Origin: Malacoraja senta
Lineage: Eukaryota
DNA length: 64,000 bases
Reading direction: 5' to 3'
Assembly: GCA_038087875.1 (NCBI GenBank)
Contig: CM075990.1
Coordinates: 5,396,001-5,460,000 of the forward strand
Shown here: positions 1-64,000 of the stretch, in pieces
Layout of the letters: each line of letters opens with the position of its first letter
Position numbering within the stretch: the first letter of the stretch is position 1
Notes under the pieces: generated by a model
The model's database searches: none
Seen by the model: the letters and a program-made list of their open reading frames with translations, nothing else
What the model was told of the DNA's origin: nothing
Program-made: the position numbers and the translations under genes

Positions 1-38
1 GAATGACGCGCAAATGACGCCCAAGTGGGACAGGCCCT
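1..38. mobile_element. Right end of a PIF/Harbinger-like MITE
   Basis: Ends CCCAAGTGGGACAGGCCCT followed by TAA; same end as 29218-29432. Confidence 0.7.
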
Positions 39-40
39 TA

Positions 41-277
41 ACATTATCCTACACATACTAGGGACAATTTACACATACACCAAGCCATTTCATCTACATA
101 GCTGTACGTCTTTGGAGTATGGGAAGAAACTGAAGATCTCGGAGAAAGCCCACGCGGTCACGGGGAGAACGTACAAACTCCGTACAGACAGCACCCGGAG
201 TCAGCATCGAACCCAGGTCTCCGGCGCTGCAAGCGATGTAAAGCAGCAACTGTACCACTGCGCCACCGTGGCCGCCC
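41..277 (-). mobile_element. tRNA-derived V-SINE (HE1-like)
   Basis: A box TGGCGCAGTGG, B box GGTTCGATGC, V-domain GGAGTTTGTACGTTCTCCCCGTG. Confidence 0.85.
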
Positions 278-592
278 ATATGATTTGATAATAATCCATT
301 TGCTTCCGCTACTGGTAAAATACCACTTGGTTCAATCTTCATTCTGCACCAAATGCATTTTACATTGTTTGGCTCTTTCAAAAATGTTTATTTATGGCAG
401 AATATAAAGTCATGAGTTTTAATTTTCAATTAGTGAAACAGATTATGTGAGTTTAAAAAAGGATGCTTCTGTGTAGTTTGGTAACAAAGTAAGAGTTGCT
501 GCTTTAATCAGAGATAACATTGCATTAATCAGGGAAAAACAATTGAAAGAAGATGGCATCTATTGAACCGCTGCCTTTTCTTGTGTCTGCAG

Positions 593-770
593 GTTGACAA
601 TGCTAGAGTCCTGCACTATGTTGGTGCAGGGGTGGGATTTCCCAGTAGTATGCTGTTCATCTGCTTCCAGTCTGTCATCACCTACAAGATTGCAAAGAAT
701 TCGCTGGACTATCGGATAGGACACTGTCGTGCTGTTCTGACCATTGTGGCCTTCATCAACCTTGTCCTTA
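593..770 (+). CDS. TMEM150A: TMEM150A (DRAM/TMEM150 family) gene 1, penultimate coding exon
   Basis: Pyrimidine tract plus cag acceptor before 593. Translates VDNARVLHYVGAGVGFPSSMLFICFQSVITYKIAKNSLDYRIGHCRAVLTIVAFINLVL, matching my recollection of TMEM150A VDHARSLHYVGAGVAFP...SVLAVIAFITLVL. Ends in phase 1 at donor GTATCCTTT (771). Upstream exons lie outside the window. Confidence 0.92.
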
Positions 771-1945
771 GTATCCTTTCTACAGAGCTCTTCTTTAAAA
801 CACGTGCTCCGAGTAACAGTATAACTTCTGCCAACCATAGACACATTCCTCTAAGCCACTGTCAAATCCGAGCCCATACTACACCAATTCACTGTTTATT
901 ACTACACAATGTTATATCTTCTATTGTCCTTTAATCAACATTGCCTCGTTCATTTCTAGACTGTCCTGACTCTCAATTTATTGCCATTTTGTTCTATTTG
1001 CTCTTTAATAAAATTCTTTTTTTTAACCTCACGAAGACTTTTGTTCTCATAGCTTTACACCTAACATATATCTGCAGGCTTTTAATTAAAAATCCTCGGA
1101 GCTTTAATTTCAGTTCTCAGCAGATCTTCAAACTTGATTTCAATGTAGCTAGTAAGCCTGCAGGTTAGGAGGATAAAGAAGTCATTTAATTTTTTTTTAA
1201 TGTAATTTAAGTCAATGTAAAAAGTATTTTATTTAAGTTTAACTTTTTAGTTGTTTTTAATCATTTATTTCAATTATAATAGTTTGTATTTTAAAATTTA
1301 AATTCCTTTGTACAGTTTTGACAGGAGGCAGGGCTTCTGACCTAGCTTTACATTCTGTCAAAGCCTGTCAAGGTTATTCTAGGGGTGGAGCACCAGCATT
1401 ACGTGGCTGGAGATCTGGTTACCATTTTTGCAAATCAGTTTAAGAGATCGAGCCATAGTTCAATATCTACAAAAAAATAGCCTGCTGTGTTGATTTTAAG
1501 TAATACAAAAAATTCAACTTAGAAATTCAGTGTGAAGGCAACACCATTATCCAATCTTTTCTATAATATATATATACATATTTGTAGACACAAAGTGCTG
1601 GAGGAGCTCAGCGGGTTAGGCGGCATCTCTGCAGAAAAACGTTAGTTGACATTTCGGGCCAGGATCCTTCTTCGCTTTGTGTCTCTCCAGACCCACTGAG
1701 TTACTCCAGTACTTTGTGTCACCCATCCTTTTTCTCCAGTGATGTTGCCTGACCGGGTGAGTTACTCCAGAATTTGTGTCTGTCTTTGGTACAGTCTGAA
1801 GAAGGATCCTGCCCAAAACGTCATCTATCCATTTACCCCGGAGATGCCGACTGACCTGCTGAGTTTCTCCAGCACTTTGTATAAGCCAGCGTTTGCACTT
1901 CTTTGTTTCTATATCCCATCAATAGCTCCTTAACATGCTCCTAAG
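771..1945 (+). other. U12-type (minor spliceosome) GT-AG intron
   Basis: 5' splice site GTATCCTTT (771-779) and branch site TCCTTAAC (1927-1934), 11 nt before the exon start (terminal AG 1944-1945); no long polypyrimidine tract. Confidence 0.9.
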
Positions 1946-2190
1946 GTGGGGTCTTCTTCGTTCAGGAGAGCTCAAATCTCCAGCATGCTGCAGCCATTTG
2001 CGAATGGGTCTTCACTATTGTTATCCTCATTTTCTATGGGACATTCGCAGTAGAGTTTGGCTCTATTACTCAGAACACCCTTCTTGAAATGCTGACAAAG
2101 GAAGCCCAGAAGAGCCACTGTAAACCTGACAGCAACAGAATCCCAGGAACACACATCAACTGCACCCAGGAGGCTGTGGCAATGATCTAG
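1946..2190 (+). CDS. TMEM150A: TMEM150A gene 1, last coding exon
   Basis: In phase with the previous exon: SGVFFVQESSNLQHAAAICEWVFTIVILIFYGTFAVEFG...THINCTQEAVAMI*, with TAG at 2188-2190. Matches the TMEM150A C-terminus as I recall it (SGVFFVHES..CEWV..FYGTF..THLNCAPESIAMI). Not in the ORF track. Confidence 0.93.
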
Positions 2191-2947
2191 ACTTCAAACC
2201 GTTAACAGGCAGGTCGATCTATTTTGTCATCTCGAAAACTTTGCCTTTAAAACAGCATTAAAAAAAAAAATCCAAGTGCTCAGGACATCTATGGAGCATT
2301 ACTGTTTGATGTAAAATGACAATTAAAATGTCTCAGATTCTTGAAGCAATCAAAACACTACTGCAGAAACCAACCTGAGAGGACCAAGCTTGTCATTTCC
2401 ATTGGTATTTTTTGAAACATTTATCTGGAAGTTAATTTTTGTAATAAAGATTTGATTTTTATAACAAAATGAATTATATATTTTTGGCAACAGTCGACAA
2501 CCATTTTGAATATGTGTTGGAATTTTGAACTTTGAGATGTTTTTAGCACTGGCTGATGTAAATGGATGGTTAAACATCCAAATTTTAACTGTGATGATAA
2601 CTTTAAAAAATATCATTACATTTGATATTGATTCTGTATCCGCTGCTTTGATAAAAAGCTTCACTAACCTATCACCTCTTCATAGCTCTATAACCTCTTC
2701 TGACTCCATAATCTCTACTGAATCTCCAATTTCATGTGTCCTATTTGTGGCTGTCATTCCTTCAACTATCTAGACTCCAACTCTGGAATTTCTTTAATAA
2801 ACTTCTCTGCTGCCATACCTCTCTCCTGTTTGTTAAGCAGCCTTTAAACTACATCTGTACAGTATTGTATAAGCATATAATGTCACTGTATTGGATCACG
2901 TGTGCTTTGTTGTGTACACGTGCAGTCCGAGAAGAACCTTGAATAAA
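2191..2947 (+). other. Probable 3' UTR of TMEM150A gene 1 with candidate poly(A) signals
   Basis: AT-rich unique sequence after the stop; AATAAA at 2443, 2796 and 2942. The site actually used cannot be determined. Confidence 0.45.
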
Positions 2948-4329
2948 GCAGACATACCTTTTGGAACTCGCTGTGGTTCCGGCCTATTACTCTGCATCAT
3001 CCTCACTTTATTCCCCAGGAGACTTGGGACCTAATGCAATGAGCAATTTGACATGCGTGGTAGGGTGGCTCGAGTAATTTTGAAGTACAGACTTGAAATG
3101 GCTGGTCTCAAGTTCAGGCTTGAACTGAAGAAATAAAGATGTGGATTGGCGAGGTTAAACCTTGTAAATAGAGTAATGCAGCGTGAAAATAGGCCCTTCG
3201 CCCCAACTTGCCGATATCAACCAATATGTCCCATCTAAACTCGTCCCACCTGCCTGCGTTTGGCCCATATCGCCTCTAAAACTATCCTACTTATGTACCT
3301 GTCTAATAATTTCTTACACATTGCAATAGTACCTGCCTCAACCACTACCATGTCCTCCCTGTTCTTATATTCAATCCTTCTGCTAATAAAGTCAAGTATG
3401 CCATTCTTTATACCCTATAAAGTGGAAAAGTGGATGAAGACAGCCTGGACCTAATACACTACAAAGACGTACAGACACAAAGGTAAATTGGCTTGGTGTA
3501 AATGTAAAATTGTCCCTAGTGTGTGCAGGATTGTGTTACTGTGCGGGGATTGCTGGTCAGTGCGGACTCGGTGGGCCGAAGTGCCTGTTTCTGCGCTGTA
3601 TCTCTAAACTAAACTAAAATTAGATCAAGGATCTCAGTGTTATGATAAAACAGTGAAACCCTCAGTTTTATCTGGAAATGATGGCAATGTTCTTCAGGCC
3701 AAGCAATGTAATGGAAGTTATAGATGAGGGTAAAGGATTAGATCTTCATAATGAGGCCATTCAAGGACATTGGAAAACAGACTTGCTTAGAGGCAAAGAA
3801 GCTCAGATACTGGTGCTGTTATAAGCAGAAGCAGACCTTTTAACATCATGCAAAATAAACAATATTTCATTTCAAGAGGTTATTGAGAGATTGCAGTATC
3901 ATTTTAACAAGGACCTTCAGAGATGATAGGTAGTTATATATTTGGGACCTAAAACCAAACCAAGGTCAGCAGAGAATCCTAGTGATTGTAAGATAGTGGT
4001 TCTATCTTTAACCCAAACAACAATATTAGTGGCTTCTGAATTAACTACAATGGGATAAGATTGTGTGTAATTTAACAGGCAAGGACATTCAATCTAAATT
4101 GTTGAATACACAGGATTTAACATTTGAATGGCCACATGGATTGAAATGTAAAACATATTAAAAGTATTTGGCAGTTGCATAATGTTAACATTGTGTGTAG
4201 GCAAATATATGTAGCAAAGGAGAAGCTCTAATACTAAACCGGAGTGAATTTGGCTGAAAGGTGAGGAAGAGCTGCACTGGTGTAACGGAGAATACCCATT
4301 ACAAGTATGCCAGTTCTGAATAGCAAAAT

Positions 4330-5218
4330 GTTTCAAAATGCAAAAAGAATAGGCATGTGCCTCAACGTGTAAGATTCAGGACTCCCAAGTATAAAAAAAT
4401 ATCAGTTAAGCCGCTCCTCGATGCATGGCCAAAACTACAAAGCCACAAAAGAGGAAGTGGCAAAACATCGAATGTGTGAAGATTTAAGATGAAATCATGA
4501 CAGTGGCTTTCCCTGTCATCCTTGCATGTGACCAACTTTGTGTAAAATTAAAATCTTGACTTTAAATTGTTGCTTATCTTAGATAATGGACCAGGTCACC
4601 CTAGTAAACTTGACGATATTAAGAAGATGTTAAGGTTGAGTTACTCCAGCTTTTTGTGTCTATATCTTTGGATTAAAACAACATCTGCAGTTCCTTCCCA
4701 CACTATTTACCTGCCACACAGCTTCATTGCTACTGACTATGGATCGAGGTGGTAGAATCATCAGCTCTATTGTTTAGTTTATATCTTCTCTCATCGACGG
4801 TGTCGGTAAGACAACAATCAGGGAATTTTGGCATACCTGTACTGAACATTGCTGATTAATATAATGAAGCAATGTTGGTACTTAAGAATGGTGTGTGATC
4901 AGAAGTGTGGCTGGAATGTGACAATAACTTCTAAGGAATTTGCAATATTGACACCAACATGGAAGAAAAGTCAACCTGATCAAGGAAGTTGATGTGGGAA
5001 GAGCTGCAGGAGTTGATGTGATGGAATTTTCTGAATCCTGCAAAGAAGAATTGTCAAATGAAGACTTAATACAATTAAGAATACAACAACATGAAGAAGA
5101 GAGACAAACAATATTAACCCTCAAATATTAACAACAGAATGATTGCTAAAAATTCTTTACGTTATTGAAAAAGCAACAGAAATTTTCAAGGATGATCATG
5201 GGCAGAGAACGCAGTTCT
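4330..5218 (+). mobile_element. Degenerate pogo/Tigger transposase remnant
   Basis: LLILDNGPGHP (4570-4602) and a downstream xMDRG trace, typical of the pogo DDE_1 domain; boundaries approximate. Confidence 0.6.
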
Positions 5219-5221
5219 AAA

Positions 5222-6140
5222 CCCTTGCAAGGATGCATTCTCAGCGCCCTACTATATTCCCTACATGACCGTGCAGCCAAAACCTTCTCTAACTTCATCT
5301 GCAAGTTTGCAGGTGACACCATTGTGGCGGGTTGGATCACAGATGCTAATGAGAATGAGTACAGGAAAGAGGAAGAGAACTCATGGGTTAGGAGGACAAC
5401 AACATAATTCTCAATGCCAGCAAGATGAAGGAGCTAGTTATTGACTTCAGGAAGTGTGATGCAGTACATGCCCCAGTCAGCGTCAATGGTGCCGGAGTAG
5501 AAATGGTTGAGAGCTTCAAGATCCCAGACAGAAATATCATCAACAATGTCCTGGACCAGTCACATTGAAGCTACAGCCAAAAAGGCACACCAATGTGTCT
5601 ACTGAGGAAATTCGGCATGTCTCCTGCAACTCCTACTAACTTCTACCAATGCAGTGGAGAAAACATACTGCCAGGTTGGATCACAGCTTGGTTTGGGAAC
5701 AGCTCTGCCCAAGAAAGCAAGGGAGCTGTGGATGTACCCAGTCCAGCACCCAGACCAGACTCCCCACCATTGACTCCATCTATATTTTTTGCTCTCTTGG
5801 GAATGCAGCCAACACAATCAATCACCTTTCCCACTCCATCCATTCCTTCTTTTGACCCGTCCCATTGGGCAGAAGATACAAAAGGTTGAAAGCGTGTACC
5901 ACCAGACTCTGAAATAGCTTTTTTCCCCCTGTTGTCAGATTTCTGAACTATCCTTCCATAAGCCAGGTGCAGACCCGATTTTCTAACCTACCTCATTGCG
6001 GACATTGGAGTTTTTCCCGGGAACTGTTACGCTAAAATGTGAAGAACTATATTCTGCACTCTGGTATATTTATTTTTGCTTTATTAATTGTAATTGTGTT
6101 TGGCTTGATTGTATTCACGTATAGAGTTATTTTATTTGAC
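5222..6140 (+). mobile_element. Rex1/Babar-like LINE 3' fragment
   Basis: QGCILSALLYS, ICKFAGDT, LRKFGMSP..NFYQC..ENILPGWITAWFGN. Confidence 0.75.
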
Positions 6141-7007
6141 TAGATAATAATAATAATAATGAATTTTATTTACGGGCGCCTTATACCGAGGTCTCAAGGA
6201 CACCTTACAGAGATTTATAGGAAACATATAATCAGTATTTAAAAAAATAAGTTATAAAGACCAATACACAAATCAGGGACAGAATTCCTTCCAAAAACAC
6301 AAAAAAGAAAATCAGAAGCACAATTTGAGGTAGGGAGATAGGGAGCAAACAAAAACTGGCACTGTCTTTTGGAACGTGTGATGGTAACAAACCAAAATTT
6401 AAACCGAAATAGTGTGAGTTGAGGCCAAGATCACATTAGCCATGATCTCAATGAATTGTAGATCAGTTTTTCAGGATCTATTCCTGTTCTACGTTTTTAC
6501 AGAGATGATACTGTTGTGCGAGAGGTTCCAGAAAAGGGAGAATTGCAGTTGTTGAAATTCATGACAATAAAATCTCCACTACCCCACCCACTCACTGCTA
6601 CAAATAATATTCACAGTGATAGTTGTGAAGCTTAACTTAATTTTATATTTAGAAACATATTTACATGGAAAGCCGACACAAATTCAACAATCGATACCAA
6701 TAGGGTGTGAAGTCTTCACAAGAAATGTCGTTATGGGCATCATGGGCAAGGTAATGGCCAATGGGCAAACAGCAGCTTATACCCCAGCGGTATGATTATT
6801 GACTTCTCTAACTTCAAGTAACCTTTGTTTTCCCTCTCTCTCCATCCCTCCCCCCTTCCCTGTTCTCCGACCAGTCTGACTGCCCCACTGATTACATTGT
6901 ATCTCTGTTTGCTTTGTTTTCACCTTCCCCCAGCTAAAAATGATCTATTCTACATTTTCCTTTGACTTCATCTCTTTGGATCTCTTACACTTCCTTAATC
7001 TCTGTAG

Positions 7008-7565
7008 CTCCCTCACCTCAACTTCTCTTAAACTTCTACAGGTGCACGGTAGAGAGCATTCTGACTGGTTGCACCGTGGCCTGGTTCGGCAACTTGAACG
7101 TCCAGGAGCGAAAAAGACTACAAAAAGTTGTGACCACTGCCCAGTCCATCACCGGCTCTGACCTCCCCACCGTCGAAGGGATCTATCGTAGTCGCTCCCT
7201 CAAAAAGGCAGCCAAAATCATCAAGGACCCACACCATCCTGGCCACACACTCATCTCACCATTGCCATCATGAAGAAGGTACAGGAGCCTGAAAACTGTA
7301 ACGTCTAGGTTCAGGAACAGCTTCTTCCCTACAGCCATCAGGCTATTAAACACAACAAATTATACAACAAATAAGCTCTGAGCTCTGAACTGCAAAAGAC
7401 TTATTATTGCACTATATTTGTTATTTATTGAACATTTTCTATTTTTCCACTTCTCCTGTTATGTACAATGTTTACATATTCACATATTCTGTTGTGCTGC
7501 AGCAAGTAAGAATTTCATTGTCCCACCCGGGACATATGACAATAAAACGCTCTTGACACTTGACT
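7008..7565 (+). mobile_element. Rex1/Babar-like LINE 3' fragment
   Basis: LLNFYRCTVESILTGCTVAWFGN...IIKDPHHPGH, then AATAAA and a short repeat tail. Confidence 0.8.
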
Positions 7566-8052
7566 CGAACGTTCAGTCGGAAGAAGGGTTTCGACCCGAA
7601 AGGTCACCCACTCTTTCTACCCATAGAATGCTGCCTGTCCCGCTGGGTTACTCTAGTGTTTAGTGTCGATCGTTACAGAAAAGGTCTATTGATTGTGTGC
7701 TTTGGACACAAGTTTGGAGGGACTGTGCTAGGATAGAATATGGAGGTACAGGCAATCATATTTGGGATCACAATTTCCACCAGCTCTTTTAGTAAGACTC
7801 TTCAACTTGGTACCCAACTTCACGTCCTTTTTGACTATTCTTGGATCCAAGCCTGCAATACCCATGATAATAGACAGCAACGGGCCCTCCTCCTAACCCA
7901 ATATGATCCTGATATTAAATACTCAGCATCTAAACAATGCCACAGTGAATGCATTATCAAGATTATTTTATAAAAACACTGGTAAGAATATACAGTGCAT
8001 GTACATCTCTGGAGTGAAGGAATGGGTGAGGTTTTGGGTCAAGACCCAAAGT

Positions 8053-8080
8053 CTGAAGAAGGGTCTCGACCCGAAACGTC
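8053..8080 (+). ncRNA. Minimal type I hammerhead ribozyme core (Penelope pLTR)
   Basis: CUGAAGA-A-GGGU(CUCG)ACCC-GAAA-CG-UC: conserved core, stem II hairpin, palindromic ACGU stem III and GUC triplet. Stem I is very short. Confidence 0.65.
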
Positions 8081-8375
8081 ACCCATTCCTTCTCTCCAGA
8101 GATGCTGCCTGTCCCGCTGAGTTACTCCAGCTTTTTGTGCCTATCTTCAGTTTAAACCAGCATCTGCAGTTCCTTCCTAAGCATTCAGTACACGTGCGAT
8201 GAGTATAATTTCCTTGCAACAGAAATGGGGGGAGTAAAATGATGCAAAATGAACCAGCAACAAAGCCAGCAAATGAGTACAGTTTGAGTGGGTGGACTAA
8301 TTCAACAGATTTCAAATAAAAATCTAAAGTCTTTCACACATCCACAAATTATCCACTCATTCAAGATGCATCAAA

Positions 8376-8954
8376 GATAGACACAAAATGTTGGAGTAAC
8401 TCAGCGGGACAGGCAGCATCTCTGGAGAGAAGGAATGGGTGATGTTTTGGGTCGAGACCCTTCTTCAGACGAGTTAAGGATAAGGGAAACAAGAGATATA
8501 GACGATGATGTAAAGAGAAAAATGAATGAAAGCTTTGCAAAAAAGTAACGATAATTAAGGAAACTGGCCATTGTAAGCTGTTTGTTGGGTGAAAATGAGA
8601 AGCTGGTGCGACTTGGGTGGGGTGGGATAAAGAGAGAGGGAATGCCGGGGCTACCTGAAGTTAGAGAAATCAACACATACCACTGCCCAAGCGAAATATG
8701 AGATGCTGTTCCTCCAATTTGAGTTTAGCCTCATTCTGACAATGGAGCAGACCTAGGAGAGAAAGATCTGTGTGGGAATGGGAAGGAGAATGAAAGTGTT
8801 TAGCAACCGGGAGATCAGGTAGGTTCAGGCGGACTGAGCAAAGGTGTTCAGCGAAACGATCGTCCAGTCTCCGTTTGGTCTTGCCGATGTATAAGAGTCC
8901 CCATCTTGAACAACGGATACAGTAGATGAGGTTGGAGGAGGTGCAAGTGAACCT
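8376..8954 (-). mobile_element. Penelope-like element 3' fragment (GIY-YIG + pLTR)
   Basis: Reverse strand encodes RFTCTSSNLIYCIRCSRWGLLYIGKTKRRLDDRFAEHL; same 3' region as 27257-27987. Confidence 0.85.
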
Positions 8955-10606
8955 ATGGGGTCACAGAGTAAATATGAAATAAGAAATATGTAGGAAGGAA
9001 CTGCAGATACTCGCTTTAACCGACCCGCTGAGTCACTCCAGCTTTTTGTGTCTATCTTTGAAATAATAAATAGTTTTGTTTATTATTGTCACGTGTACTG
9101 AAAATAACTCTTGTGTCTGGAAAAAACGACTGTGAAAAACTTTTCTTTGGATGTCATCGTGTCAGAGTAAAGACTATAAATGAATACAATCAAGCCATCC
9201 ACAGTACACAGAAGGGTACAGCATTTAGTACAAGATATAACATTGAGGTCTGATGAAGTCCGATTAAAGATAGTTCAAAGATCTCCAGTGAGGTAGAAGG
9301 GAGGTCAGGACCGTACTCCAGTTGATAGGAGTACAGTTCAGTTGCCTGATAACAGCTAAGAAGAAACTATCCCTGAATCTGGAGGTGTGCGTTTTCAAAC
9401 ATCTGTACCTCTTGGCTGATGGGAGAGGGGGAAGAGGGAGTGAACAGGGTGAGACTGGTCCTTGATTATGCTAAGGCAGCATGAAGTGTAGATGGAGTCA
9501 ATGGAAGGGGGCTGCTTTGTGTGATGGTCTGGGCTTCGTCCACAACACTGCAATTTCTTGCGGTCTTGGATGGAGCTATTCCCAAACAAGGCTGTGCTGC
9601 ATCTTAGAAACATAGAAACATAGGAAATAGGTGCAGGAGGAGGCCATTCGGCCCTTCGAGCCAGCACCGCCATTCATTGTGATCATCCCCAATCAATAAC
9701 CCGTGCCTGCCTTCTCCCCATATTCCTTGATTCCACTAGCCCTTAGAGCTTGATAAGATACTTTCCAGGGTGCATCTGTGGAAGTTGGTACGCGTTGTTG
9801 GGACATGCCGAACTTTTTGATAAAGCAGAGTAATGTAAAAAGTCAATCAGGAAGGCGTGGGTGTTGTTAACATTAAACCAAAGAGATTACCAGATGGACA
9901 AAGAGAATGATTCCAGAAAAATCACAAAATCCACTTAAAAATGTGAAACATTTCCACTGGTTGACAGGAATCTCGAGACCATGACCACTCAAAATTGAGG
10001 CAGACCTTTTGTGATGACACTGAGAACATCAGGTCCATGTGTCAAGAGCTGATCACCTCTTAATCAAGCCACCCATCCTGCCAAGCACCTACTGCCCCAT
10101 CTGTTTCATCCACATTGGCCTCATCAATCGCCTCAGAATCCACATATTGGAATGGAAGTAAGTTCATAAAATCATAAGTTCATAAGTGATTGGAGCAGAA
10201 CTAGCCCATTCAGCCCATCAAGCCTATTCCATCATTCAATCATGGCTGATCTATCTCTCCCTCCTAACTCCATTCTCCTGCCTTCTCCCCATAACCCCTG
10301 ACACCCGTGCTAATCAAGAATCCATCTATCTCTGCCTTAAATATTTCCTTTAACTTCAAGTAGCCCTTGCTTTCCCTCTTCAAGTAGCCCTTGCTTTCCC
10401 TCTCTCTCCATCCCTCCCTCTTCCTCGTTTTCCGACCCGTCTGATTGTCCTCCTGATTTAATTTTATTGCGGAAGCTTCATTGTTACCTTATCCTAGCTA
10501 ACAATGATCTATTCTACATTTTCCTTGATCTCTATCCCCTTTGATGTCTCATTTTCACACCTTACACTACCTTATCTCCGTGTCTCCCTGACTCTTGACA
10601 CTCAGT

Positions 10607-10634
10607 CTGAAGAAGGGTCTCGACCCGAAACGTC
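10607..10634 (+). ncRNA. Minimal type I hammerhead ribozyme core (Penelope pLTR fragment 10350-10737)
   Basis: Core identical to 8053: CTGAAGAAGGGTCTCGACCCGAAACGTC. Confidence 0.65.
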
Positions 10635-11271
10635 ATCCATTCCTCCTATCCAGAGATGCCTCCTGTCCCGCTGAGTTACTCCAGCATTTTGTGTCTATCT
10701 TCGGTGTAAACCAGCATCTGCAGTTCCTTCCTACACATTTCCTCTGGGTGCTCTGGATTCCTCCCACAACCCTAAGATGTCTACGTTGGTAGGTGTGTTG
10801 ACCACTGTAAATTCCCTTCGCCTGCAGTTAAATAGTCGAGACTGATGGGGAGATGATAGAATATAGGGAAAATGTGATTATGTGGGATTATTGTAATTTG
10901 ATGATTGGTGCATACTCGGTTGGTCAAAGGGTTCTATGCTGTATGACTCCATGCCTCTCTGTCTCTATCGTGAAATGCCGCCCGGCTCTAAGAAATTCAT
11001 AATGCATGTGATTAAGCCTCCAGTGGTGCTGCCATGAGATGCTGAACCCTTTCTCTATCATCTGCTGCCCCTGCCATTCACCATCATGCAGTGGTTTGAG
11101 AAGCAGGTCAGAGCACACATCAACACCAGCCTCTCAGACTGCCTTGATCCACCACAATCTGCCAGTGCCACAACAAGTTCATGGCAGATGCCATTTCCTG
11201 TTCTGGTTCTGCACTCAACCTTGGAACATCTGGATAACAAGCACACCTAGGTCAAACTCCTATTTATTGAC

Positions 11272-11900
11272 TAGTAGATCAAGTGGAACCCATTTTGAGC
11301 CACGTTCCCCCAACGCAATAATCCACCATTCACCCGTTCCCCCAACGCAACCCATTTACACCACTCACCCGTTCCCCCAACGTAACCTGTTTCACCAACG
11401 CAATATTCCACCACTCACCCATAGCCCCGGCGGGAGGCCTGGTTCCCCGATGCAACCCATTCCCCAACATAAGATTCCACTGGACTTTAAAAAAATTCCA
11501 ATTGCACTACCCCTGCCTCTAATTCTAATTCCACTTCCTCTCGCCCCCTCCCCCTCCTGTTCAATCACTTGCTGCCAGGACCACGACTAAGTGTTCTATG
11601 ATGGCAACATTGTTGCAAATGTCAGGTGGAGGACTGTGAGATCCCAATGTGACGTCATAGCTGCAACTGCCAGCACTGAAGTGTTGAAGTGATTATCAAA
11701 GTGGATTTAGTAAACTTAAAATTGTGATAACTTGTGAAATAAGTCATCAATCTGAACGAAATGATACAAACAATCACAGGTCAATGGTGAGTAAGGTGGT
11801 GCTAACATTTTCAAGCTACTGTGTACCGTTTTGGCGTAGTTCCTTGAGATCGCACGCACGCAGACAGACAAACGTCCAAACAAGACGAGAGTTTTAGTAA
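11272..11900. mobile_element. Non-autonomous insert with ~31 bp internal tandem repeats (Helitron/Helentron-like)
   Basis: Interrupts a Rex1-like RT at TTGACTA; five or six CCCCAACGCAA...CCACTCACC units (11307-11480); ends ...ACAGACAGACAAAC...TTTTAGTA. No TIR or TSD seen; superfamily is tentative. Confidence 0.45.
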
Positions 11901-12742
11901 CTCTGATGATGGCTTCACCTTCAACACCATCATTCTAATCAAACTCATCTGCAAACTCCTAGATCTGGTACTCAGCACCCCGATCCGCAATTGGATCCTT
12001 GACTTCCTGATCCATAGACCCATAGACCCATCCTTAGATCCATATCCTGAATCAGTCAAGATAATTCTCAACACCAGTGCCTGCGTTATCAGGCCCTTAC
12101 ATTGTCTCAAGATGATATTAAACATTACACTGCTGTCTAACTGGAATTGCATCACTCTTCCATTACCAACCGAGAATGTCCATTGTTGAAAAGATCTATG
12201 ATAGATACTTGGCTTTCCTCAATTATGTTTACCTATTCCATTGCATTTCTTTCTGGGTTCAATATCACGTCAATGTCACTCATCATATTTATCTCATAAT
12301 CAGATGTTTCATAAGACCTATAGTCAAGTTGTGCATCATTGTGAACTGACCTTGCCCCATCACACAAACTCTTAATCTAGTTGGGAGGTTAAAAATAATG
12401 CAGCATAATGATTGGTGTCCAATAGATACTTTAATAGTGGTTGTAGAAGTAAAGAAATGTTTAGACCAGTGATAGACCCTCCTCAGAGAGGTCCCGACCC
12501 AAAGCATCACCTATCCATGTTCTCCAGAGATGCTGCCTGACCTGCGGAGTTACTCCAGCACTTTGTGTCTATCTATAATATAGGTTGTTTTGGTGGTAAG
12601 TAGGGTGTTGTGGTGTTGGTGATGTCATGAGGAGTCAATGGGAAACTTCCAGCCCTCACACTTCCAGTGGGTTGAACATGGAGTTACAATGAAATATCCA
12701 TGTAGACACCGTGACTTTGCCTGAAAATATCCTGCAACACAT

Positions 12743-13053
12743 GGGCGACCACGGTGGCGCAGCGGTAGAGTTGCTGCCTTATAGCGCTTACAGCGCCAGA
12801 GACCTGGGTTCGATCCCGACTACGGGTGCTGTCTGTACGGAGTTTGTACGTTCTCCCCGTGATCTCCGAGACCTTCGGTTTCCTCCCGCACTCCAAAGAG
12901 GTAAAGGTATGTAGGTTAATTGGCTTGGTGTATGTGTAAATTGTCTCTAGTGTGTGTAGGATAGCGTTAATGTGCGAGGATAATGTTGGCATGGACTCGG
13001 TGGGACGAAGGGCCTGTTTCTGCGCTGTATCTCTAAACTAAACTAAACTAAAC
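12743..13053 (+). mobile_element. tRNA-derived V-SINE (HE1-like)
   Basis: A/B boxes, V-domain, CR1-like 3' end and a (CTAAA)n tail. Confidence 0.9.
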
Positions 13054-13060
13054 ATGAACT

Positions 13061-13088
13061 CTGAAGAAGGGTTTCGGCCCGAAACGTT
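13061..13088 (+). ncRNA. Minimal hammerhead core, second subfamily
   Basis: CTGAAGAAGGGTTTCGGCCCGAAACGTT: stem II kept with a G-U pair and UUCG loop, and a GUU triplet. Confidence 0.6.
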
Positions 13089-14026
13089 GCCTATCTCCTT
13101 CGCTCCATAGATGCTGCTGCACCCGCTGAGTTTCTCCAGCATTTTTGTCTAAACTAAACATTTGTATGCAATACCTCTCGATAACTGCCAGGTGGTGTCA
13201 TAACCACAGTCTGAAAAGTGTTTAATAAATCCCCTACTTCCTGATTTCTTTTAAAAATAAATTATGCTTGGGATGTGGTCATTATTATTAAGGCTAACTT
13301 TTAATTTCCATCTCGAGTAATCCTTCAGAAGTTGTGGAAATTCTTCTACTTAAACTGCTGCAGTTAGCGTAATGAAGATGCACCTATTGTTTTGATAGGT
13401 GAAGATTTTTGTGGTTTTGGCCAAGCCTTAATGAAAGAATGATCAAATATGTACAATTTGGGAAGGTGTGTGTGGCGTGGGAAGTAACTCAGAAGTTATT
13501 ATGTCTCATGCACCTCTTTCTTCTAGCCTTCTGGATAAGGATATTGGCATAGACACAAATTGCTGGAGTAACTCAGTGGGACAGGCAGCATCTCTGGAGG
13601 GAAGGAAATGGTGATGTTTCGGGTCAAGACCCTTTTTCAGACTCCAGAAATGCTGCCTGTCCTGAGTTACTCCAGCATTTTGTGTCTATCTTCAGGTTAA
13701 ACCAGCATCTGCAGTTCCTTCCTACACAAGGATATTGGCATGTTTGAGCGATAGTATTGTAGTGTCTTACAGCACAGAAACAGGCCTTTCATCCCAATTC
13801 GCCCATGCCAACCAAGATGCACCATCTAAACTCATCTCATTTGCCCACGTTTCGCCCATATCCCACTAAACCTTTCCTATCCATGTACCTGTCCAAATGT
13901 CTTTAAAATGTCGTTATAGGACTTGCCTCAACTACCTCCTCTGGTAGCTTGCTCCATATACCCACCAACTAATATTGAATAGGTTTCTGTGGTATTTTCT
14001 GTACTGGGTGGGAGATTATGGTTTCA

Positions 14027-14158
14027 CCCCCCCCCCCCCCCCCTCTCCCCCCCTCTTCCCCCCCCCCCCACTCTCCCCCCCTCTCCCCCCCCCCCCCCCG
14101 CTCTCCCCCCCTCTTCCCCCCCCCGCTCTCCCCCCCTCTTCCCCCCCCCCCCCCCCCC
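14027..14158. repeat. C-rich low-complexity tract (G-quadruplex-prone on the minus strand)
   Basis: Runs of C broken by TCT; gives the spurious poly-Pro and poly-Gly ORFs. Confidence 0.9.
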
Positions 14159-15830
14159 AAGCAGAGGAAGTGAAAATAACCTCTACAATCTACAAATTCT
14201 TTCAGGCCCAACGTTGATGTTGCTTTGGCATCCCCTTGCCCTGGTCAAAGCATTGTAACCTCCTTATTCTTATTTCTTTCACTCCAGAGCTTTCAACTTT
14301 CATGCCCAATTCCCTGACACGCGCTGCCCTGCGCTTTCCTCTTACTTGTCACCATTAACCATGTTCTTGAATGTTCGGTTCATGCTTTGGTTTACTTCTC
14401 TATTAATATCATGTCTCTTTGTTTACGCTCTGGAACATTTTAGGGTGTTTGCTGTGTTAACGCCACTTTATTTATTCAAACTGTGTTGTGTTTGCAGCTG
14501 GGAACTGTTTGATTGAATCAGTACTGAGTTACAGGAGAAATGGATGCTGACCAGTAATAGAAAGGATAAAGAAAGGGACTAATGACAAAGTATGTCTTTA
14601 TGTGCCTAAGTATCAAGGTAACTTAGTGCATGGGCTCAATAGTGTGTGTTTGGTTTCTGTGTGTGGTGATTAAAATTGACGATTTCTAACAATAACATTT
14701 TGCAGGAGAGACTTTTGAACTTGGCGTGCATTGTACTGTTTACATTGTTGCTGCGGTCAAATGGGTGTTACCAGATTATTGCAGCTGATCTAAGTTCCAC
14801 CCTTTGGACAGCGATTGTTGATTAAAGTCATTAGGTTGTACTGGATTTTGTCTAGCGTACCGTGGTTAGGGCTCTCCACAATGCAAATTCCCATTCATAG
14901 AAGCAACAAAGCTGTTTAGTCAAAATACTCCCATCTCAACGCATTTCATTCCATCCTATAGTGGAGTGGACGAAAAATGCTGCCTCACCCACTAAGTTTC
15001 TCCAGCATTTTTGTCTTCCTTTCATTCCATCCTATCGTACAATGCAGGTAAAATGTGTCCTAGGTTATGAGGGATGAAGTCACACAGAGGTATTTATCTT
15101 AATCTTTCATACATCTGTCAACACAGAAGTGACTAAGGAATGAAGAATAGCAAAGGGTACCTCCTGGTTTGAAAATAACACAATCTGTTATTTGGACATG
15201 GTGTGCAGTAATGTGTAATGAATGAGTAAGTTTATTGGCCAAGTATGTACACATACAAGGAATCTGCCCTGGTGCTCTGCTAGCAAGTAACAACACGACA
15301 TACAGTAAAGAATTAAGAATAAAATATAAAACATTAAAACATTAGGAATAAACCATTATAGTTGAAACATGTGAATTAAATAAAATACCAGAGCAAAAGG
15401 AGGCTACAGACTTTTGGTTATTGAGTAGAGCTACTACTCGTGGAACTGCAAATGCTGGTTTAAACCGAAGATAGACACAAAAAGCTGGAGTAACTCAGCG
15501 GGTCAGGCAGCATCTCTAGAGAAAAGGAATAGGTGACGTTTCGGGTCGAGACCCTTCTTCGGCCTTACCTAGCAGTCTGAAGAAGGGTCTCGATCCAAAA
15601 TGTCACCAATTCCTTTTCTCCAGAGACGTTGTCTGACCCGCTGAGTTACTCCAGCATTTTGTGTCCATTTGGACATGGTGGACCGATTGGGGAAAGGCGA
15701 CACAGTCTTGTCAAAGGGACATTTGGTTTAGCTAATTTGACATTTAATTTAATGAGGTAACATCCTGAGTTGATGGAATAAATGCATTTGATATAGCTTA
15801 AAAGCACTTTCAAATAAAGTTATGCATAAT

Positions 15831-16105
15831 AGTTTAGTTTAATTTAGAATACAGGCCCTTCAGCCCACCTCACCGACCAGCATCGACCAGTGCACTGACC
15901 AGCGATCCCCGTACACTAGGGGTAATTTACAATTTTACAAACCTGTATGACTTTGGAGTGTGGGAGGAAACCGGAGCACCCGGAGAAAACCCACGCAGGT
16001 CACGGGGAGAACATACAAACTCCGTACAGTCAGCACCTGTAGTCAGGATCGAACCCGGGTCTCTGGCGCTGTAAGGCAACAACTCTACCGCTGTGCCACC
16101 GTGCC
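15831..16105 (-). mobile_element. V-SINE (HE1-like)
   Basis: Same family as 12743-13053, reverse orientation. Confidence 0.85.
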
Positions 16106-16384
16106 AACCTAATAGTCTTCTCATCAAGACTGATGTTCATGGAATAAAGGGTGCAGTAAAGGTATGGGTGGAATATTGTTCACTGATATTGTACCAGGGA
16201 ATGGTTATCTTTTAGACTGGAAGTAAGGGTTATAGTGATGTTTCCTTGGGGTGGCTAACCCTAAAGCTGCATTTCAGAATATACTTTACGAACTTGGATT
16301 TGGATGTAAACAGTACATTTTTCAAATTTGCAATTAACACAAACTTAGAAGTATAATCTGTAAGGAGGTTATTATTGGACTTCA

Positions 16385-17385
16385 ATGGGTTCAGTTCAGT
16401 TTTGTTTATTGTCACATGTACTGAGGTACAGTGAAAAGCTTTTGTTGCGTGCTAACCATCCAGTGGGAAGATAATACATAATTATAATCGAGCCATTCAC
16501 AGTGTGCAGATACACGATAAGGGAATAATGTTTAGTGCAAGGTAAAGCCAGTAAGGTCCGATCAAAGATAATCCGATAGTAGTTCAGCGCTGCCCTTTAG
16601 TTGTGGTAGGATGGTTCAGATGCCTAATAGCAACTGGGAAGAAGCTATCCCTTCAATCTGGAGGTGTGCTTTTTCACACTTCTATACTTTTTGCCTGATG
16701 GGAGAGGGGAGAAGAGGGAGTGGCCAGGTTGTGACCCATCCTTGATTATGCTGCTGGCCTTGCCGAGGCAGCGTGAGGTGTAGATGTGAATCTGTACATT
16801 TAATTAGATTTGTACAAGGCTGCTGAGTGTACAAGGCGTAAAGATAGGGGCTGAGAATGCTTCTGTGCAGAGCACCAGTGTTGAGGATTATCGTAGAGGA
16901 TCATTTATCCCCTATCCTCACTGATTGGGGTCTGTTGGTCAGGAAGTCGAGGATATACTGTAGCTGCAGAAATAAATGCTCCTTTGGTGATGAAGGCAAA
17001 TATTTAGTCAATGGAGGCATCTGATGCAGGTGAATCTCTTATCCAGGTGATCCAAGGATGAGTGAGGGCTAGGGTGATGACAATGTCTGTGGACCTGTTG
17101 TGGCGGTAGGCGAAATGCAGTGGGTCAAAGCCACCAGGTAGACTGGATTTAATGCGTTCCATAACTAGCCTTTCAAAACATTTCATCATGGTGGTACACA
17201 AAAATGCTGGAGAAACTCAGCAGGTCCAGCTCCTTCGCTCCATAGATGCTGCTGCACCCGCTGAGTTTCTCCAGCATTTTTGTGTACCTTTGATTTTCCA
17301 GCATCTGCAGTTCCTTCTTAAACATTTCATCATGGTGTATGTCAAAGCCACAGGACGGAGGTCATTTAGGCAGGGGATATAGACT
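16385..17385 (-). mobile_element. Rex1/Babar-like LINE fragment, internally deleted and interrupted
   Basis: CLNDLRPVALT..MKCFERLVM..FDPLHFAYRHNRSTD on the minus strand. Related fragments at ~9075-9810 (-) and ~10960-12090 (+). Confidence 0.7.
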
Positions 17386-18079
17386 GCCTGGTGAAACTGG
17401 CAAACCTTTCCCCTGCCTTTTTGTTTTGCCATAGATTTGGGAACACCCTGGGTTACAAACACCCGACTTACATGCAGCCATTTAGCGGATTTGTCACCTG
17501 CTATGAGGCTCCGGGCATCTTTTGCCATGTTGGTGGGGGGGAGGTTTGCGGTATATCTGAACATCCTCAGTTGACTACACGTTGCTTTTGCCCTTTATAT
17601 TCCTGAGTGGCCATATTTCCGACTTGCGAATTGTTCGGTTTACAAACAGTTCCCAGGAACGGAATCGGTCATAGCCCGGGAAGGACCTGCACTTTAACAT
17701 TCCTGAAAACATAAATATGAGACTGCCCTACACCCGACTTCTTCAGCCCAGCTCTGCTGTGTATACTGACACCCTACTACTTCCAATTCCGAGCAAAAGT
17801 CTCTGACTCGAAATGTTGGCCGGTTTCTCTATCCACAGATGCTGCTTGACCGGCTGAGTTCTTCCAGCATTTGATTATTTTTTCAGTCTCCACCGTCTCT
17901 ATTTTTGTTTGTTTTTTAATTTTACACAATTTTGTTTCTCTTATCAAAGTTACAAATGAATCCGCCCCCTCCACTTATCTTGGCATTGGATTCCAGATCA
18001 CACTGACCCTGTGGCTGTTAAAAAGAATGCAGTGTCCTGTGGGAGTTTTCCTGTTCCACAACAATTAAGGCTGGGTATG

Positions 18080-18210
18080 CCCAATGAGACCTTAAACTGG
18101 TACCCTGTCTTCCCGCTCAGATGAAAGCAAATGATCCCAGGGTATTGTTTTGAAAAAGAGCAGCAGATTTATTCTTGGTATCCTGGTTAATAGTTATACC
18201 TCAAAGGACA
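18080..18210 (+). mobile_element. Deu-domain SINE relic (SacSINE1/AmnSINE1-like)
   Basis: ATGAGACCTTAAACTGG...GATCCCAGGGTATTGTTTTGAAAAAGAGCAG...GTATCCTGGTTAATAGTTATACCTCAA resembles the Deu-domain consensus as I recall it. Confidence 0.6.
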
Positions 18211-19129
18211 ATTCCCTTATCATGTACACTGAGAAAATGGATGGATTGTAGTCATATATTGTCTTTCTGCTGACTGGTTAGCACGCAACAAAAAGCTTTT
18301 CACTGTACCTCGGCACACGTGACAATAAACAAAACTGAACAATAATATTACACTTCAACATGGCTTTTATCGCTCAAGGTTGTAAATGGCGGCAAGTTTG
18401 CAGATTGGATATAGAAACAAGGAACTGCAGATGCTGATTTACACAAAAAGACCCAAAGTGCTGGAGATAACTCAGCGGGTCGGGCAGCATCACCGGAGGA
18501 AAGGAATATCTTCTGTCTGAAGCATGGCCCTGACCCAAATCGGCGCCCATCCATGTTCTCCAGAGATGCTGCCTGACCTGCTGAGTTACTCCAGCACATT
18601 GTGTCCTTTTGCAGATTTTTTAACATAATGACCCTCAGATCCCCATCGCTGACAAGTGATGTTGAATGAAAACTAAAGAGGTCCTTTGGCGCTCCTATCT
18701 GTGGTCACACAGAAAAATAAACTCAGAAGTGACTGTATATGAGTGGAATTGACCCTCGTGGTGGAAGGGGCAGCTTCAGGAGAGGAAAAGGCAACATTTA
18801 AGGACACAGAGTCCTGGAGTAACTCAGTGGGTCAGGCAGCATCTCTGGAGAACAGGGATATGTGACATTTCGGGCAGAGCCCTTCTTCAAACCGAAACGT
18901 CGCCTATCCATGTTCTCCGGAGTTGCTGCCTGACCTGCTGAGTTACTCCAGGACTTTGTGTCCTTTTTGTGAATTAACCAGCATCTGCAGTTCTTTTTTT
19001 TTTTTTAACACAAAGGCAACATTCTTGATGTGTACGTTTTCTCGAGGATTAAAAGTGATACAAAATAATCTATAATATCTTGGTGGGTTTGGGGGTAGCG
19101 AAAGAATGACTTGTTGAGCCCTGGTGTGT

Positions 19130-19471
19130 ATCAGACCCCTGGGTCTGCGGGGGGGGGGAAGCCACCCGTGGAGATGGAGCAAGCGAGAGGCGAGAGGGGG
19201 AGCTCGGGGCGACAACTGATACAACTTCCTCCAAACTCCCCGCTGTTATTACTCGCAGTCTCCGGGTGTGAACTCGCTCTCAGAGTGTGATTCATCGAGC
19301 CGGAGCTGAATACGCTTCGCGGTTCCGGCAGCGCCCCGGTGGAGAGATAGAGGGTTCCCACCTCGGATTCTTGTCCTTGCTTTTTCCTTCTTGATGGTTC
19401 CCCCCGATGGTGTGAGCGACTGGAGCCCGCTGCTGCTGGACGCGGTTTGATCTCAAGGCTCTGGAGTCACC
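19130..19471 (+). promoter_or_regulatory. GC/CpG-rich promoter and 5' UTR of TMEM150A-like gene 2
   Basis: Non-repeat, CpG-enriched segment directly upstream of an ATG in the context CACCATGA. Confidence 0.55.
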
Positions 19472-19536
19472 ATGAGCGGCTGGCTGTTCCTGCCTCTGCT
19501 GAACAGCATTTTATCCATCGCAGGAACGTGGACAGT
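19472..19536 (+). CDS. TMEM150A-like gene 2, first coding exon
   Basis: 65 nt encoding MSGWLFLPLLNSILSIAGTWT(V), followed by donor GTGAGG. Resembles the TMEM150A N-terminus [22 protein letters not shown]. Confidence 0.88.
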
Positions 19537-20725
19537 GTGAGGATCAATTTCTTGTCATCTCCACCTAACTCCCTCAGATTGCAACTCGGGGCTTCAAAAA
19601 CAAACCCACACCGCTCCATCTCAATTTTTTTTCTCCTCTTTACCCTCAAATGTTCAGAACAAACTTTCTTCCGGCGACTTTTTTCCGACTCCGAAATTCC
19701 CCAGCCTTTTTCAGTGTCTGCTTTTGGATTCTCTTCCCGTAGCTCATATCCACATCTGATAAAAAAAACGAGCCCAGTCTCTCTGAGATCCTCTAAGCTG
19801 ACAATTTTCAAGGGTCTCGGCCCCAAAACGTTACCCATTCCTTCTCTCCAGAGACTGTCTGTCCCGCTATGTTACTCCAGCTTTTTGTGTCTATCTTCGG
19901 TTTAAACCGGCATCTGCAGTTCCTTCCAACATACTTTCATGCTTTCCACTAACTTTAAAGTCGTTATTGTTAGACATGCAGGAGCTTCATTGTAAGTGAT
20001 TTACTGTTGAATATGATGTATTTATTAACGTGTTTATGATTTGTTGGGGGGGGTGTTGGGGATGTAAGAGACGATGAGAGATTTTACTGATATGTGAACT
20101 GCTGACTAGTTAAACTCCAAGGTTTATTTCTTCGTGATTCTATCTTAAAAGATATATACCCTAGAATTTATAAAGCGTTTTTTGTTTTCATTCTCAAACA
20201 TACAATGAGGCCAATGCTCCAACTCTGCCATCTCCAAAACACAAGGTAAAGTGTTGTTTTTTTGGTGCGTTCCTTTTTTGCTTAGTCAAGCGCATACATA
20301 GTTAAAAATAGGCTGTGCCTCTTCATCAAACATTAAAATCAGAACAGGCAGATAGATGCAATTTGTAATTTAGGAATGCCTTCATATTGTTTCCACGACT
20401 TTTGCCAAACTCTTTGAATATGGGACCTCAGAATTCTCTCAAAATGCAGCAAGGCTGGGCCTTCAGCAACTCCATTCAATTGCAGAGGCTTTCTTTTTGG
20501 GGCTGGATGGGGTGCTGTTTTGTGGGGGCAAAATGGAGATTCGCAGAAGCATAGATGCATACAACAAAATAGCGGCACTTGGTCCACAGCCTGTGGGGTC
20601 CTGGTGATTCCAGATGCTCCTTAAAAGTTGTGAGGGTACCCGCATTCAACACTTGTACCCGCATCCAACACTTGTCGATACCACTTTCTCAGGTAATTTG
20701 CTCCAGACTTCAACAACCATCTAGA

Positions 20726-21240
20726 AGAGGAGGGCAACAGTAATAGGGGACTCTATGGTTAGGGGGTCGGATAGGCGATTCTGTGGACGCAGTCAGGAGA
20801 CCCGGATGGTAGTGTGCCTCCCTGGTGCCAGGGTCAGGGATGTGTCTGAACGCATCCAAGATATCCTGAAATCGGAGGGAGAGGAGCCTGAGGTTGTGGT
20901 ACATATAGGTACCAATGACATAGGCAGAAAAAGAGAAGAGGTCCTGAAAGGAGAATTTAGGGAGTTGGGAGGAGAGTTAAGGAGAAGGTCCGCAAAGGTA
21001 ACAATCTCAGGATTACTACCTGTGCCACGCGACTGTGAGAGTAGGAATGAAATGAGGTGGAGGATAAATGCGTGGCTGAGGAACTGGTGCAGCGGGCAGG
21101 GATTCAAATTTCTGGATCAATGGAACCTCTTTTGGGGAAGGTGTGACCTGTACAGAAAGGACGGGTTGCACTTGAACCCGAGGGGAACCAATATCCTGGC
21201 GGGGAGATTTGCAAAGGCTACTGGGGAGACTTTAAACTAG
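20726..21240 (+). pseudogene. CR1 ORF1 C-terminal SGNH/GDSL esterase-like domain (5'-truncated)
   Basis: Motifs VIGDS, LPGARVRDV, VHIGTNDI and DGLHLN; stop at 21240. Confidence 0.88.
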
Positions 21241-21245
21241 AACGG

Positions 21246-24188
21246 TTGGGGGGAGGGACTCAAATAGAGAAAGATGGTAGAAAATGTGGGAGGCAGGAGG
21301 CAGAGAAGGGAAGCACTCGGACCCAAAATGTAGGGGAGAAAGAAGAAAAAGATAATAAACAGAGAATAATTGGTGGTGGGTTTCTTAAATGTGTATATAT
21401 TAATGCTAGGAGCATTGTAAGAAAGGTGGATGAGCTTAGAGTCTGGATTGACACCTGGAAGTATGATGTTGTGGCGATCAGTGAAACATGGTTGCAGGAG
21501 GGCTGTGATTGGAAACTAAATATTCCAGGATTTTGTTGCTTCAGGGGTGATAGAATTGGAGGGGCAAGAGGTGGGGGTGTTGCATTGCTTGTCAAGGAAG
21601 ATATTACAGCAGTGCTTTGGCAGGATAGATTAGAGGGCTCGTCTAGGGAGGCTATTTTGGGTGGAGCTGAGAAATGGGAAAGGTGTAGCAACACTTATAG
21701 GGGTGTATTATAGACCGCCAAATGGGGAGTGAGAATTGGAAGAGCAAATATGTAAGGAGATAGCAGATATTAGTAGTAAGCACAAGGTAGTGATTGTGGG
21801 AGATTTCAATTTTCCACACATAGACTGGAAAACACATTCTGTAAAAGGGCTGGATGGTTTGGAGTTTGTAAAATGTGTGCAGGATAGTTTTTTGCAGCAA
21901 TACATAGAGGTACCTACTAGAGAAGGGGCAGTGCTGGACCTCCTGTTAGGAAATGAGACAGGGCAGGTGGTGGAGGTAAGCGTTGGGGAGCACTTCGGGT
22001 CCAGTGATCATAATACCATTAGTTTCAATATAATTATGGAGAGGGTCAGAACTGGACCTAGGGTTGGGATTTTTGATTGGAGAAAGGCTAACTTTGAGGA
22101 GATGCGAAAGGATTTAAAAGGAGTGAATTGGGACGTTGTTTTATGGGAAGGATGTAGAAGAGAAATGGAGGACATTTAAAGGTGAAATTTTAAGAGTACA
22201 GAATCTTTATGTCCCTGTTCGGTTGAAAGGAAATAGTAAAAATTGGAAAGAGCCATGGTTTTCAAGGGAAATTGGACACGGTTCATAAAAAGAGAGAGAT
22301 CTACAATAATTATAGGCAGCATGGAGTAAATGAGGTGCTTGAGGAGTATAAAGAATGTAAAAAGAATATTAAGAAAGAAATTAGAAAAGCTAAAAGAAGA
22401 TATGAGGTTGCGTTGGCAAGTAAGGTGAAAGTAAATCCAAAGGGTTTCTACAGCTATATTAATAGCAAAAGGATAACAAGGAATAAAATTGGTCCATTAG
22501 AGAGTCAGAGTGGACAGCTATCTAAAGAGCCAAAAGAGATGGGGGAGATATTGAACAATTTCTTTTCTTCGGTATTCACCAAGGAGAAGGATATGGAATT
22601 ATGTGAGGTAAGGGAAACAAGCAGAGTAGCAATGGAAACTATGAGATTCAAAGAAGAGGAGGTGCGGACACTTTTGAAAAATATGAAAATGGATAAGTCT
22701 CCAGGTCCCGACAGGATATTCCCGAGGACATTGAGGGAAGTTAGTGTAGAAATAGCAGGGGCTATGACAGAAATATTTCAAATGTCATTAGAAACGGGAA
22801 TAGTGCCGGAGGATTGGCGTATTGCGCATGTTGTTCCGTTGTTTAAAAAGGGTTCTAAGAGTAAACCTAGCAATTATACACCTGTTAGTTTGACGTCAGT
22901 GGTGGGCAAATTAATGGAAAGGATACTTAAAGCTAATATATATAAGCATCTGGATAAGCAGGGTCTGATTAGGAACAGTCAACATAGATTTGTGCCTGGA
23001 AGGTCATGTTTGACTAATCTTCTAGAATTTTTCGAAGAGGTTACTAGGGAAATTGATGAGGGTAAAGCAGTGGATGGTGTCTATATGGACTTCAGTAAGG
23101 CCTTTGACAAGGTTCCTCATGGAAGGTTGGTTAAGAAGATTAAATTGTTGGGTATTAATGGTGGAGTAGCAAGATGGATTCAACAGTGGCTGAATGGGAG
23201 ATGCCAGAGAGTAATGGTGGATGGCTGTTTGTCAGGTTGGAGGCCGGTGACTAGTGAGGTGCCTCAGGGGTCTGTGTTGGGTCCACTGTTGTTTGTCATG
23301 TACATCAATGATCTGGATGATGGTGTGGAAAATTGGATTAGTAAGTATGCAGATGATACTAAGATAGGTGGTGTGGTGAATAATGAAGTAGATTTTCAAA
23401 GTCTACAGAGAGATTTAGGCCATTTGGAAGAGTCGGCTGAAAGATGGCAGATGGAGTTTAATGCTGATAAATGTGAGGTACTACATCTCGGCAGGACAAA
23501 TCAAAATAGGGCGTACATGGTAAATGGTAGAGAATTGAGGAATGCAGTGGAACAGAGGGATCTAGGAATAACTGTGCATAGTTCCCTGAAGGTGGAATCT
23601 CATGTAGATAGGGTGGTAAAGAAAGCTTTTAGTGTGCTGGCCTTTATAAATCAGAGCATTGAATATAGAAGTTGGGATGCAATGTTAAAATTGTACAAGG
23701 CATTGGTGAGGCCAATTCTGGAGTATGGAGTACAATTTTGGTCGCATAATTATAGGAAGGATGTCAACAAAATAGAGAGAGTACAGAGGAGATTTACTAG
23801 AATGTTGCCTGGGTTTCAGCAACTAAGTTACAGAGAAAGGTTGAACAAGTTAGGTCTTTATTCTTTGGAGCGCAGAAGGTTAAGAGGGGACTTGATAGAG
23901 GTCTTTAAAATTATGAGCGGGTTAGACAGAGTTGACGTGGATAAGCTTTTTCCATTGAGAGTAGGGAAGATTCAAACAAGGGGACATGACTTGAGAATTA
24001 AGGGACAGAAGTTTAGGGGTAACATTAGGGGGAACTTCTTTACTCAGAGAGTGGTAGCTGTGTGGAATGAGCTTCCAGTGGAAGTGGTGGAGGCTGGTTT
24101 GATTTTATCCTTTAAAAATAGATTGGATGGGTATATGGACGGGAAAGGAATGGAGGGTTATGGTCTGAGTGCAGGTAGATGGGACTAG
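21246..24188 (+). pseudogene. CR1 ORF2 (APE endonuclease + reverse transcriptase), frameshifted
   Basis: APE motifs YINARSI, ISETWL, RGGGVALL, VGDFNFP, SSDHN. RT motifs KSPGPD, DFSKAFDKVPH, PQGSVLGP, YADD in the 638-aa ORF 22272-24188. Frameshifts near 21655, 22135 and 22270. Confidence 0.93.
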
Positions 24189-24294
24189 GGGGAAGTATTT
24201 ATTTTATTTATTTTTTTAAATGTTCGGCACGGACTTGAAGGGCCGAGATGGCCTGTTTCCGTGCTGTAATGGTTATATGGTTATATGGTTAGAT

Positions 24295-24489
24295 CAGGGG
24301 TTCCCAACCTTTTTTGTCCTGTTTACCCCTGGTAGCTTTAGTAGCCATTTCACTTATTTATGAACCACTAATGATGAACAGATACCAGAGCCAAACACAG
24401 TCAGTCAATGAGAAAAAATATGTACAAATCCAGAATCAACAAATTTACCCCCTGGGTAGGTGAAATTTAGCCCAGGTTGGGAACCCTTG
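24295..24489. mobile_element. hAT (Charlie-like) MITE
   Basis: TIRs CAGGGGTTCCCAACCT / AGGTTGGGAACCCTTG; right TSD ATCTAGAT (24490-24497); left TSD split by the CR1 insertion. Confidence 0.8.
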
Positions 24490-24497
24490 ATCTAGAT

Positions 24498-27075
24498 GAA
24501 CTAAAAATCTTCCCTCGGCTTCCCTCTAAACCTCTTAATCATTACCTTTAAGACCAGAGGACGTCTAAGGTGAGGATTAAGAGGGAAGCTGAGAAAGACA
24601 TTTCTGCTATAGGGAAGAGTTTCTTATCTACCTTATCTATGCTTCTTGGAATCTTGTACACCTCTCTCGTTCCCCCTCAGCCGCCTGTGTCCAAAGAAAA
24701 ACAAACCCAACTCATCCAGTCTCTCCTTATAACTGGAGTCTTATCTGCTGGTGAAAGTAGGAACAAGGACCTGCAGAGGCTGGTTTACCGAGGAAAGGCA
24801 TAAAATGCTTGAGTAACTCAGCGGGTGAGGCAGCATCCTTGGCGAACATGGATAGGTGACGTTTCGGGTCAGAACCCCCTTCTTTAGAACTTTCAGATCA
24901 GAAACTGAATCTTCTCTGCTCCTTCATCAGTGCAATCATTTAATTCCTGTAGTGTTGTGAACAGAATTGCATGTAATATTCAGGCTGTAGTCTGTTCAAA
25001 GTTTGAAGTCATAGATTTATAGAGTCATACTGCGCGGAAACAGGCCCTTTGGCCCAATCTGCCCACAGCGACCAACATGCCCTATCTACACTAGTCCCAC
25101 CTACCTGCGTTTGGCCCATATCCCTCTAAATCTGTCCTATCCATGTACCTGCCCAAATGTTTCGTAAACGTAAAGGTTGCGATAAGACCTGCTTCAACTT
25201 GTCCCATGTTCTCCTGCTCCTACATTCAATACACCTGATAATCAAGTCAAGTTTGCCATATACCTTCTTTACACCCCACATCTCCAAGTGTTGCCACCAT
25301 CAAGGATCTTTACACGTACAGCAAGGTCCCTTTGTTCCACACTACAAGTCAAGTCAAGTCAAGTCGAGTCACTTTTATTTCTATAGCACATTTAAAAAAC
25401 AACTCTCGTTGACCAAAGTGCTTTACATTGGTGGAGGTAGTAACGTTATACAACAGTGGTTCATAGATTAAGTACAGACATAAATACATACATATAGCCC
25501 TCCCTCAGAGGACGTCAAGAAAGGCTTGAGAGTAAAGATGTGTTTTAAGTCTCGACTTAAAAGAGTCGATGGAGGGGGCAGTTCTGATGGGAAGGGGGAT
25601 GCTGTTCCACAGTCTAGGAGCTGCAACCGCAAAGGCGCGGTCGCCCCTGAGCTTATGCCTGGACCACGGGATGTTCAGTAACCCCAAGTCGGACGATCTG
25701 AGGGACCTGGGGGTGGTGTGGTGGGTAAGCAGACAATTGATGTAGGTGGGGGCAAGCCCGTTAAGGGCTTTGTAAACATAAAGAAGGATCTTGAAATCTA
25801 CACTCTATGTCCCTGCCATTCATGATATATGCCCAATCTTAGCAAACACTCGCAAAATGCATCACTTATACTTAGCTGGGTTACATTCTATCTGCAATTA
25901 CTCTGCCAAGCTACCAACTAATTAACAGCATTTTGTACATTCTCTCACTACAAACAACATCACCACTTTTTGTGTCACCTGCAAACTTACCTGAGTTATT
26001 AATGTATAGAAGAGCAAGGTTCCCAGCATCAGTCTCTGTGTTACACCACTGACCACAGGCTTCCCATCACAAAAGCAGCCCTCCAATGTCACCCAATATC
26101 TCCTGTTGCCGAGCTAATTTTGGATACAATCTGCTAAAATGCCTTGGTTCCCAGAGGTTCTCCTATTTGGACCAGCCTTCGAAGCTAGACATTGTCCGAG
26201 GCCCTACCGAAGTATAAGTAGATTACGTGAGCTATACTGCATTAATCAATATATCTTGTTTGATTTCAAAAATACTCTATTGATCAGAAAGGATCTCCGA
26301 CCAATAATTCAGTGCTGACTATCCTTGATCCATCCGTGTCTTGCCACTAACATTAGTCTAACTGGCCTGTAATGATATCGCTTATCCCTAATGCAGTTCT
26401 TGAATCAAGGTACCACAATAGCAGTCCTCCTGTCATCTGGCACCATACCCGTGGCCACAGAACTTTTACATTTCAATGTCAGGGTCCTGGCCTGGGATAA
26501 ATCTCATGTCCTGGAGTTACATCTACTTTATGTCATAAACTAATACTTCCTTCTTTTTATTCTTAGCATGTTTTCGAATTTATACCGCCACAAATGAAAT
26601 CTCCAATAACAATATCTTTCTTCTCAGTGAATACAGTTTAAAAATGATACATTTCAGACCTTGTCCATGTCATCTTGTTGCCCGCATGTCTCTTTGGTTT
26701 GTAATGGATCCCATTCTTTCCCTGGTTACTCTTAACATACTCATAAAATACCCAGAGATTTTCCTTAATGTCATCTGATATTTGTGGCCCCTCGTTACCC
26801 TACTAGTTTATTTTGTAAGCTACCCTCCTGTTGTCTCGATACTCTCGGAGGACCTCCCTACAATTTCAGTCCTCTATACCTACCATATGCTTCCCTTTGT
26901 TTCTTTATCCATTCTGTGATTTGCCCTCATACCTGCTCCTCAGTCTCCCAGTAACTGTGGGGAGGACCAAAATATAATGCCATCAAAGAGATTGCTCTTG
27001 TTATTATTTCTGAACTCAACCCATATGGCCTCATTGAAGAGCCTTCTAAGACATGCAGTGACAGTCTCCACCATA
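24498..27075 (-). mobile_element. Old, degenerate CR1 ORF2 remnant (continues at ~20580-20725), interrupted by younger elements
   Basis: Diverged reverse-strand similarity to the young CR1 in this window; no open frame. Confidence 0.6.
25346..25800 (-). mobile_element. L2-clade LINE 3' fragment
   Basis: RGDRAFAVAAPRLWNSIPLPIRTAPSIDSFKSRLKTHLYSQAF, followed by AATAAA and a (GACTT)n tail on the minus strand. Confidence 0.8.
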
Positions 27076-27256
27076 AATAATGTCTGAAGAAAGATCCAGA
27101 CCAGAAAGGTCACCTATGCATGTTCTCCAGAGATGCTGCGTGACCTACAGAGTTAGTCCAGCACTTTGGCCATCCTGTTTTACATTCACGCCCCAACCCA
27201 CCTGCCATCATTAGGCCTTAACTTTCTATACCCTGGAATGATGGGTTCATCAGAGA

Positions 27257-27987
27257 TCATCTCTTCCCACCCAAACCACCCCCTCCCCAGGTACCTTCCA
27301 TTGCAACCGCAGAAGATGCAACACCTGTCCCTGTACCTCCTCCCTTGACTCTGTCCAGGGACCCCAACAGTCCTTTCAGGTTAGGCAGAGGTTCACTTGC
27401 ACCACCTCCAACCTCATCTACTGTATCCGTTGTTCTTATATATTGGTGAGACCAAACGTTGACTGGGCGATCGTTTCACTGAACACCTTCGCTCAGTCCG
27501 CCTGAACCTATCTCATCTCCTGGTTGGTAAACACTTTAATTCTCCTTCCCTTCCCACACAGACATTTCTGTCCTAGGTCTCCTCCATTGTCAGAGTGAGG
27601 TTAAGCGTAAATTGGAGGAACAGCATCTCATATTTCGCTTGGGCAGCTTGCAGCCCATTTCTCTTAACTTCAGATAGCCCCGGCATTCCCTCTCTATCTA
27701 ACCCTCCCACACCCAAGTCTCACCAGCTTCTCGTTTTCACCCAACAAATAGCTAACAATGGCCTGTTTCCTTTATGATCGTTACTTTTTTCATTCATTGT
27801 TCTTTATCTCTCTCCGCCATCGTCTATATCTCTCATTTCCATTATGCCTAACCAGTCCGAAGAAGGGTCTCGACCCGAAACGTCACCCATTCCTTCTCTC
27901 CAGAGATGCTGCCTGTCCCGCTGAGTTACTCCAGCTTTTTGAGTCTATCTTCAGATTAAACCATCATCTGCAGTTCCTTCTTACACA
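27257..27987 (+). mobile_element. Penelope-like element 3' fragment (GIY-YIG endonuclease + pLTR)
   Basis: Translates PGTFHCNRRRCNTCP...FQVRQRFTCTTSNLIYCIRC...YIGETKR..GDRFTEHLRSV; the 3' region carries a hammerhead-like core at ~27857. Confidence 0.85.
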
Positions 27988-29217
27988 TCTTTTAGTTTAG
28001 TTTAGTTTGGAGATGCAGCGTGGAAACAGGCACTTCGGCCCAACGAGTCCATGCCGACCAGCGATCCCCGCACACAAGGGACAATTTACAGTTTTGTCAA
28101 GCCAATTAGCCGTTAAACCTGTATGTGTTTGGAACGGTCGAACCCGGGTCTCTGCCTGATCAGTCGGTTTCCTTGCATTAAATTAGATGAAATTTGGTCT
28201 TCCAATCCTCCATATTCCTTATCAGGCCCATGCCTATGTCTAAAGGGATCAGGGAGTATGGAGAGAAGACAGGTACAGGATACTGAGTTGGATGATCAGC
28301 CATGATCATATTGAATGGCGGTGCAGGCTCGAAGGGCCGAATGGCCTACTCCTGCACCTATTTTCTATGTTTCTATGTTTCTATTCTTCCGACTGAGATG
28401 ACTTTGTTTTTGTCTATCATATTTGACTGAACTCACCACCAACATTTTATCTTTCTCCCTAGGATAGTTTCAAAGAAATCTGTAACTGTGAGTTGGTTTA
28501 TATTGCGAGCAGTCACTTAATAATTGGTCTGAAGTTAGTGCTGAAGGCACAGCAATGGCCGATTTCAAGGCTAGAAAGAAATAAGTGAGCATATCTCGTG
28601 CTTCGAGTTGATTGTGGTGATATATTTTAATTGTTTTGGTTTCAAAGTTTGTATGTACAGTAAATCTTTTGCTTGTGCTCAATGTTTGGGTAATATTTAT
28701 GAAACACATTCAATGACCTAGAACATGAGGTGCAGTCCAGATAGAGTATAGTGTCAGTTGGGGGCAGAAAGGAAATGTATAAAATGCAGTATGTGTATTT
28801 CTTTACAAGTGTATTCTGTGTAAGTGTAACCCAGTTTTAAGCAAGGTTGATATTTGTGGCGTTACAAGTTTAATGATGGATGAGGATAAGTGGAAGATAG
28901 AATGCGAGTGTTTAGGATTTGGTCGCGCGGATTAATCATCTGTAGTTTCCTTTATGTAGTAGATACTGGTAGCATAGGTGGTGAGAGTAGGTATTGAGGG
29001 GGTAGGAAGGAACTGCAGATGCTGGTTTAAACGAAGATAGACACAAAATGCTGGAGTAACTCAGGCAGCATCTCTGGAGACAAGGAATGGATGATTTTAT
29101 CGGTCGAGACCCTTCTTTAGACTGGTCAGATGGTCTGAAGAATGGTCTCGAACTAAAATGTCATCCATTCCTTCTCTCCAGGTATTGAGGGGGGTTGTTC
29201 TGGGATGCCAGAACTAA

Positions 29218-29432
29218 AGGGCCTGTCCCACTTGGGCGTCATTTGCACGTCACGCAGATGGCGCGCGAAGATTTTGTACATCCCAAAATCCTGGGGCGCC
29301 GCACGCGATCGCGCGTCACTGCCTACGTCACCACGCACCATGCACGCGTAATGCGCACCGTGCGCAGCATGACGTGTGCGTCATGACGTGTAAATGATGT
29401 CGCGCAAATGACGCCCAAGTGGGACAGGCCCT
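29218..29432. mobile_element. PIF/Harbinger-like MITE
   Basis: TIR AGGGCCTGTCCCACTTGGGCGTCATTTGC / GCAAATGACGCCCAAGTGGGACAGGCCCT; TAA on the left flank. Confidence 0.8.
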
Positions 29433-31354
29433 TCTGTTGATCCTTCCCGAGAGTGCCCACTTGAAAACGCCTGTGATATACTTGCATCTACACGAGCAGT
29501 TTTTTAAAAGTGCTTGTTAAAATGTAGGTAGCTGATTATTGCATCTGGAGTTAGTTATTGTCCTTAGCATTAGTTGGTATAATCTGTTTAGATAGCACTT
29601 CACCTTTGGGCTTGGCTTTCTTGGTTGTGCACTTATCCTGGTGTTATAGCCCAAGTGCTTTGTGTTTTAATTGTAATTATCTACTTCTGCATTTTGAAAA
29701 TAACAAGATTATGATGTGTGACACAACTCAGTAAACTGGAGTAGAGTGTTCGTCCCCTGAGCCTAATATGTTGCAGCACTCTCTGACTTATAACAGACAT
29801 AAGCTCCACTCCCCTGAGAGGCTGATAATATCGCATCCATAAAAACGTCAACCAGTAAAAGACATCAAAGCAGACTGTTCATGAAAGAAAAGTTGGCCTT
29901 TTAAAAAACATTTGTATGTGTTGGAAATTGATGTATTGTCATCAGGCTAAGTTCCTAAAGTACTTGAAGAAGGTAAGATGAGTTTATCTCAACTGTCATG
30001 GAAGACATCCAAAAGACACTCAGTCTGAAGAAGGGTCTCGATCGAAAACGTCACCTAGTCCTTTTCTCCAGTGAAAAGCTGCCTGACCCGCTGAACTACT
30101 CCAGCATTTTGTGTCTATCTTCATCCAAAAGATTAGTTGGATTGACAAATTTACATTGTAATTGTGCAGTATTGACAAATGATGTGTAAACTAGGCTAGG
30201 TTTCAATTTCAGCGTTGTGCCAAGGCTAGGAGTTTCTCAACAACCAATTCTGTTAAAATGGCTTTTTAAATGGTTATACAAGAATATCAATTACTTTTTC
30301 CAGAGTCTGTAGTAATGCGTTTATTAGAATGTGTGAAAGAAAGTTCCTTTGAGGCAGAAAGATGTACAGTGCCTGCCAAGCTATAGGCTGTGCTGAAAAT
30401 GTTATTGTAATTCTGTTCAATAATACACTGGCGGTTAGTTCAATAGGGTTATTCATCTCACTAGTCGTTTGCTGTATCTTTCAGATGGTCACATAACCAT
30501 GCTTAGACAAATCTTTAATTCATGAAATGCTGGAGTAAATGAGCAGGTCAGGCAGCATCCCTGAAGAACATGGATAGGTGACGTTTCTGGTCTGGATCCT
30601 TCTTCAAACTTCTGATGAAAAGGATACCGACCTGGAACGTCACTTATCCGTGTTCACCAGGGATGCTGCCTGACCCGCTGAGGTACTCCATCATTTTGTC
30701 TTTCCTTAGTAAACCTGCATCTGCAGTTGCTAGTCTCTAATTCGTGGCCTCCTCTTTCCACAAAAATGTTCGCAAGATTTTGATTTGAAGCAAGTTTTTG
30801 ATTTGATGAAGGAATTGATTTAAGAAATTTTGTACACAGAGAAAAAGAGAAGTAGGAATGGATGAGGATACAAAGTGCTGGAGTAACTCAACAGGTCAGG
30901 CAGCATCTCAGGAAAACATGGATAGATGACATTTCGGGTCCAGACTCTTCTTCAGTCTGAAGAACTGAAACATCTCCTGGACAAGTTCAGCTGTGATGCT
31001 GCCTGACTGAGTTACTCCAGCACTTTGTATCCTTTTTTGTAAACCACCATCTGCAGTTCCATGTTTTTACAGAAGAATGAATTGGTTTAATGAATAACAA
31101 GAGTTTTCAAGGAGCGTCAATATAAAATAATCCTTTGCTTCTGTAATGTACTAAACCAAAGATATATTCATTTCATTGAATGAGCTGGATGTCCTCTCAC
31201 AAATTTAAGTGTGAGTTATTGTTTCTTTAGTTAAGTTCTTTGAAAGGCCAGACCTTTGAGGAGCATGACTTTAGGGTGGAAGGCAGGATTGGATCCAAGT
31301 CCTCAGATGAATTAACTGATAATTGCTAAACAGCAAAATGCATGTTACAATTAG

Positions 31355-31677
31355 ATTTAGTTTAGTTTAGAGATATACCGTGGAAACAGGCCCTTTAGTC
31401 CACTGAATCCGCACCGACCAGCGATCACTAGTTCTATCCTACAGACTAGGAGCAATTTACAGATGCCTATTATATAATAATAATGCCTGATAATGCCTAT
31501 TATTAAAGAACCTACATATCTGCACATCTTTGTGGGAGGAAATTGGAGCATCCAGAGAAAACCCACGTGGTCACAGGGAGAACATACAAACTCCACACAG
31601 CCAACACCCGTAGTCAGGATCAAACCCGGGTCTCTGGTGCTGTGAGGCAGCAAATCTACTGCTGTGCCACTGTGCCG
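31355..31677 (-). mobile_element. V-SINE (HE1-like)
   Basis: Same family, reverse orientation with a (TTTAG)n tail. Confidence 0.85.
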
Positions 31678-31794
31678 CTGAGTGGTCCCTGAGCAGGGAG
31701 GGTAAAATCTGGCCTAAGTTCCATCTGATGAATACTTTTGAATAACTTCATTTGGAATTTGGGCAATAAGAGACGAGGGCAGAGATTGACATTC

Positions 31795-32510
31795 TTATCT
31801 TTGAGTAAGAAGATTGTGGGTTTGAGTTCCAAAGGATAGACTTTCAAACCTGAGCTGGACTGACACTCCCCATCAGTGAAGAGGGCATGTTATGCTATGG
31901 ATGTCCCATATGAGACTTAGTTAGTTAGTTTATTGTCACGTGCACCAGGGTACAGTGAAAAGATTTTGTTCCGTGCTAACCAGTCGGTGGAAAGACAAAA
32001 CAAAGTCCCCCTTTCCTAGAGGACACAAAATATCCCTTGGCACTATTTTGAAAATGTGCGATGGGATTTCCTCCGATGTCTTGAGTAATACTCATCTGTC
32101 AATCTACAGTTCACAAAACAGATCATCTTCTCAGTGTCATCCTGGTGTTGGTGAGAGTCAGCTCTAGTTAATCAGGGACGGCACAGTGGCACAACGGTAG
32201 AGTTGCTGCCTTACAGCACCAGAGACCCGGGTTTGACCCTGACTACAGGGAGTGTCTGTATTGAGTATGTACATTCTCCCCATGACCATGTGGGTTTTCT
32301 CCTGGTGCTCCGGTTTCTTCCTACACTCAAAAGGTTAATTGGCTATGGTAAAAATTGTAAATTGTCCCTAGTGTGTAGGATAGTGTTAGTGCACGAGGAT
32401 CACAGGTCGGCATGGGCACAATGGGCCGAAGGGCCTGTTTCCGTGCTGCATCTCTGGACTCGTTGCCATATTTATATTGTATAATTGGCTGCCACTTTTT
32501 ATATTACGGT
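31795..32510 (+). mobile_element. Deu-domain SINE relic, interrupted
   Basis: ATCCCTTGGCACTATTTTGAA...AAAACAGATCATCT...AATTGGCTGCC. Another copy on the minus strand at ~53780-53960. Confidence 0.55.
32174..32460 (+). mobile_element. V-SINE (HE1-like) inserted in a Deu-domain SINE relic
   Basis: Same family; splits the older element. Confidence 0.8.
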
Positions 32511-33021
32511 CTCATATGAAATGAGCACATTGTTTGACTGTGATGGGCCAGAGAGCTGAATAGCTTTCCAATCCTAATTGGCCATGCTTATACTTGAGGA
32601 GTCATATCTTGGCTGAATCACTGAAAGAAAGAGGGACCTACAAAACAGAACCTCAGTATGGGTCAGTGGCTTCAGGAGGGGGCATGCTGCTGGTGGTGAG
32701 GAAGGATGTTTTGTTGGGCAAGTGGAAGAATTCCAATGATAGTTGAATCAGACTTTACTGTAAAATCAAATATATATATGGAACTAAGGTGTGAATGGTG
32801 GCAGCAGGGGTCAGTGATGGTAGGTAGGTAACTACTTCTACAATTTAACAGAGGGTGGTGAAGGTTAATTGTTCAACCTGAACAGCAGCAGAGTATGGAA
32901 AGTTTCTAAAGTTCTGTCTAAAGGCGTGCTGGTGCTGGAGTTCTGGAAACAGGGCATGCGCTAATTGTGACAGTAACCATGTCATATGTACAACACAATC
33001 GGGACAATATATTTATCCTAA

Positions 33022-33349
33022 TGGGCCTGTCCAACTTACGCGACTTTTTCGTAGGTCGTAGGTCGTTACAGGTCTACGAAAATGTTCAACATGTTGAAAA
33101 TCCAGCGGCGACCAGAACAAGGTACGACTCTTTGGGCGACTAGTCACGACCACACAGGCTTCACCCCATGACATGTCGCCAGGGTGTCACGTGTATGGTC
33201 GTGAGTCGTCTCCTCGGTCGCCCAAAGAGTCGTAGTGTCTTTCTGGTCGCCGCTGGATTTTCAACACGTTGAACATTTTTGCCGACCTGCAACGACCTAT
33301 GACGGGTGCCGGCAGTCGCCGAAAATGTCGCGTAAGTGGGACAGGCCCA
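33022..33349. mobile_element. PIF/Harbinger-like MITE, nearly palindromic
   Basis: TGGGCCTGTCCAACTTACGCGAC / GTCGCGTAAGTGGGACAGGCCCA; a half copy at ~38545-38692. Confidence 0.8.
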
Positions 33350-33676
33350 AAAGGCAAAAGTAAATGGCGGTGTACAAATTTTAGTACAATGGCTTTATCG
33401 CTTGACAGCAATTGGTAAAATCACTGAAGGTGAGATGAGGAGTTTTAACATAACGAATCGTTACCATGTGCAAAAACAAGGAATTTACAAAATTACAGTT
33501 GCAACTTTCAACTTCTTTCGAGGCAAATTCGCCACGATCCAACCGAAGAGTGAAAATGTGAAGGGAGGTACTGCAGATGGTGGTGTGAACTGAAGACAGA
33601 CCCAAAAAGCCGGAATAACTCAACGGGTCAGGCAGGCAGCATCTCTGGAAAAAAGGAGTAGGTGACTTTTTGGGTC

Positions 33677-34060
33677 ATAGACATAGACATAGAAAATAGG
33701 TGCAGGAGGAGGCCATTCGGCCCTTTGAGCCAGCACCGCCATTCATTGTGATCATGGCTGATCGTCCCCAATCAATAACCCATGCCTGCCTTCTCTCCAT
33801 ATCCCTTGATTCCACTAGCCCCTAGAGCTCTATCTAACTCTCTCTTAAATCCATCCAGTGATTTGGCCTCCACTGCCCTCTGTGGCAGGGAATTCCACAA
33901 ATTCACAACTCTCTGGGTGAAAAAGACCTCAGTCTTAAATGGCCTCTCCTTTATTCTAAGACTGTGGCCCCTGGTTCTGGACTCGCCCAACATTGGGAAC
34001 ATTTTTCCTGCATCCAGCTTGTCCAGTCCTTTTACAATTTTATATGTTTCTATAAGATCC
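33677..34060 (-). mobile_element. CR1 LINE 3' fragment
   Basis: GDLIETYKIVKG..RTRGHSLRI..FFTQRVVNLWNSLP, plus tail. Confidence 0.85.
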
Positions 34061-34572
34061 CCCGGGTTCAATCCTGACTATGGGTGCTGTCTGTACTGAG
34101 TTTGTACATTCTCCCTGAGACCTTGTGGGCTTTCTCTGGGTGCTCCGGTTTCCTCCCACCCTCCTAAGACGTGCAAGTTTGGTAAAGATTGTAAATTGTC
34201 CCTAGTGTGTATGATTGTGCTAGTGTACGGGGTGACTGCTGGTCGGTGTGGACCTGGTGGGCCGACCGGCATGTTTCCGTGCTGTATCTCTAAACTAAAA
34301 CTAAACTAAGAATAGGGAGAAAGGGTCGTAGATAACGCTCCATAGTTGCTGCCTCCCCCGCTGAGTTCCTCCAGCATTTTTGTCTACCATAGGGAGAAAG
34401 GGAGTGAAATAGTAGAGAAAACAGTGAAGAAATTACAGTGGGAATGAGAAAAGGAGAAGGCTGGAAGAACTAAATGTAGATAAGTACGATGAAGGAGAAA
34501 GAATGAGAGGAAGAACCAAGACATCGAGCCAGGAAAACAGGAAGCAGAAGCCAGTTTGATTTTCACTCCATG

Positions 34573-35186
34573 AGGGCAGCATGGTGGCGCAGCGGTAGAG
34601 TTGCTGCTTTATAGAGCTTTCTGATCCAGAGACGCGGGTTTGATCCCGACAACGGGCGCTGTCCGTACGGAGTTTGTACATTCTCCCCGTGACTGCGTGA
34701 GTTTTCTCCGAGATCTTCGGTTTCCTCCCACACTCCAAAGACATCGTTCAGTCTGAAGAAGGGTCTTGACCCAAAGCGTCACCCATTCCTTCTCTCCAGA
34801 GATGCTTCCTGTCCCGTTGAGTTACTCCAGCATTTTGTGTCTATCTTCGGTTTAAACCAGCATCTGTAGTTTCTTCCCACATTTGTTGGTTGTTTGGCTT
34901 GGTATAAATTGTAAATTGTGTGTATATATTTATAGAATGGTATATGGACACACTGATCTGTTTTGTAGTCAATGCCTACTATGTTCTGTTATGCTGAAGC
35001 AAAGCAAGAATTTCATTGTCCTATCAGGGACACATGACAATAAACTTCACTTGAACACTTGAACTTGAACTTGAATTATCTCTAGTGTGTAGGACAGTGC
35101 TAGTATACGGGGTGATCACTGGTCGGTGCGGACTCAGTGGGCCGAAGGGCAGCTTTCCGCACTGTATCTCTAAATTAAACTAAAAA
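34573..35186 (+). mobile_element. V-SINE interrupted by a Penelope pLTR fragment and a Rex1-like 3' end
   Basis: Head 34573-34743, pLTR 34744-34881, LINE tail ~34925-35075, SINE 3' end to 35186. Confidence 0.75.
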
Positions 35187-35960
35187 TGGTTTGTACCTGC
35201 TGAAAGTCTGTGTTTCCAGGCTGGCCATTTACCAACACTTTGTATTTCCATCTATTTTCTGCTGTCAACAGCTAAAGATAGAAATAACAAGTGCAGCAGC
35301 ACATCAAATGATGGGGAATAAGAACAACAGTATTCTGAGTTGGTTAAAAATGGATTTATGATGCCATTTTAATAATTGATTGCTGGTCCAATGACAAAGG
35401 TAGGAGAAGTATTGAGGTCATGTAGGCAATTTTTATTAAAATTGTTAAAGAGATTAAAAACCTGAATTTTAAAAAGTACCAATCTCTTTATTGATTACTG
35501 TGCCACGTATCAGTGAGTACAGAACTGGTGGGACATTGCAGATGAATGTGAGGGTTAAGAGATGGTTTGGGAGTTTTACATTCTGAAGGCAATGGGACCT
35601 GCCAAGGGCCAGACCAATACTGTTATAAGGGCCGAGGTGCACCATAACAGGGTTGACATCTGTTCCTCTTGGGCAACTTTGTTATTGTTGTTCGGAGATT
35701 TTAAACTAGTTGGCAGGAGGATGGGAAGAATGGATTCAGAAGATAGAAACGCAGATCTAGGATGGGAAAGCAGGAAATTAATGAGAAGTTTTGGAAGGCA
35801 AAGTTCCGGAAATTTGAAGAGGCTAACTCAAATGGCGTGCAACTCAAGAGTCAAGAGTATTTTATTGTCATATGGCCCAGATAGAATAATGAAATTCTTA
35901 CTTGCAGCAGCACAACAGAATAAGTAAATTTAGTAGTCTGCAAACAACATAATAAACGAG

Positions 35961-35994
<34 letters not shown>

Positions 35995-36092
35995 CCTACA
36001 CTGAACATTTTTTTCTTGTTTATTATATTGTTCGCAGATATATATATATATATATATATATATATCTGCGAACAATATAATATATATATATG

Positions 36093-36213
36093 TTAAGTTA
36101 ATATTTAGACCCTCTTTCAGCTGTGTTCCAGCAATAGTAATAATATTGTAATAATATCATATTTTCACATGTCTCTCATTATTGTTTGTTTTTATGTGCA
36201 TGTATGTGTGTGC

Positions 36214-36247
<34 letters not shown>

Positions 36248-36261
36248 ATATATACACACAC

Positions 36262-36294
<33 letters not shown>

Positions 36295-36408
36295 AATACA
36301 TGCACATAAAAACAAACAATAATGAGAGACATGTGAAAATATGATATTATTACAATATTATTACTATTGCTGGAACACAGCTGAAAGAGGGTCTAAATAT
36401 TAACTTAA
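36093..36408. repeat. 113-bp inverted duplication with a (TA)n/(CA)n spacer
   Basis: 36093-36205 is the reverse complement of 36296-36408, with no mismatch seen by eye. Confidence 0.9.
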
Positions 36409-39400
36409 TATTCCCAGTTACAGGGTTTCTAGCTGAAAATAGAATGGGGAATGGCAATAATGGTTAAATGAAACAATTACATCTATGAGAAAGATCATCA
36501 AAGTTTATGGTTGAATTAAAGAGGTGAAAGGGCAACCAATCTACTGTGTACTACAAACAACCATAGAGTCTAAGGTGAAGATAGGTACAAAAACTGGATT
36601 GACTCAGCAGGTCCGACAGCATATCTGGAAAAACAGAATAAGGAGAAAAGGAGAAAAGACTGAATTGAATGAATGAATGAATGAATAAGTTTATTGGCCA
36701 AGTATTCACATACAAGGAATTTGCCTTGGTGCTCCGCCCGCAAGTGACAACATGACATACAGTGACAGTTAGAAATGACACATAAAACATTAAACATTAA
36801 TAATAAAATAACAAATAATAATAATGAAGAAGGGTCTTGACCCGAAACGTCACCCACTCCTTTTCTTCTTAACCCGGTGAATTACTCCAGTTTCTTGTGT
36901 CTATCTTCAGTTTAAACCAGCATCTGCAATTCCTTTCTACACATACAGTCAATGGTGTATGGAAGAGAACATTTGGAGAGAAGTCTTTGACGAGTGTAAA
37001 AACAATGGGGCTTTGATTATGGGGGATTTCAATTACCCAAATATTAATGGAATGCAATTGTTGTTAAATATGTAGAGGACACAGACTTCCTAAACTGTAT
37101 TCAGGTTGGTATGAAGTCACCCAAACAAGAGGGGAAGCAATTTTCCATTTAGTTTTTGGGAATTAAAGGGGCTGTCCCACTGCAGTGACCTAATTGCCGA
37201 GTTTAGAAGAGTTTAGGAGACTTTGAAAAAATGTCATGTTGAAGACCTCCTTCGACTTCCTCCGACTATGTTGAAGACTAGCTTCGACTAGCTTCTGGAA
37301 AATTGGACACCGAATAGTGAAGAGTGAAGACGACCTCCTTCGATCTCTTTCGACCTCCTTTCGACTATGTTGAAGTCTATCTACGACTACCTTCGACTAC
37401 CTTCGATTACCTTCGACTACCCTCGATTACCTACGAATAACATGCCGACCTACTACATTATCCATGTCTGCCTTTATTTAGAAGTTGGTCGAGGGTATTG
37501 TGATGCTGTAGGTTTAGGTTGGTAAAGATCCTCGTATTGGGGGTGTTGAGTGTAAGGCACGTTCTCTCATATGCTTCAGTCAATTAGTCAACGGTATCTA
37601 AGTAATAACAACTGCAGATGCTGGTTTATACCAAAGCTTGACAAAAAAATGCTGGAGTAACTCAGTGGGCCATGCAGCATATCGGAGAATATTGATAGGT
37701 GATGTTTCGGGTTGGGACCCTTCTTCACACTGATTGCAGTAAGGGGAATGGGAAATAAAAGCTGGAAGAGAAAAGGACAAATCATGGCCAGCCACAAATG
37801 ACCTCAGTCGAGGGGGTTCCCTGATAGTTGGGCAAAGGTGAGACATAGGTGTGAGCCCAAGATATATACATAGTTGCAAACTGTGAAGCTAGTTAATGCA
37901 CTTTTAATGCGGGTGGAGGGGGGTGGAGAAACGAGAGCAAGGTCAACCAAGCTTTAAGGGAGTGGGTGGGAAAATAAGAGAGCGGGGGGTGGAGAAAAAG
38001 GAGGGGGAAGGGGGTGTCTTACAGCTTGACCCCCAATTGTGTACATACACAAGCATTGTTTGTATCTTGCAATTCGACTGGTGATGTTTGGATGAGGTTG
38101 GTTCTAGAGTGTAGGTGATCGTATTTGAACTGTTTTCTATTAGCTGTGAAGACTGACTGCACTGCTCCACGAAGTCTGTTGAAGGTGCAATATTTTGGCA
38201 ATAGAGATTGAGCAATGCATTATGCAGTTTTGTCTGACATTGATCTTCACTGAGATCAGCTCATTTGGTTTGTACCATGGATTGCAGGCAGTTGTGAAGC
38301 AAAAATGAGATGTAGACAAATTTCAGTGGGCAGCTGAATTTGAGGAGAGAGAGTTTCTCTTGTTCTTCCCTCTGAGTAATCCTCTTCATTCACCCCACCA
38401 GGCTCCACATTTAACTGATCAGCATTCACCATTCCATCAACTCCAACAAAATTCCACTACTGTATTCTTCCCTCCTCCTTCAACGCTTCAAGGGGGATTG
38501 CTCCCCTCGCGACGCCTTGGTCTTCAGGCCTCATAAAGCACTTATGGGCCTGCCCCACATACGCAATTTTTTCGCCGACTTGCTGGCACCCGTCATAGTC
38601 GCAGCAGTTTGCCGAAAATTTTCAACATGTTGAAAATCCTGCGGCGACCAGAAAAAGGTACGACTCTTTGGGCGACTACTCACGACCATACAGCCAGATT
38701 AATAAGCAGGTTGAGCAGAAACAAGGAAATTCAAAAAGGGCAGCGCTTTGTATGGAGTCTACAGATTTTGGGCAAGGCATTTGACGAAATCCCACTTGGC
38801 AGATGAGTCAATGAAGTAAAAGCTCATGGATTCAAAAGAGGGTAGAAAATTGGATTGTAAATTGGCTCAGTGATAGAGAGCAAATTGCTGTTTCTGTATC
38901 GAGAAATCTGTAACCAGCGGAGTTCCATGGGGCTCTGCACTTTATACCTTGCTTTGTTTAACATAGGTTATTTTTTTTCCTTTGAGCGCAGGAAGATCAT
39001 AAAGAAGTCTGTAAATTATATAAATATTGGGTTTGTGGAGGAAATCTGATGGTGAAAAGGAAAGGATTAGACTGTAGGAATATGTTGATGGTTGTAGTCA
39101 ATTGGGTGGTAAAGTAGCAAATGGAATTCAATCCAGAGAAGTGAGTGGTAAGGCCTCTGCGGAGATGCAACATAGGCAAGTGAAATACATGACAAATGGG
39201 ATGATACATTGGAGGTGGTCTCGGAAAGGAGGATCCTTCTTAAACTGCGGGGCATCTTGGACAATACAGTTCACCCCCTCCATGGCACACTGGTCAACCT
39301 GAGGAGCACCTTCAGCAACAGACTGGTTCCACCAAGGAGCAGCACAGAATGCCACAAGAGATCCTTTTTCCCTGTGGCTATCAAACTGCATTCCCTCACC

Positions 39401-39659
39401 CCATCTTTGCACATCCCTCATCCTGGATTTTCCCATTCAATAATTTAATTTCATGCGATATGTGCAATATCACATATGTGCGGTGCTCACTTACATTTCA
39501 TTATTATTCTAATGCACATGACACTTTCAATGCCTTGTAACTGAATCTTTTGACTGTTGGCAGACCAATTTCCCTCTGGGATAAATAAAGTTGTATTGTA
39601 TCGTATACTGAGAATTATGGAAGAGCAAGAACAGAAGTGTAGCTATGAGGCAAGTTGGG

Positions 39660-40363
39660 ATAGGTCATCGTTGACTTCACGAAAAACCGGCACAGTCATA
39701 CACCACTACACATTAATGACATTGATGTGGAGTTGGTCAGTAGCACTAAGTTCCTGGGGGTGCAGATCACAAACAGTCTGACCTGGTCACAAAACATCGC
39801 ATCACTAGTTAAGAGAGCGCAGCAGCGTTTGCACTTTCTGCGCCGGATGAGAAGAGCTCACCTCCCCCATCCCGTCCTCACCACTTTTTACAGGGGCACC
39901 ACGGAGAGCATTTTGACCAGCTGCATCTCTGTCTGGTTTGGGGACTGCAAAGCCTCCGACTGGAAGTCCGTGCAGAGAGTGGTGAGGACGGCTGAAAAAA
40001 TCATCGGGACTTCTCTTCCTTCAACGTTGCTTGTCCAAGGCCAACAGCATTATAAAAGACCCCACACATCTCCATCATGGACTGTTCACTCTGCTGCCCT
40101 CGGGCAAAAGGTATCTCAGTATAAGGAGCAGAACGGCCAGGTTCTGCAACAGCTTCTTCCCCCGAGCCATCAGACTCTTGAATTCCATATAATGTGCCAC
40201 CACTATTATCTATTTAATCTTTTTATCTATTTTATCTTTTTATCTATTTTAACCTTTTGTTATTTTATGTTGCACGGTGAGCCAGATGCAAGGAAATTTC
40301 GTTCAGATTTGCATTTGTTGGTGTATTTTTGAATGACAGTAAAGTCTTTGATTGATTGATTGA
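39660..40363 (+). mobile_element. Rex1/Babar-like LINE 3' fragment
   Basis: KFLGVQITNSLTWSQN..KRAQQRLHFLRR..FYRGTTESILT; (ATTG)n tail. Confidence 0.8.
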
Positions 40364-40571
40364 TAGGTTGAAGTTGTTTTATTTGCAATGGAAAGGCTGA
40401 AGGGAAACTTAATTAAGGTGTATAAAATTGAGACGCCAAGATGGGTTAAATATAGAATACCAGAGTTACCTCAACAGGGGATCAAATTCCAGTGGATATA
40501 GATTTGTGGTAACTGGTGGAAGAAAGATGAGGTGAACATTTTTCAGTCAGAGGAGTCTAGAAATCACTGCC

Positions 40572-41160
40572 TAGGGTTGCCAACTGTCCCGTATTAGCCG
40601 GGACATCCTGTATATTGGGCTAACTTGGTTTGCCCCATACGGGACCGCCCTTGTCCTGTATTTGACTGCTACTACTCGGGTCGGGTCGGGTCAAGGGGAC
40701 TGTCTGGTCGGAGCGCCTCACCCGTCCCGATGTAGTGCAGCCCATGGAGTGCAGCAGCAGCACCTTGCCCGTGGCCCCATTCTGTCGGCAGCCCAGCCAG
40801 CTGTCCGACCTTCGGACCTTTGCTTCCCGCCGACACCACCACCCCTCCTTCTCATGGCCGATCATCGGTTCATGAGTTGGATGGGGTGCCAGACTTTGCG
40901 TACAGCAGAACACAAAGCCTAACAGGCGGGCCTGCTGAGGAGTTTTGGCCCAGGCCGCGCGACGTCACACGCAAAGCCCGGCGCCCGGGCCAAAACTCCT
41001 CAGCTGGCCCGCCGGCTGGGCTTTGTGTGCAGTCCAGCACCCGGGCCAACTCATCATTCACCCAGCCACGGCCGAGTTGGTCAACGAATTGCCGTCGGGA
41101 ATACGTCCCTTATTTTGACCGTTTGTCCCTTATTTGGGAGTGAGAAAGTTGGCAACCCTA
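40572..41160. mobile_element. hAT-family non-autonomous element
   Basis: TIR TAGGGTTGCCAACT / AGTTGGCAACCCTA; perfect 8-bp TSD TCACTGCC (40564-71, 41161-68); GC-rich interior. Confidence 0.9.
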
Positions 41161-42995
41161 TCACTGCCTGAAATGGTTGGACATTTACGCCTTACTTACA
41201 TTTACGTACACATACGTCTACTTGAAGATACATGATTCTCCAGGTAGTGAATCAAGGATTAGATGCTGGGAGTTAGTTGGGTAGCTATTTATTGATCAGG
41301 ACTAATGGAGTGCAGTCATTTTTTTCATGATCTAGCATGATCTGCAATAAATGTGCACTAGGAAAAAAACTGTTAAAACTAACATGTGCCTATACAGAAG
41401 GACCGGATAAACATTGAACTAGTTCTGAACAACACTTTAAAGTTGCTGTGTATCAGCGTGAATAGAGAAGCTTTGTGTGGTGTTTCATTCACAGTGTGTT
41501 TTAATATGGGAGTTCATGGTCATTGCATCAGTAGCTGGAACAAGATATATTTACACCACTGTAATAAATCAATGCTGGTTAAACATTGCAGAGAGCATCA
41601 GTTTGAAAAGATAGCTGCAAGCAAGCTGGAAAATGAGACATTTTGTATCACAAGATAACAAATCATGAGGAAGGTCGTTCAACTCGTCACAGTTCAGCCA
41701 TCCAAAGAGCCACAAATAATCCCATTTCAGTATCCATCTTGCTCCCGAAGGATTCTATCAACAACAACCTGCTTTTATTTGCCACAATATCGCAAGTCAT
41801 TGTGCAGGGGTGTTAGACTAAAATGGGTCAGAGAGTCATAAGACTGGTCTCAGTTTGAATTAAAGCATGTTTAAAAAATAATAATATAGAGAGTTAGTAG
41901 ATGTTGGCATCTGAACCTTTCCCGTATAAATTTACTAGCAAAGAAAGAAACTATCATTGGTCGGATAGTCGGCGACTAAATCGTCACCCCCACCTGGTTT
42001 GCCCGGTGAGGAGGGGGCTGTGGCCCCCCAGCAGGACCAAAAATAAGACCTGCCAAAGGGTGGATGAGCTTCCAGCGAGTCAACAGCCATCCACACTTCA
42101 GTAGAAATTGCGACCACTGTCGTACATGGCATTGTAAGGAATGATGATAAAGCGCACACACCAAAATCCTATACTTCCAGCGGCGGGAACTGGACAGAGA
42201 TGTGTGGTTCGTCCGTCACCGTTCCTGTTGGAAACCAGCACCACTGCGTCGCTAATGTTTTCAACAATGTTGAATGAATGACTCTTCATCACAATACAGG
42301 GTGTCGGGGAGATTCACTGCGATGTTGTCTGGGTCCATCAAGACTCAAAACGCTCAATAACATTCACGACAAAGCAACTTAGTTGCTTAGTACACAATAC
42401 ATCGGCCTTACTCTCTACTTTCACTGTATTTACAAATGTAATACTAAAAGGCATAGTGACACAGTGGCGCAGCTGGCAAACTGGGACAGCCCCATAAGTT
42501 CATAGCGCCTTATACCCAGGTTCGATCCTGACCCCTGGTGCTGTCTGCGTGGAGTGTACACTTTTTCCAGGTGCTCCGGTTTCCTCCCACATCCCAAAGC
42601 CGTGCAGGTTTGTAAGTTAATTGGCCTTTGTACATTGCCCCTAGTGTGTAGGGAGCGGAAGGAGGGTAACATGGAACTAGTGTGAACAGGGGAACGATGG
42701 TCAGTGTGGACTCGCTGTGCCATTGGTCTGTTTCCATGCTGTATCATGAAACTAACCTAAACTATTACAAATAACACAGCATTTGCTAATCAAGGCTTTT
42801 TTTTGAGAAGAAGATCCGTATCTGTAATCTTGACCATCCAAAGGACCAGGTCAACAGATGAATGGTAGCATTATCACTTTTAGGTTTCCCTCCTAGTGAC
42901 ACGTTATCCGGTTTTATGAGGTTATTGCTGTTCCTTTATCATTGCTGGGTCTAAATCCAGGAATTACCTAACCAACAATGGTTGGTTAACCAATA

Positions 42996-43298
42996 GGGCA
43001 GCATGGTGGCACAGTGGTAGAGTTGCTGCCTCATAGCGCCAGAGACCCGGGTTCAATCCTGACTATGGGTGCTGTCTGTACGGAGTTTGTACGTTCTCCC
43101 CTTCACCACATGGGCTTCCCCTGCGTGCTCTGGTTTCCTTTCACACTACAAAGGCGTACGGGTTTGTAGGTTAATTTGGCTTTGGTAAAAATTGTCCCTA
43201 TTGCGTAAGATAGTGCTGCCAGGGGATCACATGGACACAGTGGGCCGAAGGGCCTGTTTCCGCACTGTATCTCTAAACTAAATTAAACTAAATTAAAC
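42996..43298 (+). mobile_element. V-SINE (HE1-like) whose tail hosts the ribozyme insert
   Basis: A/B boxes and V-domain; the (CTAAA)n tail resumes at 43442-43463. Confidence 0.88.
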
Positions 43299-43441
43299 CG
43301 ATCTAACCTCGCTCGTGTGTCAGATGACATATTGCTCGTTGTTGGCTCCTGTCGTCGTCCAACATGTTGACAGAATTGGTCGCCCAACGCATCACAGAGT
43401 GCACCGGAGATCGCCACGAGGAGGCTTCTGTCACGATCCCC
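43299..43441 (-). mobile_element. ~143 bp ribozyme-headed retroposed insert
   Basis: Interrupts the (CTAAA)n tail of a V-SINE. Flanked by ATTAAAC at 43292-43298 and 43442-43448 (extends to 17 bp with one mismatch). The 5' boundary equals ribozyme G1. Confidence 0.7.
43368..43441 (-). ncRNA. HDV-like (delta-like) self-cleaving ribozyme
   Basis: Minus strand: P1 GGGGAUC/GAUCUCC; P2 UGACAGAA/UUCUGUCA; P3 GCC/GGC; L3 UCCUCGU; P1.1 CC/GG; variable P4; J4/2 A-C-C-A-A with the catalytic C at 43379. Element order is that of the nested double pseudoknot. Confidence 0.88.
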
Positions 43442-43789
43442 ATTAAACTAAACTAAACTAAACAACACTCCTGGAGTATCCTTACCACACTGAGTGGTTT
43501 AACAAGACAACTTGTCTTCACGTTCTCAAGAGAAAGCAGACAGGAGGGATAACTACCGGCTCAGCAGTAACACTCACATCCTGGGACCAAACAAAAGTTG
43601 TCGCGCTTTGTTTTAGATAATGCTTTGGAGTATTCATATTTGAATGAAAATAATATTCTGTATTTTTATTAAATGAAATACCATACCATGTACACTTGTA
43701 AAGTAGATTTTGATCGCATTACATCCAACAAAGGTAACATTGAAACTTACAAATAACCATTAAAAATACCACACAGTGTGGCTGCGTAA

Positions 43790-44371
43790 AGGGCCTGTCC
43801 CACTTGGGCAACCTAATCCCCGAGTTCTGGCGAGTTTGCCCTCGACTCATACTCGCAGCATGGTCGACACGAAGTCATAGGAGGTCTTCGTAACTCTCCT
43901 TCATGCTCGAGAGTGGTCTCCGCGTACTCGAGGCCTCAGCTAGGTCGCGGCGTTTTTTTCAATATGTTCAAAAACGCCCGCGAGAAAGAAAAGGTCGGCG
44001 TGGAAAAAATCTATACTTTTTTTACTCATAGGTTTAGCCGTTGTAGGTCGTAGTAGGTCGGTATGTTAGTTGTAGGTAATCGAGGGTAGTCGAAGGTAAT
44101 CTAAGGTAGTCGTAGATAGTCATCATCATAGTCGAAGGGAGGTCGAAGGGAGGTCAAAGGAGATTGACAGAAGTCGTCTTCACTCTCCACTATTCGGTGT
44201 CCAATTTTCCGAAGTTAGTCGTAGCCAGTCGTAGCTAGTCGAAGCTGGTCTTCAACATAGTCGAAGCAGGTTGAAGGAGGTCTTCTACATAGTCGAAGGA
44301 GGTCTTCAACATGTCATTTTTTCAAACTCTTCTAAACTCGCCAATTAGGTCGCCCAAGTGGGACAGCCCCT
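43790..44371. mobile_element. PIF/Harbinger-like MITE with internal (TAGTCGAAG)-like repeats
   Basis: TIRs AGGGCCTGTCCCACTTGGGC / GCCCAAGTGGGACAGCCCCT with TAA TSD (43787-89, 44372-74). A partial inverted copy at ~37166-37456. Confidence 0.85.
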
Positions 44372-44374
44372 TAA

Positions 44375-47300
44375 TTTTATGAAGAAGCCTGCCAGTCCGC
44401 ATGCGCGTCAATGCGTCTAGCGCATGGCGGAAGTCGGAGCAGTTTTCGCACTGCTCTGCAAGGTAAGTCAATTTTCTTTGGGCCGCTCTATAGCATGCCC
44501 AAAAGTAGTTTGGAAGCTCCACTGGAGCTAGAGTAGTAGTATTTTTTCGCCGCAGTTTGAGCTCTCCAACGGGAGCAGGCGGCTGAAATTATAGGGCTCC
44601 ATGCGGTTGTTAGACCGGTGTAGGCTCCTTAGGAGCTGGGATTACGGCTGTTGCCGCTATAGTCGTATTGGCAGCTGACGGCCCAAATGGGAAGCACCGG
44701 CTAGGATAAGTTGCAGCTGCCGGCATCAGAGCTCCATACGGGAGCAGGCAGCCAGCGTCAGAGAGAGCGTGAGGCTCTGTAACGAGCTTACATTCATAAA
44801 TTGCGGGTGCCGGCAGCCAGGTCTATTTTACTGCAGGAGATTTCCAGCAGCAGGTGAGTTAAAAATAGCCGCGGCCGACAGCTACCGCTTAGGCAGCTCA
44901 GCCTACTGTACCACCAAACAATTTTAACAAAGTTACTGCTACAGCTATGCTGCAGCAACATATAGTGTATACTTTAAATTGGACGGCTATAATAGAATTG
45001 GCATTTATATCAGTTGCCACGGGGTCACGTTTGTGACTATCATAGCCGATAGCATTCTATAAGTCAGGATTAATTCTTTGGCAAATATGTCTTATCATGC
45101 CAATTTAGTTTATGTTTTAAAAGAGATATTATAAGGGACATTTATTATCACTTACACCTATGGTGTAGTGGAATTGGACTTGCCATTGCAGTCCAGAGCT
45201 CCTGGCTTGAGAAGCCTTGTTTGAGCTGTGCCTATCAGTCACCTGAAGGAGCTACACCAGGTGGCGTCATGGTAATTTCCGCTCATTGGATGGGATTGTG
45301 GTAGATTATTTTACAAAATACTCCAACTATATGCATATCAATAAAGTAGTCGAATCTCTGACTTTATAGGGATAGGTTTCGTTTAATCAGATAAAAGTCA
45401 TTGCCTATAACAACACCTGGCAGGTTTGCAGTATTTCTCTGTCTGGCGTATGGCGGCCAGAAGGCGCTCCAGTCCTTCCCTGTAATATTCCGTTGACTCC
45501 GGAAGGGAGCAAGGACTCGGAGTCACTAGCAGGCGCAGTCTGTTTGATAATCATGATAATAACAGAGCACCGATCTGCAGCTAGTCTCGGTTCGGCCGCT
45601 AAAGGAAGCAGCCTGACAACCCCAAGTCGGGGCAAAGTCATAGCCAAGTCTTGGGACATCTATGCCAGATATGATTGGGCTTTGTCCCAATTAGAACATC
45701 TGATGAATCAAATTATAACACAAGGAATGCTCCGTCTTATGAAGGCATGTCAGGCAGCAGCTCCTGGTTCAGGGTTGCAAATTTTCCTCCCTCAGATGAA
45801 AGGAGTGGTGGAGATGGTGCAAAAGTATATGCACATATGCCTGAAGCAGCTCCTGGTTCAGGGTTGCAATTTTCCTCCCACTCGGTTCAACGTAGTGATG
45901 GAGATGGTGCCAAAGTATATGCACACAAGCCTGAGGCAGCTCCTGGTTCAGGGTTGCATAAGTCCTCCCATTCGGATGTATGAAGTGATGGAGATGGAGC
46001 CATATATATTATGCTCCGTATTACGGAAGCATGCACAGGCAGTTCAAGTCCTTTGCCTGTAGCTGCCCTGGTTTCAAGGTTCATATTTTCCTCTCATTCG
46101 AAAGACTATCGGAGATGGTGTCACAAAATATGCTCGGTATTATGGAAGCATGCACAGACAGTCCGAGGCATACGGATATGGCAACGCCTGGTTCAGGGTG
46201 CAAATTTTCTCCCACTCCAAGAGAGTGTCAGAGATCAGTATGGACTGACTCCAAACATGAGCCCGAACATGACTATGTGCTGGGATTCCATGCATGATGT
46301 ATGACAATCGTATGAGGGGAGAAAAGCTGTGTGCTCTTGTCTCTAAAACTTGCTGCTCCCTCGGGGACGGACAAGCCACTACAAGATAAGTTGGCCAGTG
46401 GCATCACCTATCTAACAGAAATGACAAGCATGATGGACAGGGTCTGCAAATGGAACTTCGCTGAAGCTCCAACGAAGGAAATCGACCTGGGGTTAGAGAC
46501 GCTGGTAAGTAAGGTCTCATTATTAACCTCCGTAAACTCCGAAATGGAGCAGTCTGTCGGCCCATAATGGGTTTACTTCCAGCATGGGCTGGCTAGTCAT
46601 TTTTTCACTGTTCTCTGGGATAAGATCAGGTTGATGTAGAGACATTGGCAAGGTGCCTTGCACGGTAACCTCTGTAAGTTCCAAGTAGGAACAGTTTGGT
46701 TACCCTGGATCGGGGTAGACCATGATGAAACTGGCTGGCAATATGAGTCATAGTGAGCAGAGAAGCACTGCTTCATCATCTATGAGAGGTTATCAGACTG
46801 GTCAATAGAATAAAGTAATTGAAGTTTTCTCAACATATAGTTTATTTCTCCTCAGTTAGCAGAGTGACTGGTTCATTGAAATCTTCATTGCCATCCTCTC
46901 TGGGACAGGTAGTTACCAGCAGGAAGCTTGTCTGGCATATAATATAACTTTATCTGACCTGCAGGTTCATGTTGTGATTCAACGATGTATTCATAATAAT
47001 CCATAGGCTCCCAATACCAGTATTCCTGATTGAGTGGTAGGTTGAAGAGATTGTGTTATGCACTCTGGAGACTTAGACATGTGCTCTCAGTCAAGGGACT
47101 GCGAGGTATTCCTGATGCAGCCTAGCATTATACTAATCTCCACTCTGAAGGAAAACGCTACGTATTCATGGTGACTCTGTGTGAAGAGTTGACAGGGAAC
47201 TCGTATTCTCACATCTAAGGGAGACTGTGGTTTCAGCTCTAGTCATTAGCTGCTGATTATATATTATCAGCGATATGTATGAATAGCTAGATAATGCATC

Positions 47301-49238
47301 TTCCGCGGGTAGGGAAGCTCAAAAATAAATAAATAAATAAAATAAAATAATAAAAAAAATTTTTTTTTAAATCCGTCCCTAGGATCTATAGAGGAACAGC
47401 AGTTCCGAGGGCATTCAGTGACAACTCATCCGAGGATGAGTGGTTTGGCCAAGGACTAGAAGAGTATATTTCTTAAGATTACAGAAATATGATGCAGGCC
47501 GAATCGGGTTAGCATTAGGCTAATCAAATTGTGGGTTTACTTACCCAGTTTAAGATGGATGATTGGGTGTCTGCAATGTAACTGTCTCAGAGAATCGATC
47601 TTGTAGTTGCATACTCTGTCGTATCTATACACATAGCCACAGTTTCTGCTGTTTTATAACAAAGCTAGCGGTGAAAGCCTATGCTGCCTTTCTCAGATTA
47701 AGGGCATTATGTCATCGAGTTTTAGGTATTATGCAAAATTGCAAATGATAAAACTTATGGGTTGTCGGTAGATATCTTTGGCGATATTACAAATAAGGCA
47801 ACATGAAATTTACTGTACCAATTTGCTTATTCAATCACGCCATGGTAAGCGGCTGAAGCAACGTTTATTTACTCATTCACGTGTGACGGCTGGGACAGCC
47901 TGTCTTCTCGGCCAGCTAGCTCTGCACGATTGTATGAGAAGCTTGTGAACAACATATGTGAGTCAATTCTATACGAAAGTAACTGAGGTTTGTGTGGCTT
48001 CCAGTTTGAGCCTAGAGAAACTTTATGGGACAGCACAATTGACATTGCCTGTGCTGCTTTATCATTTCTGTAATACCTTAAGTGGGACATAAATGATTAG
48101 TTCTTCATCCTCTATTCTTTAACGTTATGCAGGGTGTCTTTTATTTGACCACTCTAATAGCCTACACTCATTGTAATGTGCGATGTATATCAGTAAATTG
48201 TTATGCAAATATTCCTCTAATTTTCCTAATGGGACCAGTATTTTAAGATGATTATGCTTTCAGCAACTGATCTCAGCATAAAGAACACAGCCTTACTCAA
48301 TCTCTGGCTTAGTCTCCACGTCCTACTGCCATTAGGGTAGCTTGTTATAGAAACAATCTCATAAGCAAATGAGCAGGATTGCGTGCATTTGAGGTTGACA
48401 GCAAACTCACCAGAGCAGAGATCAGGGATGTCATTAGGTATACAAGTGCACGCAGTTGCTAGTGCCTATGAAATGGAAGATAGTTCTTTTGTTTCAATAG
48501 TCTCAAAATATTGCTGATGGCTCATTAGCAGCCAATACAATTGTTTTCCCTTTCATCATACAGCATGAGGTTTACATAAGTGCAGGTTAATACATTATAA
48601 AATTTGGTGGAATATGTCTGGATAATTGCAGATAGTATTATGCACATTGTTGCATATGTTATTGTCTAACTCAACAGTCTATTGGGACTACAGGCCAGTT
48701 TAGGGCAATGGCCATGTATGCAAGTTAGCATCATGATATTAATAGCTCATGTTTTTCCTACCATTAATGGATTATCTGTTTAAGTGTTTCACACACAGAT
48801 TATGTCACTGTATGAAACCACAGAGCTTTGAAATCTTCACGTAGTCACTCGCGTGACTTCGAAATAAAATAGAAAGATTAAACGAGAACTTACCGTTTGA
48901 AGTTTGATCTTTATTTTATGAGAAGTCGCGATGAGGGATTACGTGCCCTCCACTCCCGACCCTATTCTCATAAAGATCATTCAGTAGTTCTAGCCTTCAA
49001 TCTTTCTATAGCTTAGGTCAGCAACTATTCTGTGGGTTCATACAGCTACTTTGAAGATTGACGCGCATGCGGGCTGGCGGGCTTCTTCACGTAATCCCTC
49101 ATCGCGACTTAAACATAGAAACATAGAAACATAGAAAATAGGTGCAGAAGTAGGCCATTCGGCCCTTCTCATAAAATAAAAACTTCTCATAAAATAAAGA
49201 TCAAACTTCAAACAGTAAGTTCTCGTTTAATCTTTCTA
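44375..49238 (+). mobile_element. DIRS1-type tyrosine recombinase retrotransposon with decayed ORFs (probably non-autonomous)
   Basis: Inverted terminal repeats 44380-44412 / 49057-49089 (31/33 match). Internal complementary region 48834-48945 is complementary to both element ends. Faint RT traces: QFKMD ~47549, IDLVVAYS ~47594, FITKLAVKAYAAFLRLR ~47653. No TSD. Confidence 0.8.
45755..46220 (+). repeat. ~90 bp tandem repeat in the DIRS gag-like region
   Basis: CTCCTGGTTCAGGGTTGCA at 45761, 45850 and 45940, then two longer degenerate units. The unit reads AAPGSGLQFSSHSVQRSDGDGAKVYAHKPE in one frame. Confidence 0.85.
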
Positions 49239-50134
49239 GTTCATGTTATAGGAGCAGAATTATGACATTTGGCCCATCAAGTCTGCTTCGCCATTCAATC
49301 ATGGCTGATCCATCTTTCCCTCTCAGCCCCATTACCCTGCCTTCACCCCATAACCCCTGACACCCATACTAAGCAGGAACCTATCAATCTTCACGTTAAA
49401 ATGACCATTGACTGGCATCCACAGCCTTCTGTGGCAATGAATTCCACAGATTCACCACCCTTCAAAGAGAGTAGAAAGTGAGTTTCTTAGTGATAATAAT
49501 AACATCACAAGAAGCTTCACAGGAACATAATTGGGCAAAATTTGAAACTGAGGCATCAGGAGGAATCTGGGTACGAGGTCAAGGGTTTAATCAAGGGGAA
49601 AGGGTTTTAAGGAATTGGAAGGACATGATGTGCACTTGAGAGGGTATCAGGGAGACCCAGCGGTATGAACGTTGACTTTTCTAACTTCAAGTAGCCCTTG
49701 CTTTCCCTCTCTCTCCATCACCTCCCCCTCCCCAGTTCTCCGACCAGTCTTACTGTCTCTGACTATATTTTATCTCTGTACGGCCCAATCCCCTGACATC
49801 AGTCTGAAGAAGGGTCTCGACCCGAAACGCCACCCATTCCTTCTGTCCAGAGATGCTGCCTGTCTCTAAGTTACTCCAGCATTTTGTGTCTATATTCACT
49901 ATGATGTTGCCTGGGATGGAACATGTCTGTTGCAGGGAGAGAGTGAATAGGCTGAGCTTATTTTCCTTGGAGTTCCTGACAGAGGTACACAAAGTAATGA
50001 GAGGTATAGGTCAGGTGGAGTATAGAAACTCTACCCTATAGCAGATGGATCTGCAAATACAAGGCATAGGTCTTCTTATCGAGTCCACATCACAAGATTA
50101 GAAATTGTTCAGCCAGAGCCGATCACACCTCTCG

Positions 50135-52337
50135 CAGGGCTGCCAACGCTCACGCATTGAGCGTGAGAATCACGCATTTGACGAAATTCTCACGCTCTCA
50201 CGCTGATGACAGAAGTTCTCACGCTCAATTTTAAAAAATAAATAAATATATAAATAAATAAATAAAGCCACACTCCTCCACACTCACCAATGAGTTCCCC
50301 GTAAAGAACGAAGAATTTAATTGGCTTAAGCCCATCGTACACTATTTAAAATGGCAATGTAGGCAACAATGCTGGAGAAACTCAGCGGGTGGGGCAGCAT
50401 CTATTTATGAGTTTGACCCTTCTTCAGATTCAAGCATTTCTCCGGCCGTTTTGTCTACCGCTCCATAGATGCTGCCTCACCCGCATTCACATTCCCATGC
50501 AGATGGTGTGATAGGTGAGACACAGCGGTGGTCCCAGCACTGACACCCCCCCCCCCCCCCCTGGCACCGCTCACATCTCCCACCCTCACATCCGACGGCC
50601 CTCTCTGTGTCCGTTGGCTGCTCTGTCCACACCGCATGGAGTTTTAACCCCGGCCCGGAGCCAGGAGCGGACCGGGTGAGTGGGGGCGTCGGTGCCGCCT
50701 CCGGACCCGCGGGGATGAATCTCGGGTTAAGGCTCTGCTTCGATGCCCGACTCCCGGGTAACTGTCCATCACCTCCCCCGGACCCCAGCTGGACCACAGA
50801 GCACCTGGGCCGGCCCGCATTCCCGGGGAGGGGGGGAGAAAGGGAAATACTCCCTGGACATCGCCAAGTCTCCGCTCACTCACTCCGGATCACTACACAC
50901 ACTCTCACACACAACCTGACACACTCTCACACACAACCTTACACACACTCTCACACACAACATAACACACACACTGGCACACACAAGGTTTAAAGGGATA
51001 TGGGCCAAATGCAGATAAATGGACTAGTTTAGATGGGGCATCTTGATCTGCATGGACAAGTTGGGATGAAGGGCCTGTTTCCATGCTGTAAGACTATGAC
51101 ACGCTGTAGAAAGACTATAATTGCTCTGGAGAGGATCCAGGGGCGATTTATGAACATATTGGCAGGGCTGGATTTTTTTTTTCATTTTTAATAAAGATTT
51201 GATAACTGGGGTTGTATTCTCTGCAGCAACAGAGGTGAAGAAAAGACTTAGTTGACGTGAATAATATTATGAGAATAGGACCAGTTTCGCTTAACAAAGA
51301 GTGTAGGAAGGAACTGCAGATGGTGGTTTAAACTGAACATAGACACTAAAAGCTGGAATAACATTAGCAGGACAGGCAGCATCTCTGGAGAGAAAGAATA
51401 GGTGATGTTTCGTGTCGAGACCTTCAGACTGAAGAGGTTTGAAAATCAGCCATAAAACACAATGACTGGAGATGTGTGTTATCCAACTCAGGGCAGAAAT
51501 CAGAATCATGTGTTTCATCTTTTTGATGTGACACCATAATTAAATATATTACAGAAAAAATAATTGAATGGGTGGCACAGTGGCGCAGCGGTAGAGTTGC
51601 AGCCTTGCAGCACCACAGACCCAGATTTGATCCTGACTACGGGTGCTGTCTGTACGGTATTTGTGCATTCTCCTTATGACCACATGGTTTTCTCTGGATA
51701 TTCCGGTTTTCTCCCACATCCGAAAGAAGTGCAGGTTTGTAGGTTAATTGGCTTCTGTAAATTTTCCCTGGCATGTAGGATACAACTGGTGTATGGTGTA
51801 TGCTGGTCGGTGTGGACGGTGGGCCGAAGGGCCTGTTTCCATATATATGTTTTACATATATATCTTAATTTCATTGAACCATATACGGTTGAATATGTGG
51901 CATTATTTTCGTCTTGTTTCTATAGTCAAAGGGTAAGGTTGATTGATTTATTTGTGCAGAACAGTGACGGAAGTCTGACTCCTCTTGCCTTGTTTCTATG
52001 TTTTTGTTTCTCTATATATATGCATAGCAGCATGAATTATAATCTGATTTCCATACATGAATATACTGAGATCATTCATGTGCTGCACCTGTTGATCAGA
52101 GCCTGGCTCTACTGTGGAATGTTATTAGGAATATAATTTAGCCTAACCTTATTCATACCTAATCCAATTTGAAGGTTAAATGTTGCATTCAAGTGTAAGT
52201 TAAAAGACTCACTGCAGTATGCACCAGATTGCACAATTTCAAGCTGAAAAATTCAAAAGCTCCCTAACCCCCCCTTCGGTCACTATGCTCCCTCGCAATT
52301 TCTCACTCTCAACTCTCACCCAATGTTGGCAGCCCTG
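50135..52337. mobile_element. Possible hAT-like non-autonomous element with nested insertions
   Basis: CAGGGCTGCCAAC at 50135 and GTTGGCAGCCCTG at 52325-52337; CTCACGC subterminal repeats. TSD is only 6/7 (CCTCTCG/CTTCTCG), so the two ends may belong to separate copies. Confidence 0.45.
51570..51841 (+). mobile_element. V-SINE (HE1-like)
   Basis: Same family; accounts for the spurious ORF 51564-52136. Confidence 0.85.
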
Positions 52338-53457
52338 CTTCTCGGCATCTGCATACAATGGCGGCTTGCGCTTCTTGTGCTTCTTGTGCTCCTTGTGCGT
52401 GGTGGTGGAAAGATTGGTGGAAACAGGGACGTGACGTGACGTGAACGCTCTTTCCTGGACCAGGACATAGGTTATAAGGGTATAGATAAGATGGTTTAGC
52501 TGGGATCTGGCTAAAATACGTTTTACCCAGTGGGTGGTAGGCTGGAATGCGCTGCCTGATTGGGTGATTGAGGCAGATACTCTCACAATATGTAACAATT
52601 ATATTGAGGCAACATGTAAGCAAGTACTGTTCAATAGATAGGGTCCTGACCCGAAACGTCACCTAGCCATGTTCTCCAGAGATGCTGCCTGACCCCACTG
52701 AGTTACTCCACCCCTTTGTGTCTTTTTTTGTAAATCAATATCTGCAGTTCCTCGTTTCTACATAGATAGATACTTGCTGGATAACATGGCATGCTGGGCA
52801 GAAGAGCTTGTTTCTGTGTGGTATGACGTTAAATATCTTTTAAAAAAATGAATGGTATGTGCTGTAAAAGGCCGCTGGGGAGGAATCCCTGAGATATGGG
52901 TGTGGGCATGGTTGAAGGTTGTGGAACAATCAAAACCGTGACTGTATTAGGATCTGGGTGGAGTGATAAGGAGAGTCATAGCTGTTATGAAATATGAATG
53001 AGTTGTGAACAAATTAGATTCCAGGCTTATGTGGGTTGGGAAGCAATAACAGGTGACTGAATCTAGGGATAATGGAAGAATAGAACGTTGTAAATTTGGG
53101 ATATGGACAGTTTACAATGGGGATATGGACATGTTTTGAATGAAGTAAAATCTACAGAGGTTGAGAAATCATTGAGCAGCCCATGAGAGTATTGGAATAG
53201 TCATTCCTAGATGTAACAACATCATGCTGGTTAGCTGAACCAGAACTGAGATGGACAATGTTAAGCAGGCATTAGTTGAAGAGGGGATGAAGTCAGAACT
53301 TGCATTAATAATGTATCTTGTGACTTCAGGACATTTTGTGAATCATTTCATCGTCAGTGAAATAACTTTGAATTAGTTTACTGTTGTAATGTCAGACAAG
53401 TGAAAAACAAATTTCATAATTCAAAATCCTACAAACCAATGTGCCGTACGGTGTTAG

Positions 53458-53774
53458 TGGGCGACGCTGTGGTAGAGTTGCTGCCTTACAGCACCAGAAA
53501 CCCGGGTTCGATCCTGACTATGGGTGCTGTCAGTACGGAGTTTGCACGTTCTCCCAGCGACCTATGTAGGTTTTCTCCGAGATTTCTCCCACACTCCAAA
53601 GATGTACAGGTTTGTAGCTTAATTGGCTTGGTATAAAAAATGTACAAATATAATATTATCCCTAGTGAGTGTAGGGTAGTGTTAATATGCGGGGATCGCT
53701 GGTCGGTGCGGACTTGATGGGCCGAAGGGCATGTTTCCGTGCTGTATCTCTAAACTAAATGAAACTAAACTAAA
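53458..53774 (+). mobile_element. V-SINE (HE1-like)
   Basis: Same family with a (CTAAA)n tail. Confidence 0.85.
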
Positions 53775-54194
53775 GGTCCATATATTGACTCAGAGACCAT
53801 ATCAGCTTCCCCTGCTTTCTTCTAGGAGTATGAATCTGGTCTTCTATATCTAACTGAGAGGACAAGTGGAGGCTCGGTTTAACATGTGAAATCAGTATCT
53901 CAGGGAGTGTCCTTCGTACAATAAGTATCAGCGTCAGCGGAGAGGATTAACAATTGTTTTGGAGGAAAGTTAAATAAACAAACCTTCTGACGTAGAATGA
54001 CGATGAAGGCAAAGTTAACCTCAAAATCAATTCCAACTCCTGGTCACTTTTTGTGTGAGGAAACATTTTCTTGATATCAGATCTAAATTTATCTTTCATT
54101 AGTTTATTCTTCCGTTCCTTGGCCCATCTGCCTGAAAAGTAAAATAATTTTCAGGTATAGCTTTTATGTTTTAATCGACCTAAAGCCTAAGTGG

Positions 54195-55625
54195 TAAGGT
54201 AAGTTACTGGAGAGGATTCTGAGGGATAGGATATATATGCATTTGGATAGATGGAGGCTGATTAGAGACATGGTTTTATACTTGGGAGATCATCTCACAA
54301 ATTTGAGTTGTTTGAAGAGGTAACCAAGGAGGTTGATGAGGACAAGGCCGTGGACCTAGCCCATGTCTATATGGACTTCTGGAAGACCTTTGATAAGATT
54401 CCACATGGTAGGTTGCTCTGGAAGGTTCGATCGCATGGCATTCAGGGAGAGCTTGCAGCCTGGATACAGAATTGGCTTCATGGTAGGAAGCAGATGATGG
54501 TGGTGGAAGGTTAATCTTCAGACTGGAGGCCTGTGACTCGCAATGTGCCTCAGGGATTGGCACTGGGCCCATTGCTGTTGCGTTCATATCAATGATTTAA
54601 ATGTGCAAGGCATGTCTGAAGAATGGTCTCAACCCGAAATGTCACCCATTCCTTCTCTCCGGAGATGCTGCCTGTTCCGCTGAGTTACTCCAGCTTTTTG
54701 TGTCTATCATGATTAGTAGGTTTGCAGATAACACTAAAGTATGTGGTATTGTGGACAGTGACGAGGATTATCAAAAAGTACAGCAGGATCTTGATCAGGT
54801 GGGCAAGTGGGCTGAAGAATACCTATTGGAGTTCAATGCAGATAAGTACGAGGTGTTGAATTTTTAAAGTTAAACCAAGGCAGGACCTTCACAATGAATG
54901 GCAGGGTCCTGGGGAGTGTTGGTAGAGCAGAGGGAGCTAGGAATATAGGTGTACAGATCTCAAAAAATGGCGCCACTGGTAGATAGGGTGGTCAAGAAGG
55001 CTTTTGGTGCATTGGCCTCCATCAGTCAGGTTATTGAATACAGAAGTTGGGGTATTATGTTACAGTTGTACAATATGCTGGTGAGGCTGCATTTGACGTA
55101 TTAGTTGTGGATACCCTGCTATCGGAAGGATGTTGTTAAGCTGAAAAGCTGCAAAGATGGATGAGGATGCTGCCAGGACTCGAGAGACAGCTATAGGGAT
55201 AGGTTGAGCAGGTTAGGACTTTGTTCCTTAGAGCACAAGAGAATGAGGGATGATCTTATAGAAGTGTACAAAATGATGAGAGGAATAGTTATGATGAATG
55301 CACAGAGTCTTTTAAGCAGGGTTGAGGAATCAAGAACTAGAGGACATAGATTTAGGGTGAGTGGCGAAAGATCTAATAGGAACCTGAGGGATAACTTTTT
55401 CATTCAGAGGGTGGTGGGTATATAGAATGATCTGCTAGAGAAGTTAGTTGAGGCAAGTACAATACAACATTCGAATGACACTTGAACAGGTACATGGATA
55501 TGAGTGGTTTTGAGGGATATGGACCAAATGTGGGCAAATAGGACTAACTTAGACAGGGCATCTTGGTCAGCATGGACATGTTAGGCTGAAGGGATCGTTT
55601 CTGTGTTGTCTGATTCTTGACTCCT
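54195..55625 (+). mobile_element. CR1 LINE RT fragment, degenerate
   Basis: FEEVTKEVDE..YMDFWKTFDKIPHGRL, SRFADNTK, DLIEVYK, RTRGHRF. Confidence 0.85.
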
Positions 55626-56764
55626 TGATCTATGGCTCTAAATTGCATTCTTTTTCAGGATCTTCTTTTAAAATCAAAAAGCTTGAATGTTGCCAGTATA
55701 TCCCTAAAGCTCATAACATGTAATTGATTTAGTTTTCATCTCTGCTCTGCACTGACTATAGAATTTCCCCTTCCTTATAGATACCTGGTACATTTTAATT
55801 TGATCATAACACTGAGCATAGCACTATTTGGCCTCACCATCTTAATTCCTTGTTATTTCAGCAATGCCATTAATACCTCGGTAGCTTCGTTCAGTGATGT
55901 TCTGTACTATTGAACACTGTTGAATTTACAAAAACTTCCTGGCCTCCCTTTGAACCACTGTTAGACAATGCAGCTATTTGCATAATGTATATTCCTATCC
56001 TTAGGGAGATATTTTCAAAGTGTTCAAAATGTTTGCAATCACACCTTGCCTCAAACATCCACCATCCACCAATCTACTTCTGGGCATTTGAAGTGAGTGA
56101 GATTGAAAACCTCTTCACTGGTTATCCTGGAAAATGTCCCAAGACTCTTTGGGAGAGAATTATCAAATACAATTTGACACTGAGTCCCATGAAGGTGTAC
56201 AGTACAGGAGGCCATGCAGAGTAAAAATAAAAGTAGGTTTGAAATATCTTAGAGGGAGTGGCGGAGATTTGGAGAGGTTTCAAGGAGGGAACCCCAGCTA
56301 AGGTATTTGATATATATTTATCTGATGTAGTATTGATTTAATAAACACTGTTGGAATGCATCTCAATAAACTGAATGGATTCTATGAGACAGAAATCCCT
56401 TTTCTTTTTTAGTTTACTGTCTTCCGATATTATACGTTACTATTGTCAAAGTAAATTGGATAATATTTATCTTCACATTTATCTCTTCTAACTGTCGTCG
56501 GACTTAGACTTGATTCCACTGCACGGGAGAGCAGTAAAATCTCTTTTTACTTTCAAAAATAAGCTTTTGCTACTTCTGATAAAATGGAGATATTGCAAAG
56601 GCAGGCCTGATGATGTTCAATGCACATATTTGATATGGTCAATAAATATGAGGAAATTTGATCTCATTATCTATGAATATTATGAACAAAGGAGGATTAA
56701 AACCAGCATCCTGATCCAAATCTTTTTCAATTGTAATTGCTATTGAACTAAATTCACAGCTGTA

Positions 56765-57490
56765 CCTAAGCATTCTCCTTCCCATTCCCACACAGATCTT
56801 TCTATCCTCGGTCTCCTCCATTGTCAGAGTGAGGCTAAATGCAAATTGGAGGAACAGCATCTTATATTTTGTGTGGGCAGCATACAGCCCAGTGGTATGA
56901 ATATTGAGTTCTCTCCCTTCAGGTAGACCCGGCATTCCCTCTCTCTCTATCCTTCCCCCACCCAAGTCACACTACCTTCTGAACCGTCTGAATTTTGTAG
57001 TCGGCAGGGCAGTACTCTGCATATCGCCAACTTGGACAATTTTACATTTTTATCCAGCCAATTAATCATGCCAATTAACCTACAAATCTGTACGTCTTCG
57101 GAGTGTGGGAGGAAACCGAAGATCTCGGAGAAAGCCCACGCAGATCACGGGGAGAACGTACAAACTCCATACAGGCAGCACCCGTAGTCGGGATCGAACC
57201 CGGGTCTCGGGCGCTGCATTTTGCTGTAAGGCAGCAACTCTACCGCTGTGCCACCGTGACCACCACTGCTTCTCATTTTCACCCTACAAACAGCTACAAT
57301 GGCCTGTTTCCTTTATCATCGTTACTTTTTTGCATATCTTTCATTCATTGTTCTTTATCTCTCCACATCACCGTCTATATCTCTCGTTTCCCTTAGTCTG
57401 AAGAAGGGTTTTGACCCAAAACCTCACTCATACCTTCTCTCCAGAGATGCTGCCCGTCCCGCTGAGTTACTCCAACTTTTTGTGTCTATC
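56765..57490 (+). mobile_element. Penelope-like 3' fragment interrupted by a minus-strand V-SINE (~57030-57260)
   Basis: HTDLSILGLLHCQSEAKCKLEEQHLIF..QPSGMNIEF; the 3' region resumes after the SINE. Confidence 0.75.
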
Positions 57491-58669
57491 CCAAGCTCCA
57501 AACCTTTGTTCCACTGATAAGATACATTCATTGTTATATGGTATATAGAGTTCTTCATGGATCACTACAGGACCTCAAAGGTTCAGCATATGTGTCAATA
57601 TCTTGGAGGAAGGAATGGAGAGTTGTCCATGTGTTAGCAAAACATGCTCCTGGGAACAGTACGTTGTATTGACTGGCCTGGGAAGTGATAAGAGGATGTA
57701 GAAGAATTGAGGAGGCAAAACAAAGATGGATGAAGTTCAATGTGGGGAAAAGGGAAATCATTCATTTTGGATATGAGAAAAATAAATTAGAATAGTTTCT
57801 TGATAGTGACATTCTGGGTGTAGTTTTGAGTGTCCACAAATTAATGTTTCTTAACTTCTTTCCTAAAGCTCCGCACCTCTCTGCTACTCCATCCTTGTTT
57901 AAGAATATTTATATCTCCTCCGGCAAAAACACTGTCATGTGTCCTTGTTTATCCACATGTGGATCAGTGTCAAATTTTGTTTGATAACCAGTGCAAAGGG
58001 CCTTGGGACATTTCCTCGGGAGGTTATTCTTCAGCTTAAATACTGCCCTGACATTGCAAAAATTCACTGGATAATGAATTTGGTTTGCCACACAGTCATA
58101 ACAAAAAAGCAACAAGACACACAACTACATTAAAATGAAATAAACATCCACCACAGCATCTCCTCCACATTCCCCACTGTAATGGAAGGCAATAAAGTCC
58201 GCCATTAAAACCCACCATTTGAGCTAAACATTGGTCATCCCTCTTAATGCCTCTATCTTTAGCTTGGTCTCCTTTGTTCTTAATGCATCTGTTTATGTTT
58301 AGTTTAGAGATACAGCGCGGGTAACAGGCCCTTCGGCGCACTGAGTCCGCCCCAACCAGCGATCCCCGCACATTAACACAATCCTACACACACTAGGGAC
58401 AATTTACATTTGTACCAAACCAATTAACCTATTCCTTCTATCCAGAGATACTGCCTGTCCCGCTGAGTTGCTCCAGCATTTTGTGTCTATCTTCGGTTTA
58501 AACAGCGTGTGCAGTTCCTTCCTATACACCTACAAACCTGTACGTCTTTGGTGTGTGGGAGGAAACAGAAGATCTTGGAGAAAACCCACACAGGTCACAG
58601 GGAGAACGTACAAACTCTGTGCAGACAGCACCCATTGTCAGTATCGTACCTAGATCCCTGGCACTGTAA

Positions 58670-59005
58670 AGGCCCTGTCCCACTGTACGAGGTAATTCAA
58701 GAGTTCTCCCGAGTTCTCCCCTGAATCGAGCTCGTGTAATGTACGTAGCGGGTACGTAGGGGCTCGTACGAGTAAAAAGTAACCATTTTTTTCATCACGA
58801 GTATTTTTTTACTCGTGGACATTTTTCACAGTGTTGAATAAACGTCACGAGTTTACCGGATTTCCCGACTACCTACCGTTACTCGTACGAGCCGCTACGT
58901 GACATCCACGAGCTCCTACGGACCTACTACAGACATTACACAAGCTCGAATCAGGGGAGAACTCGGGAGAACTCTTGAATTACCTCGTACAGTGGGACAG
59001 GCCCT
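58670..59005. mobile_element. PIF/Harbinger-like MITE inserted in the tRNA head of a minus-strand V-SINE
   Basis: ~70 bp TIRs; TAA TSD at 58667-69 and 59006-08. Confidence 0.88.
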
Positions 59006-59639
59006 TAAGACAGCAACTCTACCTGTCTGAAGAAGGGTCTCAACCCAAAACGTCTCCTATTCCTTCGCCAGTCTGAAGAAGGGTCTCAACCCGAAACCTC
59101 ACCTATTCCTTCGCTCCATAGATGCTCTCTCCCCTGCTGAGTTTTTCCAGCATTTTTATCTACATTCGATTTTTCCAGCACCTGCAGTTCTTTCTTAAAC
59201 AATTCTACCGCTCCGACCCCTTGCCGCCCACCTGTGATCACATTGGGATTTTTTCTGTTAGAGGATTGATGAAAGTTAAGGAATGTCCAATGCTTCGTAC
59301 TGTTCACTGTTTTCCATGTATTCACTGTGGATGCACAGGAGAACGCAGCCAATGACTCCCCCTGGAAAATCGGCCACTGCTTCGTTCATTCATTCACTAT
59401 TAGGAGCTACTGTATCTTAGCCGGCAGATTCCTTGTGCTGTAACAAGGAACCGCAGATGCTGGTTTACCAAGGAAATAAACAAAATGCTGGAGTAACTCA
59501 GCGGGTCAGGCTACATCCTGGAGAACATGCATAGGTGACATATCAGGTTGTGTCCCTTCTTTAGACTGATCGCAGTGGAGCAGTCAAAATGTAGAAATAA
59601 GGAACTCCAGATGCTGGTTTTCTTGTATTGCTCGGGTTG

Positions 59640-60303
59640 TCATAGAAAGAGTGATAGTCATACACTGTGGAAACAGGACCTTCGGTACAACTTGCCCACA
59701 GAGCCCAACATGTCGCATCTACACTAGTCCCACCTGCCTGCATTTGGCATAAACCAACTTATCCACGTACCTGTCCAAATGTTCCTTAAACGTTGCAACT
59801 ATCTCCTCCAGTAGCTCATTCCATACACTACCCACCCTTTGTGTAAAAAAGGTACCCCTTGGCTTCCTATTAAAACTTCCCCATTCACCTTAAACCTATG
59901 TCCTCTGGTTCTCAATTCCCCTGCTCTGGGCAAGAGACTGTGCGTTTTACCCGATCTATTTTGAGTCACCCGAGTGATTTTGTACACTTCTATAGGATCA
60001 CCTCCTCCTGCACTCCAAGGAATAGAGTCCAAGCCTGCTCAACCTCTCCCTATAGCTCGGACCCTTGAGTTCTGGCAACATCCTCGTAAATCTTCTCTGC
60101 ACCCCGTCCACTGTGACACCATCTTTCCTATAACATGGTGCCCAAAACTGAACACAATACTCTAAATGTGATCTCACCAACATCTTGTATAACTGCAACA
60201 TGACCTCCCAACTTCTATACTCAATACTCTGACTAATGAAGGCCAATGTGCCGAAAGCCTTTTTTGACCACTCTATCTACCTCTGTCACCACTTTCAAGG
60301 AAC
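59640..60303 (-). mobile_element. CR1 LINE 3' fragment
   Basis: AFISQSIEYRSWEVMLQLYKMLVRSHLEYCVQFWAP..VQRRFTRMLP. Confidence 0.85.
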
Positions 60304-60715
60304 TTGGGTTGTCATTGAGTCTTTAGGAAAAAACGGATAGTCTTTAGGATTCAATTTCAATTATGGGACATTGAACTTTTTTAACACTTGTTAAGACACA
60401 AGGCTGGAGTAACTCATCGGGTCAGACAGCATCTTCTAAGTCTTCTGAGAACACTTGTATATTATAAAAAAATTTAGAAGTAGTGGAAGGGATTGAAGAT
60501 TTGGAGGAAGGGATCTGGAATGTGGGAGTTGGCAAAAAGGTAAAGTTTTGGACTTTATTTTAATGAATGTTCACCCGGAGTACCTGACCTGATGTCAGCT
60601 GTCAGGATTGAAGTAAAAGGACAAAACAGAAGAAAGACATTATAGAACTTACATTTAGAATAATGCCCTCTCTAAAATATCCTGTCATACTTTTACGTTT
60701 GATAAAATATAAAGT

Positions 60716-61353
60716 TGTGGCGGCTCCCAAGGGTCGGGCCATTTCCACTATCGAACCCCTCGGCACGGGAATGGATGAGTCCGGGGGCGGCCCTTAGCTA
60801 CAGGGATAGAGGGAGGTTGCACCTAAACCCCTGCCCTTTATCCCAAGGATCCTATAGCGAGCAAGATAGATCACTCAACGAAAAAGACGTAGTACGGTCA
60901 TGGGCAGATTCATGGGTAATTTTCGGCCCCATTTCCGTAACCGGCTTCCGTCTCCGCACCAAAGATCCCATAGAGGAGCTAGTGCGGAGACAGAATCCGG
61001 TTACGGAAACATCCTCGTAAAAATAAAAGTTATTTGGTAAAAATCTTCTCATTTTCAGAATTATAATTTATTAACACAAACTGTTCCCCCGCAACGTTGA
61101 TTACACTGCGAGTCGGGTCGGGTCGGGTTACGGAAATGGATGAAATAAAGGCCCACGTTCCGTTCCGTTACGTACTAAACGTCAGCCCATTGCATTTAGC
61201 AGGAGTGGTCTATCTTGCTCCGCTATAGGATCTTTGCTTTATCCCTGTTGCAGACTCTTGCAGACTCGTCTGGTCAGGAGAAAGACAGCGAATAAAATAC
61301 CCCCCGAAGTACCTGGCTCCTCACCTTCATTTCGGGATTATCGTCGCGCTACA
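60716..61353 (+). mobile_element. Solo LTR (Gypsy-like, ~237 bp net) interrupted by a MITE
   Basis: TGTGGCG...CGCTACA termini, AATAAA at ~61291, 4-bp TSD AAGT (60712-15, 61354-57). Confidence 0.75.
60844..61236. mobile_element. MITE with CA(A/G)-type ends and 8-bp TSD (P-element-like)
   Basis: ~33 bp TIRs CAAGGATCCTATAGCG-AGCAAGATAGATCACTC / GAGTGGTCTATCTTGCTCCGCTATAGGATCTTTG; TSD CTTTATCC (60836-43, 61237-44). Confidence 0.75.
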
Positions 61354-61693
61354 AAGTCAAGCAATATTAATCCAATTCTTGACTTTACTCCAAGTTTAGG
61401 TGCACATACTGGAGTTTATTGTTCTCTCCACGTGACATCCTGGCCCTCTTAAATAACTTATTGTCGGAATACCACATTCTTTACTTTCCAATTAAGATTT
61501 ATGATATATAAGTACAGCTGAAAGTGTTTCAAATTAATTTGTCACACAACACACTTCAAAGGAGAGAAGGAGAGAGAACAAAAGATTCCATAACCGTGGC
61601 AGGGATTCAGCCTCAAAATACTGGACTGTCAACTCGCCCCTCCCCTGTTCTTCCACAAAGCAATGGCGTCCAGATGAAATACATTCATACTGG

Positions 61694-61919
61694 AGATAGA
61701 CACAAAGAGCTGGAGTAACTCAGCGGGTCAGGCAGCATCACTGGAAAAAATGAATGGGTGACGTTTCAGGTCGAGACCTTCTTCAGACTCGAAGAAGGGT
61801 CACGACCCGAAACGCCACCTATTCCTCTTCTCCAGAGATGCTGCCTGACCCGCTGAGTTACTCCAGCTTTTTGTGTCTATCTTCGGTTTAAACCAGAATC
61901 TGCAGTTCCTTCCTGTACA
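61694..61919. mobile_element. Foldback (inverted pair) Penelope pLTR derivative; representative copy
   Basis: Two ~95 bp arms in inverted orientation meeting at ~61788, at the start of the hammerhead core. Similar copies at ~1584-1910, 13550-13728, 15444-15670, 18412-18622, 18802-19000, 30526-30740 and 30868-31070. Confidence 0.8.
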
Positions 61920-62307
61920 TTTATTCTGGTTTGGCTTCAGCATCAGAATCAATGAAATTTGAGGAAAGTTGAGGAAACATTTTACATTGCATGAAATGAA
62001 GACAATATTTTGACAGTATGATTTCCTTGATGTGATTGCAGTTTAGCTTCTGAAGTGGGAGCCTAATATATACCGACTGATGATAATGCACATGTAAAGC
62101 TGTTGACTGAGACAGAGCCATTTCCATTTACACAGGATGGATGAAAATTACCGGACAGTAAAATGTTGTCAAACAAGGTTCTAAGTAAAACGTGTTTCCA
62201 TCACATCAGAGGATTGTCATGGTTACATCGGTTGTGACGTTGAATGTAATTTGGGAGGGTTAATTGCTGTCAACAGTTTTCCTAACGGTCTCTGTTTCTC
62301 TTTACAG

Positions 62308-62355
62308 CTATGGTCTTGCCCGGGCTAATGACCATGTATGTCCCTTGAGCAACTG
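62308..62355 (+). CDS. TMEM150A-like gene 2, second coding exon
   Basis: Branch-like CTAAC (62282), pyrimidine tract and cag acceptor. 48 nt, phase-compatible with exon 1, encoding (V)YGLARANDHVCPLSN(W), then GTGAGT. Resembles TMEM150A YAMAVMNHHVCPVENW. Confidence 0.9.
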
Positions 62356-63143
62356 GTGAGTTGACTTTTATAAAGTTATTAATGTGGACCAAGTAAATGT
62401 AACTTGAAATGTTGGTACTGCCCTCTCCAGCTATAGCCACCCCAATCAAACAAGAACTTCCTGAAGCCAGTGCATAAAACCTCATTTGGACTGTTAAGAG
62501 GTTTTCTCTTAGTAGAACGTTGGCTTTAGATAATAGCATATTACTGAACCATTTTCAGTAGTTGCCATGCAATGGTTTCAGTTCAGTTTAGTTTATCGTC
62601 ATGTGTACCGAGGTACAGTGACAAGCTTCTGTTGCGCGCTAAGCAGTCAGCGGAAAGACAATACATGATTACAATCGAGCCGTCCACAGTGTATAGATGC
62701 ATGATAAGGGAAGGGCATACTGTTCACTGCTTACAAGCAGCAATATACCAAGTGGAGAGATGGAGAGGAAAGAGATAGCCCAGTCTGGAGTACTTCATTC
62801 ATTTTTGCACATCACTCCTTATGAAGAATTTAATTGCAGCACAAAATGAATTTAAATCGAATGGACACATAGCAGAAAGTAAGTTTATATTCAGTTCAGT
62901 TTAGTTTATTGTCACATGTACCGAGGTACAGTGAAAAGCTGTTGTTGCATGCTATCCAGTCAGCAGAAAGACAATACAGGATTACAATCATTTACCATTT
63001 ACAGGGTATAGTTACCTGATAAGGGAATAACGTTTAGTGCAAGGTAAAGGTATTGTGTTGGGTATAGAAGATTTGATTACATTTATAACAGATTTAATAG
63101 AGTATGTAGTAGCCATTTCGCTTGACTCAATATGTTATAACTA

Positions 63144-63515
63144 TGTTTAAGAAGGAACTGCAGATGCTGGAAAATCGAAGGTAGACAAAAATGCTGAAGA
63201 AACTCAGCGGGTGAGGGAGCATCTATGGAGCGAAGGAAATAGGCAACGTTTCGGGTAGAAACCCTTCTTCAGACTGATGTGAGGGTGGGTGGGGGGGGAG
63301 TTAGAAAGGAAGAGGTGGAGCCAGAGGGCTGAGAAGGGGAGGAGAAAGTAAGGACTACCTGAAATTAGAGACGTCAATGTTCATACCACTGGGGTGTAAA
63401 CTGCCCAAGCGAAATATGAGGTGCTGCTCCTCCAATTTACGGTGATCCTCACTCTGGCAATGGAGGAGGCCCAGGACAGAAAGGTCGGATTCGGAATGGG
63501 AGGGGGAGTTGAAGA
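63144..63515 (-). mobile_element. Penelope-like element 3' fragment, second subfamily
   Basis: Reverse strand LGLLHCQSEDHRKLEEQHLIFRLGSLHPSGMNID, plus a pLTR with CTGAAGAAGGGTTTCTACCCGAAACGTT. Confidence 0.8.
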
Positions 63516-64000
63516 ACTATAACCAGTTATCTTTAAATTTTATCTGCCTGTAATTATGTGGGTGGGATTTATACGTAGTCTGGGGCGCGTTTGCAGCTGG
63601 GATTCTGGCGCAGACTTCCAAGGAGTTTAGTTTAATTTTATGAAGATCGTGGGAGAGACATAGTTTTCGACCATGCACGAGCATGACCACGAGTATGATT
63701 TACTTATACAAGAAGAAACTTTTATGATTTATCTTACTGCTTGTACTATACAATAAAGAAACTATTAATCAAGAAACTGTTTTTGGAAGATTCATCTTTC
63801 GACGGCATCGATGCAGGGCTCGTGGGTGCGTATAGATTACCTTCTGATCCACGGTCATCAATTAAAGTGACTATCGAGGTCTAAATCCTTGAGACGTTGT
63901 AAAAAACTGTCACCACAGAGTAGATACAGATTCTGTTGGGAAATTCAGGACAATTGAACATGAAAATTCAGAAGTGGGATCAGAAGATATTATTATGCAC

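What the first reader, a model, noticed from the sequence alone, without database searches (positions are those of the whole stretch)
43299..43441. HDV-like ribozyme forms the exact 5' end of a tiny retroposed element inserted in a SINE tail
Seen: the minus strand reads GGGGAUC-G-UGACAGAA-GCC-UCCUCGU-GGC-GAUCUCC-GG-(P4)-ACCAA-UUCUGUCA. This gives complete P1, P2, P3 and P1.1, an L3 nearly identical to genomic HDV, and the catalytic C (43379). G1 coincides with the insert boundary, and only ~70 nt follow before a duplicated target (ATTAAAC) in a (CTAAA)n tail. Known: HDV-like ribozymes process the 5' ends of R2, RTE and L1Tc retrotransposon RNAs. Inference: this is either a ribozyme-headed, SINE-like non-autonomous family or a captured 5' end of an RTE-like LINE in chondrichthyans. 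It lies antisense to the host intron, so it would not cut the TMEM150A-like pre-mRNA. Caveats: P1 opens with G-C rather than the usual G-U wobble, P4 is only weakly paired, and the TSD lies in low-complexity sequence.
Basis: partly seen in the sequence, partly recalled or inferred. Interest (0 to 1): 0.88.

Follow-up and report, generated by a model that had tools for sequence, protein, structure and literature searches.

The report
Ribozyme-headed Vingi mini-retrotransposon, CPEB3 kin
This insert is a decayed copy of a tiny jumping element, made of the two ends of a Vingi-type retrotransposon and headed by a self-cutting RNA fold; related Vingi heads are almost the same sequence as the mammalian CPEB3 "memory gene" ribozyme, which points to where that ribozyme came from.

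Summary
Observation confirmed. 43309-43441 (minus) is one of about 700 copies of a ~147-nt element: the first ~124 nt plus last ~24 nt of a ~3-kb single-ORF APE-RT LINE lacking RNase H (Vingi type, not RTE), which lies in the same genome. Copies start at ribozyme G1 and carry ~11-nt target duplications. The fold covaries across Vingi-type families (13 of 20 pairs). This copy is probably crippled (P4 deletion, predicted misfold). The 'host intron' is unsupported. Ribozyme-headed deletion derivatives are a known kind (NARTc, R2 SIDEs); the scan noted fungal examples earlier. Not found in my searches: (1) a ribozyme for Vingi; (2) a covarying 9-13-bp helix joining the LINE's 5' and 3' ends, kept by the mini-elements; (3) sister Vingi heads pass the Rfam cut-off of the 'mammal-only' CPEB3 ribozyme (up to 64 bits against 35; this copy 21.5), and published gharial Vingi and alligator SINE sequences match its consensus at 38 of 40 and 57 of 66 positions. 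The CPEB3 ribozyme is probably an exapted Vingi 5' end. Cleavage is untested, and three key papers were unavailable.

The parts
43309..43441 (-). Bipartite non-autonomous Vingi-type element (this copy 133 nt; family about 147 nt)
43368..43441 (-). HDV/CPEB3-type ribozyme fold; predicted cut 5' of G43441
43435..43441 (-). P1 5' strand (pairs with 43406-43412); 43434 is J1/2, G here, A in 47 of 53 copies
43426..43433 (-). P2 5' strand (pairs with 43368-43375)
43413..43425 (-). P3-L3-P3; L3 43416-43422, its CC pairs with GG 43404-43405 (P1.1)
43380..43403 (-). P4 remnant; 14 nt holding the 5' strand are deleted in this copy
43376..43379 (-). J4/2 C-C-A-A; C43379 is the predicted catalytic cytosine, A43376 the conserved A three bases on
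   Evidence: register as in PMC13635239
43363..43365 (-). Remnant ATG of the parent ORF, 2 nt after the ribozyme; in frame with the APE domain in long copy L065 (one stop between)
43353..43364 (-). 5' arm of the 5'-3' terminal helix
43330..43332 (-). Deletion junction between the LINE 5' part and the LINE 3' part
43309..43330 (-). Last ~22 nt of the parent LINE: 3' arm of the terminal helix (43318-43329, damaged here), ORF stop codon and terminal motif
43299..43308 (.). 10 nt that are not family sequence (extra bases or altered part of a longer duplication)
43292..43298 (+). Target duplication, left copy (low complexity)
43442..43448 (+). Target duplication, right copy
42993..43298 (+). Host SINE-like repeat whose simple-repeat tail (continuing to about 43462) was the target
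   Evidence: families D13, D15, D16, D18

Best explanation
The insert is an old copy of a non-autonomous element formed by internal deletion of a Vingi-type LINE (shown). Mechanism: a copy is transcribed by read-through from neighbouring sequence or from an internal promoter (not determined); the ribozyme cuts off everything 5' of G1, giving each RNA the same 5' end (inferred from boundaries and covariation; cleavage not shown); a 9-13-bp helix pairs the bases just behind the ribozyme with the bases just before the terminal motif, bringing both ends together (covariation shown, function inferred); the parent's APE-RT protein binds this end module in trans and inserts the RNA by target-primed reverse transcription, leaving a short tandem tail and a ~11-nt duplication (footprints shown, biochemistry from established LINE biology). 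The mini-element keeps just the ribozyme, both helix arms and the terminal motif, which suggests that these are the cis signals. The window copy has lost P4, gained a base that favours a competing helix and damaged the terminal helix, so it is probably weak or inactive.
For: 845 candidates, 40 scored, the 39 other than itself 82-86% identical; 691 matches of a 24-nt core, control 0. Of 30 pattern-picked loci 27 are short, 2 run into a LINE, 1 is interrupted. Short copy L007 nt 1-124 match the LINE start (L061, L062, L065) and nt 126-149 the LINE end in 6 of the 12 long loci compared (L065, L066, L069-L072). ORF: APE and RT over Pfam cut-off, no RNase H family listed; none of 40 homologues carries an RNase H accession, and many are 930-1050 aa on 3.0-3.4-kb contigs. 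G at G1 in 45 of 53 distinct copies, conservation absent upstream; duplications in 48 of 53, median 11 nt, boundary within 2 nt of G1 in 44 of 48. Covariation on 13 heads: 92.6% paired, 13 of 20 pairs with two-sided changes, 0 of 500 shuffles, slid controls 39-53%. Terminal helix beats at least 499 of 500 shuffles in 5 of 6 full-length LINEs and 3 of 4 short copies; same register in families B and C. Named Vingi-2_Gav begins with the same type of fold.
Against: No cleavage assay. Window copy below every Rfam cut-off. The 13 aligned heads were chosen because they fit the fold, and two are of one family. First P1.1 pair holds in only 5 of 13 rows. Six of 50 short copies have C-A-A instead of C-N-A-A and still spread. 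L076 and the window copy show no significant terminal helix (94 and 114 of 500 shuffles as good); two more loci were dropped because no 3' end was found. Several relatives show no such fold upstream of the ORF (e.g. L075, L081, L089, L090, L107-L110). No tree with named Vingi or RTE references.
Confidence: 0.85

Rival explanations
1. The 5' fold is kept as a protein-binding, promoter or translation element, and the uniform 5' end comes from an internal promoter starting at G1; cleavage is slow or irrelevant.
For: In L1Tc/NARTc the same 77 nt are promoter and ribozyme (PMC3383444). A subfamily lacking one J4/2 base still spread (6 of 50). Sequence, not only pairing, is shared by heads of deep lineages.
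Against: A C followed by A two or three bases on precedes P2 in all 18 heads printed; near-identity of sister heads to the CPEB3 ribozyme, whose ancestral form cleaves to 92% in vitro (PMC8233481).
Confidence: 0.1
2. The parent is an RTE- or Ingi-clade LINE, so the ribozyme is simply a known feature.
For: RTE and Ingi are listed as ribozyme-bearing and as makers of bipartite elements (PMC5786205). No named reference was in my tree.
Against: Single ~990-aa APE-RT ORF without RNase H on ~3 kb fits the Vingi description (PMC13708176; PMC3708506); sister heads match Vingi-2_Gav.
Confidence: 0.07
3. For the CPEB3 link: the likeness is convergence forced by the fold, or selection bias from searching with the CPEB3 model.
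For: Families B-G were found with that model. A phage ribozyme also has a G-rich P1, single-A J1/2 and GUC after P1 (L129, 28.2 bits). High-scoring heads do not form one clade. The phage control was biased to another P3 and only 20 of 116 loci were scored.
Against: L104, L079 and L078 were found through the protein, not the RNA model. P2, P3 and P4 sequences vary freely among these ribozymes, yet Vingi-2_Gav, SINE2-1_AMi and family D share them with CPEB3, including the P4 stem. The core pattern had 0 hits in viral contigs and 1 in 596 Gb of prokaryote contigs, itself a Vingi head on a 1-kb contig.
Confidence: 0.15
4. Chance fold in a random insert.
For: Nested folding energy is no better than shuffles (z -0.89), as expected when pseudoknots are not modelled.
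Against: 0 of 20 shuffled windows; family of hundreds starting at G1; covariation.
Confidence: 0.01

Closest known systems
Bipartite non-autonomous Vingi elements (Vingi-1_EE derivatives; Kojima 2011 as cited in PMC5786205)
   Same: 5' end plus 3' end of a Vingi LINE, made by internal deletion.
NARTc/L1Tc (and RIME/ingi) of trypanosomes (PMC3383444)
   Same: Short non-autonomous element sharing the ribozyme-bearing first 77 nt and last 30 nt with its LINE; cut at +1.
   Different: Ingi clade with RNase H; activity shown; 263 nt; promoter function shown there, unknown here.
R2 SIDEs of Drosophila (PMC3414825, listing and abstract start only)
   Same: Internally deleted, ribozyme-headed, moved in trans.
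   Different: Site-specific in rDNA, restriction-like endonuclease.
Mammalian CPEB3 ribozyme (Rfam RF00622)
   Same: Same architecture as all heads; near-identical sequence to sister Vingi heads (B, C, D, E, G, L104, L079, Vingi-2_Gav, SINE2-1_AMi).
   Different: Single conserved intronic copy; the window's family A is a more distant form (21.5-34.5 bits) with CC/GG P1.1 and reversed middle P3 pair.

Membership tests
HDV-like ribozyme | Nested double pseudoknot P1, P2, P3, P1.1 | tested here: met
   sole hit in window, 0 of 20 shuffles
HDV-like ribozyme | Catalytic C in J4/2 with A three bases on, facing a C18-G28 pair | tested here: met
   C43379/A43376; register from PMC13635239
HDV-like ribozyme | Compensatory changes in homologues | tested here: met
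   13 of 20 pairs, 0 of 500 shuffles; rows chosen for fit
HDV-like ribozyme | P4 helix | tested here: inconclusive
   deleted in this copy (-2.7 kcal/mol); present in L021; families F and L101 have only a 7-8-nt linker
HDV-like ribozyme | Mg2+-dependent self-cleavage 5' of G1 | not testable with these tools
   no assay; no RNA run listed
RF00622 CPEB3 ribozyme family | Score of 35 bits or more | tested here: not met
   window 21.5, L021 25.6, L039 34.5; sister families do pass
Vingi LINE (parent) | Compact single ORF of about 990 aa with APE and RT | tested here: met
   parent copies are broken by stops and frameshifts
Vingi LINE (parent) | No RNase H domain | tested here: met
   none in three pieces covering APE, RT and C-terminus or in 40 homologues
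Vingi LINE (parent) | 5' end like a named Vingi element | tested here: met
   by eye against Vingi-2_Gav: close for sister families, same architecture for family A
Vingi LINE (parent) | RT phylogeny with named Vingi, Ingi and RTE references | not tested
   no named references on hand; APE tree unresolved at its base
Bipartite non-autonomous LINE | Only 5' and 3' termini of the parent, own tail and target duplication, many copies | tested here: met
SINE proper | Head derived from tRNA, 5S or 7SL RNA | tested here: not met
   head is the LINE 5' end; no tRNA or Rfam match over cut-off

The most novel reading that the evidence does not exclude
Vingi retrotransposons as a clade begin with a CPEB3-type self-cleaving ribozyme and close their RNA with a covarying 5'-3' helix, the two together forming the cis module that their mini-elements keep; the mammalian CPEB3 ribozyme, so far without any non-mammalian relative, is a domesticated 5' end of such a Vingi or mini-Vingi insertion in a mammalian ancestor.
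Probability: 0.7. Interest if true: 0.88.

Novelty: new variant of a known kind. Interest (0 to 1): 0.76.

Why it matters
[quoted passage not shown] A Vingi origin supplies both an origin and outgroups, and can be tested on existing genomes. A ribozyme plus end-to-end helix would explain why Vingi makes two-ended mini-elements, a bias Kojima 2018 left open. Vingi-1 from Anolis is being developed for gene insertion with templates flanked by its 5' and 3' UTRs (PMC13708176); a ~150-nt natural minimal template shows which cis parts probably matter. The window copy by itself is an ordinary dead insertion.

Tried and rejected
No other copy in the window. Nested folding is uninformative for the pseudoknot. 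Viral contigs hold no relative of the parent protein. PDB search gave only distant L1 and R2 proteins. An orthologous ribozyme in this genome's CPEB genes: none of the 56 listed RF00622 matches lies near the 8 CPEB RRM matches, but only 59 of 102,231 candidates were scored. Family D could not be tied directly to an ORF: 1.7 kb downstream of six places showed none in the same orientation; its Vingi origin rests on likeness to ORF-linked heads such as L079. Expression: no RNA holder listed. Empty-site allele: contigs of two runs gave no clear one. APE tree: base unresolved, long outgroup. Host intron: not found. Regional divergence of short copies did not give a clean selection test. Ruminski 2011, Kojima 2011 and Webb 2009 were not held; PMC4035085 and PMC4494074 were seen only as listings. 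Earlier scan notes: nothing by sequence or place, nothing with Vingi.

Full report
Observation. Read on the minus strand from 43441, the sequence has all parts of an HDV-like fold: 7-bp P1, one linker base, 8-bp P2, 3-bp P3, 7-nt L3 with CC able to pair with the GG after P1, and C-C-A-A directly before the P2 3' strand. A descriptor search found it as the only hit in the window on either strand (score 33.8), and none of 20 shuffled windows reached 24. Rfam's best match is the CPEB3 ribozyme at 21.5 bits, below the cut-off of 35; nothing in the window reaches a cut-off. C43379 has the expected register: in a solved relative the catalytic C57 is followed by A60, which contacts the C18:G28 pair (PMC13635239, passages), and the same C18-G28 pair is present here. 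The likeness of L3 to genomic HDV is recalled, not tested. The 7-nt duplication in the tail of an abundant repeat is there. Family sequence stops at 43309; 43299-43308 are extra.

It is a repeat family. The genome search gave 845 candidates; 40 were scored, and the 39 besides the window copy are 82-86% identical. A 24-nt core occurs 691 times at up to 2 mismatches, the reversed control 0 times. From 60 loci I dropped 7 (4 same place, 3 segmental duplicates), leaving 53. G stands at G1 in 45 of 53, and conservation ends there: upstream no base exceeds 30 of 53. Target duplications were called in 48 of 53, median 11 nt, with the boundary within 2 nt of G1 in 44 of 48. Mean divergence of 50 short copies from their majority is 5.2% (3.4% without CpG); the window copy is at 6.8% (4.8%).

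The parent. Of 30 loci picked by the core pattern alone, 27 are short, one is interrupted and two run on into a shared long sequence that encodes an APE endonuclease and a reverse transcriptase. An RT probe gave 176 candidates. Short copy L007 matches the LINE start over nt 1-124 and the LINE end over nt 126-149 in 6 of 12 long loci compared; the others were cut short, interrupted or too diverged to be listed. L065 holds both ends and a duplication. The ATG lies 2 nt behind P2. No RNase H family was found in the three pieces scanned or among 40 homologues, many of which are 930-1050-aa proteins on 3.0-3.4-kb contigs, with named hits in sea urchins, an icefish, crustaceans, a tubeworm and a psyllid. 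This fits Vingi: compact, single ORF, no RNase H (PMC13708176, passages), 993 aa (PMC3708506, passages). I had no named references for a tree; my APE tree of 35 rows is open at the base.

Is the fold real? A protein-based scan of metagenome contigs gave 52 loci. The strict descriptor hit a fold on the sense strand in 5 of them (4 directly upstream of the ORF and judged real, plus a spurious one in L101, and L104 by tblastn lies 140 nt before its APE start); further heads were seen by eye, and several loci show none. On 13 chosen heads from this genome and these contigs, 92.6% of cells pair and 13 of 20 pairs change on both sides; 0 of 500 shuffles reach this, slid controls give 39-53%. The first P1.1 pair is weak (5 of 13), as in CPEB3-type ribozymes. 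The G-C opening pair is compatible with activity: the human CPEB3 U36C variant has it and is reported as three-fold faster in native context (PMC10919898, passages; PMC8233481, parts 1-3 of 6, finds it slower with a neutral leader). The window copy is damaged: 14 nt of P4 are gone, G at position 8 (3 of 53 copies) extends P1 and drops the P3 pair probability to 0.00 against 0.20-0.25 in L021 in a nested-only model.

A helix between the two ends. Folding a short copy showed the bases behind the ribozyme pairing with the 3' end. The same holds over 2.7-3 kb in full-length elements: 5 of 6 beat at least 499 of 500 shuffles, the 5' arm finding its best or near-best partner at the terminus (0-3 of about 290 internal windows as good; the 3' arm alone finds 0-14); L076 fails; L077 and L118 were dropped for lack of a 3' end. 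The arms differ in sequence between families and change together (L074 against L078 and L082), and the helix always ends at the terminal motif. Short families A and F keep it (0 of 500), the window copy has lost it (114 of 500). Families B and C show it in the same register, though for B stronger chance partners exist in the flanks of two of four loci. Four of the five positive LINEs come from one data set.

The CPEB3 link. Three of 20 protein-picked loci pass the RF00622 cut-off: L104 63.2, L079 59.0, L078 43.3 bits. In this genome 39 of 56 listed matches pass it, best 64.2, against 0 of 14 control genomes; 40 of the 56 were fetched and fall into six further families, of which B and C are tied to an APE ORF by tblastn. 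The supplement of PMC5786205 prints Vingi-2_Gav nt 2-74 and SINE2-1_AMi. Counted by eye against the Rfam consensus printed, the gharial Vingi matches 38 of positions 2-41 and all of the last 14; the alligator SINE matches 57 of 66 with the whole P4 stem and the same P4 length, four differences being the L4 loop; L104 matches 36 of the first 38. One recurring difference, U at 9, is a natural mammalian variant compatible with activity. The paper does not mention CPEB3 (0 occurrences). Controls: phage HDV-like ribozymes reach at most 28.2 bits (20 of 116 loci scored, biased to another P3); the core pattern gave 0 hits in viral contigs and 1 in prokaryote genomes, itself a Vingi head. No match lies near this genome's CPEB genes among those scored. 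The human genome keeps a Vingi trace, X12_LINE (PMC5753468, passages). The direction, from mobile element to single intronic copy, is inference. The window's own family is a more distant form (21.5-34.5 bits).

What is known. [quoted passage not shown] NARTc is the closest working model (PMC3383444, passages); a review notes HDV-like ribozymes in some LINEs and SINEs (PMC6765202, passages). So the kind is known. I found no paper giving Vingi a ribozyme, a terminal helix or a link to CPEB3 in searches; the one paper with both 'vingi' and 'cpeb3' means Tvingi. PMC8256844 (passages) speaks of CPEB3-related folds outside mammals, found by structure, and a 2026 preprint (passages) has no 'Vingi'. 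Ruminski 2011, Kojima 2011 and Webb 2009 were not held, their supplements unseen; elements called Ingi there may include Vingi, and patents were not searched. Earlier scan notes describe ribozyme-headed retroelements in other genomes, none Vingi.

Host context. The Frag1/TMEM150-like coding sequence ends at 2190 on the plus strand, 41 kb away; no third copy and no host-gene domain was found near the insert. The intron statement is unsupported.

Verdict. Real feature, new variant of a known kind. Structure of the element and its parentage are shown; cleavage, the role of the helix and the CPEB3 origin are inferred. Interest 0.76, carried by the Vingi-CPEB3 link and the terminal helix rather than by this decayed copy.

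Noticed in passing
L242-L245, L247-L249, L251, L252, L258, L262, L263; 3' ends L288-L291: Family B: young (copies mostly 95-99% alike) full-length ~3.1-kb Vingi-type LINE whose head scores up to 64.2 bits with RF00622; starts at G1, with 10-11-nt duplications in the two copies checked and a terminal helix.
   Followed up: yes
L260, L261, L268-L275, L277, L280, L281: Family F: second mini-element (~190 nt, AAG tail, 10-12-nt duplications; 77 pattern matches) headed by a ~53-nt minimal fold with no P4, and a 12-bp terminal helix. Its parent LINE was not sought.
   Followed up: partly
L253, L255, L257, L264, L266: Family D: five old copies whose P4 stem is nearly that of the CPEB3 consensus (L253 54 of 67, L257 51 of 60 positions, counted by eye); they end ~30 nt after the fold without visible tail or duplication.
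   Followed up: partly
L246, L250, L254, L276/L292; L256, L259, L265, L267, L279; L278: Families C, E and G: further CPEB3-type heads; L276 runs into an APE ORF (tblastn), L278 appears to by eye; many copies are 5'-only fragments, unusual for LINEs.
   Followed up: partly
PMC5786205 supplement: The 'unknown 3' part' of alligator SINE2-1_AMi reads, by eye, as a 6-bp hairpin followed by the Vingi terminal motif and tail, so the SINE looks like a tRNA head on a ~100-nt mini-Vingi whose ribozyme carries L3 and P1 damage.
   Followed up: partly
L084 about 737-856; L074 and L077 5' ends: Heads with an insertion inside L3 (L084) or inside the P1 5' strand (L074, L077), seen by eye.
   Followed up: no
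L072:6-110: Long family A copy with the ribozyme-bearing 5' end inverted against the rest.
   Followed up: no
L125: A Vingi head and APE start on a 1-kb contig of an archaeal MAG, nearly identical to L078: probably eukaryotic contamination.
   Followed up: partly
window 563-781 and 1945-2190 (+): Last two coding exons of a Frag1/TMEM150-like gene; the gene appears twice, 43.6 kb apart, on this contig: tandem duplication or assembly artefact.
   Followed up: no
window 20725-22176 (+) and 39664-40329 (+): Fragments of other LINEs (esterase plus APE; ALKBH8_N-type C-terminal domain).
   Followed up: no
window 36090-36411: 161-nt perfect-spacing inverted repeat, 91% complementary.
   Followed up: no
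family A insertion sites: T at position -1 in 30 of 53 copies and A at -3 in 27 of 53: a weak target preference.
   Followed up: no
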